The notes beneath the pieces were generated by a model. The model made no database searches, had not been told where the DNA came from, and saw only the letters and a program-made list of their open reading frames with translations. From assembly GCF_003334815.1 (NCBI RefSeq), contig NZ_QOWO01000015.1: a DNA stretch of 64,000 nucleotides. One strand, 5' to 3'. The number at the start of each line of letters is the position of its first letter. The stretch's first letter is position 1. The translations under genes were made by a program, and so were the position numbers. Shown one piece after another: positions 1 to 64,000 of this stretch. This DNA is from Escherichia coli. GTDB lineage: Bacteria > Pseudomonadota > Gammaproteobacteria > Enterobacterales > Enterobacteriaceae.

Positions 1-305
1 TGCAGATCACCACCTGTATGCATCGCCGTGCCGGAAGTCAGCGTGAAACCGTGCAGGCCGTGACTGACGGTGCGCTCATCGACATTACGGATATGCGCGA
101 ATGGCGTGAGGAGCGCGGGCAGGGCGTAGTGCATAAACCGATTCCTGGTTGGCAGAGTACGCTTGAGCAACGTGGGTTTGTCGGCTGTGCGCGGCACTTC
201 ATTGAATGTGTGCAAAACCAGACAGTTCCGCAAACCGCCGGCGAACAGGCCGTGCTGGCGCAACGTATCGTTGACAAGATCTGGCGCGATGCGATGAGTG
301 AATAA
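1..305 (+). CDS. yceM: 3' fragment of putative oxidoreductase YceM/MviM (gene begins upstream of window)
   Basis: Open frame running in from the window edge to TAA at 303-305; position immediately upstream of murJ matches E. coli gene order. Confidence 0.65.
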   Translation, partial: QITTCMHRRAGSQRETVQAVTDGALIDITDMREWREERGQGVVHKPIPGWQSTLEQRGFVGCARHFIECVQNQTVPQTAGEQAVLAQRIVDKIWRDAMSE

Positions 306-327
306 ACCCTGTAACATCTGGCGGTAG

Positions 328-1950
<1,623 letters not shown>

Positions 1951-1989
1951 CAATGCATTCCGGCCTGCAGTGCAGGCCGGAGATAATCT

Positions 1990-2406
1990 TCAGATCGAAA
2001 TCTTTTTACCGCCGCGATGGGTTGTTGAGGTCTGACCGTTCGCCCCATATAGCGTCGGTTCCTGATGCGGTTTCAACATTTCCAGCGCCTGTTGATTGCG
2101 CTCAATCTGTCCTTCCAGTAACCAGCCGTTATGTTGATTCATTTGGCGTAGTTGCTGCGTTTTCACAGTAATTTCCTGCCAGCGTTGACTAATATCAACG
2201 CTATTTGCTGTATTGGGTTCTTTCCTGCGTAACTGTTCGAGGTAATCCAGCGTCGCCAGCAGTGAGCTTTTTTGTTCTGTAATCCATTGCAACTGGCTGC
2301 CGTTGATCTGCCCCATAGAGAGATGTTGCTGCTCTTGATCCATTACCGTTTTGAGATCGTTAAGCACAGCGGACATCTGGTCGAGGATCTCTGCAAGACG
2401 TGTCAT
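1990..2406 (-). CDS. flgN: Flagellar export chaperone FlgN, 138 aa
   Basis: 138-aa ORF ending ...TSTTHRGGKKISI, directly downstream of flgM on the same strand. Confidence 0.9.
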   Translation of the reverse strand: MTRLAEILDQMSAVLNDLKTVMDQEQQHLSMGQINGSQLQWITEQKSSLLATLDYLEQLRRKEPNTANSVDISQRWQEITVKTQQLRQMNQHNGWLLEGQIERNQQALEMLKPHQEPTLYGANGQTSTTHRGGKKISI

Positions 2407-2410
2407 ACGA

Positions 2411-2704
2411 TCAGTTACTCTGCAAGTCTTGCTGCGCTTCGTTGATCAGCGCATCGGCAATTTTGCCGGTGTCCATTTTTAGTTCACCGTTACGAATCGC
2501 CAGTTTTAACGCTTCGACACGTTCAAGATTGATATCACTGCTGCCGGGTTGCATCAGTTTTGCTTGCGCGTCGCTTAACGTCACACTGGTGCTGGTGGAG
2601 GCGGTTGTTTTTGCCGCCCGGCTGTTCGTTACCGGCGCGTCAGTGGTTTCGCGCGGTTGAACGGTGCTTACAGGCTTCAGAGGCGAAGTGCGATCAATAC
2701 TCAT
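2411..2704 (-). CDS. flgM: Anti-sigma-28 factor FlgM, 97 aa
   Basis: 97-aa [19 protein letters not shown]...; size, sequence and position between flgN and flgA. Confidence 0.92.
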
Positions 2705-2747
2705 GGTTTATTCCTCATTGAGGGCGCTTTTATCATGTGTTGCTTAT

Positions 2748-2774
2748 TTATCGGCAAGGGACGGGTAATCTTTA
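2748..2774 (-). promoter_or_regulatory. Sigma-28 (FliA) class 3 promoter for flgMN: TAAAGATT-N11-GCCGATAA
   Basis: Minus-strand reading of 2767-2774 gives TAAAGATT and of 2748-2755 gives GCCGATAA with an 11-nt spacer, about 45 nt upstream of the flgM start codon. Confidence 0.7.
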
Positions 2775-2779
2775 ACAGC

Positions 2780-3439
2780 TTACAGGTTTATAAGAATATT
2801 CCCATCTGCATCAACAACGCCGCTGACTACCTGTCCCGATACCATGCGCACCCGCGCATTCTGTGCGACGGCTGCATTGTTCAGCGCCTGACCTTCTGCG
2901 TTGGCGCTAAACCCATCACCGCTGGCGATCACATTGACGCGTTGTCCCGCTTTTACCCGCCATGCCTGGCGAAACTGGGTTAACTGGATAGGTTGATCGG
3001 GTGATAGATCGCGCAGGCTAATGGCATCAACAAGTTGATTGATATCCAGCACCGTACGCGGTGGCAGGGTATCCAGCCGTCCGCGTTTCAGTTTGACATT
3101 GCCAGCTTCCAGCTTTCCTCCCCGCGCAATGGGCATCGCGGCAACCACATAATTTCCTGTGGCCTGTACATTAACCTGTAAATATCGTTTGTCGTTACCG
3201 CAGCGTGCCAACACATTCACATTGCCCCACAGGCGGGAATTATTGCTCATCGAAAGCAATGGCTGCTCGCATGGCGGTAGTAGATTGGGCGCTGTACGAA
3301 TAGAAACACGAACCTCATCACTTACCCCCGCGAGTTGGGCGCTAAAAAAGTTGTGCAATTGCGATGTGAGATTGCTCGCCGTACTTAACGGACTGAACAG
3401 TATCGCGATGATCGCCACGCTACGTTTTATTATCAGCAT
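2780..3439 (-). CDS. flgA: Flagellar P-ring assembly chaperone FlgA, 219 aa
   Basis: 219-aa ORF with N-terminal signal peptide MLIIKRSVAIIAILFSPLSTA; divergent from flgB. Confidence 0.9.
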   Translation of the reverse strand: MLIIKRSVAIIAILFSPLSTASNLTSQLHNFFSAQLAGVSDEVRVSIRTAPNLLPPCEQPLLSMSNNSRLWGNVNVLARCGNDKRYLQVNVQATGNYVVAAMPIARGGKLEAGNVKLKRGRLDTLPPRTVLDINQLVDAISLRDLSPDQPIQLTQFRQAWRVKAGQRVNVIASGDGFSANAEGQALNNAAVAQNARVRMVSGQVVSGVVDADGNILINL

Positions 3440-3593
3440 TTTCGCCCCCAGCCATTTCTACAACGTGAATTGTACCTGTCCGCAATGACCATCAACGGCA
3501 TAAATAGCGACCCATTTTGCGTTTATTCCGCCGATAACGCGCGCGTAAAGGCATTTAAGCTGATGGCAGAATTTTGATACCTGCGGAGGAGAT
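3440..3593. promoter_or_regulatory. Divergent flgA / flgB promoter region (FlhDC-dependent class 2); contains GCCGATAA at 3530-3537 on the plus strand
   Basis: 154-bp intergenic region between divergent flagellar operons; FliA-type -10 octamer about 57 nt upstream of flgB ATG but no good TAAA -35 at the canonical spacing. Confidence 0.5.
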
Positions 3594-4010
3594 ATGCTCG
3601 ATAAGCTCGACGCCGCCTTACGTTTTCAACAAGAGGCGCTCAATCTGCGCGCCCAGCGTCAGGAAGTGCTGGCAGCAAACATCGCCAATGCCGATACCCC
3701 TGGTTATCAGGCGCGCGATATCGATTTTGCCAGTGAACTTAAAAAAGTCATGCAACGTGGACGGGATGCAACCAGTGTGGTTGCACTGACGATGACCTCA
3801 ACGCAACACATTCCGGCGCAGGCGCTGACGCCTCCTACCGCAGAACTGCAATACCGTATTCCGGACCAGCCTTCGCTTGACGGTAATACCGTCGATATGG
3901 ATCGCGAACGCACCCAGTTTGCCGATAACAGCCTGCAATACCAGATGAGCCTTAGCGCGTTGAGCGGGCAAATCAAAGGCATGATGAACGTTTTACAGAG
4001 TGGAAATTAA
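3594..4010 (+). CDS. flgB: Flagellar basal-body rod protein FlgB, 138 aa
   Basis: 138-aa [45 protein letters not shown]; rod-protein N-terminal motif. Confidence 0.95.
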
Positions 4011-4013
4011 CGG

Positions 4014-4418
4014 ATGGCACTGCTGAATATTTTTGATATCGCCGGGTCGGCGTTAACTGCCCAGTCCCAGCGCCTGAACGTGGCGGCCAGTAATCTGGCG
4101 AATGCTGATAGCGTGACCGGTCCCGATGGACAGCCATATCGGGCAAAACAGGTGGTATTCCAGGTTAACGCTGCACCAGGTGCTGCGACAGGCGGCGTAA
4201 AGGTTGCCGATGTTATAGAAAGTCAGGCCCCGGACAAACTGGTTTATGAACCGGGTAATCCGCTGGCAGATGCAAAGGGCTACGTAAAAATGCCGAACGT
4301 TGATGTTGTCGGAGAGATGGTTAACACCATGTCGGCGTCACGCAGCTATCAGGCCAATGTTGAAGTGCTCAACACGGTGAAAAGCATGATGCTGAAAACC
4401 CTTACGCTCGGTCAATAA
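4014..4418 (+). CDS. flgC: Flagellar basal-body rod protein FlgC, 134 aa
   Basis: 134-aa [36 protein letters not shown]; operon position. Confidence 0.95.
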
Positions 4419-4429
4419 AGGAGAAAGCT

Positions 4430-5125
4430 ATGTCCATTGCGGTAACCACCACCGATCCGACAAATACCGGCGTCAGTACCACCAGCAGTAGTTCGCTCAC
4501 GGGCAGCAACGCCGCAGATTTACAAAGCAGTTTTCTGACTTTGCTGGTGGCGCAGCTGAAAAACCAGGACCCGACCAATCCAATGGAAAACAACGAGCTG
4601 ACGTCGCAATTGGCACAAATCAGCACGGTCAGCGGGATTGAAAAACTCAATACCACGCTCGGATCTATTTCCGGACAGATTGATAACAGCCAGTCGTTAC
4701 AGGCCAGTAACCTGATCGGTCACGGCGTGATGATCCCCGGCACCACTGTTCTTGCGGGAACCGGCAGTGAAGAAGGGGCTGTGACCACGACCACGCCGTT
4801 TGGTGTTGAGCTGCAACAGGCGGCAGACAAAGTTACGGCCACCATCACCGATAAAAATGGCGCGGTTGTGCGCACCATTGATATTGGTGAACTGACCGCC
4901 GGAGTTCACAGTTTCACCTGGGACGGTACGTTGACTGATGGCAGCACTGCGCCGAACGGTTCTTACAATGTAGCGATTAGCGCCAGTAACGGTGGTACAC
5001 AACTGGTTGCCCAGCCGCTGCAGTTTGCTCTGGTGCAGGGTGTGATCCGCGGCAACAGCGGTAATACGCTGGATCTCGGCACTTACGGCACCACCACCCT
5101 CGACGAAGTACGGCAGATAATTTAA
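4430..5125 (+). CDS. flgD: Flagellar hook capping/assembly protein FlgD, 231 aa
   Basis: 231-aa Thr/Ser-rich ORF with NQDPTNPMENNELTSQLAQISTVSGIEKL motif. Confidence 0.95.
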   Translation: MSIAVTTTDPTNTGVSTTSSSSLTGSNAADLQSSFLTLLVAQLKNQDPTNPMENNELTSQLAQISTVSGIEKLNTTLGSISGQIDNSQSLQASNLIGHGVMIPGTTVLAGTGSEEGAVTTTTPFGVELQQAADKVTATITDKNGAVVRTIDIGELTAGVHSFTWDGTLTDGSTAPNGSYNVAISASNGGTQLVAQPLQFALVQGVIRGNSGNTLDLGTYGTTTLDEVRQII

Positions 5126-5149
5126 GCCTTCACATTTCAGGAGTCAGTC

Positions 5150-6358
5150 ATGGCCTTTTCTCAAGCGGTTAGCGGATTAAACGCTGCCGCCACCAACCTC
5201 GATGTTATTGGCAACAATATCGCCAACTCCGCCACCTACGGCTTTAAATCAGGCACGGCCTCTTTTGCCGATATGTTTGCCGGTTCGAAAGTGGGACTGG
5301 GGGTAAAAGTTGCCGGTATCACTCAGGACTTTACCGATGGCACGACCACCAACACCGGGCGAGGTCTGGACGTTGCTATCAGCCAGAACGGTTTTTTCCG
5401 TCTGGTAGACAGCAACGGTTCGGTGTTCTACAGCCGTAACGGACAATTTAAGCTGGATGAAAACCGTAACCTGGTGAATATGCAAGGTTTACAGCTGACG
5501 GGTTACCCGGCAACCGGTACGCCGCCGACTATTCAGCAAGGGGCGAATCCGACCAATATTTCGATCCCGAATACCCTGATGGCAGCGAAAACTACCACCA
5601 CGGCATCGATGCAGATCAACCTGAATTCCAGTGATCCGCTTCCTACTGTTACGCCATTCAGCGCCAGCAATGCGGATAGCTATAACAAAAAAGGTTCGGT
5701 GACTGTTTTCGACAGTCAGGGTAATGCTCATGACATGAGCGTCTACTTTGTGAAGACCGGGGATAATAACTGGCAGGTCTACACCCAGGATAGCAGTGAT
5801 CCAAACAGCATTGCGAAGACAGCGACAACACTGGAATTTAATGCTAATGGCACATTAGTGGATGGTGCGATGGCGAATAATATCGCAACCGGCGCAATTA
5901 ACGGTGCAGAACCCGCCACGTTTAGTCTGAGCTTCCTCAACTCCATGCAGCAAAATACCGGCGCTAACAATATTGTGGCAACCACCCAGAACGGCTACAA
6001 ACCGGGCGATCTGGTGAGTTATCAAATCAATGATGACGGTACGGTTGTCGGCAACTATTCCAACGAACAAACCCAACTGCTGGGGCAGATTGTACTGGCG
6101 AACTTTGCCAACAACGAAGGTCTGGCATCCGAAGGCGACAACGTCTGGTCTGCGACGCAATCTTCTGGCGTGGCGCTGTTGGGGACAGCCGGGACGGGAA
6201 ACTTTGGCACCCTGACCAACGGTGCGCTGGAAGCGTCCAACGTCGATCTCAGTAAAGAACTGGTCAATATGATCGTTGCCCAGCGTAACTATCAGTCTAA
6301 CGCCCAGACCATCAAAACCCAGGACCAGATCCTCAACACGCTGGTTAACTTACGCTAA
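5150..6358 (+). CDS. flgE: Flagellar hook protein FlgE, 402 aa
   Basis: 402-aa ORF with conserved rod/hook N-terminus (ANNIANSATYGFK) and C-terminus (VNMIVAQRNYQSNAQTIKTQDQILNTLVNLR). Confidence 0.95.
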   Translation: MAFSQAVSGLNAAATNLDVIGNNIANSATYGFKSGTASFADMFAGSKVGLGVKVAGITQDFTDGTTTNTGRGLDVAISQNGFFRLVDSNGSVFYSRNGQFKLDENRNLVNMQGLQLTGYPATGTPPTIQQGANPTNISIPNTLMAAKTTTTASMQINLNSSDPLPTVTPFSASNADSYNKKGSVTVFDSQGNAHDMSVYFVKTGDNNWQVYTQDSSDPNSIAKTATTLEFNANGTLVDGAMANNIATGAINGAEPATFSLSFLNSMQQNTGANNIVATTQNGYKPGDLVSYQINDDGTVVGNYSNEQTQLLGQIVLANFANNEGLASEGDNVWSATQSSGVALLGTAGTGNFGTLTNGALEASNVDLSKELVNMIVAQRNYQSNAQTIKTQDQILNTLVNLR

Positions 6359-6377
6359 TCGCTGACGGGATAGCTCA

Positions 6378-7133
6378 ATGGATCACGCAATTTATACCGC
6401 GATGGGAGCAGCCAGCCAGACACTGAATCAACAGGCGGTAACCGCCAGTAATCTGGCCAATGCCTCAACGCCCGGTTTTCGCGCGCAGTTGAATGCTTTA
6501 CGCGCGGTGCCAGTGGAAGGGCTTTCTCTGCCCACGCGCACGTTGGTCACGGCGTCAACGCCGGGCGCAGATATGACGCCCGGCAAAATGGATTACACCT
6601 CGCGCCCGCTGGACGTCGCGTTGCAGCAGGATGGCTGGCTGGCCGTGCAGACCGCTGACGGCAGCGAAGGGTATACGCGTAATGGCAGCATTCAGGTTGA
6701 TCCCACCGGGCAACTGACAATTCAGGGGCATCCGGTGATAGGCGAGGCTGGGCCAATTGCTGTGCCGGAAGGGGCGGAAATCACTATTGCTGCCGATGGC
6801 ACAATCTCGGCGCTCAATCCGGGCGATCCGGCAAATACGGTTGCGCCAGTAGGGCGTCTTAAACTGGTGAAAGCCACGGGCAGCGAAGTGCAGCGCGGTG
6901 ACGACGGCATTTTTCGTTTAAGCGCAGAAACCCAGGCCACGCGTGGGCCGGTACTGCAGGCAGATCCAACCTTGCGTGTGATGTCGGGGGTTCTGGAAGG
7001 CAGTAACGTCAATGCCGTTGCGGCAATGAGCGACATGATTGCCAGCGCGCGGCGTTTTGAAATGCAGATGAAGGTGATCAGCAGCGTCGATGATAACGCA
7101 GGCCGTGCCAACCAACTGCTGTCGATGAGTTAA
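6378..7133 (+). CDS. flgF: Flagellar proximal rod protein FlgF, 251 aa
   Basis: 251-aa ORF MDHAIYTAMGAASQTLNQQAVTASNLANASTPGFRAQ. Confidence 0.95.
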   Translation: MDHAIYTAMGAASQTLNQQAVTASNLANASTPGFRAQLNALRAVPVEGLSLPTRTLVTASTPGADMTPGKMDYTSRPLDVALQQDGWLAVQTADGSEGYTRNGSIQVDPTGQLTIQGHPVIGEAGPIAVPEGAEITIAADGTISALNPGDPANTVAPVGRLKLVKATGSEVQRGDDGIFRLSAETQATRGPVLQADPTLRVMSGVLEGSNVNAVAAMSDMIASARRFEMQMKVISSVDDNAGRANQLLSMS

Positions 7134-7159
7134 TTGAAAGGATACATGACAAGTATAAG

Positions 7160-7262
<103 letters not shown>

Positions 7263-7286
7263 AAGACATATGCACTTTGTCACTAA

Positions 7287-8087
<801 letters not shown>

Positions 8088-8139
8088 GGCTTAACCGGTG
8101 GCAGGTTCACCGGTTTACTGATTTTTGAAGATGATAGCC

Positions 8140-8838
8140 ATGCAAAAAAACGCTGCGCATACTTATGCCATTTCCAGCTTGTTGGTGCTTTCACTAACCG
8201 GCTGCGCCTGGATACCCTCCACGCCGCTGGTGCAGGGGGCGACCAGTGCACAACCGGTTCCCGGTCCGACGCCCGTCGCCAACGGTTCTATTTTCCAGTC
8301 TGCTCAGCCGATTAACTATGGCTATCAACCGCTGTTTGAAGATCGTCGACCACGCAATATTGGCGATACGCTGACCATCGTGTTGCAGGAGAACGTCAGC
8401 GCCAGCAAAAGCTCCTCTGCGAATGCCAGCCGTGACGGTAAAACTAATTTTGGCTTTGATACTGTGCCGCGCTATTTGCAGGGGCTGTTTGGTAACGCTC
8501 GTGCCGATGTCGAAGCCTCCGGTGGTAACACGTTCAACGGAAAGGGCGGGGCCAATGCCAGCAATACCTTTAGCGGCACGTTGACGGTGACGGTTGACCA
8601 GGTACTGGTCAACGGCAACCTGCATGTGGTGGGTGAAAAACAGATTGCCATTAATCAGGGTACCGAATTTATTCGCTTCTCTGGCGTGGTTAATCCACGC
8701 ACTATCAGCGGCAGCAATACCGTACCGTCTACTCAGGTGGCGGATGCGCGCATTGAATACGTAGGCAATGGCTACATTAACGAAGCGCAAAATATGGGCT
8801 GGTTGCAGCGTTTCTTCCTTAACCTGTCGCCAATGTAA
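8140..8838 (+). CDS. flgH: Flagellar L-ring lipoprotein FlgH, 232 aa
   Basis: ORF-track frame 8125..8838; ATG at 8140 gives [22 protein letters not shown] with a lipobox; length 232 aa. Confidence 0.92.
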
Positions 8839-8849
8839 GTGAGGCTGTG

Positions 8850-9947
8850 GTGATTAAATTTCTCTCTGCATTAATTCTTCTACTGGTCACGACGGCGGCT
8901 CAGGCTGAGCGTATTCGCGATCTCACCAGTGTTCAGGGGGTAAGGCAAAACTCACTGATTGGCTATGGTCTGGTGGTGGGGCTGGATGGCACCGGTGACC
9001 AGACAACCCAGACGCCGTTTACCACACAAACGCTTAATAACATGCTCTCACAGCTGGGAATTACCGTTCCGACGGGCACCAATATGCAGCTAAAAAACGT
9101 CGCTGCGGTAATGGTGACAGCGTCACTTCCTCCGTTTGGACGTCAGGGGAAAACCATCGATGTGGTGGTTTCTTCCATGGGAAATGCCAAAAGCTTGCGT
9201 GGAGGTACGTTGTTGATGACACCGCTTAAGGGCGTTGACAGTCAGGTGTATGCGCTGGCGCAGGGCAATATTCTGGTTGGCGGCGCAGGAGCCTCCGCTG
9301 GCGGTAGCAGTGTTCAGGTTAACCAACTGAACGGTGGACGGATCACCAATGGTGCGGTTATTGAACGTGAATTGCCCAGCCAGTTTGGCGTCGGGAATAC
9401 CCTTAATTTGCAACTTAACGACGAAGATTTCAGCATGGCGCAGCAAATCGCTGACACCATCAACCGCGTGCGTGGATATGGCAGCGCCACCGCGTTAGAT
9501 GCGCGGACTATTCAGGTGCGCGTACCGAGTGGCAACAGTTCCCAGGTCCGCTTCCTTGCCGATATTCAGAATATGCAGGTTAATGTCACCCCGCAGGACG
9601 CTAAAGTAGTGATTAACTCGCGCACCGGTTCGGTGGTGATGAATCGCGAAGTGACCCTCGACAGCTGCGCGGTAGCGCAGGGGAATCTCTCAGTAACAGT
9701 TAATCGTCAGGCCAATGTCAGCCAGCCAGATACACCGTTTGGTGGTGGACAGACTGTGGTTACTCCACAAACGCAGATCGATTTACGCCAGAGCGGCGGT
9801 TCGCTGCAAAGCGTACGTTCCAGCGCCAGCCTCAATAACGTGGTGCGCGCGCTCAATGCGCTGGGCGCTACGCCGATGGATCTGATGTCCATACTGCAAT
9901 CAATGCAAAGTGCGGGATGTCTGCGGGCAAAACTGGAAATCATCTGA
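8850..9947 (+). CDS. flgI: Flagellar P-ring protein FlgI, 365 aa (GTG start)
   Basis: ORF-track frame 8847..9947; GTG at 8850 yields [25 protein letters not shown] with a signal peptide. Confidence 0.92.
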
Positions 9948-10888
9948 TGATCAGCGACAGCAAACTACTGGCAAGTGCGGCCTGGGATGCGCAATCACTC
10001 AACGAACTAAAGGCGAAAGCGGGCGAAGATCCGGCGGCAAATATCCGTCCGGTGGCCCGTCAGGTGGAAGGGATGTTCGTGCAGATGATGTTGAAAAGCA
10101 TGCGCGACGCTTTACCAAAAGATGGCCTGTTCAGCAGCGAGCACACTCGCCTGTATACCAGTATGTATGACCAGCAGATTGCCCAACAGATGACGGCGGG
10201 CAAAGGTCTGGGGCTTGCAGAGATGATGGTTAAACAGATGACGCCAGAACAACCATTGCCAGAGGAGTCCACGCCAGCAGCACCGATGAAATTCCCGCTC
10301 GAAACTGTGGTGCGTTATCAAAATCAGGCGCTTTCGCAGCTGGTGCAAAAGGCCGTGCCACGTAACTACGATGATTCGCTGCCGGGTGACAGTAAAGCAT
10401 TCCTCGCGCAACTCTCGCTGCCCGCCCAACTGGCAAGCCAGCAAAGCGGTGTGCCACATCATTTGATCCTCGCTCAGGCGGCACTGGAATCTGGTTGGGG
10501 GCAACGGCAAATCCGCCGCGAAAACGGCGAGCCGAGCTATAACCTGTTTGGTGTCAAAGCCTCTGGCAACTGGAAAGGGCCAGTTACTGAAATCACCACG
10601 ACTGAATATGAAAACGGCGAAGCGAAGAAAGTAAAAGCGAAGTTTCGCGTCTACAGCTCGTATCTGGAAGCCTTGTCGGATTACGTTGGGCTGTTAACGC
10701 GTAACCCGCGCTACGCCGCCGTGACGACCGCCGCGAGTGCGGAACAGGGGGCGCAGGCCCTACAGGACGCGGGCTATGCCACCGATCCTCACTATGCCCG
10801 CAAACTCACCAACATGATTCAGCAGATGAAATCGATAAGCGACAAGGTGAGCAAAACCTACAGTATGAACATTGATAATCTGTTCTGA
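9947..10888 (+). CDS. flgJ: Flagellar rod-cap / peptidoglycan hydrolase FlgJ, 313 aa
   Basis: ATG at 9947 ([14 protein letters not shown]) overlaps the flgI TGA by 1 nt; C-terminal glucosaminidase-like half. Confidence 0.92.
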   Translation: MISDSKLLASAAWDAQSLNELKAKAGEDPAANIRPVARQVEGMFVQMMLKSMRDALPKDGLFSSEHTRLYTSMYDQQIAQQMTAGKGLGLAEMMVKQMTPEQPLPEESTPAAPMKFPLETVVRYQNQALSQLVQKAVPRNYDDSLPGDSKAFLAQLSLPAQLASQQSGVPHHLILAQAALESGWGQRQIRRENGEPSYNLFGVKASGNWKGPVTEITTTEYENGEAKKVKAKFRVYSSYLEALSDYVGLLTRNPRYAAVTTAASAEQGAQALQDAGYATDPHYARKLTNMIQQMKSISDKVSKTYSMNIDNLF

Positions 10889-10893
10889 ATAAC

Positions 10894-10920
10894 TCAAGTC
10901 CGGCGGGTCGCTGCCGATAA
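10894..10920 (+). promoter_or_regulatory. Sigma-28 class 3 promoter for flgKL: TCAAGTCC-N11-GCCGATAA
   Basis: Perfect GCCGATAA -10 at 10913-10920 with a 5/8 match to TAAAGTTT at 10894-10901, 34 nt upstream of the flgK ATG. Confidence 0.65.
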
Positions 10921-10953
10921 TACTCTGTAATTGAAGGCTTATAAGGAACCTCC

Positions 10954-12597
10954 ATGTCCAGCTTGATTAATAACGCCATGAGCGGACTGAACGCGGCCCA
11001 GGCGGCGTTAAATACGGCAAGTAATAATATCTCCAGCTATAACGTTGCCGGATATACCCGCCAAACCACTATTATGGCGCAGGCCAATAGCACGTTGGGC
11101 GCTGGCGGCTGGGTTGGCAATGGTGTCTACGTTTCTGGTGTGCAGCGTGAGTATGATGCGTTTATTACCAACCAGTTACGTGCGGCGCAGACGCAAAGTA
11201 GCGGTCTGACTGCCCGCTATGAGCAGATGTCGAAAATCGACAATATGCTCTCCACCAGTACCTCTTCGCTGGCAACACAGATGCAGGATTTCTTCACCAG
11301 CCTGCAAACGCTGGTGAGTAACGCGGAAGACCCGGCAGCGCGCCAGGCGCTGATTGGGAAATCAGAAGGATTGGTGAATCAGTTTAAAACCACCGATCAA
11401 TATCTGCGCGACCAGGACAAACAGGTCAATATCGCGATAGGTGCCAGCGTTGATCAGATCAACAACTACGCTAAACAAATTGCCAGCCTGAACGATCAAA
11501 TCTCGCGCCTGACAGGCGTGGGGGCAGGGGCGTCACCTAACAATCTGCTGGATCAACGCGATCAACTGGTGAGCGAATTAAACCAGATTGTTGGTGTAGA
11601 AGTCAGCGTTCAGGATGGCGGCACTTATAACATCACGATGGCCAATGGTTACTCACTGGTTCAGGGAAGTACGGCGCGGCAACTGGCGGCAGTTCCTTCC
11701 AGCGCTGACCCTTCTCGTACGACTGTCGCTTATGTTGATGGGACGGCAGGCAATATTGAGATCCCGGAGAAATTACTGAATACCGGGTCGCTGGGCGGCA
11801 TTCTGACATTCCGTTCTCAGGATCTGGACCAGACGCGTAATACGCTTGGACAACTGGCGCTGGCATTTGCCGAGGCTTTCAACACCCAACACAAAGCCGG
11901 ATTTGATGCTAACGGCGATGCCGGTGAAGATTTCTTTGCTATCGGTAAGCCCGCGGTTCTGCAAAACACGAAAAACAAAGGTGACGTTGCGATCGGTGCC
12001 ACGGTAACTGATGCCTCCGCGGTACTGGCGACAGATTACAAAATCTCGTTCGATAATAATCAGTGGCAGGTCACCCGCCTTGCCAGCAATACCACTTTTA
12101 CGGTGACGCCGGATGCCAACGGTAAAGTGGCATTTGATGGTCTGGAGTTGACGTTTACAGGAACGCCTGCCGTTAACGACAGCTTCACGCTGAAACCAGT
12201 AAGTGACGCCATCGTCAACATGGATGTATTAATCACCGACGAAGCGAAAATAGCGATGGCGAGCGAAGAAGATGCGGGTGATAGCGATAACCGCAACGGT
12301 CAGGCCCTGCTGGATCTGCAAAGCAACAGTAAAACGGTGGGCGGTGCGAAATCCTTTAACGACGCTTATGCCTCGTTAGTGAGTGATATCGGTAATAAAA
12401 CCGCGACGTTGAAAACCAGTAGCGCCACGCAAGGTAATGTGGTGACGCAGCTTTCCAATCAGCAGCAGTCGATTTCCGGTGTCAATCTCGATGAGGAGTA
12501 CGGAAATCTGCAACGTTTTCAGCAGTATTACCTGGCGAATGCGCAGGTTCTGCAGACGGCAAACGCGATTTTTGATGCGCTGATTAACATTCGCTAA
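10954..12597 (+). CDS. flgK: Flagellar hook-associated protein 1 FlgK, 547 aa
   Basis: 547-aa ORF MSSLINNAMSGLNAAQAALNTASNNISSYNVAGYTRQ; terminal heptad regions. Confidence 0.95.
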   Translation: MSSLINNAMSGLNAAQAALNTASNNISSYNVAGYTRQTTIMAQANSTLGAGGWVGNGVYVSGVQREYDAFITNQLRAAQTQSSGLTARYEQMSKIDNMLSTSTSSLATQMQDFFTSLQTLVSNAEDPAARQALIGKSEGLVNQFKTTDQYLRDQDKQVNIAIGASVDQINNYAKQIASLNDQISRLTGVGAGASPNNLLDQRDQLVSELNQIVGVEVSVQDGGTYNITMANGYSLVQGSTARQLAAVPSSADPSRTTVAYVDGTAGNIEIPEKLLNTGSLGGILTFRSQDLDQTRNTLGQLALAFAEAFNTQHKAGFDANGDAGEDFFAIGKPAVLQNTKNKGDVAIGATVTDASAVLATDYKISFDNNQWQVTRLASNTTFTVTPDANGKVAFDGLELTFTGTPAVNDSFTLKPVSDAIVNMDVLITDEAKIAMASEEDAGDSDNRNGQALLDLQSNSKTVGGAKSFNDAYASLVSDIGNKTATLKTSSATQGNVVTQLSNQQQSISGVNLDEEYGNLQRFQQYYLANAQVLQTANAIFDALINIR

Positions 12598-12608
12598 GGG
12601 GAGATAAG

Positions 12609-24118: not shown

Positions 24119-24147
24119 TTGCAAATTTTTCAACATTTTATACACTA
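24119..24147 (+). promoter_or_regulatory. Candidate sigma-70 promoter for acpP (TTGCAA -35, TACACT -10)
   Basis: TTGCAA at 24119-24124 and TACACT about 16-17 nt downstream, 45 nt upstream of acpP; motif match only. Confidence 0.35.
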
Positions 24148-24191
24148 CGAAAACCATCGCGAAAGCGAGTTTTGATAGGAAATTTAAGAGT

Positions 24192-24428
24192 ATGAGCACT
24201 ATCGAAGAACGCGTTAAGAAAATTATCGGCGAACAGCTGGGCGTTAAGCAGGAAGAAGTTACCAACAATGCTTCTTTCGTTGAAGACCTGGGCGCGGATT
24301 CTCTTGACACCGTTGAGCTGGTAATGGCTCTGGAAGAAGAGTTTGATACTGAGATTCCGGACGAAGAAGCTGAGAAAATCACCACCGTTCAGGCTGCCAT
24401 TGATTACATCAACGGCCACCAGGCGTAA
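24192..24428 (+). CDS. acpP: Acyl carrier protein, 78 aa
   Basis: [51 protein letters not shown] with the phosphopantetheine-attachment DSLD motif. Confidence 0.98.
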
Positions 24429-24440
24429 GTGAACATCTCC

Positions 24441-24475
24441 AGGCGGTCGTTCGACCGCCTGAGTTTTATCTTTTT
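24441..24475 (+). terminator. acpP terminator / attenuator hairpin
   Basis: AGGCGGTCG-TT-CGACCGCCT stem followed by GAGTTTTATCTTTTT. Confidence 0.65.
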
Positions 24476-24485
24476 GTCCCACTAG

Positions 24486-25757
<1,272 letters not shown>

Positions 25758-25778
25758 GTTGTCATTTTCCACCCTTAT

Positions 25779-25806
25779 AAAAGGTCCGCTTGCGGGCCTT
25801 TTTTCT
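25779..25806 (+). terminator. fabF Rho-independent terminator
   Basis: AAAAGGTCCGCTTGCGGGCCTTTTTT, a near-palindromic GC stem flanked by A and T runs. Confidence 0.6.
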
Positions 25807-25876
25807 TAGCTTTTATTCCGACTTGTTCCGTAGTGAACATGCTGCCACACTAACAATTCTCTGATAAGGAGCCGGT

Positions 25877-26686
25877 ATGTTCTTAATTAACGGTCATAAG
25901 CAGGAATCGCTGGCAGTAAGCGATCGGGCAACGCAGTTTGGTGATGGTTGTTTTACCACCGCCAGAGTTATCGACGGTAAAGTCAGTTTGTTATCGGCGC
26001 ATATCCAGCGACTACAGGATGCTTGTCAGCGGTTGATGATTTCCTGTGACTTCTGGCCTCAGCTTGAACAAGAGATGAAAACGCTGGCAGCAGAACAGCA
26101 AAATGGTGTGCTGAAAGTCGTGATCAGTCGCGGTAGTGGCGGGCGAGGGTACAGCACATTGAACAGCGGACCGGCAACGCGGATTCTCTCCGTTACGGCT
26201 TATCCTGCACATTACGACCGTTTGCGTAACGAGGGGATTACGTTGGCGCTAAGCCCGGTGCGGCTGGGGCGCAATCCTCATCTTGCAGGTATTAAACATC
26301 TCAATCGTCTTGAGCAAGTATTGATTCGCTCTCATCTTGAGCAGACAAACGCTGATGAGGCGCTGGTCCTTGACAGCGAAGGGTGGGTTACGGAATGCTG
26401 TGCGGCTAATTTGTTCTGGCGGAAGGGCAACGTAGTTTATACGCCGCGACTGGATCAGGCAGGTGTTAACGGCATTATGCGACAATTCTGTATCCGTTTG
26501 CTGGCACAATCCTCTTATCAGCTTGTCGAAGTGCAAGCCTCTCTGGAAGAGTCGTTGCAGGCAGATGAGATGGTTATTTGTAATGCGTTAATGCCAGTGA
26601 TGCCCGTATGTGCCTGTGGCGATGTCTCCTTTTCGTCAGCAACGTTATATGAATATTTAGCCCCACTTTGTGAGCGCCCGAATTAG
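25877..26686 (+). CDS. pabC: Aminodeoxychorismate lyase PabC, 269 aa
   Basis: 269-aa class-IV aminotransferase-fold [34 protein letters not shown]. Confidence 0.92.
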
Positions 26687-26688
26687 TC

Positions 26689-27711
26689 ATGAAAAAAGTG
26701 TTATTGATAATCTTGTTATTGCTGGTGGTACTGGGTATCGCCGCTGGTGTGGGCGTCTGGAAGGTTCGCCATCTTGCCGACAGCAAATTGCTTATCAAAG
26801 AAGAGACGATATTTACCCTGAAGCCAGGGACCGGACGTCTGGCGCTCGGTGAACAGCTTTATGCCGATAAGATCATCAATCGTCCACGGGTTTTTCAATG
26901 GCTGCTGCGTATCGAACCGGATCTTTCTCACTTTAAAGCCGGGACTTACCGCTTTACACCGCAGATGACCGTGCGCGAGATGCTGAAATTGCTGGAAAGC
27001 GGTAAAGAAGCACAGTTCCCTCTGCGACTGGTAGAAGGGATGCGTCTGAGCGATTACCTCAAGCAATTGCGTGAGGCCCCGTATATCAAGCATACGCTGA
27101 GCGATGATAAGTACGCCACCGTAGCGCAGGCACTTGAACTGGAAAACCCGGAGTGGATTGAAGGTTGGTTCTGGCCAGACACCTGGATGTATACCGCCAA
27201 TACCACCGATGTCGCGTTACTCAAGCGAGCGCACAAGAAAATGGTGAAAGCGGTCGATAGCGCCTGGGAAGGGCGTGCGGACGGTCTGCCTTATAAAGAT
27301 AAAAACCAGTTGGTGACGATGGCATCAATTATCGAAAAAGAAACCGCCGTTGCCAGTGAACGCGATAAGGTTGCCTCAGTATTTATCAACCGTTTACGCA
27401 TTGGTATGCGCCTGCAGACCGACCCGACCGTGATTTACGGGATGGGAGAGCGTTATAATGGCAAACTTTCTCGTGCAGACCTGGAAACGCCGACAGCGTA
27501 TAACACCTATACCATTACCGGTCTGCCGCCAGGTGCGATAGCGACGCCGGGGGCGGATTCGCTGAAGGCTGCTGCGCATCCGGCAAAAACGCCGTATCTC
27601 TATTTTGTGGCCGATGGTAAAGGTGGTCACACGTTTAATACCAATCTTGCCAGTCATAACAAGTCTGTGCAGGATTATCTGAAAGTGCTTAAGGAAAAAA
27701 ATGCGCAGTAA
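26689..27711 (+). CDS. mltG: Endolytic murein transglycosylase MltG (YceG), 340 aa
   Basis: 340-aa ORF with N-terminal TM helix [24 protein letters not shown] and YceG-like domain; starts 2 nt after the pabC stop. Confidence 0.92.
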
Positions 27712-28342
27712 GTATATCGTCATTGAGGGGCTGGAAGGCGCAGGCAAAACTACCGCGCGTAATGTGGTGGTTGAGACGCTCGAGCAACTGGGTATCCGCG
27801 ACATGGTTTTCACTCGGGAACCTGGCGGTACGCAACTTGCCGAAAAGTTAAGAAGCCTGGTGCTGGATATCAAATCGGTAGGCGATGAAGTCATTACCGA
27901 TAAAGCCGAAGTTCTGATGTTTTATGCCGCGCGCGTTCAACTGGTAGAAACGGTCATCAAACCAGCTCTGGCTAACGGCACCTGGGTGATTGGCGATCGC
28001 CACGATCTCTCCACTCAGGCGTATCAGGGCGGCGGACGTGGTATTGACCAACATATGCTGGCAACACTGCGTGATGCTGTTCTCGGGGATTTTCGCCCCG
28101 ACTTAACGCTCTATCTCGATGTTACCCCGGAAGTTGGCTTAAAACGCGCGCGTGCGCGCGGCGAGCTGGATCGTATTGAGCAAGAATCTTTCGATTTCTT
28201 TAATCGCACCCGCGCCCGCTATCTGGAACTGGCAGCACAAGATAAAAGCATTCATACCATTGATGCCACCCAGCCGCTGGAGGCCGTGATGGATGCAATC
28301 CGCACTACCGTGACCCACTGGGTGAAGGAGTTGGACGCATGA
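27701..28342 (+). CDS. tmk: Thymidylate kinase, 213 aa
   Basis: 213-aa [21 protein letters not shown] with P-loop; overlaps mltG 3' end by 11 nt. Confidence 0.95.
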
Positions 28343-29343
28343 GATGGTATCCATGGTTACGACCTGATTTCGAAAAACTGGTAGCCAGCTATCAGGCCGG
28401 AAGAGGTCACCATGCGCTACTCATTCAGGCGTTACCGGGCATGGGCGATGATGCTTTAATCTACGCCCTGAGCCGTTATTTACTCTGCCAACAACCGCAG
28501 GGCCACAAAAGTTGCGGTCACTGTCGTGGATGTCAGTTGATGCAGGCTGGCACGCATCCCGATTACTACACCCTGGCTCCCGAAAAAGGAAAAAATACGC
28601 TGGGCGTTGATGCGGTACGTGAGGTCACCGAAAAGCTGAATGAGCACGCACGCTTAGGTGGTGCGAAAGTCGTTTGGGTAACCGATGCTGCCTTACTAAC
28701 CGACGCCGCGGCTAACGCATTGCTGAAAACGCTTGAAGAGCCACCAGCAGAAACCTGGTTTTTCCTGGCTACCCGCGAGCCTGAACGTTTACTGGCAACA
28801 TTACGTAGTCGTTGTCGGTTACATTACCTTGCGCCGCCGCCGGAACAGTACGCCGTGACCTGGCTTTCACGCGAAGTGACAATGTCACAGGATGCATTAC
28901 TTGCCGCATTGCGCTTAAGCGCCGGTTCGCCTGGCGCGGCACTGGCGTTGTTTCAGGGAGATAACTGGCAGGCTCGTGAAACATTGTGTCAGGCGTTGGC
29001 ATATAGCGTGCCATCGGGCGACTGGTATTCGCTGCTAGCGGCCCTTAATCATGAACAAGCTCCGGCGCGTTTACACTGGCTGGCAACGTTGCTGATGGAT
29101 GCGCTAAAACGCCATCATGGTGCTGCGCAGGTGACCAATGTTGATGTGCCGGGCCTGGTCGCCGAACTGGCAAACCATCTTTCTCCCTCGCGCCTGCAGG
29201 CTATACTGGGGGATGTTTGCCACATTCGTGAACAGTTAATGTCTGTTACAGGCATCAACCGCGAGCTTCTCATCACCGATCTTTTACTGCGTATTGAGCA
29301 TTACCTGCAACCGGGCGTTGTGCTACCGGTTCCTCATCTTTAA
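28339..29343 (+). CDS. holB: DNA polymerase III delta-prime subunit HolB, 334 aa
   Basis: 334-aa [69 protein letters not shown]; ATGA overlap with tmk. Confidence 0.95.
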
Positions 29344-29353
29344 GAGAGACATC

Positions 29354-30151
29354 ATGTTTTTAGTCGACTCACACTGCCATCTCGATGGTCTGGATTATGA
29401 ATCTTTGCATAAGGACGTGGATGACGTTCTGGCGAAAGCCGCCGCACGCGATGTGAAATTTTGTCTGGCAGTCGCCACAACATTACCGGGTTATTTACAT
29501 ATGCGGGATCTGGTAGGCGAACGTGACAACGTCGTATTTTCTTGTGGCGTGCATCCACTCAACCAGAATGATCCCTACGATGTAGAAGATTTACGCCGTC
29601 TGGCGGCAGAAGAGGGTGTTGTAGCGCTGGGTGAAACCGGGCTGGATTATTATTACACGCCGGAAACTAAAGTACGTCAGCAAGAGTCCTTCATCCATCA
29701 TATCCAGATTGGTCGTGAACTGAACAAGCCGGTTATCGTCCATACCCGTGACGCCCGTGCCGATACGCTGGCAATTCTGCGCGAAGAAAAAGTGACGGAT
29801 TGCGGTGGCGTACTACACTGTTTTACAGAGGACAGAGAAACGGCGGGTAAATTACTGGATCTCGGATTTTACATCTCCTTTTCCGGCATTGTGACCTTCC
29901 GTAATGCGGAGCAACTGCGCGATGCTGCGCGTTATGTCCCCCTGGATCGGTTACTGGTGGAAACTGACTCACCTTACCTTGCGCCGGTACCGCATCGAGG
30001 AAAAGAGAATCAACCTGCGATGGTTCGTGACGTTGCAGAATACATGGCTGTGTTGAAAGGTGTTGCCGTTGAAGAACTGGCGCAGGTAACCACCGATAAC
30101 TTCGCCCGTCTGTTTCACATCGACGCTTCCCGCCTTCAATCCATCCGTTGA
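29354..30151 (+). CDS. ycfH: TatD-family metal-dependent DNase YcfH, 265 aa
   Basis: ORF-track frame 29294..30151; ATG 29354 gives [18 protein letters not shown], the TatD HxH motif; 265 aa. Confidence 0.9.
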
Positions 30152-30319
30152 ATGAGTTTTTTTAAAGCTCGTAATTAATGGCTAAAACGAGTAAAGTTCA
30201 CCGCCGAAAATTGGGCGGTGAATAACCACGTTTGAAATATTGTGACATATGTTTTGTCAAAATGTGCAACTTCTCCAATGATCTGAAGTTGAAACGTGAT
30301 AGCCGTCAAACAAATTGGC

Positions 30320-30355
30320 ACTGAATTATTTTACTCTGTGTAATAAATAAAGGGC
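30320..30355. promoter_or_regulatory. ptsG promoter-proximal AT-rich palindrome (candidate Mlc/CRP operator)
   Basis: TTATTT-N13-AAATAA inverted arms at 30326-30331 and 30345-30350 enclosing a TGTGTAAT CRP-like half-site, about 100 nt upstream of ptsG. Confidence 0.4.
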
Positions 30356-30445
30356 GCTTAGATGCCCTGTACACGGCGAGGCTCTCCCCCCTTGCCACGC
30401 GTGAGAACGTAAAAAAAGCACCCATACTCAGGAGCACTCTCAATT

Positions 30446-31879
30446 ATGTTTAAGAATGCATTTGCTAACCTGCAAAAGGTCGGTAAATCGCTGATGCTGC
30501 CGGTATCCGTACTGCCTATCGCAGGTATTCTGCTGGGCGTCGGTTCCGCGAATTTCAGCTGGCTGCCCGCCGTTGTATCGCATGTTATGGCAGAAGCAGG
30601 CGGTTCCGTCTTTGCAAACATGCCACTGATTTTTGCGATCGGTGTCGCCCTCGGCTTTACCAATAACGATGGCGTATCCGCGCTGGCCGCAGTTGTTGCC
30701 TATGGCATCATGGTTAAAACCATGGCCGTGGTTGCGCCACTGGTACTGCATTTACCTGCTGAAGAAATCGCCTCTAAACACCTGGCGGATACTGGCGTAC
30801 TCGGAGGGATTATCTCCGGTGCGATCGCAGCGTACATGTTTAACCGTTTCTACCGTATTAAGCTGCCTGAGTATCTTGGCTTCTTTGCCGGTAAACGCTT
30901 TGTGCCGATCATTTCTGGCCTGGCTGCCATCTTTACTGGCGTTGTGCTGTCCTTCATTTGGCCGCCGATTGGTTCTGCAATCCAGACCTTCTCTCAGTGG
31001 GCTGCTTACCAGAACCCGGTAGTTGCGTTTGGCATTTACGGTTTCATCGAACGTTGCCTGGTACCGTTTGGTCTGCACCACATCTGGAACGTACCTTTCC
31101 AGATGCAGATTGGTGAATACACCAACGCAGCAGGTCAGGTTTTCCACGGCGACATTCCGCGTTATATGGCGGGTGACCCGACTGCGGGTAAACTGTCTGG
31201 TGGCTTCCTGTTCAAAATGTACGGTCTGCCAGCTGCCGCAATTGCTATCTGGCACTCTGCTAAACCAGAAAACCGCGCGAAAGTGGGCGGTATTATGATC
31301 TCCGCGGCGCTGACCTCGTTCCTGACCGGTATCACCGAGCCGATCGAGTTCTCCTTCATGTTCGTTGCGCCGATCCTGTACATCATCCACGCGATTCTGG
31401 CAGGCCTGGCATTCCCAATCTGTATTCTTCTGGGGATGCGTGACGGTACGTCGTTCTCGCACGGTCTGATCGACTTCATCGTTCTGTCTGGTAACAGCAG
31501 CAAACTGTGGCTGTTCCCGATCGTCGGTATCGGTTATGCGATTGTTTACTACACCATCTTCCGCGTGCTGATTAAAGCACTGGATCTGAAAACGCCGGGT
31601 CGTGAAGACGCGACTGAAGATGCAAAAGCGACAGGTACCAGCGAAATGGCACCGGCTCTGGTTGCTGCATTTGGTGGTAAAGAAAACATTACTAACCTCG
31701 ACGCATGTATTACCCGTCTGCGCGTCAGCGTTGCTGATGTGTCTAAAGTGGATCAGGCCGGCCTGAAGAAACTGGGCGCAGCGGGCGTAGTGGTTGCTGG
31801 TTCTGGTGTTCAGGCGATTTTCGGTACTAAATCCGATAACCTGAAAACCGAGATGGATGAGTACATCCGTAACCACTAA
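30446..31879 (+). CDS. ptsG: PTS glucose-specific EIICB component PtsG, 477 aa
   Basis: 477-aa [36 protein letters not shown]; EIIC membrane domain plus C-terminal EIIB with [12 protein letters not shown]. Confidence 0.97.
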
Positions 31880-31901
31880 TCCGTAAGACGTTGGGGAGAC
31901 T

Positions 31902-31928
31902 AAGGCAGCCAGATGGCTGCCTTTTTTA
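31902..31928 (+). terminator. ptsG Rho-independent terminator
   Basis: GGCAGCC-AGAT-GGCTGCC stem followed by TTTTTT, 25 nt after the ptsG stop. Confidence 0.8.
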
Positions 31929-31938
31929 CAGGTGTTAT

Positions 31939-34128
31939 TCAGAATTGATACGTGCCGGTAATGCTGAAATTACGCGGTGTGCCGTAGACGATAGAACCTT
32001 CCACGTTGGTATCGTAGGTTTTGTCGAACAGGTTATTGACGTTCCCCTGTAACGAGAAGTTTTTCGTCACCTGGTAGCGGGTGAAGAGATCCACCAGCGC
32101 GTAGCTACCTTGCTCGGCGCGGAAGGTGCCATACGGCGTCACGGTGTCGGTATACACGCGATTTTGCCAGTTAACACCACCGCCGACCGTCAACTCTGGC
32201 ATGACAGGCAACCGATAGCTGGTGAACATTTTAACCGTGGTGCGTGGCAGATTAGGATTAACGGCGTTTCCTTCGTTATCCTCTGCAATATAGCGCGTTG
32301 CGCCAAATGTCAGCTGCCAGTTGTCGGTAATTGCGCCGTTGAGTTCAAATTCCACCCCTTTACTGACTGTCCCATCCACCGCTTTATAGGCGGTTTCGCC
32401 GTTGCTGCCGGGGATAGGTGTACCGGTGGACTGAGCGACATTATCCTGCTCAATACGGAAGATGGCTAACGTGGTGGTCAGACGGCTATTCATCCAGTCC
32501 GATTTCAGACCCAGCTCGTAGTTGTTACCGGTGATTGGAGCCAGATATTTGCCTGAACTGTCACGATCATTTTGCGGCTGGAAAATAGAGGTATAGCTGG
32601 CGTAGGTCGACCAGTTGTCATTGATGTCAAACACCAGACCAGCGTAAGGCGTGGTGTGGTTTTTCTCCATGCTGTAAGTCAGCGTATCAACCCGCCAGTT
32701 GGTATAACGTGCGCCGAGGATCAGATGCAGCGGATCGGCAAGGGTGACACGAGTGGCAGCATATAACGATTTCATATGTGTGGTATCGTCCTGCGCCAGG
32801 CTCTGTGGTGACCAGTCGGTTTGTGGGAAATTGCCATTAAAGTTGTAGAAACTGCCAATTTCATCCGGGAAGATGTTGGCCCATGAACTGAAGTAACGAT
32901 TGTTTTGTTTGCTGTAACTGCCACCAAACATTAGATTGTGCTGACGACCAAACAATTCATAACTACCGTCAGCGAACAAATCCAGCGCATCAACTTTACG
33001 TTTGCCACTGTTCCAACCGGTGCCGCCGACATAATCAAAGCCAGGTCCATAATTACTGTATGGCCCAACCAGCATACCATCCGCTTTGTTTACATAGGCA
33101 TCGACATACATCATTTTGCTGTCAAATTCGACTTCAGAGTGGGTGGCATTCAGTGTCGCTTGCCAGGTATCAGCAAACTGCTGCTTCAGGGTCATAAAGA
33201 CCTTGTTGATCTCTTTATCGTTGTACGCCCAGTCAGGTGCGGTACTGCGTGCGCGATCGTAACTGTTGCTGCTGCCATCAGTATTCCAGCGCGGTAAACC
33301 GCCCCAGGTAGGGCTATTAACATCAATGCGCTGATATTCGTAACCGGCTGAAAGCGTCGTAAGATCGCCTAAATCAGCATCGACAATGCCCGAGAAGAAG
33401 GTCTTTTCACTGTTGTAGCGGTCCAGCCATGAGTCGTTATTCTGGTAGCCGCCGACAATTCGCGCGCGGATTTTACCGTCTTCGGTGAGTGGGCTTTGTA
33501 AATCCGCCACATACCGTTCTTTGTTCCAGCTACCGTATTCCGCCGAGACATCGCCTTTAAATTCACGACTGGTCGCGTGTTTTCGAACCATATTAATTGC
33601 CGCAGATGGATTACCCGTCCCGGTCATGAGTCCTGTCGCGCCACGCACTACTTCTACGCGTTCAAAGAGTGCCATATCAGAAAGTGCGTCGCCCAGATTC
33701 CAGCGCGATTCAAAATAGGTGGGGATACCATCAACCATATAGTTATCGATCTGGAATCCGCGGGAATAATAAAGAGCACGATCGGAATCCGCCTGACTTT
33801 TGCTGATCCCCAGCGTGTTTTCCATCACTTCGCCCAGCGTTTGTAACTGCTGATCTTCCATCCGCTGCTGGCTAACAATAGTGACCGACTGAGGAATATC
33901 ACGTTGAGTCATCTGCATTTTGGTACCCGCAGAGGTAGACGTTACGCTGTAATCATTTTCGCCATCATCTGGAGCTGTGGCTGAACCCTCAACAATCACC
34001 GTTTCTTCAGTGGCTGGTGCAGCAAAAGCGGCAGAAGGTAATAGTGCCAGTGCTATGCAACCGGCAAGTAGTGACGGTTTGGTGATGGCTTGATATTGAT
34101 TATCCCTGTTAAATTGTGTTGAAAGCAT
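31939..34128 (-). CDS. fhuE: TonB-dependent ferric coprogen / rhodotorulic acid receptor FhuE, 729 aa
   Basis: 729-aa ORF with signal peptide, TonB-box region and C-terminal terminal aromatic residue (…ITGTYQF). Confidence 0.95.
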   Translation of the reverse strand: MLSTQFNRDNQYQAITKPSLLAGCIALALLPSAAFAAPATEETVIVEGSATAPDDGENDYSVTSTSAGTKMQMTQRDIPQSVTIVSQQRMEDQQLQTLGEVMENTLGISKSQADSDRALYYSRGFQIDNYMVDGIPTYFESRWNLGDALSDMALFERVEVVRGATGLMTGTGNPSAAINMVRKHATSREFKGDVSAEYGSWNKERYVADLQSPLTEDGKIRARIVGGYQNNDSWLDRYNSEKTFFSGIVDADLGDLTTLSAGYEYQRIDVNSPTWGGLPRWNTDGSSNSYDRARSTAPDWAYNDKEINKVFMTLKQQFADTWQATLNATHSEVEFDSKMMYVDAYVNKADGMLVGPYSNYGPGFDYVGGTGWNSGKRKVDALDLFADGSYELFGRQHNLMFGGSYSKQNNRYFSSWANIFPDEIGSFYNFNGNFPQTDWSPQSLAQDDTTHMKSLYAATRVTLADPLHLILGARYTNWRVDTLTYSMEKNHTTPYAGLVFDINDNWSTYASYTSIFQPQNDRDSSGKYLAPITGNNYELGLKSDWMNSRLTTTLAIFRIEQDNVAQSTGTPIPGSNGETAYKAVDGTVSKGVEFELNGAITDNWQLTFGATRYIAEDNEGNAVNPNLPRTTVKMFTSYRLPVMPELTVGGGVNWQNRVYTDTVTPYGTFRAEQGSYALVDLFTRYQVTKNFSLQGNVNNLFDKTYDTNVEGSIVYGTPRNFSITGTYQF

Positions 34129-34205
34129 TTGAAATCTCTTGGTTTATGTTGTCGTCAGGCTCATGCCGGAGGAGGGTGATGAGCGATTATATTTAGTGTG
34201 CGAAT

Positions 34206-34250
34206 AATTTTGTTTGTAAATGCAAATGAGAAATATACGCATTCATATTT
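34206..34250 (-). promoter_or_regulatory. Candidate Fur box in the fhuE promoter
   Basis: Tandem GATAAT-like hexamers (GTAAAT GCAAAT GAGAAA) 80-120 nt upstream of the fhuE start; motif match only. Confidence 0.3.
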
Positions 34251-34461
34251 GTCATGTAAACCAAACAGAGAATGTCTTTTCAGCGCATTCGCAGGCAGAA
34301 ATGGGAATAATGGCGATATATACGGCAGCAAAACGATTTTTTGCTTAAGAAATCGTGAGTTAAGGTTGAAAGAGCAGGTTTAACTCGACCATACTCTATA
34401 CTCGCAGTGTGGCGCGGCGTAGCATGGCGCAACGCATGGCTATTTGAAAAAGGAAAATGTC

Positions 34462-34821
34462 GTGGCAGAAGAAACTATATTCAGCAAAATTATTCGTCGT
34501 GAGATCCCCTCCGATATCGTCTACCAGGATGATCTGGTAACGGCGTTTCGCGATATTTCGCCGCAAGCGCCAACGCATATTCTGATCATTCCGAATATCC
34601 TCATTCCGACTGTGAACGACGTCTCAGCTGAGCATGAGCAGGCGCTGGGACGCATGATCACCGTAGCGGCAAAAATTGCTGAGCAAGAAGGTATTGCCGA
34701 AGATGGCTATCGTCTGATCATGAATACCAACCGCCATGGCGGACAAGAGGTTTACCACATCCATATGCACTTGTTGGGTGGCCGTCCGCTGGGACCAATG
34801 CTGGCGCATAAAGGTCTGTAA
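34462..34821 (+). CDS. hinT: Purine nucleoside phosphoramidase HinT (HIT family), 119 aa (GTG start)
   Basis: ORF-track frame 34444..34821; GTG 34462 gives [16 protein letters not shown] and the HIT motif HIHMHLLGG. Confidence 0.92.
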
Positions 34822-34823
34822 CG

Positions 34824-35201
34824 ATGAGAAAAGGATGCTTTGGGCTGGTGTCTCTGGTGTTGTTACTGCTGGTGGGCTGTCGTTCACATCCGGAAATTCC
34901 GGTGAATGATGAGCAATCGCTGGTGATGGAGTCATCTTTATTGGCTGCGGGCATCAGTGCAGAAAAGCCCTTCCTTTCGACGTCTGATATTCAACCTTCA
35001 GCATCCTCAACGCTTTATAACGAAAGGCAAGAACCCGTTACCGTTCATTATCGTTTTTACTGGTATGACGCCAGAGGGCTGGAGATGCATCCTCTGGAAA
35101 GGCCACGCAGCGTTACCATTCCCGCACATTCGGCGGTAACGCTGTACGGCAGCGCCAATTTTCTGGGGGCGCACAAAGTCAGACTTTATCTATATTTGTA
35201 A
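34824..35201 (+). CDS. ycfL: Lipoprotein YcfL, 125 aa
   Basis: 125-aa ORF with lipobox MRKGCFGLVSLVLLLLVGC. Confidence 0.85.
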   Translation: MRKGCFGLVSLVLLLLVGCRSHPEIPVNDEQSLVMESSLLAAGISAEKPFLSTSDIQPSASSTLYNERQEPVTVHYRFYWYDARGLEMHPLERPRSVTIPAHSAVTLYGSANFLGAHKVRLYLYL

Positions 35202-35214
35202 GGGGTGAATCTTG

Positions 35215-35836
35215 ATGACAAAAATGAGTCGCTACGCCTTGATTACCGCGCTGGCGATGTTTCTCGCCGGGTGTGTGGGGCAACGTGAACCTGCACCGGT
35301 AGAAGAAGTGAAACCAGCGCCGGAACAACCAGCCGAGCCACAACAGCCTGTCCCCACAGTGCCCTCGGTGCCGACGATCCCGCAGCAGCCAGGCCCAATT
35401 GAGCACGAAGATCAAACTGCACCGCCTGCGCCGCATATTCGCCATTATGACTGGAATGGCGCAATGCAGCCGATGGTCAGTAAGATGCTTGGGGCTGACG
35501 GGGTGACTGCGGGTAGCGTCCTGCTGGTTGATAGCGTTAACAACCGTACTAACGGTTCGCTGAATGCCGCAGAAGCGACCGAAACGCTGCGAAATGCGCT
35601 GGCTAATAACGGGAAATTTACCCTGGTTTCCGCCCAGCAACTGTCGATGGCGAAGCAACAGTTAGGTTTGTCGCCGCAGGACAGTTTAGGCACCCGTAGT
35701 AAAGCCATAGGCATTGCCCGCAATGTCGGCGCTCATTACGTGCTGTACTCCAGCGCCTCTGGCAACGTTAACGCTCCGACCCTACAAATGCAGCTGATGC
35801 TGGTGCAGACGGGCGAAATTATCTGGTCAGGTAAAG

Positions 35837-35856
<20 letters not shown>
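35215..35856 (+). CDS. lpoB: Outer-membrane lipoprotein LpoB (PBP1B activator), 213 aa
   Basis: ATG 35215 gives [20 protein letters not shown] lipobox followed by a Pro-rich linker. Confidence 0.9.
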
Positions 35857-37697
<1,841 letters not shown>

Positions 37698-37719
37698 CCC
37701 TGGCTTATGTGAGGAAGCG

Positions 37720-38262
37720 ATGATTATCTATTTACACGGTTTTGACTCTAACAGTCCGGGTAACCACGAGAAAGTCTTACAATTGCAGTTTATTGACCCG
37801 GATGTACGCTTGATAAGCTACAGTACGCGGCATCCGAAACATGATATGCAGCATCTGCTTAAAGAAGTGGACAAAATGTTGCAACTGAACGTTGACGAGC
37901 GTCCGCTAATTTGCGGCGTTGGCTTGGGCGGATACTGGGCGGAACGGATTGGTTTTCTTTGCGACATCCGCCAGGTGATCTTCAACCCTAATTTGTTCCC
38001 TTATGAGAACATGGAAGGCAAGATTGATCGCCCGGAAGAGTATGCCGATATTGCCACTAAGTGTGTGACCAACTTCCGTGAAAAGAATCGCGATCGTTGC
38101 CTGGTGATTTTGTCGCGTAATGATGAAGCGCTTAACAGCCAGCGGACATCTGAAGAGTTGCATCATTATTACGAGATTGTCTGGGACGAAGAGCAGACGC
38201 ACAAATTCAAGAATATCTCCCCGCATTTACAGCGCATTAAAGCGTTCAAAACCCTCGGGTAA
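37720..38262 (+). CDS. ycfP: Esterase YcfP (UPF0227), 180 aa
   Basis: ORF-track frame 37663..38262; ATG 37720 gives [18 protein letters not shown], an alpha/beta-hydrolase start. Confidence 0.88.
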
Positions 38263-38271
38263 ATGCCCTCG

Positions 38272-38390
38272 TCGCATCAGGTAACCTTGCCGGTACCTGA
38301 TGCGCTCCGAATTCTGTGGGTCGGATAAGGCGTCCACGCCGCATCCGACAGTCGAGCATCAATGCCTGATGCGCTTCTTATCAGGCCTAC
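38272..38390. repeat. BIME with three REP palindromic units downstream of ycfP
   Basis: CGCATCAGGTAACCTTGCCGGTACCTGATGCG, TCGGATAAGGCGTCCACGCCGCATCCGA and GCCTGATGCGCTTCTTATCAGGC. Confidence 0.8.
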
Positions 38391-38511
38391 CGAACGCCCT
38401 GCATACACCCCTCACTCTATATCACTCTCACAAATTCGCTCAAATAATAAACAATAAACTCTGTTTTTTGATCTCACCCGGTAAAGTCGCCTATCTTTTC
38501 AGCAACAAAAC

Positions 38512-38525
38512 TTGATTAACATCAA
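38512..38525. promoter_or_regulatory. FNR consensus site TTGAT-TAAC-ATCAA in the ndh regulatory region
   Basis: Exact TTGAT-N4-ATCAA palindrome about 140 nt upstream of the ndh start. Confidence 0.65.
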
Positions 38526-38661
38526 TTTTGGTATGACCAATGCACCATTCATGTTATTCTCAATAGCGAAGAACATTTTCATTGCTGTAACCTGTTGTTA
38601 ATTAAGAGCTATGTTAATAACCATTAATTAACAATTGGTTAATAAATTTAAGGGGGTCACG

Positions 38662-39966
38662 TTGACTACGCCATTGAAAAAGATTGTGATTGTCGGCGGC
38701 GGTGCTGGTGGGCTGGAAATGGCAACACAGCTGGGGCATAAGCTGGGACGCAAGAAAAAAGCCAAAATTACGCTGGTCGATCGTAACCACAGCCACCTGT
38801 GGAAACCGCTGCTGCACGAAGTGGCGACTGGCTCGCTTGATGAAGGCGTCGATGCGTTGAGCTATCTGGCCCATGCGCGCAATCATGGTTTCCAGTTCCA
38901 GCTGGGTTCCGTCATTGATATTGATCGTGAAGCGAAAACAATCACTATTGCAGAACTGCGCGACGAGAAAGGTGAACTGCTGGTTCCGGAACGTAAAATC
39001 GCCTATGACACCCTGGTAATGGCGCTGGGTAGCACCTCTAACGATTTCAATACGCCAGGTGTCAAAGAGAACTGCATTTTCCTCGATAACCCGCACCAGG
39101 CGCGTCGCTTCCACCAGGAGATGCTGAATTTGTTCCTGAAATACTCCGCCAACCTGGGCGCGAATGGCAAAGTGAACATTGCGATTGTCGGCGGCGGCGC
39201 GACGGGTGTAGAACTCTCCGCTGAATTGCACAACGCGGTCAAGCAACTGCACAGCTACGGTTACAAAGGCCTGACCAACGAAGCCCTGAACGTAACGCTG
39301 GTAGAAGCGGGAGAACGTATTTTGCCTGCGTTACCGCCACGTATCTCTGCTGCGGCCCACAACGAGCTAACGAAACTTGGCGTTCGCGTGCTGACGCAAA
39401 CCATGGTCACCAGTGCTGATGAAGGCGGCCTGCACACTAAAGATGGCGAATATATTGAGGCTGATCTGATGGTATGGGCAGCCGGGATCAAAGCGCCAGA
39501 CTTCCTGAAAGATATCGGTGGTCTTGAAACTAACCGTATCAACCAGCTGGTGGTGGAACCGACGCTGCAAACCACCCGCGATCCAGACATTTACGCTATT
39601 GGCGACTGCGCGTCATGCCCGCGTCCGGAAGGGGGCTTTGTTCCGCCGCGTGCTCAGGCTGCACACCAGATGGCGACTTGCGCAATGAACAACATTCTGG
39701 CGCAGATGAACGGTAAGCCGCTGAAAAATTATCAGTATAAAGATCATGGTTCGCTGGTATCGCTGTCGAACTTCTCCACCGTCGGTAGCCTGATGGGTAA
39801 CCTGACGCGCGGCTCAATGATGATTGAAGGACGAATTGCGCGCTTTGTATATATCTCGCTATACCGAATGCATCAGATTGCGCTGCATGGTTACTTTAAA
39901 ACCGGATTAATGATGCTGGTGGGGAGTATTAACCGCGTTATCCGTCCGCGTTTGAAGTTGCATTAA
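38662..39966 (+). CDS. ndh: Type II NADH dehydrogenase NDH-2, 434 aa (TTG start)
   Basis: ORF-track frame 38635..39966; TTG 38662 gives [28 protein letters not shown] with Rossmann GxGxxG. Confidence 0.93.
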
Positions 39967-39980
39967 TCGACGTACACTGG

Positions 39981-40010
39981 CGGATGTGGCATAAACGCCT
40001 CATCCGCCCT
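39981..40010. repeat. REP-like hairpin downstream of ndh
   Basis: GGCGGATGTGGCATAAACGCCTCATCCGCC imperfect palindrome. Confidence 0.4.
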
Positions 40011-40175
40011 TGAGGAACAGCGCGATCGGCAGCCGCGTTGTATCAGGCATCCTTTCAGACTCCTCCGAATCCTTAAGTATTTCCAGCCATTCCCGCGCTT
40101 TTCATCTTCTGTCTGATAGCTGCTTTTCTCCTTCGCTTGCATGATTGGCATAACTGCAAAGAAGGAGGTGTTCCC

Positions 40176-40715
40176 GTGAATAAATCAATGTTGGCGGGTA
40201 TCGGGATTGGTGTCGCAGCTGCGCTGGGCGTAGCGGCAGTGGCCAGTCTGAACGTGTTTGAACGGGGCCCGCAATACGCTCAGGTTGTTTCTGCAACCCC
40301 AATCAAGGAAACGGTTAAAACACCGCGTCAGGAGTGTCGCAACGTCACAGTGACCCATCGTCGACCGGTGCAGGATGAAAATCGCATTACCGGGTCGGTG
40401 CTCGGCGCTGTTGCTGGCGGCGTGATAGGGCATCAGTTTGGTGGTGGTCGCGGTAAAGATGTCGCCACTGTTGTGGGGGCGCTGGGTGGTGGATATGCCG
40501 GTAACCAGATCCAGGGCTCTCTCCAGGAAAGCGATACTTACACGACTACGCAACAGCGTTGTAAAACGGTGTATGACAAGTCAGAAAAAATGCTCGGTTA
40601 TGATGTGACCTATAAGATTGGCGATCAGCAGGGCAAAATCCGCATGGACCGCGATCCGGGTACGCAGATCCCGCTAGATAGCAACGGGCAACTGATTTTG
40701 AATAACAAAGTATAA
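40176..40715 (+). CDS. ycfJ: Glycine-zipper membrane protein YcfJ, 179 aa (GTG start)
   Basis: ORF-track frame 40137..40715; GTG 40176 gives MNKSMLAGIGIGVAAALGVAAVASL; Gly-rich stretch GGVIGHQFGGGRGKDVATVVGALGGGYAG. Confidence 0.85.
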   Translation: MNKSMLAGIGIGVAAALGVAAVASLNVFERGPQYAQVVSATPIKETVKTPRQECRNVTVTHRRPVQDENRITGSVLGAVAGGVIGHQFGGGRGKDVATVVGALGGGYAGNQIQGSLQESDTYTTTQQRCKTVYDKSEKMLGYDVTYKIGDQQGKIRMDRDPGTQIPLDSNGQLILNNKV

Positions 40716-40746
40716 CAAGGCTGTACTCTGCAATTTGGCCCCTCAT

Positions 40747-40781
40747 TCGCTCAGGCTGAGGGGCTTTTTTTGCGACTTATT
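40747..40781 (+). terminator. ycfJ Rho-independent terminator
   Basis: GGCCCCTCA-TTCGCTCAGGC-TGAGGGGC stem followed by TTTTTTT. Confidence 0.8.
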
Positions 40782-41409
40782 TCACCAGTTCGGGCCATAA
40801 ACGCAAAGTCGTTCCGGCAATCTGCATCAGTTTTTCCAGCGATGCACCTTCGCGTGCGCTGATCGACATCCCCTGAATAATACAATTAAGGAATTCTGCC
40901 AGATGTGTCACGTCACAGTGGGGCGGGATTTCCCCGCGCGCTTGTCGTTGACATAAAAACTGCTGCAAAGTGCGCTCTTGCATCGCATGGCGTGATTTCA
41001 ACGTATTGGCGATATCTCCTGAATCTGGGGAGAGGGTGGTGCAGTTGTTGATCATGAAGCAGCCTGCCGGGGTGTCTTTGCTGGTAAAGCAGTTGGCGAT
41101 GGCAGCAAAATAGTCAGCCAGCGCAGACTCCACGCTTTTCTCTTCACAAAACAGCTGTGCTTCATGCTTAGCGGCAAAACGATCGATATAGCGGTCGAGA
41201 ACGGCACGAAATAACCCCTCTTTGTTGGTAAATTCCGCGTATAGCGTGGGCGCTTTGGCTCCGGTCGCTTCGACGAGGTCCGCAAGAGAAGTCGCTTCAT
41301 AACCGTGTTGCCAGAACAATTTCATGGCCTTATCAAGCGCGGCATCCCTGTCGAACACTTTTGGGCGGCCACGGCTTTTTTTTACACATTGTGTTGAGTC
41401 AGTTGCCAT
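40777..41409 (-). CDS. comR: TetR-family repressor ComR (YcfQ), 210 aa
   Basis: ORF-track frame 40777..41487; ATG at 41409 gives MATDSTQCVKKSRGRPKVFDRDAALDKAMKLFWQHGYEATSLADLVEATG, a TetR HTH. Confidence 0.9.
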   Translation of the reverse strand: MATDSTQCVKKSRGRPKVFDRDAALDKAMKLFWQHGYEATSLADLVEATGAKAPTLYAEFTNKEGLFRAVLDRYIDRFAAKHEAQLFCEEKSVESALADYFAAIANCFTSKDTPAGCFMINNCTTLSPDSGDIANTLKSRHAMQERTLQQFLCQRQARGEIPPHCDVTHLAEFLNCIIQGMSISAREGASLEKLMQIAGTTLRLWPELVK

Positions 41410-41564
41410 GATGCCGTTGTACCTGGTGACTGTGAATGAAAGGTTATTATAAAAATAATCACCTCCGTTCACCAGTCCAGATCCCATAAAAATAATTGCT
41501 TTCTATTTAACTGAAATTTAAAGATTTTTAAATTAATTAATGATTGTTATAAAAAATATCTTGT

Positions 41565-41582
41565 ATGTGATCCAGATCACAT
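41565..41582. promoter_or_regulatory. 18-bp inverted repeat ATGTGATC-CA-GATCACAT (core TGTGA-N6-TCACA) in the comR-bhsA divergent region
   Basis: Near-perfect palindrome with exact CRP half-sites, 68-85 nt upstream of bhsA and about 160 nt upstream of comR. Confidence 0.55.
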
Positions 41583-41649
41583 CTATCATTTAGTTATCGA
41601 TCGTTAAGTAATTGCTTGCGACGTCATTCATCTGCATAAGGCCACTATT

Positions 41650-41907
41650 ATGAAAAACGTAAAAACCCTCATCGCTGCGGCGATTTTAAGCTCCATGTCA
41701 TTTGCCAGCTTTGCGGCTGTCGAAGTTCAGTCAACGCCAGAAGGCCAACAAAAAGTCGGTACAATCAGTGCTAACGCGGGGACAAATCTGGGATCGCTGG
41801 AAGAGCAGCTGGCGCAAAAAGCGGATGAGATGGGCGCAAAATCTTTCCGTATTACTTCTGTAACCGGTCCGAATACCCTCCATGGAACAGCAGTAATTTA
41901 TAAATAA
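41650..41907 (+). CDS. bhsA: Multiple stress resistance protein BhsA (YcfR/ComC), 85 aa
   Basis: 85-aa secreted YhcN-family ORF MKNVKTLIAAAILSSMSFASFA. Confidence 0.92.
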   Translation: MKNVKTLIAAAILSSMSFASFAAVEVQSTPEGQQKVGTISANAGTNLGSLEEQLAQKADEMGAKSFRITSVTGPNTLHGTAVIYK

Positions 41908-41945
41908 GCATTAACCCTCATTAATGCCTGCTACTGCTGATTTTT

Positions 41946-41979
41946 TCCCCGCGACATGCCGTGTCGCGGGGATTTTTTT
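41946..41979 (+). terminator. bhsA Rho-independent terminator
   Basis: CCCCGCGACA-TGCCG-TGTCGCGGGG 10-bp stem followed by ATTTTTTTA. Confidence 0.85.
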
Positions 41980-41988
41980 ATCCGGGCT

Positions 41989-42951
41989 TTACAGCGTTTG
42001 TGGGCTCACTTGATGACGGCGGACATCCACCGGCATCCCGGAACGGACATCCATCACATGTTGCATCACTTCAGCGTCAGTTTGTGCTGCATCTTTAAAT
42101 GATTGCATTGCGCTATTCAGCGTAATTGGCAGCAGCTGCGGATCGTCATCAATCTTCTCTGACAGCGGCTGATGTACTTCAACCAGACGCGCACCGTTTG
42201 GTTCGGCAGAGACTTTTATCGGAGTGTTGATGATATTCACTTTGGTGCCTGGGGTGACCTGGCTAAAGAGTGTTTTGATATCGTCATCCCGCAGACGAAT
42301 ACAGCCAGAACTTACCCGCATGCCAATGCCGAAATCGGCGTTCGTACCATGAAGCAAATAAACGCCGCCATAGGCCGCCAGACGAATCGCATGATGGCCC
42401 ATTGGGTTATCCGGTCCAGCCGGCACTACCGCAGGCAACTCAATTCCCTGTGCTTTATAACGGGCGCGGATGTTTGCCGTTGGCGTCCAGGTTGGGTTTG
42501 CACGTTTGTCTGAAACGGTGGTCACCATTGTCGGTGTCAGCGTGTCACCACCTAACTGACCAATACCTATTGGATACACGGTTACCGAATTTTTACCCGG
42601 CGGGTAGTAATAGAGACGCAGCTCCGCAATGTTGATCACAATGCCTTCGCGCGGCGCATCTGGAAGTAGGGTTTGCAACGGGATCGTTAACACGCTGCCC
42701 GCGCGCGGTACGTAAGGATCAACGCCGGGGTTAGCCTGTAACAGAGCGAGAAAGCCGACGTTGTATTTTTTGGCGATGGCTTCCAGAGAACCACCGTCAT
42801 TTTCCACCACATGAAATTTGTTTTCGCCAACCAGACGACTGCCCGCTGGCGGCAGCGGCCAGGTGTTGGCTTTTGCCGGTAGCGCCAGCGCCACGGCAGC
42901 GGCGAACGTAAAAAACGTTAGCCAGCGAGAAAAACGCGTTTTGATCATCAC
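41989..42951 (-). CDS. ldtC: L,D-transpeptidase LdtC (YcfS), about 320 aa
   Basis: ORF-track frame 41989..42954 with signal peptide; YkuD domain; start taken as GTG 42951 (ATG 42948 also possible). Confidence 0.88.
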   Translation of the reverse strand: MMIKTRFSRWLTFFTFAAAVALALPAKANTWPLPPAGSRLVGENKFHVVENDGGSLEAIAKKYNVGFLALLQANPGVDPYVPRAGSVLTIPLQTLLPDAPREGIVINIAELRLYYYPPGKNSVTVYPIGIGQLGGDTLTPTMVTTVSDKRANPTWTPTANIRARYKAQGIELPAVVPAGPDNPMGHHAIRLAAYGGVYLLHGTNADFGIGMRVSSGCIRLRDDDIKTLFSQVTPGTKVNIINTPIKVSAEPNGARLVEVHQPLSEKIDDDPQLLPITLNSAMQSFKDAAQTDAEVMQHVMDVRSGMPVDVRRHQVSPQTL

Positions 42952-43094
42952 CAAAAATCCATAATAAATATAAGGTTATTGTAATAAACAGATAAGCCTG
43001 AATTATGGATGGTGACAGTGTCGGATAGTGCAGGGAAGTGCAAAGAATTTGTAAATGTTGCAGATGGGGGCGCAGAAACGCCCCCGATTTACCA

Positions 43095-46000
43095 TTAAGC
43101 GATCGCGTTCTCTTCCAGTTCACGCATAAACTGGCGTACCCATTCGATACGCGTTTTCCGCTCACTCAAATCCTGAATAAATTTCAGGCGCGTCGGACCA
43201 TCAAGGCGGTAATGCTGCGGCTGTTTTTGCAGCAAACCAATCAACCAGGCCGGATTAACGTGATTCTTCTCGGCAAATTCGATCACCCCGCCTTTCTCAT
43301 TACCTTCCAGCTTCCTGATCCCCAGTTTCTGCGCTTGCTGGCGCAGACGGGCAATATCCAGCAGGGTACGCGCCGGATCTGGCAGCAGGCCGAAGCGATC
43401 GATAAGCTCGACTTTGATCTCTTCCAGTTCGTTTTCCGTTTTGGCGCTGGCAATACGTTTGTAGAACGACAGACGCGTGTTCACGTCAGGGATGAAATCA
43501 TCTGGCAATAGCGACGGCATCCGCAGCTCGACTTCTGTTTGCTGGCTGGTGAGATCTTCCAGCGACGGCTCGCGTCCGGCTTTCAGTGCATCGACGGCGT
43601 TTTCCAGCAACTCCATATACAGCGAGAAACCGATGGTTTCCATTGAGCCGCTTTGTTCTTCGCCAAGCAGTTCACCCGCGCCGCGAATCTCCAGATCGTG
43701 CGTTGCCAGCGCAAAACCTGCCCCGAGATCTTCCAGCGAGGCAATTGCTTCAAGACGTTTTTGTGCATCGGTAGTCATCGCTTTTGGATGCGGTGTCAGC
43801 AACCATGCATATGCCTGATGATGCGAACGTCCGACGCGACCGCGTAACTGGTGCAGCTGCGCCAGACCGAAGTGATCCGCGCGTTCAATGATAATAGTGT
43901 TGGCTGTCGGGATGTCGATCCCGGTTTCGATAATGGTTGTACAAACCAGCACGTTGAAACGTTGATGATGGAAATCATTCATCACCCGTTCCAGTTCGCG
44001 CTCGCGCATCTGCCCGTGACCGATGGCGATCCGCGCTTCTGGCACCAGTTCTGCCAGCCGTTCGGCGGCTTTCTGAATGTTTTCCACATCATTGTAGAGA
44101 TAATAAACCTGTCCTCCGCGCAAAATTTCACGCAGGATCGCCTCCCGGACCACCATGCTGTCATACTCACGGACAAAGGTTTTAACTGCCAGACGACGGG
44201 CGGGCGGCGTGGCGATAATCGACAGGTCACGCATTCCGCTCATTGCCATATTCAGCGTACGTGGGATCGGCGTTGCAGTAAGCGTCAGAATATCCACGTT
44301 CGCGCGCATCGCTTTAATGCGCTCTTTATGACGCACCCCGAAGCGGTGTTCTTCATCGACAATCAGCAGGCCTAAATCTTTAAACTTGACGTCACTTTGC
44401 AGCAGTTTGTGCGTACCGATCAGAATATCGATTTTCCCTTCCGCCACTTCCGCAAGGATTTGCGTCTGCTCTTTGGCGCTGCGGAAACGGGAGATCATTT
44501 CGATACGTACCGGCCAGTTGGCGAAACGGTCGCGGAAGTTGTCGTAATGCTGCTGCGCGAGAAGGGTGGTAGGCACCAGCACCGCCACCTGCTTGTGGTT
44601 ATCTACTGCCAGGAAAGCTGCGCGCATCGCCACTTCTGTTTTACCAAAGCCAACATCGCCGCACACCAGACGATCCATTGCCAGCGGCTGACACATGTCG
44701 CTAAGTACCGCATTAATGGCCTGCGCCTGATCCGGCGTGGTTTCAAACGGGAAGCTGTCGCAGAACAACTGATACTGCTCACGATCGTGTTTAAACGCGA
44801 AGCCCTCTTTGGCGGCGCGTTGCGCGTAGATATCCAGCAATTCCGCCGCCACATCACGCACTTTTTCCGCCGCTTTCTGCCGCGCGCGTGACCACGCATC
44901 GCCGCCAAGTTTATGCAGCGGGGCGTTTTCTTCCGCGCCACCTGCGTAACGGCTAATCAGATGCAGTGACGACACCGGAACATACAGTTTGGCGTCGTTG
45001 GCATAGGTGAGCATCAGATACTCGCCAGTAATGCCACCCGCTTCCAGCGTGGTCATTCCGGCATAACGACCGACGCCGTGCTCCAGATGGACCACCGGCT
45101 GACCAATATGCAGTTCCGCAAGGTTACGGATCAGTGTATCGGGGTTGATGGTGCGGCGAGAATCCTGACGACGACGGGCAACGCGTTCACCGAGCAGATC
45201 GCTTTCGCAAATCAGCGCCAGATTACGCACCGTATCGACAAAACCATGTTCGGCAGCGCCAATCATCAGATAACGCCCACGGTCGCTGGCTTCATCAAGA
45301 CGCATAATGCGTTGCGGAGCAATTTTAATTCGTGCGAGCAGTTCACCCAGCGCTTCACGGCGACCTTCACTTTCTACCGAGAACACCACCGGACCGTCGA
45401 AAGTCTCGAGGAACTTACGCAGCGCATCCAGCGGCGCTTTTTGTTGTGCCTGAACGGCCAGGTCTGGCAGTTTCTGGAAACCTAAATTGGCATTCGCGGC
45501 TTTTGTCGGTAAATGTTCAGTTTTTAGCTGCACCCGGGGCCAGTTTTTCAGCTCTGAGAAGAGCTCGTCCACCCGCAGCCAGAGCGATTGTGGTGGCAAC
45601 AGCGGGCGCATCGGATCGACGCCGCGATTCTCAAAACGCGCCAGCGTGTCAGCCTGGAAACGTTCGGCACTGGTTTCCAGATCGCCAGTATTCACGAGCA
45701 AGGTATTGGCAGGGAAATAACTGAACAGCGGCGGCAGTGGTTCGCTGAAGAACAATGGCTGCCAGTACTCGATCCCGGCAGGTAATGTGCCTTTACTCAC
45801 TTGCTGGTAAATATGTTCTGGATCGCGCTTCACTTCGAAGGTATCGCGCCACTGGCTGCGGAACAGTTCAATTGCCGCTTTATCGGTCGGAAATTCGTGC
45901 GCGGGCAGCAGATTGATCGCTTCTACTTCCTCCAGCGTGCGCTGGCTGTCGACGTCAAACACCCGCAGGCTGTCGATTTCATCATCAAAGAAATCAAGAC

Positions 46001-46541
46001 GATAAGGCAGCTCACTCCCCATCGGGAAGAGATCCAGCAACGCGCCGCGCGTGGCGTATTCGCCGTGCTCCATCACCTGGTCAACATGGCGATAACCGGC
46101 GCTGTCCAGTTGGGTTCGTAATGCATCTCGTGACAGGCGCTGACCTTTTTTCATCACCAGCGCATGACCGTGGAGAAAACTGTGTGGGCAAACGCGCTGC
46201 ATAAGCGTATTCACCGGAACAATCAGTACGCCACGCTGCATCGTCGGTAGCTGGTAAAGGGTGGAAAGGCGCGAGGAGATAATGTCCTGATGAGGCGAAA
46301 AACTGTCGTAGGGAAGAGTTTCCCAGTCCGCCAGATTCATCACCATTTGATCGGTAAACTGGCTGATTTCATCATGCAAACGCAGAGCATTTTGCATATC
46401 TGGTGCAATGAGTACCACCGGACCGGCGTGACGTTCGGCAATTTCCGCTACCAGCGTTGCACAGGCTGCGCCGGTTAACTCGCCCAGCAGACGCTGCTCA
46501 CCCGCTTTGACGGGCAGCGTATAACGATATTGTTCAGGCAT
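43095..46541 (-). CDS. mfd: Transcription-repair coupling factor Mfd, 1148 aa
   Basis: ORF-track frame 43095..46604; ATG at 46541 gives MPEQYRYTLPVKAGEQRLLGEL; superfamily-2 helicase motifs (GDVGFGKTEVAMRAAF, DEEHRFG). Confidence 0.96.
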   Translation of the reverse strand: MPEQYRYTLPVKAGEQRLLGELTGAACATLVAEIAERHAGPVVLIAPDMQNALRLHDEISQFTDQMVMNLADWETLPYDSFSPHQDIISSRLSTLYQLPTMQRGVLIVPVNTLMQRVCPHSFLHGHALVMKKGQRLSRDALRTQLDSAGYRHVDQVMEHGEYATRGALLDLFPMGSELPYRLDFFDDEIDSLRVFDVDSQRTLEEVEAINLLPAHEFPTDKAAIELFRSQWRDTFEVKRDPEHIYQQVSKGTLPAGIEYWQPLFFSEPLPPLFSYFPANTLLVNTGDLETSAERFQADTLARFENRGVDPMRPLLPPQSLWLRVDELFSELKNWPRVQLKTEHLPTKAANANLGFQKLPDLAVQAQQKAPLDALRKFLETFDGPVVFSVESEGRREALGELLARIKIAPQRIMRLDEASDRGRYLMIGAAEHGFVDTVRNLALICESDLLGERVARRRQDSRRTINPDTLIRNLAELHIGQPVVHLEHGVGRYAGMTTLEAGGITGEYLMLTYANDAKLYVPVSSLHLISRYAGGAEENAPLHKLGGDAWSRARQKAAEKVRDVAAELLDIYAQRAAKEGFAFKHDREQYQLFCDSFPFETTPDQAQAINAVLSDMCQPLAMDRLVCGDVGFGKTEVAMRAAFLAVDNHKQVAVLVPTTLLAQQHYDNFRDRFANWPVRIEMISRFRSAKEQTQILAEVAEGKIDILIGTHKLLQSDVKFKDLGLLIVDEEHRFGVRHKERIKAMRANVDILTLTATPIPRTLNMAMSGMRDLSIIATPPARRLAVKTFVREYDSMVVREAILREILRGGQVYYLYNDVENIQKAAERLAELVPEARIAIGHGQMRERELERVMNDFHHQRFNVLVCTTIIETGIDIPTANTIIIERADHFGLAQLHQLRGRVGRSHHQAYAWLLTPHPKAMTTDAQKRLEAIASLEDLGAGFALATHDLEIRGAGELLGEEQSGSMETIGFSLYMELLENAVDALKAGREPSLEDLTSQQTEVELRMPSLLPDDFIPDVNTRLSFYKRIASAKTENELEEIKVELIDRFGLLPDPARTLLDIARLRQQAQKLGIRKLEGNEKGGVIEFAEKNHVNPAWLIGLLQKQPQHYRLDGPTRLKFIQDLSERKTRIEWVRQFMRELEENAIA

Positions 46542-46668
46542 AACGGTTGTCAGATTCTCGTTAGGATATGCCTCAACATATGGGGGCATATCTCTGATAA
46601 GCAATGCTGTTCATTATCCGTAATCGACATGGTTTAGCAAATTGAATCGCCCCGGCTGGGGCGATGGC

Positions 46669-47742
46669 TTAGCGGGAGTAACTGACGGCAGCGGGCAGTG
46701 AAGGCGGGGAGAACAACAGATCGCTGAATGCACGCTGTGAAAGTTTTCTTACCAGCAAGCCCGCAACAGTACAGATGAACAAACTGACAAAGGGATAAAC
46801 CAGCAGGAGTGTCAGTTCGACTTGCGGCGACCAGCGTGCTGCGTTCATTTGCGCAAGCAGAGTTAAGCTGAATATTTCAACCAGAATGCGATGGGTGGTG
46901 TAGATAGCAATGGTGTTGGAGCCAATCACATTCAGCAGGCTGGTGGAGCGCATACCGAATCGTTGCTCGTATTGATAAAACAGCTTCATGATCACCACAA
47001 TCGATACCAGCGACAACAGCAGCGAGATAGTAAACAACCAGGCACCGACCGCCAGAACGGTAAGCAAAGAAGCCATCAGCAGATGGCGGCGCAACGGCAC
47101 CTCTTTAACACAGGTCATTATTGTTGCGCCAAACCATGCGCCAAGGCTGTAATAAGGCAAATTGCGGATCACACTGTTCATTCCCCACCACGGCGTGGGA
47201 ACGAAATTAACCGCCACACTCAGCAGTACAAACAAGGCGAATAGTGGCAGCGCCAGACGGCTAAAAATTTTACATACCCCGAAATAGACAATTAACGCAT
47301 ACAGATACCACAAGCTGGTGCTGGCGGTGATCATCCCGTGCAGGAACTCACCGGTGGAATCGGCATAAGCGGCATTGGAGGCATTGCTTAAATCGCGCTC
47401 AGGTGCCAGCCACTGGTTCAGCGCACTTAACGCCAGCCACTGCACCACGCCCCAAAGCGCCAGCACCCAGAAGATGTTCCAGATCCGTTTATCGAGACAA
47501 TTTCCCCACGGTACGCTGTCGATATAGCGGCGAATCAAATAGCCGGATATAAAGAAAAAAACCGGCATACGAAAGGGGGCAAGGTAAAGATTGAAATAGA
47601 TCCAGCATTTGCTCAGGACTTCCGATAACGGATGCTGAAAAGTGGTCAGATGCGGATAAAAGGTAATGACCGAGTGATAAATCACCACCAGACAAATACA
47701 TAACCCTTTGATCTGGTTAATCCATAGCTCTTTTTGTTTCAT
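46669..47742 (-). CDS. ycfT: Inner-membrane acyltransferase-3 family protein YcfT, 357 aa
   Basis: 357-aa polytopic membrane ORF MKQKELWINQIKGLCICLVVIYHSV. Confidence 0.85.
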   Translation of the reverse strand: MKQKELWINQIKGLCICLVVIYHSVITFYPHLTTFQHPLSEVLSKCWIYFNLYLAPFRMPVFFFISGYLIRRYIDSVPWGNCLDKRIWNIFWVLALWGVVQWLALSALNQWLAPERDLSNASNAAYADSTGEFLHGMITASTSLWYLYALIVYFGVCKIFSRLALPLFALFVLLSVAVNFVPTPWWGMNSVIRNLPYYSLGAWFGATIMTCVKEVPLRRHLLMASLLTVLAVGAWLFTISLLLSLVSIVVIMKLFYQYEQRFGMRSTSLLNVIGSNTIAIYTTHRILVEIFSLTLLAQMNAARWSPQVELTLLLVYPFVSLFICTVAGLLVRKLSQRAFSDLLFSPPSLPAAVSYSR

Positions 47743-47892
47743 CAGGACAACACGCTCTTTTTTAATTTACATGCGGTTGATCCTGCGGGTTATGACCCGA
47801 GGTGTAATGGGTATCTGTCTGTATTGGATGATTTTTCAGATTAAGATCAGGCGGCAAGATTGATGATAAAACATGGCAATTTAGCCGATTGA

Positions 47893-51141
<3,249 letters not shown>

Positions 51142-51169
51142 AGGCAGTACATTAAAACAAGGAGCGGCA

Positions 51170-52081
51170 ATGTATTACGGGTTTGATATTGGTGGAACAA
51201 AAATTGCGCTTGGCGTGTTTGATAGCGGTTGGCAGTTGCAGTGGGAAAAGCGGGTGCCGACACCGCGTGACAGCTATGACGCATTTTTAGATGCAGTGTG
51301 TGAGCTGGTAGCTGAAGCTGACCAACGTTTTGGCTGTAAAGGTTCTGTCGGCATCGGTATTCCGGGAATGCCGGAAACAGAAGATGGTACGCTGTATGCC
51401 GCCAATGTCCCCGCTGCCAGCGGTAAACCGCTGCGTGCCGACCTGAGCGCACGTCTTGATCGCGATGTACGCCTTGATAACGATGCCAACTGTTTTGCCC
51501 TTTCAGAAGCCTGGGATGATGAATTTACTCAATATCCACTGGTGATGGGGTTGATTCTCGGCACCGGTGTTGGCGGCGGGCTGATTTTCAACGGCAAACC
51601 GATTACCGGTAAAAGCTACATTACCGGCGAGTTTGGCCATATGCGTCTGCCGGTTGATGCGTTAACCATGATGGGGTTGGATTTCCCGTTACGCCGCTGC
51701 GGCTGTGGTCAGCATGGCTGCATTGAAAATTATCTGTCTGGTCGCGGTTTTGCGTGGCTGTATCAACACTATTATCATCAACCGTTGCAGGCTCCCGAAA
51801 TTATTGCGCTTTATGATCAAGGCGATGAGCAGGCAAGGGCGCACGTTGAGCGTTATCTGGATTTATTAGCGGTTTGTCTGGGAAATATCCTGACCATCGT
51901 TGACCCTGACCTGGTCGTCATTGGTGGTGGCTTATCGAATTTCCCGGCAATCACAACGCAACTGGCGGACAGGCTGCCTCGTCATCTCTTACCTGTAGCT
52001 CGTGTTCCGCGCATTGAACGCGCGCGCCACGGTGATGCGGGAGGAATGCGTGGTGCGGCCTTCCTACATCTAACCGATTAA
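51170..52081 (+). CDS. nagK: N-acetyl-D-glucosamine kinase NagK, 303 aa
   Basis: ORF-track frame 51110..52081; ATG 51170 gives [18 protein letters not shown], a ROK-family start. Confidence 0.92.
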
Positions 52082-52096
52082 ACAACAGAGGTTGCT

Positions 52097-52936
52097 ATGC
52101 TGTCGCGTCGGGGTCATCGGTTAAGTCGTTTTCGTAAAAATAAACGCCGCCTGCGCGAGCGTTTGCGTCAGCGTATTTTTTTCAGAGATAAAGTGGTGCC
52201 GGAAGCAATGGAAAAACCAAGAGTACTCGTACTGACAGGGGCAGGAATTTCTGCGGAATCAGGTATTCGTACCTTTCGCGCCGCAGATGGCCTGTGGGAA
52301 GAACATCGGGTTGAAGATGTGGCAACGCCGGAAGGTTTCGATCGCGATCCTGAACTGGTGCAAGCGTTTTATAACGCCCGTCGTCGACAGCTGCAGCAGC
52401 CAGAAATTCAGCCTAACGCCGCGCATCTTGCGCTGGCTAAACTGCAAGACGCCCTCGGCGATCGCTTTTTGCTGGTGACGCAGAATATCGACAACCTGCA
52501 TGAACGCGCAGGTAATACCAATGTGATTCATATGCATGGGGAACTGCTGAAAGTGCGTTGTTCACAAAGTGGTCAGGTTCTCGACTGGACAGGAGACGTT
52601 ACCCCAGAAGATAAATGCCATTGTTGCCAGTTTCCGGCACCCTTGCGCCCGCACGTAGTGTGGTTTGGCGAAATGCCACTCGGCATGGATGAAATTTATA
52701 TGGCGTTGTCGATGGCCGATATTTTCATTGCCATTGGCACATCCGGGCATGTTTATCCGGCGGCTGGGTTTGTTCACGAAGCGAAACTGCATGGCGCGCA
52801 CACCGTGGAACTGAATCTTGAACCGAGTCAGGTTGGTAATGAATTTGCCGAGAAATATTACGGCCCGGCAAGCCAGGTGGTGCCTGAGTTTGTTGAAAAG
52901 TTGCTGAAGGGATTAAAAGCGGGAAGCATTGCCTGA
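52097..52936 (+). CDS. cobB: NAD-dependent protein deacylase CobB (sirtuin), long form 279 aa; internal ATG at 52208 gives the short form
   Basis: 279-aa ORF with Arg/Lys-rich N-terminal extension ([37 protein letters not shown]) preceding [24 protein letters not shown]. Confidence 0.9.
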
Positions 52937-53026
52937 TGCACTACGCTTATCAGGCCTGCAAGGGGACGCAATTAATTGAATTTGCGGGTTTTGTGGGCCG
53001 GATAAGGCGTTCGCGCCCCATCCGGC
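52931..53026. repeat. REP pair (BIME) between cobB and ycfZ
   Basis: GCCTGATGCACTACGCTTATCAGGC and GGGCCGGATAAGGCGTTCGCGCCCCATCCGGC. Confidence 0.8.
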
Positions 53027-53055
53027 ATAATACACGCGCACTTTTCCGGCCTCTT

Positions 53056-53844
53056 TTATCGTTTACTCGTCAATAACAATGCGGCAATAAACGTACAGAC
53101 ACCAATTAGCCCTGCCCAGAGTGGCGATATTCTGGTAATCGCAAAGCTATTATCGATATACAAACATAAAGCCTGATAACCCATATTGGCAATAGTCATC
53201 GCCACTGCAAATTTTAACGCATAAATAAAACGAGTCGTGTAGTAAAAGATCCTGGAAAATAAGATAAACGTCGCAGCCCAGGCGATAAAACCTAATGTGT
53301 TGGTGCTGCCGGGGGGAGCATTTTCATGCTGTTGTCCTGGATGCGGATAATACGTTAGTGGCGGCGTCGATTGTTTTAATATCTGTGCTTGTAGAACAGC
53401 CAATGCATTATTGATTCCCTGATACCAGAGATCTGCATTTAAATAAGCCAGCGTGTGATTTTCTATCAGAAGGCCGAGATGTTTATCGTCCAGACCACTT
53501 TCAACCTGGCCGTTGGTGATCATAATTAACCGTGGTTCGCGGGTAGTAAATAGTAACAGAACACTTCCTTTTACATCACTCAATGAAGATGACGCATGCG
53601 CCAGCATCGCTTTACCATTTTGTCTGAGACTGGCTTCATTATTAATGTCGGGTAAAACCACAATAAACGGTGCAATTCCCGTTTGTTGGCGAAAAAGCTC
53701 GGCTTTATGCGCGATCTCTTCAGCATCTGGTACAGTACCGGTAACGTCCGTAAAAAGTGTCTTCATTATTGGAATTAATGGCTTGCTGGCTGCTGTCAGA
53801 GGCAGGAGTATCAGTAAACTGAGCAGTATAATGAATTTTTTCAT
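53056..53844 (-). CDS. ycfZ: Inner-membrane protein YcfZ, 262 aa
   Basis: 262-aa ORF with signal/TM start [22 protein letters not shown] and C-terminal hydrophobic segments. Confidence 0.85.
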
Positions 53845-54302
53845 GGGCGGGACTTCCGTTTCCTGCGTGATTTTTTAGAGGAGGGCATACTTATTAATAA
53901 ACCGACGGCGATAAAAATAACGCCCATAATGCCGATAAACCCCCATTTAAAAAAATTAACCCACGGGTTATTTATCTCAGCCTTTTCAGGATGCCCGGGA
54001 GAATAATAAACATTAACTTTATCGCCTTCGCTGTCTTCATAAAAATCGCTGCCGATACTCGAATTGAAAATTAGCGTGTAATCTGGCGTCGGTCGAAAGG
54101 CAACGACGGGATACCACGAACCATCTTTACCCGTGCGATGAGAATGACTGGAGTGCCAGACGGTATCAACAATGACGCCTTCGGTATGAATCGCGTCTTT
54201 GCTATAGGTGAACTGGTTATAAAAGACAACAACAGAAATGAGGATCAGTACCAGACCGATACCGAGGAATATACGAAAGAAAACTTTACTGTCCTGACTC
54301 AT
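53841..54302 (-). CDS. ymfA: Inner-membrane protein YmfA, 153 aa
   Basis: ORF-track frame 53841..54311; ATG at 54302 gives [28 protein letters not shown]; ATGA overlap with ycfZ. Confidence 0.85.
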
Positions 54303-54320
54303 TAGCCACATCCTTGCTAA

Positions 54321-54350
54321 CTAAAAAACGGGCGGTAATACCACCGCCCG
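54321..54350 (-). terminator. potABCD Rho-independent terminator
   Basis: Minus strand reads CGGGCGGTGGTATTACCGCCCG followed by TTTTTT, directly after the potD stop. Confidence 0.8.
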
Positions 54351-54359
54351 CTTGCTGAA

Positions 54360-55406
54360 TTAACGTCCTGCTTTCAGCTTCTGATAATACTCTTCATAAA
54401 TGCTGCTGGCTGCGCCAACGTCATTCTGCCATTCGCCATTTTTAATGGTTTCAGCATCCGGGTAGAGTGTTTTATCGTTCGCCACTTCTGGACTTAACAG
54501 CTTACGCGCCGCAAGGTTTGGCGTTGGATAACCGATAGTTTCAGCAACCTGTTTTGCCACATCCGGGCGCAGCAGGAAGTTGATCAATTTCAGCGCGCCT
54601 TCTTTGTTTTTGGCATTTGCCGGGATCGCCAGGCTGTCCATCCAGAAAATGCCGCCTTCTTTCGGCCACACCACGTCAATTGGCGTACCCGCCTGGCGTG
54701 CAACGAAAGCAGAACCGTTCCAGATCATGCCGAGGTTAACTTCGCCTTCCATGTACGGGTTCGCCGGGTTATCGGAGTTAAAGGCTGCCACGTTTGGCAT
54801 CAGTTTTTTCAGCTCGTTATATGCAGCTTCAATCTCTTTCGGATCGGTGGTGTTACCGGAGTAGCCCAGCTTACGCAGCGCCATCTGGAACACTTCACGG
54901 GCATCGTCGGTCAACAGCAGGCTGCCTTTGTACTCTGGCTTCCACAGATCGGCCCAGCTGGTGACAGATTTCGGATCCACCGCATCACCGTTAACACCAA
55001 TCGCCGTCGCACCCCAGATATACGGAATGGAGTAGTCGTTATTCGGGTCAAAAGGCTTGTTGAGCATGTCTGGATCGAGATTGCTGAAGTTTGTTAACTT
55101 CGACTTGTCGATCTTCTGGATCATCCCTTCTTTACGCATTTTATCAACGTAATAGGTTGAAGGAACCACCAGATCATAGGCACCGTCTTTGTATGTTTTC
55201 AGCTTGGCGTACATGGTTTCGTTCGACTCGTAAGTCGAATAGATAACCTTAATACCGGTTTCTTTGGTGAACTGTTCAAGCAGTCCTGGCGGCACGTACT
55301 CGGTCCAGTTGTAGAAATACAGCGTGTTGTTGTCATCGGCGTGAGCGGCGCTCATGCCCAGTGCCAGAGCACCCGCCGCGAGCAGGTGGCGTGACCATTT
55401 TTTCAT
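54360..55406 (-). CDS. potD: Spermidine/putrescine periplasmic binding protein PotD, 348 aa
   Basis: 348-aa ORF with signal peptide MKKWSRHLLAAGALALGMSAAHA. Confidence 0.95.
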   Translation of the reverse strand: MKKWSRHLLAAGALALGMSAAHADDNNTLYFYNWTEYVPPGLLEQFTKETGIKVIYSTYESNETMYAKLKTYKDGAYDLVVPSTYYVDKMRKEGMIQKIDKSKLTNFSNLDPDMLNKPFDPNNDYSIPYIWGATAIGVNGDAVDPKSVTSWADLWKPEYKGSLLLTDDAREVFQMALRKLGYSGNTTDPKEIEAAYNELKKLMPNVAAFNSDNPANPYMEGEVNLGMIWNGSAFVARQAGTPIDVVWPKEGGIFWMDSLAIPANAKNKEGALKLINFLLRPDVAKQVAETIGYPTPNLAARKLLSPEVANDKTLYPDAETIKNGEWQNDVGAASSIYEEYYQKLKAGR

Positions 55407-56197
55407 TTAACGTCCCCTGTGTTACCTTTCGTTTTATCACGAGCAATAAGCTGGCTGGCAATAACCATCACCAGCGACAGCACCAGTAATATGGTTGCCA
55501 GCGCGTTAACTTCCGGCGATACGCCGACTTTGACCATCGAATAAATTTTTAACGGCAGAATTTCATAACTTGGTCCGGTGACGAACGAAGAAACTACCAC
55601 ATCGTCCATCGACAGGGTAAAGCTTAACACCCAGCCCGCCGCCACCGCTGGCATTGCCAGTGGCAGAATGATTTTTCGCAGAATGGTAAATTCGCTGGCA
55701 CCGAGATCTTTCGCCGCTTCCAGCATTCGCACGTCAAAACCTTTCAGGCGCGAATACACCGTCACCACCACAAATGGCAGGCAGAAGGTGATATGCGAGA
55801 ACAGCAGCGACCAGAAGCCAAGCTGAATACCCAGCAGCATAAACAGCACCAGCAGCGAAATCGCCATCACGATATCTGGTGACATCATCACCACAAACAG
55901 CATTCCGCTAACGAACGGCTTACCACGAAAGCGATAACGGTACAGCGCAACTGCCGTCAGTGAACCGATAAGCGTAGCAAACGTCGCCGAAAACACCGCC
56001 ATTGTTAGTGAATGCTGCGCTGCCTGTAACAGGCTGTCGTTGTTCATCAGCAGGCTATACCATTTGGTGGTAAAACCCTGCCAGTTGATGCCAAAGCGCG
56101 AGCTGTTAAAGGAGTTCACAATCAAAATAATGATTGGGATATACAGGTACGCGTAGATAGCGGTCATAAAACCGCCGCGAAGCAGTCGACCGATCAT
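55403..56197 (-). CDS. potC: Spermidine/putrescine ABC permease PotC, 264 aa
   Basis: 264-aa membrane ORF with ABC permease EAA-like loop (MLEAAKDLGASEFTILRKIILPLAMP). Confidence 0.95.
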   Translation of the reverse strand: MIGRLLRGGFMTAIYAYLYIPIIILIVNSFNSSRFGINWQGFTTKWYSLLMNNDSLLQAAQHSLTMAVFSATFATLIGSLTAVALYRYRFRGKPFVSGMLFVVMMSPDIVMAISLLVLFMLLGIQLGFWSLLFSHITFCLPFVVVTVYSRLKGFDVRMLEAAKDLGASEFTILRKIILPLAMPAVAAGWVLSFTLSMDDVVVSSFVTGPSYEILPLKIYSMVKVGVSPEVNALATILLVLSLVMVIASQLIARDKTKGNTGDVK

Positions 56198-57021
56198 TCG
56201 AGTTCCACCTTCTTATTCAGCAAACGAGAAGCGCGCCAGTAAACCAGCAACATCAGGCCCATTACGATAGTCAGCGTAATGCTGGTAGCTGCACCAAACG
56301 GCCAGTCACGAATATTAAGGAACTGGACCTTGATGACGTTACCGATCAGCAGGTTTTTCGCACCGCCCATCAGGTCGGATACATAGAACAGGCCCATCGC
56401 TGGCAGCATCACCAGCAGACATCCGGCAATAATTCCCGGCATCGTCAGTGGAATAATGATACGGATAAAAGTCTGTAACTTGCTGGCACCGAGATCGCGC
56501 GCCGCCTCAAGCAACGGCTTATCCAGTTTTTCGATACTGGAGTACAGCGGCATCACCATAAACGGCAGCAGAATGTAAACCAGACCGATAATCACCGCAC
56601 TGGGCGTGAACATGATACGGATTGGTGTGTCGATAACGCCCAGCCAGAGCAAAAACTCGTTGAGATAGCCTTTGGTGCTGAGGAAAATTTTCAGCCCGTA
56701 GATACGAATTAATGAGTTGGTCCAGAACGGAACAATCAGCAGAAACAGCAGCAGCGGACGCACCTTGTGTGGCAACTTCGCCAGAAACCAGGCAAACGGG
56801 TAGCCCAGCACCAGGCAGGCGAGGGTGGCGATCAGCGCCATATTCAGCGAGTGCAATAGCACTTCAAAATAGAGCGGATCGAGCAGACGCGTGTAGTTAT
56901 CCAGCGTAAAGACCATTTTGACAAAACTGGCGTCGTCGCGGGTCAAAAAGCTGGTGCCAATGATCATCAGGTTGGGCAGAAAGACAAACAACACAAGCCA
57001 ACCGACAATAGTGACAATCAC
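56194..57021 (-). CDS. potB: Spermidine/putrescine ABC permease PotB, 275 aa from GTG 57021 (285 aa if ATG 57051 is used)
   Basis: ORF-track frame 56194..57051; ABC permease motif LEAARDLGASKLQTFIRIIIPLTMP; start choice follows the 275-aa length I recall. Confidence 0.88.
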   Translation of the reverse strand: MIVTIVGWLVLFVFLPNLMIIGTSFLTRDDASFVKMVFTLDNYTRLLDPLYFEVLLHSLNMALIATLACLVLGYPFAWFLAKLPHKVRPLLLFLLIVPFWTNSLIRIYGLKIFLSTKGYLNEFLLWLGVIDTPIRIMFTPSAVIIGLVYILLPFMVMPLYSSIEKLDKPLLEAARDLGASKLQTFIRIIIPLTMPGIIAGCLLVMLPAMGLFYVSDLMGGAKNLLIGNVIKVQFLNIRDWPFGAATSITLTIVMGLMLLVYWRASRLLNKKVELE

Positions 57022-57034
57022 TACATTCTGGAAC

Positions 57035-58171
57035 TTACTTGTGTTCTTCATCAGCCAGTACGACCTCCCAGCTTTCTACCCAATTAATGGCCATTTTTTG
57101 GTCGAGAGAGTGGTCAAAGTCAGGATCGTCTTCATTGAAGAATTCGCTGACCATCACCATCTTGCCATTTTCCAGTTCAACAACCGACTCCAGCGTCATG
57201 CCTTTGTAGTTACGCTCGCGAACGTAACCAATCAGCCCTTCAGCGTGGTTGTCGTCGTTAATCTCTTCAACACGTAAGTCTTCCGGGCGCAGCAGAACAT
57301 GCAGTTTTTGCCCCGGTTCAACGGCGAAGTTAACGTAGATATTACATTCGCGGCCTTCAACGTTGGCGCGTACGCGCTGCTCGTCTAGACGTTCGATGAC
57401 AGTGGCGTTAAACATATTGATTTCGCCAATGAAGCCGGCAACAAACAGGTTTTTCGGCTCTTCGTAGATTTCACGCGGCGTGCCGTCTTGCTCAATGCGA
57501 CCATCGCGCATCACCACAATCCTGTCTGACATGGTGAGTGCTTCTTCCTGGTCGTGAGTCACAAAGACGAATGTAATGCCAAGCTTACGCTGTAACGCTT
57601 TCAGCTCGTTCTGCATTTGCTTACGCAGTTTGTAATCCAGCGCTGAGAGCGACTCATCCAGCAACAACAGACGAGGCTTGTTAACCACCGCGCGAGCAAT
57701 GGCGACGCGTTGCTGTTGACCACCAGAGAGCTGATGCGGTTTGCGTTGAGCGAAGGTTTCCAACTGCACCATCCGCAGGGCTTCCATCACGCGGGGCGTA
57801 ATTTCAGCAGCGGGGGTTTTTTGCATGCGCAACCCAAAGGCCACATTTTCGAACACGGTCATGTGGGGGAAAAGTGCGTAGCTTTGGAAAACAGTGTTCA
57901 CATAGCGGTTTTCCGCCGGAACGTGGGTGATGTCCTCGTTATCCAGCATGATGCGTCCGGAATCAACAGTTTCCAGACCTGCAATCAGGCGAAGAACGGT
58001 TGTTTTACCGCAGCCAGAAGGGCCAAGCAGCGTGAGGAACTCGCCATTGTTGATAGTCAGATCCAGCTGGGGAATGACCTCTTTACCATCAAAGCATTTG
58101 CGAATTCCCGCCAATTGCACCAGCGGTGAAAGCGAACTCGGTTGTTTATTCAATTTTTTACTCTGTCCCAT
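57035..58171 (-). CDS. potA: Spermidine/putrescine ABC ATPase PotA, 378 aa
   Basis: 378-aa ORF with Walker [10 protein letters not shown], signature [14 protein letters not shown] and Walker B LLLLDE. Confidence 0.96.
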
Positions 58172-58420
58172 GTAAACGCAACGGATGGCTTACCGATGCG
58201 GGGTTTGTGGTTAACCACCTTGGTGACTCTTAATGAGGGCGGTAATTCTACGGCAAACCGCTTGAATCGCCAATCTTTGTTGTGAATTACTGGCTTAGCT
58301 TTATATTCATTAAGGTAATGCTGATAAATATTCCCGCTTGCAGGGGTAAAAGTGACCTGACGCAATATTTGTCTTTTCTTGCTTCTTAATAATGTTGTCA
58401 CAAAAAGTGAGGGTGACTAC

Positions 58421-59647
58421 ATGGATAAACTACTTGAGCGATTTTTGAACTACGTGTCTCTGGATACCCAATCAAAAGCAGGGGTGAGACAGGTTCCCAG
58501 CACGGAAGGCCAATGGAAGTTATTGCATCTGCTGAAAGAGCAGCTCGAAGAGATGGGGCTTATCAATGTGACCTTAAGTGAGAAGGGCACTTTGATGGCG
58601 ACGTTACCGGCTAACGTCCCTGGCGATATCCCGGCGATTGGCTTTATTTCTCATGTGGATACCTCACCGGATTGCAGCGGCAAAAATGTGAATCCGCAAA
58701 TTGTTGAAAACTATCGCGGTGGCGATATTGCGCTGGGTATCGGCGATGAAGTTTTATCACCGGTTATGTTCCCGGTGCTGCATCAGCTACTGGGTCAGAC
58801 GCTGATTACCACCGATGGTAAAACCTTGTTAGGTGCCGATGACAAAGCAGGTATTGCAGAAATCATGACCGCGCTGGCGGTATTGCAACAGAAAAAAATT
58901 CCGCATGGTGATATTCGCGTCGCCTTTACCCCGGATGAAGAAGTGGGCAAAGGGGCGAAACATTTTGATGTTGACGCCTTCGATGCCCGCTGGGCTTACA
59001 CTGTTGATGGTGGTGGCGTAGGCGAACTGGAGTTTGAAAACTTCAACGCCGCGTCGGTCAATATCAAAATTGTCGGTAACAATGTTCATCCGGGCACGGC
59101 GAAAGGAGTGATGGTAAATGCGCTGTCGCTGGCGGCACGTATTCATGCGGAAGTTCCGGCGGATGAAAGCCCGGAAATGACAGAAGGCTATGAAGGTTTC
59201 TATCATCTGGCGAGCATGAAAGGCACCGTTGAACGGGCCGATATGCACTACATCATCCGTGATTTCGACCGTAAACAGTTTGAAGCGCGTAAACGTAAAA
59301 TGATGGAGATCGCCAAAAAAGTGGGCAAAGGGTTACATCCTGATTGCTACATTGAACTGGTGATTGAAGACAGTTACTACAATATGCGCGAGAAAGTGGT
59401 TGAGCATCCGCATATTCTCGATATCGCCCAGCAGGCGATGCGCGATTGCGATATTGAACCGGAACTGAAACCGATCCGCGGTGGTACCGACGGCGCGCAG
59501 TTGTCGTTTATGGGATTACCGTGCCCGAACCTGTTCACTGGCGGTTACAACTATCATGGTAAGCATGAGTTTGTGACTCTGGAAGGTATGGAAAAAGCGG
59601 TGCAGGTGATCGTCCGTATTGCCGAGTTAACGGCGCAACGGAAGTAA
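58421..59647 (+). CDS. pepT: Tripeptide aminopeptidase PepT, 408 aa
   Basis: ORF-track frame 58379..59647; ATG 58421 gives [21 protein letters not shown]; M20 metallopeptidase fold. Confidence 0.93.
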
Positions 59648-59655
59648 GCGAAAAG

Positions 59656-59680
59656 GGATGCGGCATGTGATGCCGCATCC
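59656..59680. terminator. Shared hairpin between convergent pepT and roxA
   Basis: GGATGCGGCA-TGTGA-TGCCGCATCC 10-bp stem, REP-like, 9 nt after the pepT stop. Confidence 0.5.
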
Positions 59681-59695
59681 GGCTTAAATCCAAAC

Positions 59696-60817
59696 TTACC
59701 CTTCGAAGAACCAATACCCGCTATTGACCAGCGCCGCGAGCATCGCGAGGAATGACGGATCTTCCAGCGCATCGCCAAAATTCTCCGCAGTCAGCGCAAT
59801 GTTGCTGGCGAGTGCATCCAGTGCCGGACGGTGCGGGGAATCGATCTTCTCACCATTGGCATACACGTCGTCGCCAATGCGCAATACGCGCAGACCACCC
59901 AGGCGCACCAGCACTTCACCTTGTTTCAGCGCATCGTAGATTTCATCCGGCTGATAAGGCGGCTCTGGCGGCGCGATATCCAGTTCATGACGTGACTGGG
60001 ATATAAACTCGCCAAACCATTGCTTAAAGTGTTCCGGCTGGTTGATCAATTCGAGCATCATCTCACGCAGTTTATCCATCTCTTGCGGCAGAACATCCGC
60101 AGGATGAGCGCGAGGTGGAACATCCGGATCGCTGTAGTAGTTGCCGCCCAGTTCACGTTGCAGCACATAATCGGCAAATCCACTAATCAGTTCCCGCGTA
60201 TTTGGCGCGCGAAAGCCCACGGAATAGTTCATCGCATTTTCCAGCGCGTAGCCTTCATGCGGGAATCCTGGCGGAATATAAAGAATATCACCAGGCTCCA
60301 GCTCTTCATCGATGATGGCTTCGAACGGATCGACCTGTAACAGATCCGGATGTGGGCAGTGCTGTTTCATTTGCAGCTTTTCGCCCACTCGCCAGCGACG
60401 ACGTCCGGTACCCTGAATGATAAACACGTCGTACTGATCGAGATGCGGACCGACGCCGCCGCCGGGTACAGAAAAAGAAATCATCAGATCATCAATACGC
60501 CAGTCCGGTAGTTCACGGAACGGTCGCATCAGCGCGGCGGTCGGCTCATGCCAGTGGTTCACTGCCTGTACCAGTAATGACCAGTTGGTTTCACCGAGAT
60601 GATCGTAGCTTTCGAACGGGCCGTGGCTGACCTGCCATTTGCCATCCTGGTGACTGACCAGTCGACTGTCAACTTCGCTTTCCATCGCCAGACCCGCCAA
60701 CTCGTCTGGAGAGATCGGGTCAATAAAATTATTAAAGCCGCGTTTTAACACCACCGGGCGTTTCTGCCAGTGACGTTCAAGAAAATCGGGCCAGTTAAGA
60801 GTGAGTTGGTATTCCAT
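59696..60817 (-). CDS. roxA: Ribosomal protein uL16 arginine hydroxylase RoxA (YcfD), 373 aa
   Basis: ORF-track frame 59696..60826; ATG at 60817 gives MEYQLTLNWPDFLERHWQKRPVVLKRG; JmjC/cupin oxygenase. Confidence 0.9.
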   Translation of the reverse strand: MEYQLTLNWPDFLERHWQKRPVVLKRGFNNFIDPISPDELAGLAMESEVDSRLVSHQDGKWQVSHGPFESYDHLGETNWSLLVQAVNHWHEPTAALMRPFRELPDWRIDDLMISFSVPGGGVGPHLDQYDVFIIQGTGRRRWRVGEKLQMKQHCPHPDLLQVDPFEAIIDEELEPGDILYIPPGFPHEGYALENAMNYSVGFRAPNTRELISGFADYVLQRELGGNYYSDPDVPPRAHPADVLPQEMDKLREMMLELINQPEHFKQWFGEFISQSRHELDIAPPEPPYQPDEIYDALKQGEVLVRLGGLRVLRIGDDVYANGEKIDSPHRPALDALASNIALTAENFGDALEDPSFLAMLAALVNSGYWFFEG

Positions 60818-60892
60818 GTTAAGCATCCACAGGCTGGTATCTGCAACCGATTATAACGGATGCTTAACGTAATGCGTGAAGTATGGGCATAT

Positions 60893-62353
60893 TTATTCAT
60901 CTTTCGGCGCAGAATGCTGGCGACCAAAAATCACCTCCATCCGCGCACCGCCCAGCATGCTCTCTCCGGCGACGATTTTACCCTCATATTGCTCGGTGAT
61001 TTCGCGGGCTACCGCCAGCCCTACACCTTGCCCAGGGCGTAAAGTATCAACCCGTTGACCACGGTCGAAAATGACCTCTCGCTTGCTTAATGGAATACCG
61101 GGGCCATCATCCTCGACCACAATATAGAGATGCTCGTCGGTTTGCCTTGCAGAAATTTCGACAAACTCGAGGCAATATTTACAGGCATTATCCAGCACGT
61201 TGCCCATCACCTCGACAAAATCGTTCTGCTCACCGACAAAGCTGATCTCTGGCGAAATATCGAGAGAGATATTGACCCCTTTGCGTTGATACACTTTGTT
61301 CAGCGCTGAGGTGAGATTGTCCAGCAGTGGGGCGACCGGATGCAGCTCGCGGCTGAGCAATGTCCCGCCGCGCATACTGGCACGATGCAGGTAGTAGCCA
61401 ATTTGCTGTGAAATGCGGCTGATTTGCTCCAGCATTACCGGCTCAGCATCACTGACGCTCATCTTTTCACTACGCAGAGAACGCAGCGTACTTTGCAGCA
61501 CCGCCAGTGGCGTTTTCAGACTATGGGTCAGGTCGGTGAGCGTCGTACGGTATTTGTCGTAACGTTCGCGTTCACTTTTTAACAATCGGTTCAGGTTTCG
61601 TACCAGACTGGTCAGTTCTCGCGTTGTGGCTGGATTGAGCAATTCGCGGTTATGTTCTTCCAGTTCGCGGACTTCTTTTGCCAGGGCTTCGATGGGGCGT
61701 AAACTCCACCAGGCGGCGACCCACAGCAGCGGGATCACTAACAGCAGATTGGCTGAGAGCACATAGATAAACCAGCTCCAGACCATATAGGAACTTTTTA
61801 GCTCCACCGGAATGGTATCCACCACCACAATGGTTAATTTTGGCATCCGCGATGTTGCCGGGTAGACGTTTACTGCCACCGAGTGGGTCATCTCCGCGTC
61901 GTCATCATCTTCCCGCACTTCCTGCAACTGTTGCTGTATCGAATGATCTCCACTCAGCAAGAGGCTGGTATCGTTAACATCCGCTTCAATTTCATGAAAA
62001 CCATTCGATTTCAGCCAGTCAGGCTGGATCATCTTCATCAGCCAGGGCACGTCACGTTGCGCCCATAAAAGCTGCCCGTTCTCATCATAAATTAGCGTCA
62101 TGGTGGGGCTTTGCTTGTCGATATTTTCGGGTAACTCGACATGCAACTTATTGTTTTCCCACTTCGCAAGGGTATAGAACAGATTGCTCTCGCCACGTAA
62201 CAGCCGAAACGTAGTTTTATCGAAACTGACGCTATAACCGATCAGCGCGACCATTCCGTAGGCAAGCGAAAGCACCAGTACTACCGCTGCCGTTGCCAAC
62301 AGAAAACGTACCCGCAGCGAGAGCGGGAAAAAAAGACGCAGTAATTTTTTCAT
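60893..62353 (-). CDS. phoQ: Sensor histidine kinase PhoQ, 486 aa
   Basis: 486-aa ORF with two TM segments, periplasmic sensor, HAMP, H-box ([15 protein letters not shown]) and ATPase domain. Confidence 0.96.
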
Positions 62354-63024
62354 CAGCGCAATTCGAACAGATAGCCCTGGCCGCGAACGGTGGTAATCAC
62401 TTCTTGGGGATATTGTGCCTGAATTTTTTTGCGCAGACGTCCCATCAGTACATCAATGGTATGGCTTTCCCGCAGCTCCGCATCCGGATAGAGTTGGAGC
62501 ATTAACGAATCTTTGCTGACCACTTTGCCATTATTGCGTATCAACGTTTCCATAATGGTGTATTCGAACGCGGTCAGTTTGATCACTTCGTCATTAATAG
62601 ATAATTCACGGCGAGAGAGATCAACCTGAAACGGGGGGAGCGAAATGACCTGTGAAGCCAGACCGCTATTACGCCGCATTAATGCCTGCATTCGCGCCAT
62701 CACCTCTTCAATATGAAACGGTTTAGTCACATAATCATCAGCACCGGCACTTAATACTTCGACTTTGTCCTGCCAGCTTTCACGGGCGGTTAATACCAGA
62801 ATCGGCAGTGAAACATCGTTGCTACGCCAGCGGCGAATCAGTGACAGACCGTCCTCGTCTGGCAATCCGAGATCGACAATCGCAATATCCGGTATATGTT
62901 CATTGAGATAATAATCGGCTTCTTTGGCATCTTCTGCGTCATCGACCTGATGACCAGCATCCTGAATCTGAACTTTAAGGTGGTGACGTAACAACGCATT
63001 GTCTTCAACAACCAGTACGCGCAT
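62353..63024 (-). CDS. phoP: Response regulator PhoP, 223 aa
   Basis: 223-aa OmpR-family [43 protein letters not shown]; stop overlaps phoQ start by 1 nt. Confidence 0.96.
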
Positions 63025-63083
63025 TTTTATTTCTCCCTGTCTTAATTATTAAAATAGTGTAACGCGATTATGTGGTTATGGGG

Positions 63084-63101
63084 GTAAACATTAAATAAAC
63101 C
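63084..63101 (-). promoter_or_regulatory. PhoP box (GGTTTA-N5-TGTTTA direct repeat) in the phoP promoter
   Basis: Minus-strand reading of 63085-63101 gives GGTTTATTTAATGTTTA, 60-77 nt upstream of the phoP ATG. Confidence 0.7.
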
Positions 63102-63124
63102 AGCGGGGAGGGGAGGTAAAGTGA

Positions 63125-64000: not shown

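Follow-up and report, generated by a model that had tools for sequence, protein, structure and literature searches.

The cobB gene in the 64,000-nucleotide stretch of Escherichia coli DNA analysed here (hereafter, the window) is almost certainly the cobB of E. coli K-12, a known dual-isoform gene from which a long protein, CobB-L, starts at position 52097 and a short protein, CobB-S, at position 52208. This two-isoform finding is correct and is already known from experiments in Salmonella and E. coli. Our own additions are modest: a switch from CGN to AGR arginine codons, a constraint on synonymous codon choice, a second minimum of mRNA structure, and a list of lineages without the internal start. 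The first three of these were not met in the accessible CobB literature.

According to the explanation that we favour, CobB-L (279 aa, 31.5 kDa) would be translated from the ATG at 52097 behind a GAGGT Shine-Dalgarno sequence, on a transcript beginning inside or upstream of nagK, while CobB-S (242 aa, 26.7 kDa), essentially the bare sirtuin core, would be translated from the in-frame ATG at 52208. A separate weak promoter in the first 111 nt of the ORF, as suggested by published deletion constructs, would drive CobB-S, and internal initiation on the long mRNA may add to it. The latter contribution is our own proposal, and the relative share of internal promoter and internal initiation is what we infer here. 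The extension, with a charge of about +12, would in turn give CobB-L its published properties, i.e., polyphosphate binding and inhibition, weaker dsDNA binding, oligomerisation, and N-alpha-acetylation. That both proteins exist, in which regions their promoters lie and what they do biochemically is taken from the literature.

Organisation of the nagK-cobB locus

The cobB ORF spans 52097-52936 on the plus strand (840 nt, 279 aa) and ends with a stop codon at 52934-52936; the features of the region are collected in Table 1. Positions 51900-53000 are 100% identical to E. coli K-12 MG1655, in which the RefSeq annotation gives nagK and then cobB, the latter as a "Sir2 family NAD+-dependent deacetylase" whose CDS begins at the upstream ATG. 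The nagK-cobB stretch was found in all complete E. coli genomes (5426/5426). The first-pass annotation of this DNA, made from the sequence alone, had described a 37-aa arginine-rich N-terminal extension of CobB with a second in-frame start behind it, and this was confirmed, the second ATG being codon 38. Its statement that the upstream start lies 15 nt past the nagK stop is likewise exact (TAA at 52079-52081, spacer at 52082-52096).

Table 1 Features of the nagK-cobB region in window coordinates
Feature	Position	Strand	Basis and remarks
nagK (N-acetylglucosamine kinase)	51170..52081	+	RefSeq annotation of the identical MG1655 stretch; directly upstream of cobB
Candidate sigma-70 promoter for CobB-L, TTGCGT-17 nt-TATCAT, 8/12	51750..51778	+	Prediction; coincides with BPROM -347/-319
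Shine-Dalgarno GAGGT for ATG1	52088..52092	+	Read from the sequence; 4 nt before the ATG
ATG1, CobB-L start (279 aa in K-12)	52097..52099	+	ORF and RefSeq annotation
Extension-coding region, 37 aa, Arg-rich, CobB-L only	52097..52207	+	Residues 1-30 conserved and basic, 31-37 variable linker
BPROM-predicted CobB-S promoter, +51 to +83	52147..52179	+	PMC6209979; -10 TATTTT at 52174-52179
Internal-start initiation region, codons 28-42	52178..52222	+	Low synonymous variation, low predicted mRNA structure
ATG2, codon 38, CobB-S start (242 aa)	52208..52210	+	Sequence; CobB-S expression published (PMC6209979, PMC12926920)
Sirtuin catalytic core, common to both isoforms	52208..52936	+	PDB coverage, NF001755, AlphaFold

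Several further observations concern the borders of the two genes. The mechanical ORF list starts nagK at TTG 51110 (323 aa), and RefSeq starts it at ATG 51170 (303 aa). In K-12, nagK and cobB share a reading frame, in which the nearest stop upstream of cobB is the TAA of nagK. At the other end of the gene, K-12-type CobB is 279 aa long (window 52916-52936), and the proteins of other E. coli, E. albertii and Salmonella end in ...LKGL at 273 aa. A deletion of 1 nt (GGATTATAAAGC to GGATTAAAAGC) abolishes the ancestral TAA, so that the cobB ORF runs on for 6 codons toward the downstream REP region; there, the interval between cobB and ycfZ (52937-53040) holds REP-type palindromic repeats. The possibility of a known RNA element overlapping the cobB start region was rejected: the sole match of the Rfam scan of 50000-54000 was naRNA4 (RF02564) at 52996-53033, a REP match downstream of cobB that scored 32.4 bits and thus fell below the gathering threshold of 59.5.

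Internal start codon and origin of CobB-S

For the comparative analysis, one genome per bacterial species was scanned with a degenerate DNA pattern encoding K-R-x-L-x-[EQD]-R-L-R-Q-R-x-F-F, which is part of the extension. At least 120 loci were obtained, and 117 among the matches listed are Enterobacteriaceae cobB; the matches L043, L054 and L062 fall in unrelated ORFs and were discarded as chance hits. The signatures of the internal start were directly observed in these sequences. As judged from sequence comparison, the internal ATG is functional as a start, with four independent comparative signals in agreement. Of the 110 species among the matches listed, 103 have ATG as codon 38, 2 have GTG and 5 carry a non-start codon, and M38 is 95% conserved within a linker that is 66% conserved. 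Codons 28-42 vary least at synonymous sites, with a normalised entropy of 0.42 vs 0.75 at core codons 43-120 (Mann-Whitney p = 6e-5). Arginine codons 30, 32 and 42 are AGR in 70/73, 49/50 and 80/83 species, respectively, among the matches listed (the two AGA codons of the initiation region in the window lie at 52184-52186 and 52220-52222). At 10 of the 11 other arginine positions of the extension, CGN is used in at least 98% of the species having Arg, the remaining one being codon 18 with 96%, and the core arginine codons comprise 566 CGN vs 31 AGR.

The predicted folding energy of the mRNA (40-nt windows, mean of 79 species) showed two minima of about -4 kcal/mol, the first at -20 to 0 relative to ATG1 and the second at +97 to +109, just 5' of ATG2, compared with -10 to -13 kcal/mol in the flanking nagK and cobB coding sequence. 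A GGTG is located 9 nt upstream of ATG2. Bacterial initiation regions are typically marked by rare A-rich codons and little structure. In the five species with a non-start codon at the M38 position, this codon is ACA in L075 (Raoultella planticola), ACA in L096, CTC in L036, ATA in L038 and GTA in L114; these species may make CobB-L alone or may use a nearby Met or Val codon of the linker. A full-text literature search found no published initiation profiling (retapamulin) for cobB.

The first-pass annotation had reasoned that any promoter of the short form must sit inside nagK or inside the extension, and had proposed the mapping of transcription starts as a check. Promoter mapping is available in published work in the form of plasmid deletions, which define a separate region for each of the two isoforms and bear the reasoning out (Umehara 2018, PMC6209979). 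In that study, constructs whose upstream DNA measured 1218 or 417 nt produced CobB-L as well as CobB-S, those with 30 or 0 nt produced CobB-S only, and a construct beginning at the second ATG produced no protein. From these results, the CobB-L promoter was placed at -417 to -30 (window 51680-52067, in nagK) and the CobB-S promoter at +1 to +111 (window 52097-52207, in extension-coding DNA), with BPROM predictions at -347 to -319 and +51 to +83 (PMC6209979).

The internal promoter was not visible in our scans. The promoter scan gave no plus-strand promoter in 51000-53200, and the relaxed sigma-70 scan of 51650-52215 gave only two distinct candidate sites scoring at least 8/12, both in nagK and none within 52097-52207. 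At the position of the BPROM -10 hexamer, GATCTT is the commonest sequence, 71 of 89 species match TATAAT at no more than 3/6, and no synonymous preference for a TATAAT-like sequence was found across genera. Because the scans failed and the -10 is unconserved, the CobB-S promoter is not locatable by sequence. In addition, an earlier reporter study, as cited in PMC6209979, saw no significant promoter activity for the region from -400 to +151 of cobB, which leaves the plasmid constructs as the only footing of the internal promoter. As a separate observation, a sigma-54 motif (GTGGAACAAAAATTGCG, 51192-51208, plus strand, in the sense direction toward cobB) lies just inside the nagK 5' end and is the intragenic ChIP-seq site IS12 (PMC4591121).

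A question raised by these findings is whether a single nagK-cobB mRNA gives rise to both proteins, with CobB-S made mainly by internal initiation at 52208 and with no physiologically relevant internal promoter. The lack of a promoter-like site in 52097-52207, the unconserved BPROM -10 and the cited reporter result are in line with this reading, as are the AGR codons, the low structure and the GGTG at ATG2, which are translational signals and work on any mRNA. We nevertheless consider it unlikely, although it deserves to be taken seriously, since the plasmids with 30 or 0 nt of upstream DNA make CobB-S only while the construct beginning at ATG2 makes nothing (PMC6209979), a pattern that speaks for a promoter within +1 to +111. 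A review also reports two transcription start sites for Salmonella cobB (PMC8603916). We therefore keep the separate weak promoter for CobB-S in our preferred explanation, with internal initiation as a possible supplement.

That both proteins exist is documented in published work. The first-pass annotation had suggested a Western blot of tagged CobB, and blots of this kind detected CobB-L and CobB-S of E. coli (PMC6209979); an anti-CobB Western blot of MG1655 also revealed endogenous species of 31.5 and 26.7 kDa (PMC12926920, NAR 2026). The masses that we computed for CobB-L (31.46 kDa) and CobB-S (26.72 kDa) agree with these two species. The view that two isoforms are encodable therefore holds, with both starts supported by the comparative data and both proteins published (PMC6209979, PMC12926920).

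These data also weigh on the idea that only the long CobB is encoded, in which case M38 would be an ordinary methionine and the short species would stem from proteolysis or be an artefact of the plasmids. An Arg-rich N-terminus that is predicted at low confidence and appears flexible would be protease-sensitive, and Erwiniaceae as well as 5 of the 110 Enterobacteriaceae species among the matches listed do without the internal start. However, M38 is conserved in an otherwise poorly conserved linker, and codons 28-42 show synonymous constraint, the CGN-to-AGR switch and the structure minimum at ATG2; moreover, constructs without the upstream promoter make only CobB-S (PMC6209979), and the endogenous CobB-S is detected in MG1655 (PMC12926920). 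We thus regard this idea as very improbable and retain the internal ATG as the start of CobB-S.

Arginine-rich extension as a part of CobB-L

The extension evolves as a protein. It is kept in at least 117 Enterobacteriaceae loci, and in the 86 ungapped species among the matches listed, the average conservation of the protein sequence is 88% over residues 1-30 and 66% over the linker (residues 31-37). In the same 86 species, positions 1 and 2 of arginine codons 4, 5, 8, 11, 13, 17, 20, 22, 24 and 26 are fixed; the entropy of the extension's arginine codons among the matches listed is about 0 at positions 1 and 2 and 1.1-1.7 bits at position 3. Fixed first and second codon positions with a free third position are a classical mark of protein-level selection. 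In addition, the consensus of 85 species among the matches listed keeps a GAGG(T) Shine-Dalgarno sequence 4-5 nt upstream of ATG1. The codon-position pattern and the conserved Shine-Dalgarno sequence indicate that the long form is a real, selected protein.

Some loci depart from the usual gene structure. Shortly past the extension, the cobB ORF stops in L033 (Kluyvera genomosp. 3, ORF 4869-5078, 69 codons) and in L103 (ORF 559-750, 63 codons); a frameshift, pseudogene formation or faulty assembly could account for these short ORFs. In L017, L021, L035, L036, L052, L072, L090, L101 and L114, the cobB frame is open for about 20 codons upstream of ATG1 and contains an extra ATG in the nagK 3' end, giving ORFs of 293-296 aa.

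In its composition, the extension differs strongly from the rest of the protein. The first-pass annotation had counted 14 Arg/Lys among the 37 residues; the actual number is 15 (12 R and 3 K), plus 1 His. The net charge of the extension is about +11.6 (pI ~12), compared with about -10.5 for the 242-aa core, which contains 8.7% R/K, so that the pI of the protein rises from 5.4 (acidic) to 7.8 (slightly basic) with the extension. Its Arg/Lys richness is beyond chance: the open frames of 150 or more codons in the 64-kb window together yield 21,517 windows of 37 aa, of which no more than 16 contain at least 15 R/K, and 13 of these overlap the cobB extension. The remaining 3 R/K-rich windows lie at 15009-15125 on the minus strand, and no other stretch reaches 15/37; this second region resembles the Arg-rich RNA-binding segment of RNase E.

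The family and structure data separate the extension from a canonical sirtuin core. The window protein matches the NCBIfam equivalog NF001755 with 599.8 bits (cut-off 318), and protein residues 1-275 align with profile positions 1-275 of 278; because the alignment starts at residue 1, the extension belongs to the curated family model. Pfam PF02146 is precomputed for the near-identical protein P0001 and for all listed homologues. In an alignment of 128 sequences, G48, N130, D132 and G148 are invariant and A49-G56, Q129, H135, H147, C155, C174 and C177 are at least 90% conserved; all of them are present in the window protein, which hence carries the conserved NAD-binding motif, the QNIDxLH motif, the catalytic His and the zinc-module Cys. 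The first-pass annotation had set the beginning of the sirtuin core at ATG 52208. The solved E. coli CobB chains 1S5P and 6RXJ, to which the window protein is identical, support this, since they cover residues 39/40-279 only and the fold thus begins at the internal Met.

The AlphaFold2 prediction (based on the 128-sequence alignment) gave a core with pLDDT >90 from residue 41, a single helix for residues 2-28 with pLDDT ~50-55, and a coil for residues 29-42. The low confidence of the helix and the lack of packing on the core suggest a flexible, undocked appendage, and the 37-residue extension is probably flexible and helical according to this model. Hydrophobic residues recur at extension positions 9, 12, 19, 23 and 27. 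Special amphipathicity of the helix was nonetheless not supported, as the hydrophobic moment of the best 18-mer (0.45) was reached by 1153 of 2000 shuffles.

The notion that only the short CobB is real, the upstream ATG being an over-extended call and the 37 codons an untranslated leader, has next to no chance of being right: crystal structures and most bacterial sirtuins do start at about residue 39-42, but the extension is under protein-level selection in the 86 species among the matches listed, has a homologue in Erwiniaceae, follows a conserved Shine-Dalgarno sequence and is included in the NCBIfam equivalog, and the 31.5-kDa species is detected in vivo (PMC6209979, PMC12926920).

Distribution and significance of the two isoforms

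The same arrangement is found in Salmonella enterica, in which CobB-L and CobB-S likewise involve a 37-residue Arg-rich extension, an in-frame Met at the border and nagK (ycfX) directly upstream; 32 of the 37 extension residues of E. coli are identical in S. enterica subsp. diarizonae. In 2010, two active Salmonella isoforms were described, CobB-S with 236 aa and CobB-L with 273 aa (Tucker and Escalante-Semerena, J Bacteriol 192:6200, as cited in PMC8603916 and PMC10965786). The K-12 proteins have 242 and 279 aa instead, because the 1-nt deletion removes the ancestral stop, and the border carries two adjacent Met codons in Salmonella (M37, M38) but one in E. coli. The published E. coli CobB-L and CobB-S come from the same gene with the same sequence (+1 = 52097, +112 = 52208), with no difference from the window.

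In Erwiniaceae (Pantoea, Erwinia), CobB has a homologous extension that is likewise Arg-rich (MRTPRRRLRLARYKKNRRKVHQRFRQRIFERDR). In contrast to E. coli, they would have the long form only: a Met near the core border is absent in 101 of 120 Erwiniaceae sequences, so that only one isoform is encodable where it is missing. This agrees with the mention of Erwinia as an exception in PMC8603916. Together with the five non-start species among the 110 Enterobacteriaceae, the Erwiniaceae show that the short isoform is not universal. On the present sequence comparison, the internal start belongs to the Enterobacteriaceae, and a few of their species have lost or replaced it.

Among the best 150 representatives of 50%-identity clusters, the extension occurs in one clearly separate lineage (P0121, plus the fragment P0139), and the other carriers are fragments or near-identical Enterobacteriaceae sequences. 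The proteins P0121 and P0272 are 60% identical to E. coli CobB, their nearest named relatives are Pantoea and Erwinia proteins (~65% identical), and their cobB directly follows lolE, with nagK absent between them. The other sirtuins among these 150 representatives align from query residue ~40 to their own residues 2-15, and the other N-terminal extensions of distant sirtuins lack basic character and show no sequence relationship to that of CobB. This survey points to the extension as a speciality of Enterobacteriaceae and Erwiniaceae.

One ORF with two in-frame starts is also known from IF2 alpha/beta and ClpB 95/80, whose short products do not have an activity-modulating N-terminal module. 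The cobB gene differs from these pairs in its reported additional internal promoter and in the nature of the module, which is a short polyanion-binding peptide in CobB and a folded domain in IF2 and ClpB.

The biochemical consequences of the extension are known from published work. Polyphosphate (KD 48.8 nM) and dsDNA (KD 6.4 uM) are bound by CobB-L only (PMC12926920). With DnaK as the substrate, polyphosphate inhibits CobB-L only, whereas with DnaA it inhibits deacetylation by both isoforms, which the authors credit to DnaA's own polyphosphate binding (PMC12926920). In Salmonella, CobB-L oligomerises via its N-terminal domain (PMC10965786). N-alpha-acetylation by YiaC/NatB lowers CobB-L activity (Parks and Escalante-Semerena 2020, as cited in PMC8603916 and PMC12299546), and one paper reports that c-di-GMP inhibits the long isoform.

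It is conceivable, though quite doubtful in our view, that the features of codons 28-42 (rare AGA/AGG at codons 30, 32 and 42, synonymous constraint and a structure-free window) form a control point at which the CobB-L:CobB-S ratio is tuned. Either argU-dependent AGA codons would slow the ribosomes that translate the long form, or elongating and initiating ribosomes would compete. A separate proposal, to which we give equally little credence, is that the Arg-rich peptide binds RNA; if it does so in the manner of phage N or Rev-type arginine-rich motifs, CobB-L would be directed to ribosomes or the nucleoid. We met neither idea in the accessible CobB literature. It is more economical to read the codon 28-42 features as usual start-site traits, namely low structure and rare codons.

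This locus can serve genome scans as a positive control, as a reading of the sequence alone recovered an experimentally verified alternative-start gene. The comparative signatures, i.e., the conserved Met in a variable linker, the synonymous constraint, the codon switch and the structure dip, would have confirmed it even without experiments. The two-isoform finding itself brings no new biology. CobB is described as the sole or single sirtuin deacetylase of E. coli (PMC12926920 among other sources) and affects metabolism, chemotaxis, transcription factors and DnaA. Overall, the identity of the isoform matters, since polyphosphate and DNA binding, oligomerisation and control by N-terminal acetylation belong to the long form only, while most structural work (1S5P, 6RXJ) and much of the biochemistry used the short core.

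What the first reader, a model, noticed from the sequence alone, without database searches (positions are those of the whole stretch)
53056..54302. ycfZ-ymfA: AT-richer two-gene membrane module of unknown function
Two overlapping (ATGA) minus-strand genes encode a 153-aa protein with one N-terminal TM helix (YmfA) and a 262-aa protein with a signal peptide and C-terminal TM segments (YcfZ). By eye the DNA is clearly AT-richer (runs such as AAAAAAATTAACCC, TTATTAATAAACC) than the flanking cobB and potD; I did not compute GC content. The pair is flanked by a REP cluster on one side and the pot terminator on the other, the signature of a compact, possibly acquired, accessory module.
Basis: partly seen in the sequence, partly recalled or inferred. 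Interest (0 to 1): 0.4.

Follow-up and report, generated by a model that had tools for sequence, protein, structure and literature searches.

The report
Fast-evolving ymfA-ycfZ inner-membrane gene pair
This is the annotated but uncharacterised E. coli gene pair ymfA-ycfZ: two coupled inner-membrane proteins that are AT-rich, evolve unusually fast, come in two very different versions within E. coli and are often deleted, but they are long-term residents of this site rather than a recent import.

Summary
ycfZ (53056-53844) and ymfA (53841-54302) overlap by ATGA on the minus strand. They are the two lowest-GC genes of 56 in the window (0.426 and 0.435, against a mean of 0.522), and sit between a REP cluster and the potD terminator.

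YcfZ has a signal peptide, a divergent periplasmic TPM domain and three C-terminal TM helices. YmfA is a DUF3592 protein with a small beta domain between two TM helices, not one.

"Acquired accessory module" is only partly right. The same pair sits between potD and cobB in Klebsiella (43-53% identity) and Entomohabitans (28-33%), where PotD is 88-91% identical. Salmonella has nothing there. About 11% of 5,426 complete E. coli genomes lack the pair, through at least three independent deletions that leave remnants. No mobility genes, phage or true plasmid copies were found.

The unexpected result is that E. coli ymfA exists as two discrete haplogroups at about 78% nucleotide identity. Their dS is 0.89, above the potD divergence between E. 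coli and E. albertii, yet the beta core is strongly constrained (dN/dS 0.03).

The likeliest function is inferred, not shown: a non-catalytic, periplasm-facing membrane complex that helps assemble or stabilise another envelope complex.

These are known genes, and the finding is of moderate interest.

The parts
53841..54302 (-). ymfA CDS, 153 aa, DUF3592 inner-membrane protein
   Evidence: ORF. Pfam PF12158 at residues 40-112, E 1.6e-6. AF2 model shows TM, five beta strands, TM. Foldseek AFDB50 top hits are all DUF3592 proteins, TM-score 0.7-0.77.
53056..53844 (-). ycfZ CDS, 262 aa, divergent TPM-domain inner-membrane protein
   Evidence: ORF. Pfam PF04536 at residues 41-152, E 2e-6. hhalign to a canonical LemA-linked TPM protein gives probability 94.8%. 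The AF2 model matches solved TPM domains 7tbr, 5anp, 3ptj and 8c7i.
53841..53844 (-). ATGA overlap: ymfA stop (TGA) overlaps ycfZ start (ATG), implying translational coupling
   Evidence: Read from the sequence. The same 4-nt overlap occurs in Klebsiella L008 (6456-6459) and Entomohabitans L018 (5001-5004).
54311..54315 (-). Shine-Dalgarno-like AAGGA, 8 nt upstream of the ymfA ATG at 54302
   Evidence: Read directly from the sequence.
54326..54353 (-). Intrinsic terminator of potABCD. It ends about 23 nt before the ymfA start codon, leaving no room for a separate promoter.
   Evidence: 12-bp stem with 7 GC pairs, then a T-run. No sigma-70-like match lies upstream of ymfA on the minus strand within 54303-54800.
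52937..53051 (.). REP/BIME-like palindrome cluster between the convergent cobB and ycfZ
   Evidence: Inverted repeats. REP 15-mer enriched in the window, 5 matches against 0.17 expected. Sub-threshold naRNA4 (REP-derived) Rfam match at 52996-53033.
53380..53754 (-). Region encoding the YcfZ TPM alpha/beta domain (residues about 31-155), predicted periplasmic
   Evidence: AF2 secondary structure, pLDDT 81-90. Foldseek PDB match to 7tbr with target TM-score 0.81.
53062..53298 (-). Region encoding the three C-terminal TM helices of YcfZ (residues 183-261). This is the most variable part among E. coli alleles.
   Evidence: AF2 helices at 183-198, 205-230 and 241-261. The 53199-53299 window is only 74% identical in ST131. 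dN is 0.095 here against 0.019 in the TPM domain.
53967..54194 (-). Region encoding the YmfA beta domain (residues about 37-112). The core, residues 61-118, is strongly constrained.
   Evidence: AF2 strands at 38-51, 61-72, 75-80, 95-101 and 104-110. dN/dS is 0.03 with dS 1.10 between haplogroups. Invariant motif P-x-x-A-F-R.
53700..54300 (.). Block that differs by about 22% (ymfA) between the two E. coli haplogroups. Its boundary at the ymfA start is sharp.
   Evidence: 100-bp identity profile against L002. Census of 5,426 genomes: 3,372 at >=95% identity, 1,472 at 60-80%, only 4 between.

Best explanation
ymfA-ycfZ is a real, translationally coupled two-gene unit encoding two inner-membrane proteins.

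YmfA has a TM helix, a five-stranded DUF3592 beta domain, a second TM helix and a basic cytoplasmic tail. YcfZ has a signal peptide, a divergent TPM alpha/beta domain, a Pro-rich linker and three TM helices.

Both soluble domains are predicted to face the periplasm (inferred). I propose that the two proteins form a non-catalytic heteromeric membrane complex. By analogy with other TPM proteins, this complex would act as a chaperone-like or scaffolding accessory for another membrane or envelope complex. YmfA would take the place that LemA occupies in canonical LemA-TPM pairs (inferred).

In evolutionary terms the pair is an old resident of the potD-cobB gap in Enterobacteriaceae. It evolves five- to six-fold faster than its neighbours and is dispensable, having been deleted at least three times within E. 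coli and being absent from Salmonella. It carries deeply diverged, recombining alleles.

Its low GC most likely reflects weak selection, low expression and imported alleles, not recent foreign origin.

Expression in E. coli probably depends on read-through of the potD terminator or on a promoter inside potD (inferred).
For: Identity and architecture:
- Pfam TPM and DUF3592 matches.
- hhalign of the YcfZ family to a LemA-linked TPM protein, probability 94.8%.
- AF2 models and fold matches.
- Hydropathy and charge distribution.

Coupling and pairing:
- The ATGA overlap is conserved in three genera.
- The pair co-occurs in all four lineages found.
- In the O157/O145 and N96 deletion types both genes are lost together.

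Non-catalytic accessory role:
- The solved structural neighbours include auxiliary or assembly subunits of membrane complexes: Psb32 and TLP18.3 of PSII, and the chain J subunit of the mycobacterial CIII2CIV2 supercomplex (6adq_J, 8hcr_J).
- Comparative-genomic papers argue that TPM is a chaperone-like assembly domain and not a phosphatase (PMC11237479, PMC12419801).
- A DUF3592 protein is predicted to be a cofactor of the membrane glycosyltransferase MptB (bioRxiv 10.64898/2026.07.15.738315).
- The nearest outgroup of YcfZ is a LemA-TPM pair with the same order and overlap.

Functional constraint:
- dN/dS is 0.03 in the YmfA beta core despite dS of 1.1.
- The genes are intact in about 89% of genomes.

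Old residency and fast evolution:
- Syntenic orthologues in Klebsiella and Entomohabitans.
- The GC deficit shrinks and tracks the host genome in those lineages.

Dispensability:
- Three deletion types, IS1 insertions and absence from Salmonella.

Promoter:
- The terminator ends 23 nt before the ATG, and no sigma-70-like site was found upstream.
Against: - No experiment bears on function. The literature holds only incidental mentions in screens and tables.
- Complex formation, periplasmic topology and the client complex are all inferred. No multimer model could be run.
- The AF2 models are of moderate confidence (mean pLDDT 72 and 74) and come from 9-sequence alignments.
- The canonical GYGLE loop of TPM domains reads NGQVE in YcfZ, so even TPM-like behaviour may differ.
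- Some TPM proteins were reported to have phosphatase or ATPase activity.
- The very deep allelic split (dS 0.89) and the repeated loss are not predicted by a plain housekeeping accessory role.
- One related pair (L021) lies outside the pot-cobB context, so mobility cannot be excluded.
Confidence: 0.5

Rival explanations
1. Horizontally acquired islet. The pair entered the potD-cobB gap from an AT-rich donor, possibly more than once, through recombination in the conserved flanks. It is an accessory island in the classical sense.
For: - It is the lowest-GC segment of the window, with an atypical ycfZ codon score.
- Its distribution is very narrow and patchy: 5 loci among about 100,000 species representatives, and 45 phmmer hits among 1.84 billion proteins.
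- It is absent from Salmonella.
- The pot locus is a known insertion hot spot, with a prophage at potB/potC in E. coli and a Sif-family gene in Salmonella.
- A related pair sits in a non-pot context at GC 0.40.
- E. coli alleles are more diverged than the species' flanking genes, so imports of at least allelic segments do occur.
Against: - Position, order and overlap are the same in three genera, at 28-53% identity, so any acquisition predates those lineages.
- GC partly tracks each host genome.
- The E. coli empty sites are deletions with remnants.
- No mobility genes or repeat boundaries were found. There are no true phage or plasmid copies.
Confidence: 0.15
2. Conflict locus. YmfA-YcfZ is either exploited as an inner-membrane entry factor by a phage, colicin or contact-dependent toxin, or acts as an exclusion or immunity determinant. 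Antagonistic selection would then maintain the two haplogroups and favour loss.
For: - There are two discrete ymfA haplogroups: 3,372 and 1,472 genomes, with only 4 intermediates.
- Their dS is 0.89, which exceeds the E. coli-E. albertii potD dS of 0.48. Allele relationships cut across species.
- Recombinant alleles exist, for example P0078.
- Loss has been independent and repeated.
- Variation is concentrated in the TM helices and a juxtamembrane loop, with dN/dS up to 0.53.
- A ycfZ mutation was seen once among phage-resistant APEC mutants (PMC12057083).
- DUF3592 TM proteins are encoded in some T7SS LXG toxin clusters (PMC12482557).
Against: - No PADLOC or PHROG match.
- dN/dS is below 1 everywhere. 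Most TM changes are conservative I/V/L swaps.
- The haplogroup pattern can be explained by one or a few introgressions.
- The phage-mutant observation is a single uncharacterised hit.
Confidence: 0.15
3. Periplasmic enzyme. YcfZ is a membrane-anchored TPM phosphatase or nucleotidase, and YmfA is its membrane partner or regulator.
For: The Pfam family is named TPM_phosphatase. The structural neighbours BA41, BA42 and AtTLP18.3 were reported with phosphatase or ATPase/ADPase activity (reference 90 cited in PMC11237479).
Against: - Recent analyses consider phosphatase activity unlikely for the family.
- YcfZ lacks the canonical GYGLE loop.
- Few polar residues of the TPM domain are invariant across the four lineages.
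Confidence: 0.1
4. Functionless, decaying remnant genes kept only by drift.
For: - Low GC and a poor ycfZ codon score.
- Frequent deletion, IS insertion and truncated database entries.
- dN/dS is about ten-fold higher than in the neighbours.
Against: - The ORFs are intact in about 89% of 5,426 genomes and in three genera.
- dN/dS is 0.03 in the YmfA core at saturating dS.
- The overlap and gene order are conserved.
Confidence: 0.05

Closest known systems
LemA-TPM (YgcG-type) membrane gene pairs
   Same: An upstream small membrane-anchored protein is followed, with overlapping stop and start, by a secreted or membrane-anchored TPM-domain protein. The nearest non-orthologous relative of YcfZ (P0167, 25% identity) is such a pair.
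   Different: The partner here is a DUF3592 beta-domain protein, not the LemA protein (a different Pfam family, PF04011). YcfZ has three C-terminal TM helices and no Ser/Gly-rich tail. The canonical GYGLE loop reads NGQVE.
Psb32 / AtTLP18.3 (TPM-domain auxiliary factors of photosystem II)
   Same: Same TPM fold (Foldseek probability 1.0 to 3ptj and 8c7i). The domain is extracytoplasmic (lumen corresponds to periplasm). Both are non-essential accessory factors.
   Different: Sequence identity is 11-13%. The client complex (PSII) does not exist in E. coli. They have no DUF3592 partner and a single TM anchor.
Subunit of the mycobacterial CIII2CIV2 respiratory supercomplex that matched the YcfZ model (6adq_J, 8hcr_J)
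   Same: The fold matches at lower significance, E about 0.1 with probability 0.99. It illustrates this fold as a structural accessory of a membrane complex.
   Different: The match is weak. The organism and complex are different. Nothing links YcfZ to respiration.
B. subtilis YdjH-type TPM proteins in PspA operons
   Same: A membrane-associated TPM protein proposed to be chaperone-like in the assembly of membrane complexes under envelope stress (PMC11237479). Those contexts repeatedly include polyamine genes, and ymfA-ycfZ sits directly behind the polyamine transporter operon.
   Different: There is no PspA, band-7 or zinc-ribbon neighbour here. The adjacency to pot may simply reflect inherited synteny.
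DUF3592 proteins such as mycobacterial ML2271
   Same: Same family and same TM-beta-TM architecture. ML2271 is predicted to be a cofactor of a polytopic membrane enzyme.
   Different: The predicted partner there is a glycosyltransferase (MptB), not a TPM protein. That link is predicted by AI only. ML2271 is essential, whereas ymfA is dispensable.

Membership tests
TPM domain (Pfam PF04536, TLP18.3/Psb32/MOLO-1) | Significant match to the family profile | tested here: met
   PF04536 at residues 41-152, E 2.1e-6, covering model positions 13-123 of 125. hhalign of the YcfZ family against a canonical TPM protein gives probability 94.8%, E 5e-8. The match is weak: many E. coli and Klebsiella variants have no or only 'weak' precomputed Pfam hits.
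TPM domain (Pfam PF04536, TLP18.3/Psb32/MOLO-1) | TPM alpha/beta sandwich fold | tested here: met
   The AF2 model has pLDDT 81-90 over residues 31-155. Foldseek against PDB: 7tbr E 4.6e-5 with target TM-score 0.81; 5anp, 3ptj, 2kw7 and 8c7i all at probability 1.0.
TPM domain (Pfam PF04536, TLP18.3/Psb32/MOLO-1) | Extracytoplasmic location via a signal peptide and/or TM anchor | tested here: inconclusive
   There is an N-terminal hydrophobic signal-like helix at residues 1-22 ending in TAA|SK, three C-terminal helices and a C-terminal KR. This is a sequence-based prediction only.
TPM domain (Pfam PF04536, TLP18.3/Psb32/MOLO-1) | Phosphatase or nucleotidase activity (claimed for some members) | not testable with these tools
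   Needs biochemistry. The literature disputes it.
DUF3592 (Pfam PF12158) | Significant match to the family profile | tested here: met
   PF12158 at residues 40-112, E 1.6e-6, covering model positions 1-81 of 84.
DUF3592 (Pfam PF12158) | Architecture of TM helix, small beta domain, TM helix | tested here: met
   AF2 model: helix 2-35, five strands, helix 113-137. Foldseek AFDB50 gives more than 1,500 hits at E <= 1e-3, and the top 50 are all annotated as DUF3592 or YmfA, with TM-scores up to 0.77.
Genomic island (recent horizontal acquisition) | Composition atypical for the host | tested here: met
   GC z-scores of -4.1 and -3.7, and the lowest-GC stretch of the window.
Genomic island (recent horizontal acquisition) | Mobility genes, a tRNA or att site, or direct-repeat boundaries | tested here: not met
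   Only REP palindromes and a terminator flank the pair. No integrase or transposase lies in the gap. A prophage att site exists, but about 1.9 kb away at potB/potC.
Genomic island (recent horizontal acquisition) | Clean empty site in close relatives, and no diverged orthologue at the same site in distant relatives | tested here: not met
   The E. coli empty sites retain remnants of ymfA or ycfZ. Diverged orthologues occupy the same site in Klebsiella and Entomohabitans. Salmonella does have a clean gap.
Known anti-phage defence systems (PADLOC) | Match to a defence-system protein model | tested here: not met
   No PADLOC family matches either protein at E <= 0.1. There is no meaningful PHROG match.

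The most novel reading that the evidence does not exclude
The two ancient ymfA haplogroups are older than the E. coli-E. albertii split when measured against the flanking-gene clock. Together with the mosaic ycfZ alleles and the recurrent clean deletions, they may be maintained by balancing or negative frequency-dependent selection. This would happen if the YmfA-YcfZ complex is an inner-membrane entry factor, or an exclusion factor, for a phage, bacteriocin or contact-dependent toxin. That would make the pair a previously unrecognised conflict locus embedded between housekeeping operons.
Probability: 0.15. Interest if true: 0.6.

Novelty: already known. Interest (0 to 1): 0.33.

Why it matters
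ymfA and ycfZ are among the remaining function-unknown genes of E. coli K-12. This analysis does not assign a function, but it narrows the problem.

- The pair is a coupled, periplasm-facing TPM/DUF3592 module and not a recent island.
- It is under real constraint in the YmfA beta core.
- Natural knock-outs (O157:H7, O145:H28) and two natural allelic forms are ready for comparison.

If the haplogroup dimorphism reflects selection by phages or toxins, it would expose a new inner-membrane target or exclusion factor. If not, the pair is a useful example of how a low-expression membrane module can look 'foreign' through fast evolution alone. That is a caution for composition-based island calling.

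Tried and rejected
- Sequence search of PDB for both proteins: nothing meaningful.
- NCBIfam, PADLOC and PHROGs: no families.
- Viral-contig scan: no relatives. The two GenBank 'phage' hits at 100% identity are a prophage at potB/potC deposited together with its host flank, not phage genes.
- 'Plasmid' hits are mislabelled chromosomes or megabase replicons.
- Literature searches. 'ycfZ/ymfA' gave only incidental table entries. 'b1121/b1122' returned only reference-number noise.
- Promoter scans found no sigma-70-like site upstream of ymfA in E. coli or Klebsiella, so the promoter question is open.
- The third word-indexed protein search, with the family alignment, was swamped by E. coli variants. 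It added only the species name for P0158.
- The idea that the extra small ORFs next to ycfZ in Klebsiella and Entomohabitans are a conserved third gene was not supported: 23% identity and no Pfam match.
Full report
**What is there**

The window is an E. coli K-12-type segment with the gene order lolE-nagK-cobB, then ycfZ and ymfA, then potDCBA.

- ycfZ is at 53056-53844 and ymfA at 53841-54302, both on the minus strand.
- The ymfA stop codon overlaps the ycfZ start codon as ATGA.
- An AAGGA sequence lies 8 nt upstream of the ATG at 54302. This supports the 153-aa form of YmfA.

- Sliding-window GC is 0.435-0.448 across the pair, against 0.51-0.54 in the flanks.
- ycfZ (GC 0.426, GC3 0.399) and ymfA (GC 0.435) are the two lowest-GC genes of 56 in the window, with z = -4.1 and -3.7.
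- The pair is the only 1,247-bp stretch of the 64 kb with GC at or below 0.45.
- ycfZ has the lowest codon-adaptation score measured against the window's own codon usage. ymfA is not among the eight lowest.

The flanks are as described.

- A REP/BIME-like palindrome cluster lies at 52937-53051.
- The potABCD intrinsic terminator lies at 54353-54326.
- The terminator ends only about 23 nt before the ymfA start codon.
- No sigma-70-like site lies upstream of ymfA.
- Expression therefore probably needs terminator read-through or a promoter inside potD. This is an inference.

**The proteins**

YcfZ:
- It matches the TPM domain weakly but specifically: PF04536, E 2e-6.
- hhalign to a canonical LemA-linked TPM protein gives probability 94.8%.
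- Its AF2 model (mean pLDDT 74; 81-90 in the domain) shows a signal helix, an alpha/beta domain at residues 31-155, a disordered Pro-rich linker and three C-terminal TM helices.
- The best solved-structure matches are all TPM domains: 7tbr, BA41, AtTLP18.3, PG_0361 and Psb32. More weakly it matches chain J of the mycobacterial CIII2CIV2 supercomplex.

YmfA:
- It matches DUF3592: PF12158, E 1.6e-6.
- Its model (mean pLDDT 72) has a TM helix, a five-stranded beta domain and a second TM helix, followed by a [11 protein letters not shown] tail.
- Foldseek against AFDB50 returns only DUF3592 proteins with the same architecture, with TM-scores up to 0.77.

By the positive-inside rule, both soluble domains should face the periplasm. 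This is inferred, not tested.

**Is it an acquired module?**

Evidence that favours acquisition:
- A word-indexed search of 5.8 billion proteins found YcfZ only in Escherichia and Shigella.
- An exhaustive phmmer search of 1.84 billion cluster representatives found only 45 hits. Apart from Escherichia fragments, these reduce to four other types.
- A pattern scan of about 100,000 species-representative genomes found YmfA in E. coli, E. whittamii, E. albertii and Klebsiella spallanzanii only.
- In Salmonella, potD abuts cobB with 81 bp between them and no trace of the pair.

Evidence against recent acquisition:
- In Klebsiella michiganensis the same two genes lie between potD and cobB, in the same order and with the same 4-nt overlap. 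YmfA is 53% identical and YcfZ 43%, while PotD is 91% and CobB 86%.
- In Entomohabitans teleogrylli the same arrangement occurs at 33% and 28% identity, with PotD at 88%.
- The GC deficit is smaller there and follows each host's GC.
- There are no mobility genes or repeat boundaries.
- No real phage or plasmid copies exist. The two 'phage' records are a prophage at potB/potC deposited with its host flank.

One further pair (52% and 44% identity) sits on a short metagenomic contig that is not next to potD. Occasional relocation therefore cannot be excluded.

The simplest reading is that the pair is an old resident of this gap, evolves several-fold faster than its neighbours, and has been lost in many lineages.

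**Within E. coli**

Presence and loss:
- Of 5,426 complete genomes, 4,826-4,835 carry each gene essentially full length. About 11% do not.
- The empty sites are secondary deletions with three different breakpoints:
  - O157:H7 and O145:H28 lack 52968-54259 and keep the first 44 nt of ymfA.
  - Strain N96 lacks 53078-54300 and keeps the last 23 nt of ycfZ.
  - Strain E69 lacks ycfZ only (53070-53831).
- IS1 insertions also occur.

The most striking result is allelic.
- ymfA falls into two discrete classes: 3,372 genomes at >=95% identity to K-12, 1,472 at 60-80% (about 78%), and only 4 in between.
- The control gene potD is >=95% identical in all genomes that carry it.
- Between the two ymfA haplogroups, dS is 0.89. 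This exceeds the potD dS between E. coli and E. albertii (0.48).
- The divergent haplogroup is closer to the E. albertii allele (dS 0.30). The K-12 type is nearly identical to that of E. whittamii (dS 0.07).
- The divergent block ends sharply at the ymfA start codon and fades inside the 5' end of ycfZ.
- Recombinant alleles exist.
- ycfZ itself shows a graded series of alleles down to about 89% identity. The worst window is in its first TM helix.

Selection is purifying but uneven.
- dN/dS is 0.03 in the YmfA beta core (residues 61-118) at saturating dS.
- It is 0.24-0.53 in the TM helices and the loop at residues 37-60.
- Overall it is 0.17-0.23, against 0-0.05 in potD, potC and nagK.
- The genes are therefore functional, not decaying. 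The alleles are either ancient polymorphisms or introgressions from other Escherichia lineages.

**Mechanism**

No experimental study of function was found. The genes appear only in tables of screens.

I commit to the following model, with the steps marked as shown or inferred.

Shown:
- There are two membrane proteins, with TPM and DUF3592 domains.
- Their genes are translationally coupled.
- The pairing is conserved in four lineages.
- The YmfA core is constrained.

Inferred:
- Both domains are periplasmic.
- The proteins form a heteromeric complex.
- The complex is non-catalytic and helps assemble or stabilise another membrane or envelope complex.

The support for the inferred role is indirect.
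- Structural neighbours of YcfZ include auxiliary subunits of membrane complexes.
- Recent comparative analyses argue that TPM domains are chaperone-like assembly factors and not phosphatases (PMC11237479, PMC12419801).
- A DUF3592 protein is predicted to be a cofactor of a membrane glycosyltransferase.
- The nearest outgroup of YcfZ is a LemA-TPM pair with the same gene order. YmfA therefore appears to occupy the LemA position.

The client complex is unknown. The persistent position behind the polyamine transporter operon is suggestive, but it may be only inherited synteny.

**Rivals**

- Ancient or repeated horizontal acquisition: 0.15.
- A conflict locus (entry factor or exclusion determinant for phages or toxins) that would explain the haplogroups and the losses: 0.15.
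- A periplasmic phosphatase: 0.10.
- Functionless remnants: 0.05.

PADLOC and PHROGs give no support to a defence role, and dN/dS never exceeds 1. The conflict reading is nevertheless not excluded, and it is the most novel option.

**Verdict**

- These are already-annotated genes belonging to known domain families.
- The added value here is fourfold: the corrected architecture of YmfA, the evidence for long residency at this site with rapid evolution, the three independent deletions, and the two deep ymfA haplogroups.
- Interest is moderate to low.

Noticed in passing
L001 8106-9462; L005, L006 and L007 at about 5100-7250; L022 2125-3481: Many E. coli strains (O145, O111, O157 and a canine UTI isolate) carry a lambdoid prophage whose integrase and excisionase sit directly beside potC, on the potB side, about 1.9 kb from ymfA. 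Two GenBank 'phage' records (ON470619, ON470612) are this prophage plus host flank, including ymfA-ycfZ. Specialised transduction from this site could promote allele exchange at ymfA-ycfZ.
   Followed up: partly
L023 2867-3880 and 6047-6129 (Salmonella enterica): In Salmonella a Sif-family gene (PF06767) is inserted between potB and potC. potD abuts cobB with an 81-bp gap that contains only a REP-like sequence. The pot locus is therefore a repeated insertion and deletion hot spot in different genera.
   Followed up: partly
window 52915-52936; L001 5925-5965: The cobB 3' end is polymorphic. In the K-12-type sequence the ORF runs 18 nt further and its stop codon (GCCTGA) lies inside the first REP element. 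Other strains stop earlier, at GGATTATAA.
   Followed up: no
L008 7311-7628; L018 5728-6081 and 6552-6863: Klebsiella and Entomohabitans have one or two extra small hydrophobic ORFs (103-117 aa) between ycfZ and cobB, where E. coli has REP elements. They share only 23% identity and have no Pfam match. It is unclear whether they are real genes.
   Followed up: partly
L021 1769-3918: A metagenomic contig carries a DUF3592-TPM pair (52% and 44% identical to YmfA and YcfZ, GC 0.40, genes not overlapping) that is not next to potD. It lies downstream of a fragment resembling the T6SS protein TssL. The organism is unknown.
   Followed up: partly
L017 6299-10317 (Klebsiella spallanzanii): Downstream of ycfZ this species has a different set of genes (ORFs of 364, 187, 279 and 267 aa) in place of cobB within the 4 kb available. 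This suggests a further insertion or rearrangement at the same gap.
   Followed up: no
window 53841-54302 (ymfA); literature PMC8788219: A pangenome study lists YmfA as an 'ALT-ALT out-of-frame remodelled' gene family present in 359 of its E. coli genomes. The two deep haplogroups, and the frameshifted or fused database entries seen here (for example P0013 and P0073), may underlie that call.
   Followed up: no
window 53513-53878 (+): A 121-aa ORF lies antisense to ycfZ and across the ycfZ/ymfA junction. There is no evidence that it is a gene, and it is probably a by-product of the AT-rich antisense strand.
   Followed up: no

Follow-up and report, generated by a model that had tools for sequence, protein, structure and literature searches.

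Where translation of potB begins is the question raised by the potA/potB junction of the Escherichia coli potABCD operon. The junction lies on the minus strand of the window, the 64,000-nucleotide stretch of DNA analysed here. The potB frame offers an ATG and, 10 codons downstream, a GTG. An earlier note on this DNA considered the choice between them ambiguous. Two candidates do exist, and public annotation is divided between them; however, the start is not really ambiguous, as all of the evidence favors the ATG. potB is almost certainly translated from ATG 57051 and not from GTG 57021. This conclusion rests on initiation profiling by tetracycline- and retapamulin-type methods (TetRP and Ribo-RET), cryo-EM work on the native operon, the strength of the Shine-Dalgarno (SD) sequence, the DNA of 74 potB loci, the variation of codons 6-10, and homologous proteins together with the family profile NF007044.

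Start codon geometry at the potA/potB junction

Across the junction, the minus strand reads ...GCTGGGAGGTCGTACTGGCTG ATG AAG AAC ACA AGT AAG TTC CAG AAT GTA GTG ATT GTC... Written out codon by codon, the strand runs GCT GGG AGG TCG TAC TGG CTG ATG AAG AAC ACA... and, from the GTG, GTG ATT GTC ACT... The two candidate starts (ATG 57051-57049 and GTG 57021-57019) share one frame and yield proteins of 285 and 275 residues, respectively. potA ends in ...GAA CAC AAG TAA, with its stop codon at 57037-57035. The ATG form of potB therefore overlaps potA by 17 nt, and the GTG form is separated from the potA stop by a gap of 13 nt (57034-57022). The numbers in the earlier note (two in-frame starts, both protein lengths, the overlap, and the gap) all match the sequence. 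When the potB frame was scanned from the preceding in-frame stop to GTG 57021, no third ATG, GTG, or TTG was found. ATG 57051 and GTG 57021 are the sole candidate potB starts 5' of the first membrane helix.

Across the junction, the window matches K-12-lineage E. coli chromosomes with 100% identity, and the potA/potB region was found in every complete E. coli genome searched (5,426/5,426). Open reading frames and annotations confirmed the operon order potA-potB-potC-potD (Table 1). Overlaps of 4 nt occur on the minus strand at potB/potC (56194-56197) and at potC/potD (55403-55406). Stops and starts overlap throughout this compact operon, and only the potA/potB junction, with 17 nt, departs from the 4-nt pattern.

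Other start-like features were observed nearby. An out-of-frame ATG-TAG lies directly 5' of the GTG (57021-57026, minus strand) and shares its final base with the first position of the GTG. This start-stop pair has no SD and is probably due to chance. In the case of pepT (58379-59647, plus strand), the list of open reading frames begins at a TTG (422 residues), and annotated PepT has 408 residues and starts at an internal ATG (MDKLLERF...). The TTG looks like an artefact of open reading frame listing, not a second ambiguous start.

Table 1. Features of the potA/potB junction and flanking genes in the window.
Feature	Position	Strand	Evidence
potB CDS, long form, 285 aa plus stop	56194..57051	-	ORF; PDB 8Y5F chain B; NF007044; WP_000799401.1
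ATG, functional potB start (almost certain)	57049..57051	-	TetRP; Ribo-RET; kept in 74/74 loci
potB Shine-Dalgarno GGGAGGU	57063..57069	-	anti-SD duplex; motif and spacing kept in most of the 74 loci
potA 3' end/potB codons 1-6 overlap, 17 nt	57035..57051	-	sequence and ORFs; comparable loci
potB codons 2-10 (KNTSKFQNV), short basic N-terminal tail before TM1	57022..57048	-	homologs; codon variation; family score; 8Y5G chain B
GTG, start in NC_000913.3, read here as internal codon Val11	57019..57021	-	profiling; SD; codon conservation
potA, ATPase subunit, upstream gene of the operon, 378 aa	57035..58171	-	ORF list; annotations
potC, 4-nt overlap with potB stop	55403..56197	-	ORF list; annotations

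PotB annotation in public databases

Both PotB lengths are present in public protein collections. The 275-residue PotB named in the earlier note is real. It is the product of b1125 in the curated K-12 record NC_000913.3 (NP_415643.3; 828 nt, GTG start), and UniProt P0AFK4 is presumably of the same length, 275 residues. Genomes annotated with PGAP, including a K-12 derivative and E. coli W, carry an 858-nt gene with an ATG start that encodes 285 residues (WP_000799401.1). The ATG form of 285 residues is also used by NCBIfam NF007044 and by PDB entries 8Y5F, 8Y5H, and 8ZX1. The shorter protein (e.g., AAC74209.1) was found on 351 contigs and the longer on at least 1000 contigs. Of the 120 database proteins nearest in sequence, 117 begin MKNTSKFQ... 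and carry the TM1 motif where a long-form PotB would have it.

If the K-12 reference were right, GTG 57021 would be the only start, PotB would have 275 residues, and the open frame upstream would be a chance extension. This reading has the NC_000913.3 annotation behind it, as well as the 275-residue sequences deposited for K-12 and several Shigella genomes, and it avoids any overlap with potA. The evidence presented in the following sections makes it exceedingly improbable. The ambiguity of the potB start exists in databases only, and the 275-residue PotB of the K-12 reference is a historical mis-annotation. The correct start is already known; it is embodied in PGAP, NCBIfam, and the PDB and is explicit in two papers.

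The relevance of this case is thus one of curation only, and no new biology is implied. The PotB of the K-12 reference record, in the copy searched, is short by 10 residues, and its residue numbering does not match that of the PDB/PGAP form. A construct based on the 275-residue annotation would miss both the conserved tail at the N-terminus and the ribosome-binding context of the native gene.

Initiation profiling

Profiling of translation initiation, one of the checks proposed in the earlier note, is available from published data by two independent methods, both applied under standard laboratory growth. In the TetRP study, potB (ECK1111) is listed with an ATG at -30 in the category "1. new site", not "multiple" (PMC4909307, Table S2; Nakahigashi 2016). 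Depths at this ATG are 114.9/116.3/72.9, versus 0/0/0 at the annotated GTG (PMC4909307). In Ribo-RET, the upstream in-frame potB start gives a strong peak and the annotated start none; the authors single out potB as the one gene with this pattern and suggest a probable mis-annotation (bioRxiv 10.1101/520783; Meydan 2019). The Ribo-RET legend places the potB start "27 nt upstream" (bioRxiv 10.1101/520783), and the start-to-start distance here is 30 nt. Because 27 nt separate the two codons and the frame has no other start, the legend was taken to use a different counting convention for the same ATG. Signal is thus found at the ATG only, and the lack of any initiation signal at the GTG by either method argues against the K-12 reference start.

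The same data bear on the possibility that both starts are used, with the ATG giving the major 285-residue PotB and the GTG a minor or condition-specific 275-residue isoform without the N-terminal tail. The GTG is a legitimate bacterial start and is in frame. Dual sites were found for about 22 other genes in TetRP (PMC4909307), and the Ribo-RET authors allow that the annotated potB site might be active in other growth conditions (bioRxiv 10.1101/520783). However, TetRP recorded zero reads at the GTG in three samples and classed potB as a "new site" instead of "multiple", and the GTG has neither a Ribo-RET peak nor an SD. The use of both starts is very unlikely in light of these results and of the comparative data below. 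It is similarly hard to credit that GTG 57021 acts as a conditional second start, e.g., under polyamine or stress conditions outside both profiling studies. If it did, the product would be a tail-less 275-residue PotB that inserts into the membrane or assembles differently.

Neither potB, MKNTSKF, nor P0AFK4 appears in the supplements of the bacterial N-terminomics papers PMC13245402 and PMC11005335, and no peptide or Edman evidence for the PotB N-terminus was found in them. The missing peptides are unsurprising, since trypsin would release MK, NTSK, and a very hydrophobic 32-mer, which are too short or too hydrophobic for detection.

Shine-Dalgarno sequence and local RNA features

The best anti-SD duplex 5' of the ATG is formed by GGGAGGU, at -10.9 kcal/mol, a value reached by none of 1500 random window positions (0/1500). 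This SD sits in the potA codons Trp-Glu-Val, 11-12 nt 5' of the ATG. Such a spacing is above the usual optimum and rather long but within the working range. The earlier note had pointed to room for a ribosome-binding site ahead of the GTG. The physical space is there, but it holds no SD-like sequence: the best duplex is only -0.9 kcal/mol, and 70% of random window positions do as well, whereas a strong SD precedes the ATG. The lack of an SD before the GTG is a further point against a start at that codon alone.

A scan of the junction revealed no promoter- or terminator-like site between potA and potB. Likewise, no stable RNA structure masks either start, as the 90-nt fold is about as stable as that of shuffled sequence (z = -0.10). 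Since the junction has no masking structure, the SD embedded in potA could also act alone.

Comparison of potB loci across species

The earlier note also proposed an alignment of PotB N-termini across species. DNA was compared in addition to protein because predicted protein starts depend on gene callers. Using an 8-sequence alignment, 80 loci were collected from contigs representing one genome per species, and each was anchored on the invariant Pro26. Six of the 80 were excluded because they had been anchored on PotC (~25% identity), which left 74 PotB loci, the window included. They range from Escherichia albertii, Citrobacter, and Pectobacterium to Vibrio, Pasteurellaceae, Aeromonas, Marinobacter, and Desulfobacterota. 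Where several ATGs were possible, the one with the best SD was chosen; this choice somewhat favors the SD values of the loci and leaves the ATG and GTG counts unaffected.

The comparison showed that the ATG is conserved and the GTG is not. An in-frame ATG lies 23-43 codons 5' of Pro26, upstream of the first membrane helix, in all 74 PotB loci, which is difficult to reconcile with an upstream frame that is open by chance. In contrast, only 21 of the 74 have ATG, GTG, or TTG at the codon aligned with Val11, and it is replaced in the other 53. The codon is not kept even within Enterobacteriaceae: Superficieibacter has GTA there, Pluralibacter and Mangrovibacter have GTT, and a Klebsiella-like genome has GTC. 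All three are synonymous valine codons that are unable to initiate, a pattern that weakens the case for the GTG as an additional start. In more distant loci, the aligned codon is ATT, ATC, ACT, GCC, or others. Differences in tail length among the 74 loci all preserve the frame. Of 73 loci, 36 have the 17-nt potA/potB overlap, and 67 have one of 8-20 nt whose length is always 2 mod 3.

With a start at the GTG, codons 6-10 would fall between the two genes. Among 15 Enterobacteriaceae-like sequences, variable sites in these codons are distributed 1/1/4 over codon positions 1/2/3. When all species are counted against E. coli, they contain 24 synonymous versus 7 nonsynonymous differences, similar to codons 11-26 (58:13). 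Codons 6-10 evolve like coding sequence, and the K-12 reference reading would need the supposedly intergenic 13 nt to do so.

At the protein level, a search of 1.84 billion representatives provided 25 diverged homologs (34-58% identity). A short N-terminal tail precedes the first hydrophobic helix in all 25. These tails usually contain Lys or Arg, and a Phe is conserved where E. coli has Phe7. A protein beginning inside TM1, as the minor isoform of a dual-start gene would, has no counterpart among the 25 aligned homologs.

The DNA alignment also displays a TGGGA(G/A)GT motif at a fixed, rather long distance (~11-12 nt) from the potB ATG in Enterobacteriaceae, Vibrio, Pasteurellaceae, and Desulfobacterota. 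The potA tail 3' of this motif varies by whole codons, giving overlaps of 8, 11, 14, 17, or 20 nt. The constraint on the motif may reflect PotA function, the SD, or both, and the long SD spacing may tune the PotA:PotB ratio.

Structure and family membership

For cryo-EM of PotD-PotABC, the potabcd operon of K-12 was cloned in its native form (PMC11414716), so that translation of PotB began at its own start. Chain B of 8Y5F is identical to the long potB open reading frame over 285/285 residues. Chain 8Y5G_B comprises residues 7-279, a range deduced from the deposited chain sequence. Because it begins at residue 7, it holds residues upstream of Val11 that are present only in the long form, which points away from a GTG-only start. 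Separately, 8Y5I chain B reads MKNTTSFQN, as opposed to MKNTSKFQN in 8Y5F, 8Y5H, 8ZX1, and the window (residues 5-6; 57034-57039, minus strand). The mismatch may stem from an error in the deposition or from a variant of the N-terminal tail that was not declared.

The PotB equivalog model NF007044 (spermidine/putrescine ABC transporter permease) has 285 positions and a cut-off of 348 bits. The 285-residue form scores 555.5 bits and aligns from 1-285 to 1-285. The 275-residue form scores 539.9 bits and enters at profile position 11; the tail is thus worth 15.6 bits. The window gene thus encodes E. coli PotB itself and shows all of the family features that were tested.

A model for potB initiation

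Ribosomes are almost certainly recruited to potB by the SD GGGAGGU within the last codons of potA. Ribosomes finishing potA probably aid initiation at potB by translational coupling, which is likely given that potB starts 17 nt before the potA stop. The product is the 285-residue permease subunit PotB. Its first ~9 residues, MKNTSKFQN, include two lysines and form a short tail ahead of TM1, with a putative cytoplasmic location and role. A cytoplasmic N-terminus generally follows the positive-inside pattern, which the two tail lysines fit. In this arrangement, GTG 57021 is read as the Val11 codon inside the TM1 region.

Relation to known systems

The closest known system is PotB of the E. coli PotABCD spermidine-preferential importer (PDB 8Y5F/8Y5G/8Y5H/8Y5I/8ZX1), with which the window gene shares the same protein and the same operon order. 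The sole difference from known E. coli PotB is that NC_000913.3 annotates 10 residues fewer.

potB also belongs with the K-12 genes whose starts were re-annotated by TetRP and Ribo-RET; it is explicit in both, with the true start upstream of the annotated one. It is distinct among these re-annotations only by the zero signal at the annotated site. Dual-start genes give signal at both in-frame starts, and potB does not (GTG 0/0/0 in TetRP and no Ribo-RET peak). With no signal at all at its annotated site, potB is a simple mis-annotation and not a dual-start gene.

Finally, the junction resembles the overlapping stop/start junctions of coupled gene pairs, such as the ATGA of potB/potC and potC/potD. 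The potB start codon and its SD likewise lie within the upstream coding sequence, that of potA, and the overlap is conserved across phyla. Unlike these pairs, in which overlaps of 1 or 4 nt are common, potA and potB overlap by 17 nt, and the distance from SD to start is long (11-12 nt).

What the first reader, a model, noticed from the sequence alone, without database searches (positions are those of the whole stretch)
63084..63101. PhoP direct repeat upstream of phoP (autoregulation)
The minus strand reads GGTTTA-TTTAA-TGTTTA, a clean match to the PhoP box (T/G)GTTTA-N5-(T/G)GTTTA, at 60-77 nt upstream of the phoP start. It sits in the same 168-bp spacer as the purB-distal hairpin, so the phoPQ promoter and the purB terminator are packed together.
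Basis: partly seen in the sequence, partly recalled or inferred. Interest (0 to 1): 0.2.

Follow-up and report, generated by a model that had tools for sequence, protein, structure and literature searches.

The report
Known PhoP box of phoPQ promoter
This is the well-known binding site through which the E. coli magnesium-sensing regulator PhoP switches on its own operon; it is real, conserved and correctly interpreted, but already described in the literature.

Summary
It is the only exact match to (T/G)GTTTA-N5-(T/G)GTTTA in 64 kb, against 0.03 expected. The window is the E. coli purB-phoP-phoQ locus, and the purB-phoP spacer is 168 bp as stated.

The repeat points toward phoP and ends 12 nt upstream of a CATAAT -10 hexamer. 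The published PhoP-activated P1 start (36-nt leader, RNA beginning ACACUAUUUU) falls at 63060. That is 25 nt downstream of the repeat, so the box spans -41 to -25. This matches the "architecture I", class II layout described for the Salmonella phoP promoter.

In 54 distinct orthologous spacers, the proximal half-site is 100% conserved and the distal one 93%. The first three spacer bases are only 26-74% conserved, and the 12-nt gap to the -10 is kept in 53 of 54.

The nearby hairpin is a short REP-like palindrome at the purB terminator position.

Side observation: in some Citrobacter and Enterobacter strains, integrase-bearing DNA sits directly upstream of the phoP -10 and displaces the box.

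The parts
63085..63101 (-). PhoP box GGTTTA-TTTAA-TGTTTA. It spans -41..-25 relative to the published P1 start and -77..-61 relative to the ATG.
   Evidence: only exact match in the window; 0.03 expected; conserved in orthologs
63096..63101 (-). Distal half-site GGTTTA
   Evidence: 93% mean column conservation in 54 distinct orthologous spacers
63085..63090 (-). Proximal half-site TGTTTA. It overlaps the position where a -35 hexamer would lie.
   Evidence: 100% conserved in 54 distinct orthologous spacers. The hexamer at the -35 position (63090..63095, TTTAAT) matches TTGACA at only 3 of 6 bases (read), and the sigma-70 scan does not call a promoter here.
63067..63072 (-). -10 hexamer CATAAT of the PhoP-activated promoter P1, 12 nt downstream of the box
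   Evidence: Sequence; 98% conserved; 12-nt box-to-hexamer spacing in 53 of 54 orthologs (50 by regex, plus 3 with GACAAT read directly); same layout as architecture I in PMC3335776
63060..63060 (-). P1 transcription start (A of ACACUAUUUU), taken from the literature and not mapped here
   Evidence: PMC3536696: 36-nt leader; oligos 5'Ptet-phoP and 5'T7phoP begin the phoP RNA at acactattttaataattaag
63025..63060 (-). phoP 5' leader (36 nt). It holds the Shine-Dalgarno GGGAG at 63033..63037 and the six bases 63036..63041 (GACAGG) that are changed in the published GcvB-pairing mutant mutR3.
   Evidence: oligo phoPmutR3for compared with wild type; PMC3536696
63053..63066 (-). Block CGCGTTAcACTATT (discriminator to +8). 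It is 89% conserved, almost as much as the -10, for no established reason. In other genera the junction with integrase-bearing DNA lies just upstream of this block, at the -10.
62353..63024 (-). phoP coding sequence (223 aa)
   Evidence: annotated as PhoP in an identical RefSeq record
60893..62353 (-). phoQ coding sequence (486 aa). Its start overlaps the phoP stop by one base.
63193..64000 (-). 3' part of purB (adenylosuccinate lyase), which runs off the window; stop TAA at 63193..63195
63155..63179 (-). REP-like palindrome GCCGGATGGCGATGCTGTCCGGCCT, with a 10-bp stem and 3-nt loop at 63157..63179. It lies 14 nt after the purB stop, where other genera have a canonical purB terminator hairpin.
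   Evidence: MFE -21 kcal/mol for the 91-nt stretch, z = -2.9. Its ends match the canonical REP at 7228..7259. Ortholog hairpins followed by CTGCTTTT are seen.
63124..63136 (-). T-rich tract CTTTTTATTTTTT between the hairpin and the box. Its role is not established; it could be a U-tract of the terminator region and/or an A+T-rich upstream element of the constitutive promoter.
   Evidence: the role is inference only
63115..63120 (-). Candidate -35 (TTTACC) of the constitutive promoter P2, paired with a candidate -10 TATTTA at 63092..63097 (17-nt spacer) inside the PhoP box. This is my inference and is not verified.
   Evidence: Sequence. [quoted passage not shown] The paper that mapped P2 could not be read.

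Best explanation
The repeat is the PhoP box of the PhoP-activated promoter P1 of the E. coli phoPQ operon. Under low Mg2+, PhoQ phosphorylates PhoP. A PhoP-P dimer then binds the two direct GTTTA half-sites head to tail. The site replaces the missing -35 hexamer and sits one helical turn (12 nt) upstream of the CATAAT -10, so bound PhoP-P recruits sigma-70 RNA polymerase in a class II manner. Transcription starts at 63060, giving a 36-nt leader followed by phoP and phoQ. The result is positive autoregulation on top of basal transcription from constitutive promoter(s) further upstream. Shown here: the sequence, its statistical rarity, its geometry relative to the -10, and its phylogenetic footprint. 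Taken from papers read here: the P1 start site, PhoP dependence, and the existence of a constitutive P2. Inferred from the Salmonella phoP/mgtA work: the class II contact with RNA polymerase.
For: The box is the only exact match in 64 kb (0.03 expected). It lies in the 168-bp purB-phoP spacer and is oriented toward phoP. The published P1 +1 maps to 63060, 25 nt downstream of the box. A 12-nt gap separates the box from CATAAT, and the -35 position matches consensus at only 3 of 6 bases. This equals architecture I in PMC3335776, in which the Salmonella phoP promoter has one direct PhoP box 12 nt upstream of the -10 and is predicted to be class II. Footprint in 54 distinct orthologous spacers: proximal half-site 100% conserved, distal 93%, the first three spacer bases 26-74%, -10 98%, and the 12-nt spacing kept in 53 of 54. 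All 5426 complete E. coli genomes carry the 76-nt promoter segment at 80% coverage or more, and all but 3 of 5428 records are at least 95% identical. PMC2650801 reports that phoPQ autoregulation is conserved in ten enteric species, that it was shown experimentally in E. coli, and that deleting the box in Salmonella prevents growth in low Mg2+. PMC3750022 describes P1 as PhoP-P-activated and P2 as constitutive. PMC8355897 gives the PhoP box definition and attributes it to Kato 1999.
Against: Nothing in the sequence argues against it. There are three limits. No binding or transcription was measured here. The primary E. coli papers (Kato 1999, Minagawa 2003) are not in the held library, so their results are cited second-hand. 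The box is not universal: Klebsiella has a degenerate first half-site (TATTTA), Kluyvera has AATTTA, and about 16 of 80 species representatives have foreign DNA in place of the box. Autoregulation through this exact site is therefore not obligatory in every lineage.
Confidence: 0.96

Rival explanations
1. The same site has a second job. Because the core of the constitutive promoter P2 overlaps the box, bound PhoP-P also occludes P2, so the box acts as a switch from P2 to P1 rather than only as an activator site.
For: [quoted passage not shown] This places the P2 -35 immediately upstream of the box. A plausible -35 TTTACC (63115..63120) followed by a 17-nt spacer and TATTTA (63092..63097) lies inside the box.
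Against: The papers read describe P2 as constitutive, not PhoP-repressed. My P2 hexamers are weak (4/6 and 3/6), and the sigma-70 scan did not call them. The P2 start could not be checked because Kato 1999 is not held. The TTTACC element is conserved only within Escherichia.
Confidence: 0.1
2. The repeat is a chance A+T-rich match with no regulatory function.
For: The spacer is A+T-rich, and short T-rich motifs are commoner in such DNA. Sites with up to 2 mismatches occur at chance frequency in the window.
Against: An exact match is expected 0.03 times in the whole window, hence about 1e-4 times in a 168-bp spacer. The half-sites are 93-100% conserved while the bases between and around them vary. 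The position relative to the -10 and to the published start fits the known architecture exactly.
Confidence: 0.01
3. The site is used by a different OmpR-family response regulator, or it serves purB rather than phoP.
For: Response regulators of this family all bind direct repeats with roughly 11-bp periodicity.
Against: The hexamers match the PhoP consensus exactly, not merely the family periodicity. The site lies downstream of the purB stop codon and hairpin, and it is oriented toward phoP with the correct spacing to the phoP -10.
Confidence: 0.02

Closest known systems
E. coli K-12 phoPQ promoter P1 with its PhoP box (Kato, Tanabe and Utsumi 1999, J Bacteriol 181:5516, as cited in PMC3536696, PMC3750022 and PMC8355897)
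   Same: It is the same locus. The window is 100% identical over 401 bp to many E. coli chromosomes. The published P1 leader sequence matches 63060..63025 base for base.
   Different: Nothing detectable. This is the described element itself, not a relative.
Salmonella enterica phoP promoter (phoPp1), architecture I of Zwir et al. 2012 (PMC3335776)
   Same: It has a single direct PhoP box 12 nt upstream of the -10 and no good -35, and it gives positive autoregulation. The Salmonella orthologs in my set (L035, L049) carry GGTTTATTAACTGTTTA at the same position.
   Different: The 5-nt spacer differs by two bases (TTAAC versus TTTAA). The leader sequence differs. The E. coli spacer holds a REP-like hairpin and a T-rich tract not present in Salmonella (126-bp spacer).
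Yersinia pestis y1795-phoP-phoQ operon (Perez et al. 2009, PMC2650801)
   Same: PhoP autoregulation is maintained.
   Different: In Yersinia there is no PhoP box immediately upstream of phoP; the box lies upstream of an extra gene. E. coli keeps the box next to phoP.
REP (repetitive extragenic palindrome) elements of E. coli
   Same: The purB-distal hairpin starts GCCGGATG and ends TCCGGCCT, like the canonical REP at 7228..7259 in this window. It is extragenic and lies at the 3' end of a gene.
   Different: It is shorter (25 nt against 32 nt between the same end motifs), and its centre differs from the canonical copy.

Membership tests
PhoP box (PhoP-P binding site) | Two direct hexamers (T/G)GTTTA separated by 5 nt | tested here: met
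   Exact match GGTTTA-TTTAA-TGTTTA at 63085..63101 on the minus strand; definition as quoted in PMC8355897
PhoP box (PhoP-P binding site) | Conservation of the half-sites, but not of the spacer, in orthologous promoters | tested here: met
   Half-sites 93% and 100% conserved; first three spacer positions 26-74%; 54 distinct spacers
PhoP box (PhoP-P binding site) | Binding and protection by phosphorylated PhoP | not testable with these tools
   PMC2650801 reports it for E. coli phoPQ, citing Minagawa 2003. The primary paper is not held.
Architecture I / class II PhoP-activated promoter (Zwir 2012) | Single box in direct orientation, 11-12 nt upstream of the -10 hexamer | tested here: met
   12 nt (63073..63084) lie between the box and CATAAT. 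The same spacing is seen in 53 of 54 orthologs. Definition. There is no second box with 1 mismatch or fewer in the window.
Architecture I / class II PhoP-activated promoter (Zwir 2012) | Box overlaps the -35 position, and a consensus -35 hexamer is missing | tested here: met
   The hexamer 17 nt upstream of the -10 is TTTAAT (3/6 match to TTGACA). No sigma-70-like promoter is called in the spacer.
Architecture I / class II PhoP-activated promoter (Zwir 2012) | PhoP- and low-Mg2+-dependent transcription start about 7 nt downstream of the -10 | not testable with these tools
   The literature start (36-nt leader, ACACUAUU) maps to 63060, 7 nt after the -10. It was not measured here.
Intrinsic (Rho-independent) terminator of purB | G+C-rich stem-loop directly followed by a U-tract | tested here: inconclusive
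   The stem has 10 bp, 7 of them G-C. The tail CUGCUUAUUA has only 5 U in 10, and the long T-run starts 20 nt after the stem. Orthologs in other genera have a hairpin followed by CTGCTTTT at the same place. Termination was not measured.
REP element | Imperfect palindrome with GCCGGATG...TCCGGCCT ends, extragenic, in multiple copies per genome | tested here: inconclusive
   The end motifs match the canonical copy at 7228..7259, with 2 matches in the window against 0 expected. However, the element is short, and only one other copy lies in the window.

The most novel reading that the evidence does not exclude
The core of the phoP P1 promoter (-10 through about +10, 63053..63072) may double as an attachment site for a family of tyrosine-integrase elements. 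When such an element inserts, it brings its own sequence up to the -10 and removes the PhoP box from phoP. This is seen in Citrobacter freundii-complex and Enterobacter cloacae-complex representatives, some of which keep only a remnant holding an IraM-like gene and a reverse-strand PhoP box. Such strains would have lost or rewired phoPQ autoregulation. If so, the unusually high conservation of CGCGTTAcACTATT in E. coli could reflect a function beyond promoter activity. Nothing of this kind is present in the window itself.
Probability: 0.3. Interest if true: 0.35.

Novelty: already known. Interest (0 to 1): 0.05.

Why it matters
It matters little as a discovery. The site is the textbook cis-element of PhoP positive autoregulation in E. 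coli, and the result mainly shows that the first-stage reader can recognise a real regulatory site from sequence alone. The site's biological role is well established. Per PMC2650801, removing the equivalent box in Salmonella prevents growth in low Mg2+, and the P1/P2 design shapes feedback behaviour of the circuit (PMC3750022). The only part with some potential is the side observation that mobile DNA replaces the box in some Citrobacter and Enterobacter strains. That would give natural variants for testing what autoregulation is worth.

Tried and rejected
(1) I tried to read the primary E. coli papers directly: Kato 1999 (PMID 10464230 / PMC94065), Minagawa 2003 (PMC161583) and Coornaert 2010 (PMC2925231). 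None is held. The P1 start was instead recovered from oligo sequences in the supplement of PMC3536696. The P2 start could not be recovered.

(2) An Rfam scan of 62800..63400 at E <= 1 found nothing, so there is no known RNA family in the spacer or leader.

(3) The generic sigma-70 scan finds no promoter in the spacer. This is expected for an activator-dependent promoter without a -35, so it does not count as evidence against the promoter.

(4) I looked for further PhoP boxes in the window. None has 1 mismatch or fewer, and the 2-mismatch sites occur at chance level, so I did not pursue them.

(5) I considered a chance match, a site for another response regulator, and a purB-directed site, and rejected all three (see the rival explanations).

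(6) A literature search for an island between purB and phoP found nothing relevant in the held library. This does not show that it is undescribed.

(7) I considered whether the reverse-strand box in the Enterobacter remnant could activate phoP. It lies 114 nt upstream of the phoP -10, far beyond the 27-48 nt at which reverse boxes work in PMC3335776. It more likely belongs to the IraM-like gene.

Full report
**Observation.**
Read on the minus strand, the window shows ...CCCCGCT GGTTTA TTTAA TGTTTA CCCCCATAACCA CATAAT CGCGTT ACACTATTTTAATAATTAAGACAGGGAGAAATAAAA ATG. The 17-nt repeat occupies 63085..63101. Upstream, an ORF that runs off the window ends with TAA at 63193..63195.

The pattern KGTTTA-N5-KGTTTA occurs exactly once on both strands of the 64-kb window. 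Dinucleotide shuffles give a mean of 0.03 matches, and 2 of 100 shuffles give any match. No other site has a single mismatch. The 19 sites with up to two mismatches are within chance (13.25 +/- 3.75).

**Identity of the locus.**
A 401-nt stretch around the site is 100% identical to many E. coli chromosomes and is present in all 5426 complete E. coli genomes. The features under the match are annotated purB and phoP. In one such record the gene order is mnmA-hflD-purB-phoP-phoQ-roxA. The 76-nt promoter segment 63050..63125 is found at 80% coverage or more in every one of the 5426 genomes, and all but 3 of 5428 records are at least 95% identical.

**Anatomy relative to the promoter.**
PMC3536696 states that the proximal phoP promoter P1 is positively regulated by PhoP and gives a 36-nt leader. 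The paper's oligos 5'Ptet-phoP and 5'T7phoP begin the phoP RNA at acactattttaataattaagacaggg.

- This places +1 at window 63060.
- The hexamer CATAAT (63067..63072) is then at -12..-7.
- The box is at -41..-25, and exactly 12 nt separate box and hexamer.
- The hexamer at the usual -35 position (TTTAAT, 63090..63095) matches TTGACA at 3 of 6 bases, and the generic sigma-70 scan calls no promoter in the spacer.

PMC3335776 defines architecture I as a single PhoP box in direct orientation 12 nt upstream of the -10. It lists phoP, mgtA, slyB and others as members, predicts class II activation for them, and shows that orientation and distance are critical. The window's site fits every sequence-level feature of that definition.

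**Comparative evidence.**
A scan of one genome per species with the PhoP protein returned 80 loci from Escherichia, Citrobacter, Enterobacter, Salmonella, Klebsiella, Kluyvera, Kosakonia and others. An exact box lies 76-81 nt upstream of the phoP ATG in 46 of them. Several more have one deviation in the distal half-site.

I aligned 54 distinct uninterrupted spacers. Conservation by segment was:

| Segment | Conservation |
|---|---|
| Proximal half-site | 100% at all six positions |
| Distal half-site | mean 93% |
| First three bases of the 5-nt spacer | 31%, 74%, 26% |
| 12-nt gap to the -10 | mean 63% |
| -10 hexamer | 98% |
| Sequence upstream of the box | 35% |

The box-to-hexamer distance is 12 nt in 53 of 54 sequences. 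Conserved half-sites, a free spacer and fixed phasing are what a functional response-regulator site should show.

**Literature.**
- PMC2650801 reports that phoPQ and slyB are the only targets with PhoP sites in all ten enteric species examined. It also reports that direct regulation of phoPQ was shown experimentally in E. coli (citing Minagawa 2003), and that a Salmonella mutant lacking the box in the phoP promoter cannot grow in low Mg2+.
[quoted passage not shown] - PMC8355897 attributes the PhoP box definition to Kato 1999.
- The primary papers themselves are not in the held library.

**Mechanism.**
The best-supported mechanism is the established one. Under low Mg2+, PhoQ phosphorylates PhoP. 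PhoP-P binds the direct repeat in place of a -35 element and recruits RNA polymerase to the CATAAT hexamer. Transcription starts at 63060 and raises PhoP and PhoQ levels above the basal level set by the upstream constitutive promoter(s). The sequence-level steps are shown here. Binding, PhoP dependence and the start site come from the cited papers. The class II contact is inferred from the Salmonella work.

**The rest of the spacer.**
Its ends, GCCGGATG...TCCGGCCT, match a canonical REP copy at 7228..7259. There are two such matches in the window against none expected. I therefore read it as a short REP-like palindrome.

Its tail (CUGCUUAUUA) is only moderately U-rich, and a longer T-run (63124..63136) starts 20 nt later. 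In Enterobacter, Lelliottia, Kluyvera and others, the same position holds a canonical hairpin (e.g. CCCCCTTTCC-loop-GGAAAGGGGG) followed by CTGCTTTT, which abuts the PhoP box within about 10 nt. The terminator and promoter being packed together is therefore a general feature of the locus; E. coli is in fact the roomier case.

From PMC3750022, the P2 -35 should lie just upstream of the box. TTTACC (63115..63120), followed by 17 nt and then TATTTA (63092..63097), is a candidate, but this is my inference only. If it is right, PhoP-P binding would also occlude P2. I keep this as a minor rival or additional function.

No Rfam family matches the spacer or leader. The leader contains the GACAGG hexamer (63036..63041) that is altered in the published GcvB-pairing mutant.

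**Things seen on the way.**
- The block CGCGTTAcACTATT (63053..63066), from the discriminator to +8, is 89% conserved, almost as much as the -10. I have no established explanation for this.
- In 13 of the 80 species representatives (Citrobacter freundii complex, Enterobacter cloacae complex, Lelliottia), similarity to the plain spacers begins only at CATAATCAGCGTTAAACTATTC, and foreign DNA lies upstream.
- In seven of these (L007, L012, L016, L017, L021, L032, L042) the foreign DNA is a full-length or near-full-length tyrosine integrase gene ending 74 nt before the phoP ATG (phrog_1, E = 3e-57). In the others, including three E. cloacae-complex representatives (L028, L029, L052), and in three further loci (L048, L050, L057), only diverged or fragmentary integrase sequence remains.
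- In E. cloacae-complex representatives, the 891-952-bp spacer holds an ORF that matches the IraM anti-adaptor family (NF007393, E = 2e-28). It also holds a minus-strand PhoP box, TGTTTATTAACTGTTGA, 114 nt upstream of the phoP -10. In these loci the ancestral box is absent.
- The insertion varies between strains. Four other genomes encode exactly the same PhoP protein as the island-bearing C. werkmanii locus but have a plain 196-nt spacer with GGTTTATTAAATGTTTA, then 12 nt, then CATAAT.
- A search of the held literature found nothing on this.

None of this is in the window. It is recorded as a lead.

**Verdict.**
The feature is the already-described PhoP box of the E. coli phoPQ P1 promoter. 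Interest is low.

Noticed in passing
window 63053..63066 (minus strand): The block CGCGTTAcACTATT, spanning the discriminator and the first 8 transcribed bases of P1, is 89% conserved across 54 distinct enterobacterial spacers. That is nearly as much as the -10 and far more than the rest of the leader (49%). Neither the PhoP box nor the -10 explains it.
   Followed up: partly
L007, L012, L016, L017, L021, L022, L023, L028, L029, L032, L036, L042, L052 (about 70-1000 nt upstream of phoP); remnants also in L048, L050, L057: In Citrobacter freundii-complex, Enterobacter cloacae-complex and Lelliottia representatives, a tyrosine-integrase gene or its remnant lies directly upstream of the phoP -10. 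Similarity to plain loci starts at CATAATCAGCGTTAAACTATTC, so the PhoP box is displaced or missing. The insertion varies between strains: L082-L085 encode the same PhoP protein as L012 but have the plain spacer with the box.
   Followed up: partly
L052 396..788 (minus) and 1021..1037; likewise L028 and L029: The 891-952-bp purB-phoP spacer of E. cloacae-complex genomes holds an ORF that matches the IraM anti-adaptor family (NF007393, E = 2e-28; phrog_4407). It also holds a minus-strand PhoP box, TGTTTATTAACTGTTGA, about 230 nt upstream of that ORF's start and 114 nt upstream of the phoP -10.
   Followed up: partly
window 63155..63179 and 7228..7259: The purB-distal hairpin shares its end motifs (GCCGGATG...TCCGGCCT) with a canonical REP copy elsewhere in the window. 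It is a shortened REP-like palindrome rather than a classic terminator with an adjacent U-tract.
   Followed up: partly
L071, L075, L077, L078, L079 (Klebsiella and relatives); L041, L044, L046, L054, L058, L059, L062, L063 (mostly Kluyvera): The distal half-site is degenerate in these genera (TATTTA in Klebsiella; AATTTA, or GATTTA in L059, in the Kluyvera group; CATTTA in L058, an Enterobacter sp.). The proximal half-site (Y)GTTTA is kept, with an 11-12-nt gap to the -10: 12 nt in the Kluyvera-group loci, 11 nt read in the Klebsiella example.
   Followed up: no
L009 and L067: In Citrobacter amalonaticus S646 and Intestinirhabdus alba, an exact PhoP box lies 204 and 228 nt upstream of the phoP ATG instead of about 78 nt. 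This suggests an insertion between the box and phoP.
   Followed up: no
E. coli genome collection: Eleven of the roughly 5430 matches to the purB-phoP spacer are on records labelled as plasmids. This was not examined; it may reflect mislabelled replicons or assembly artefacts.
   Followed up: no
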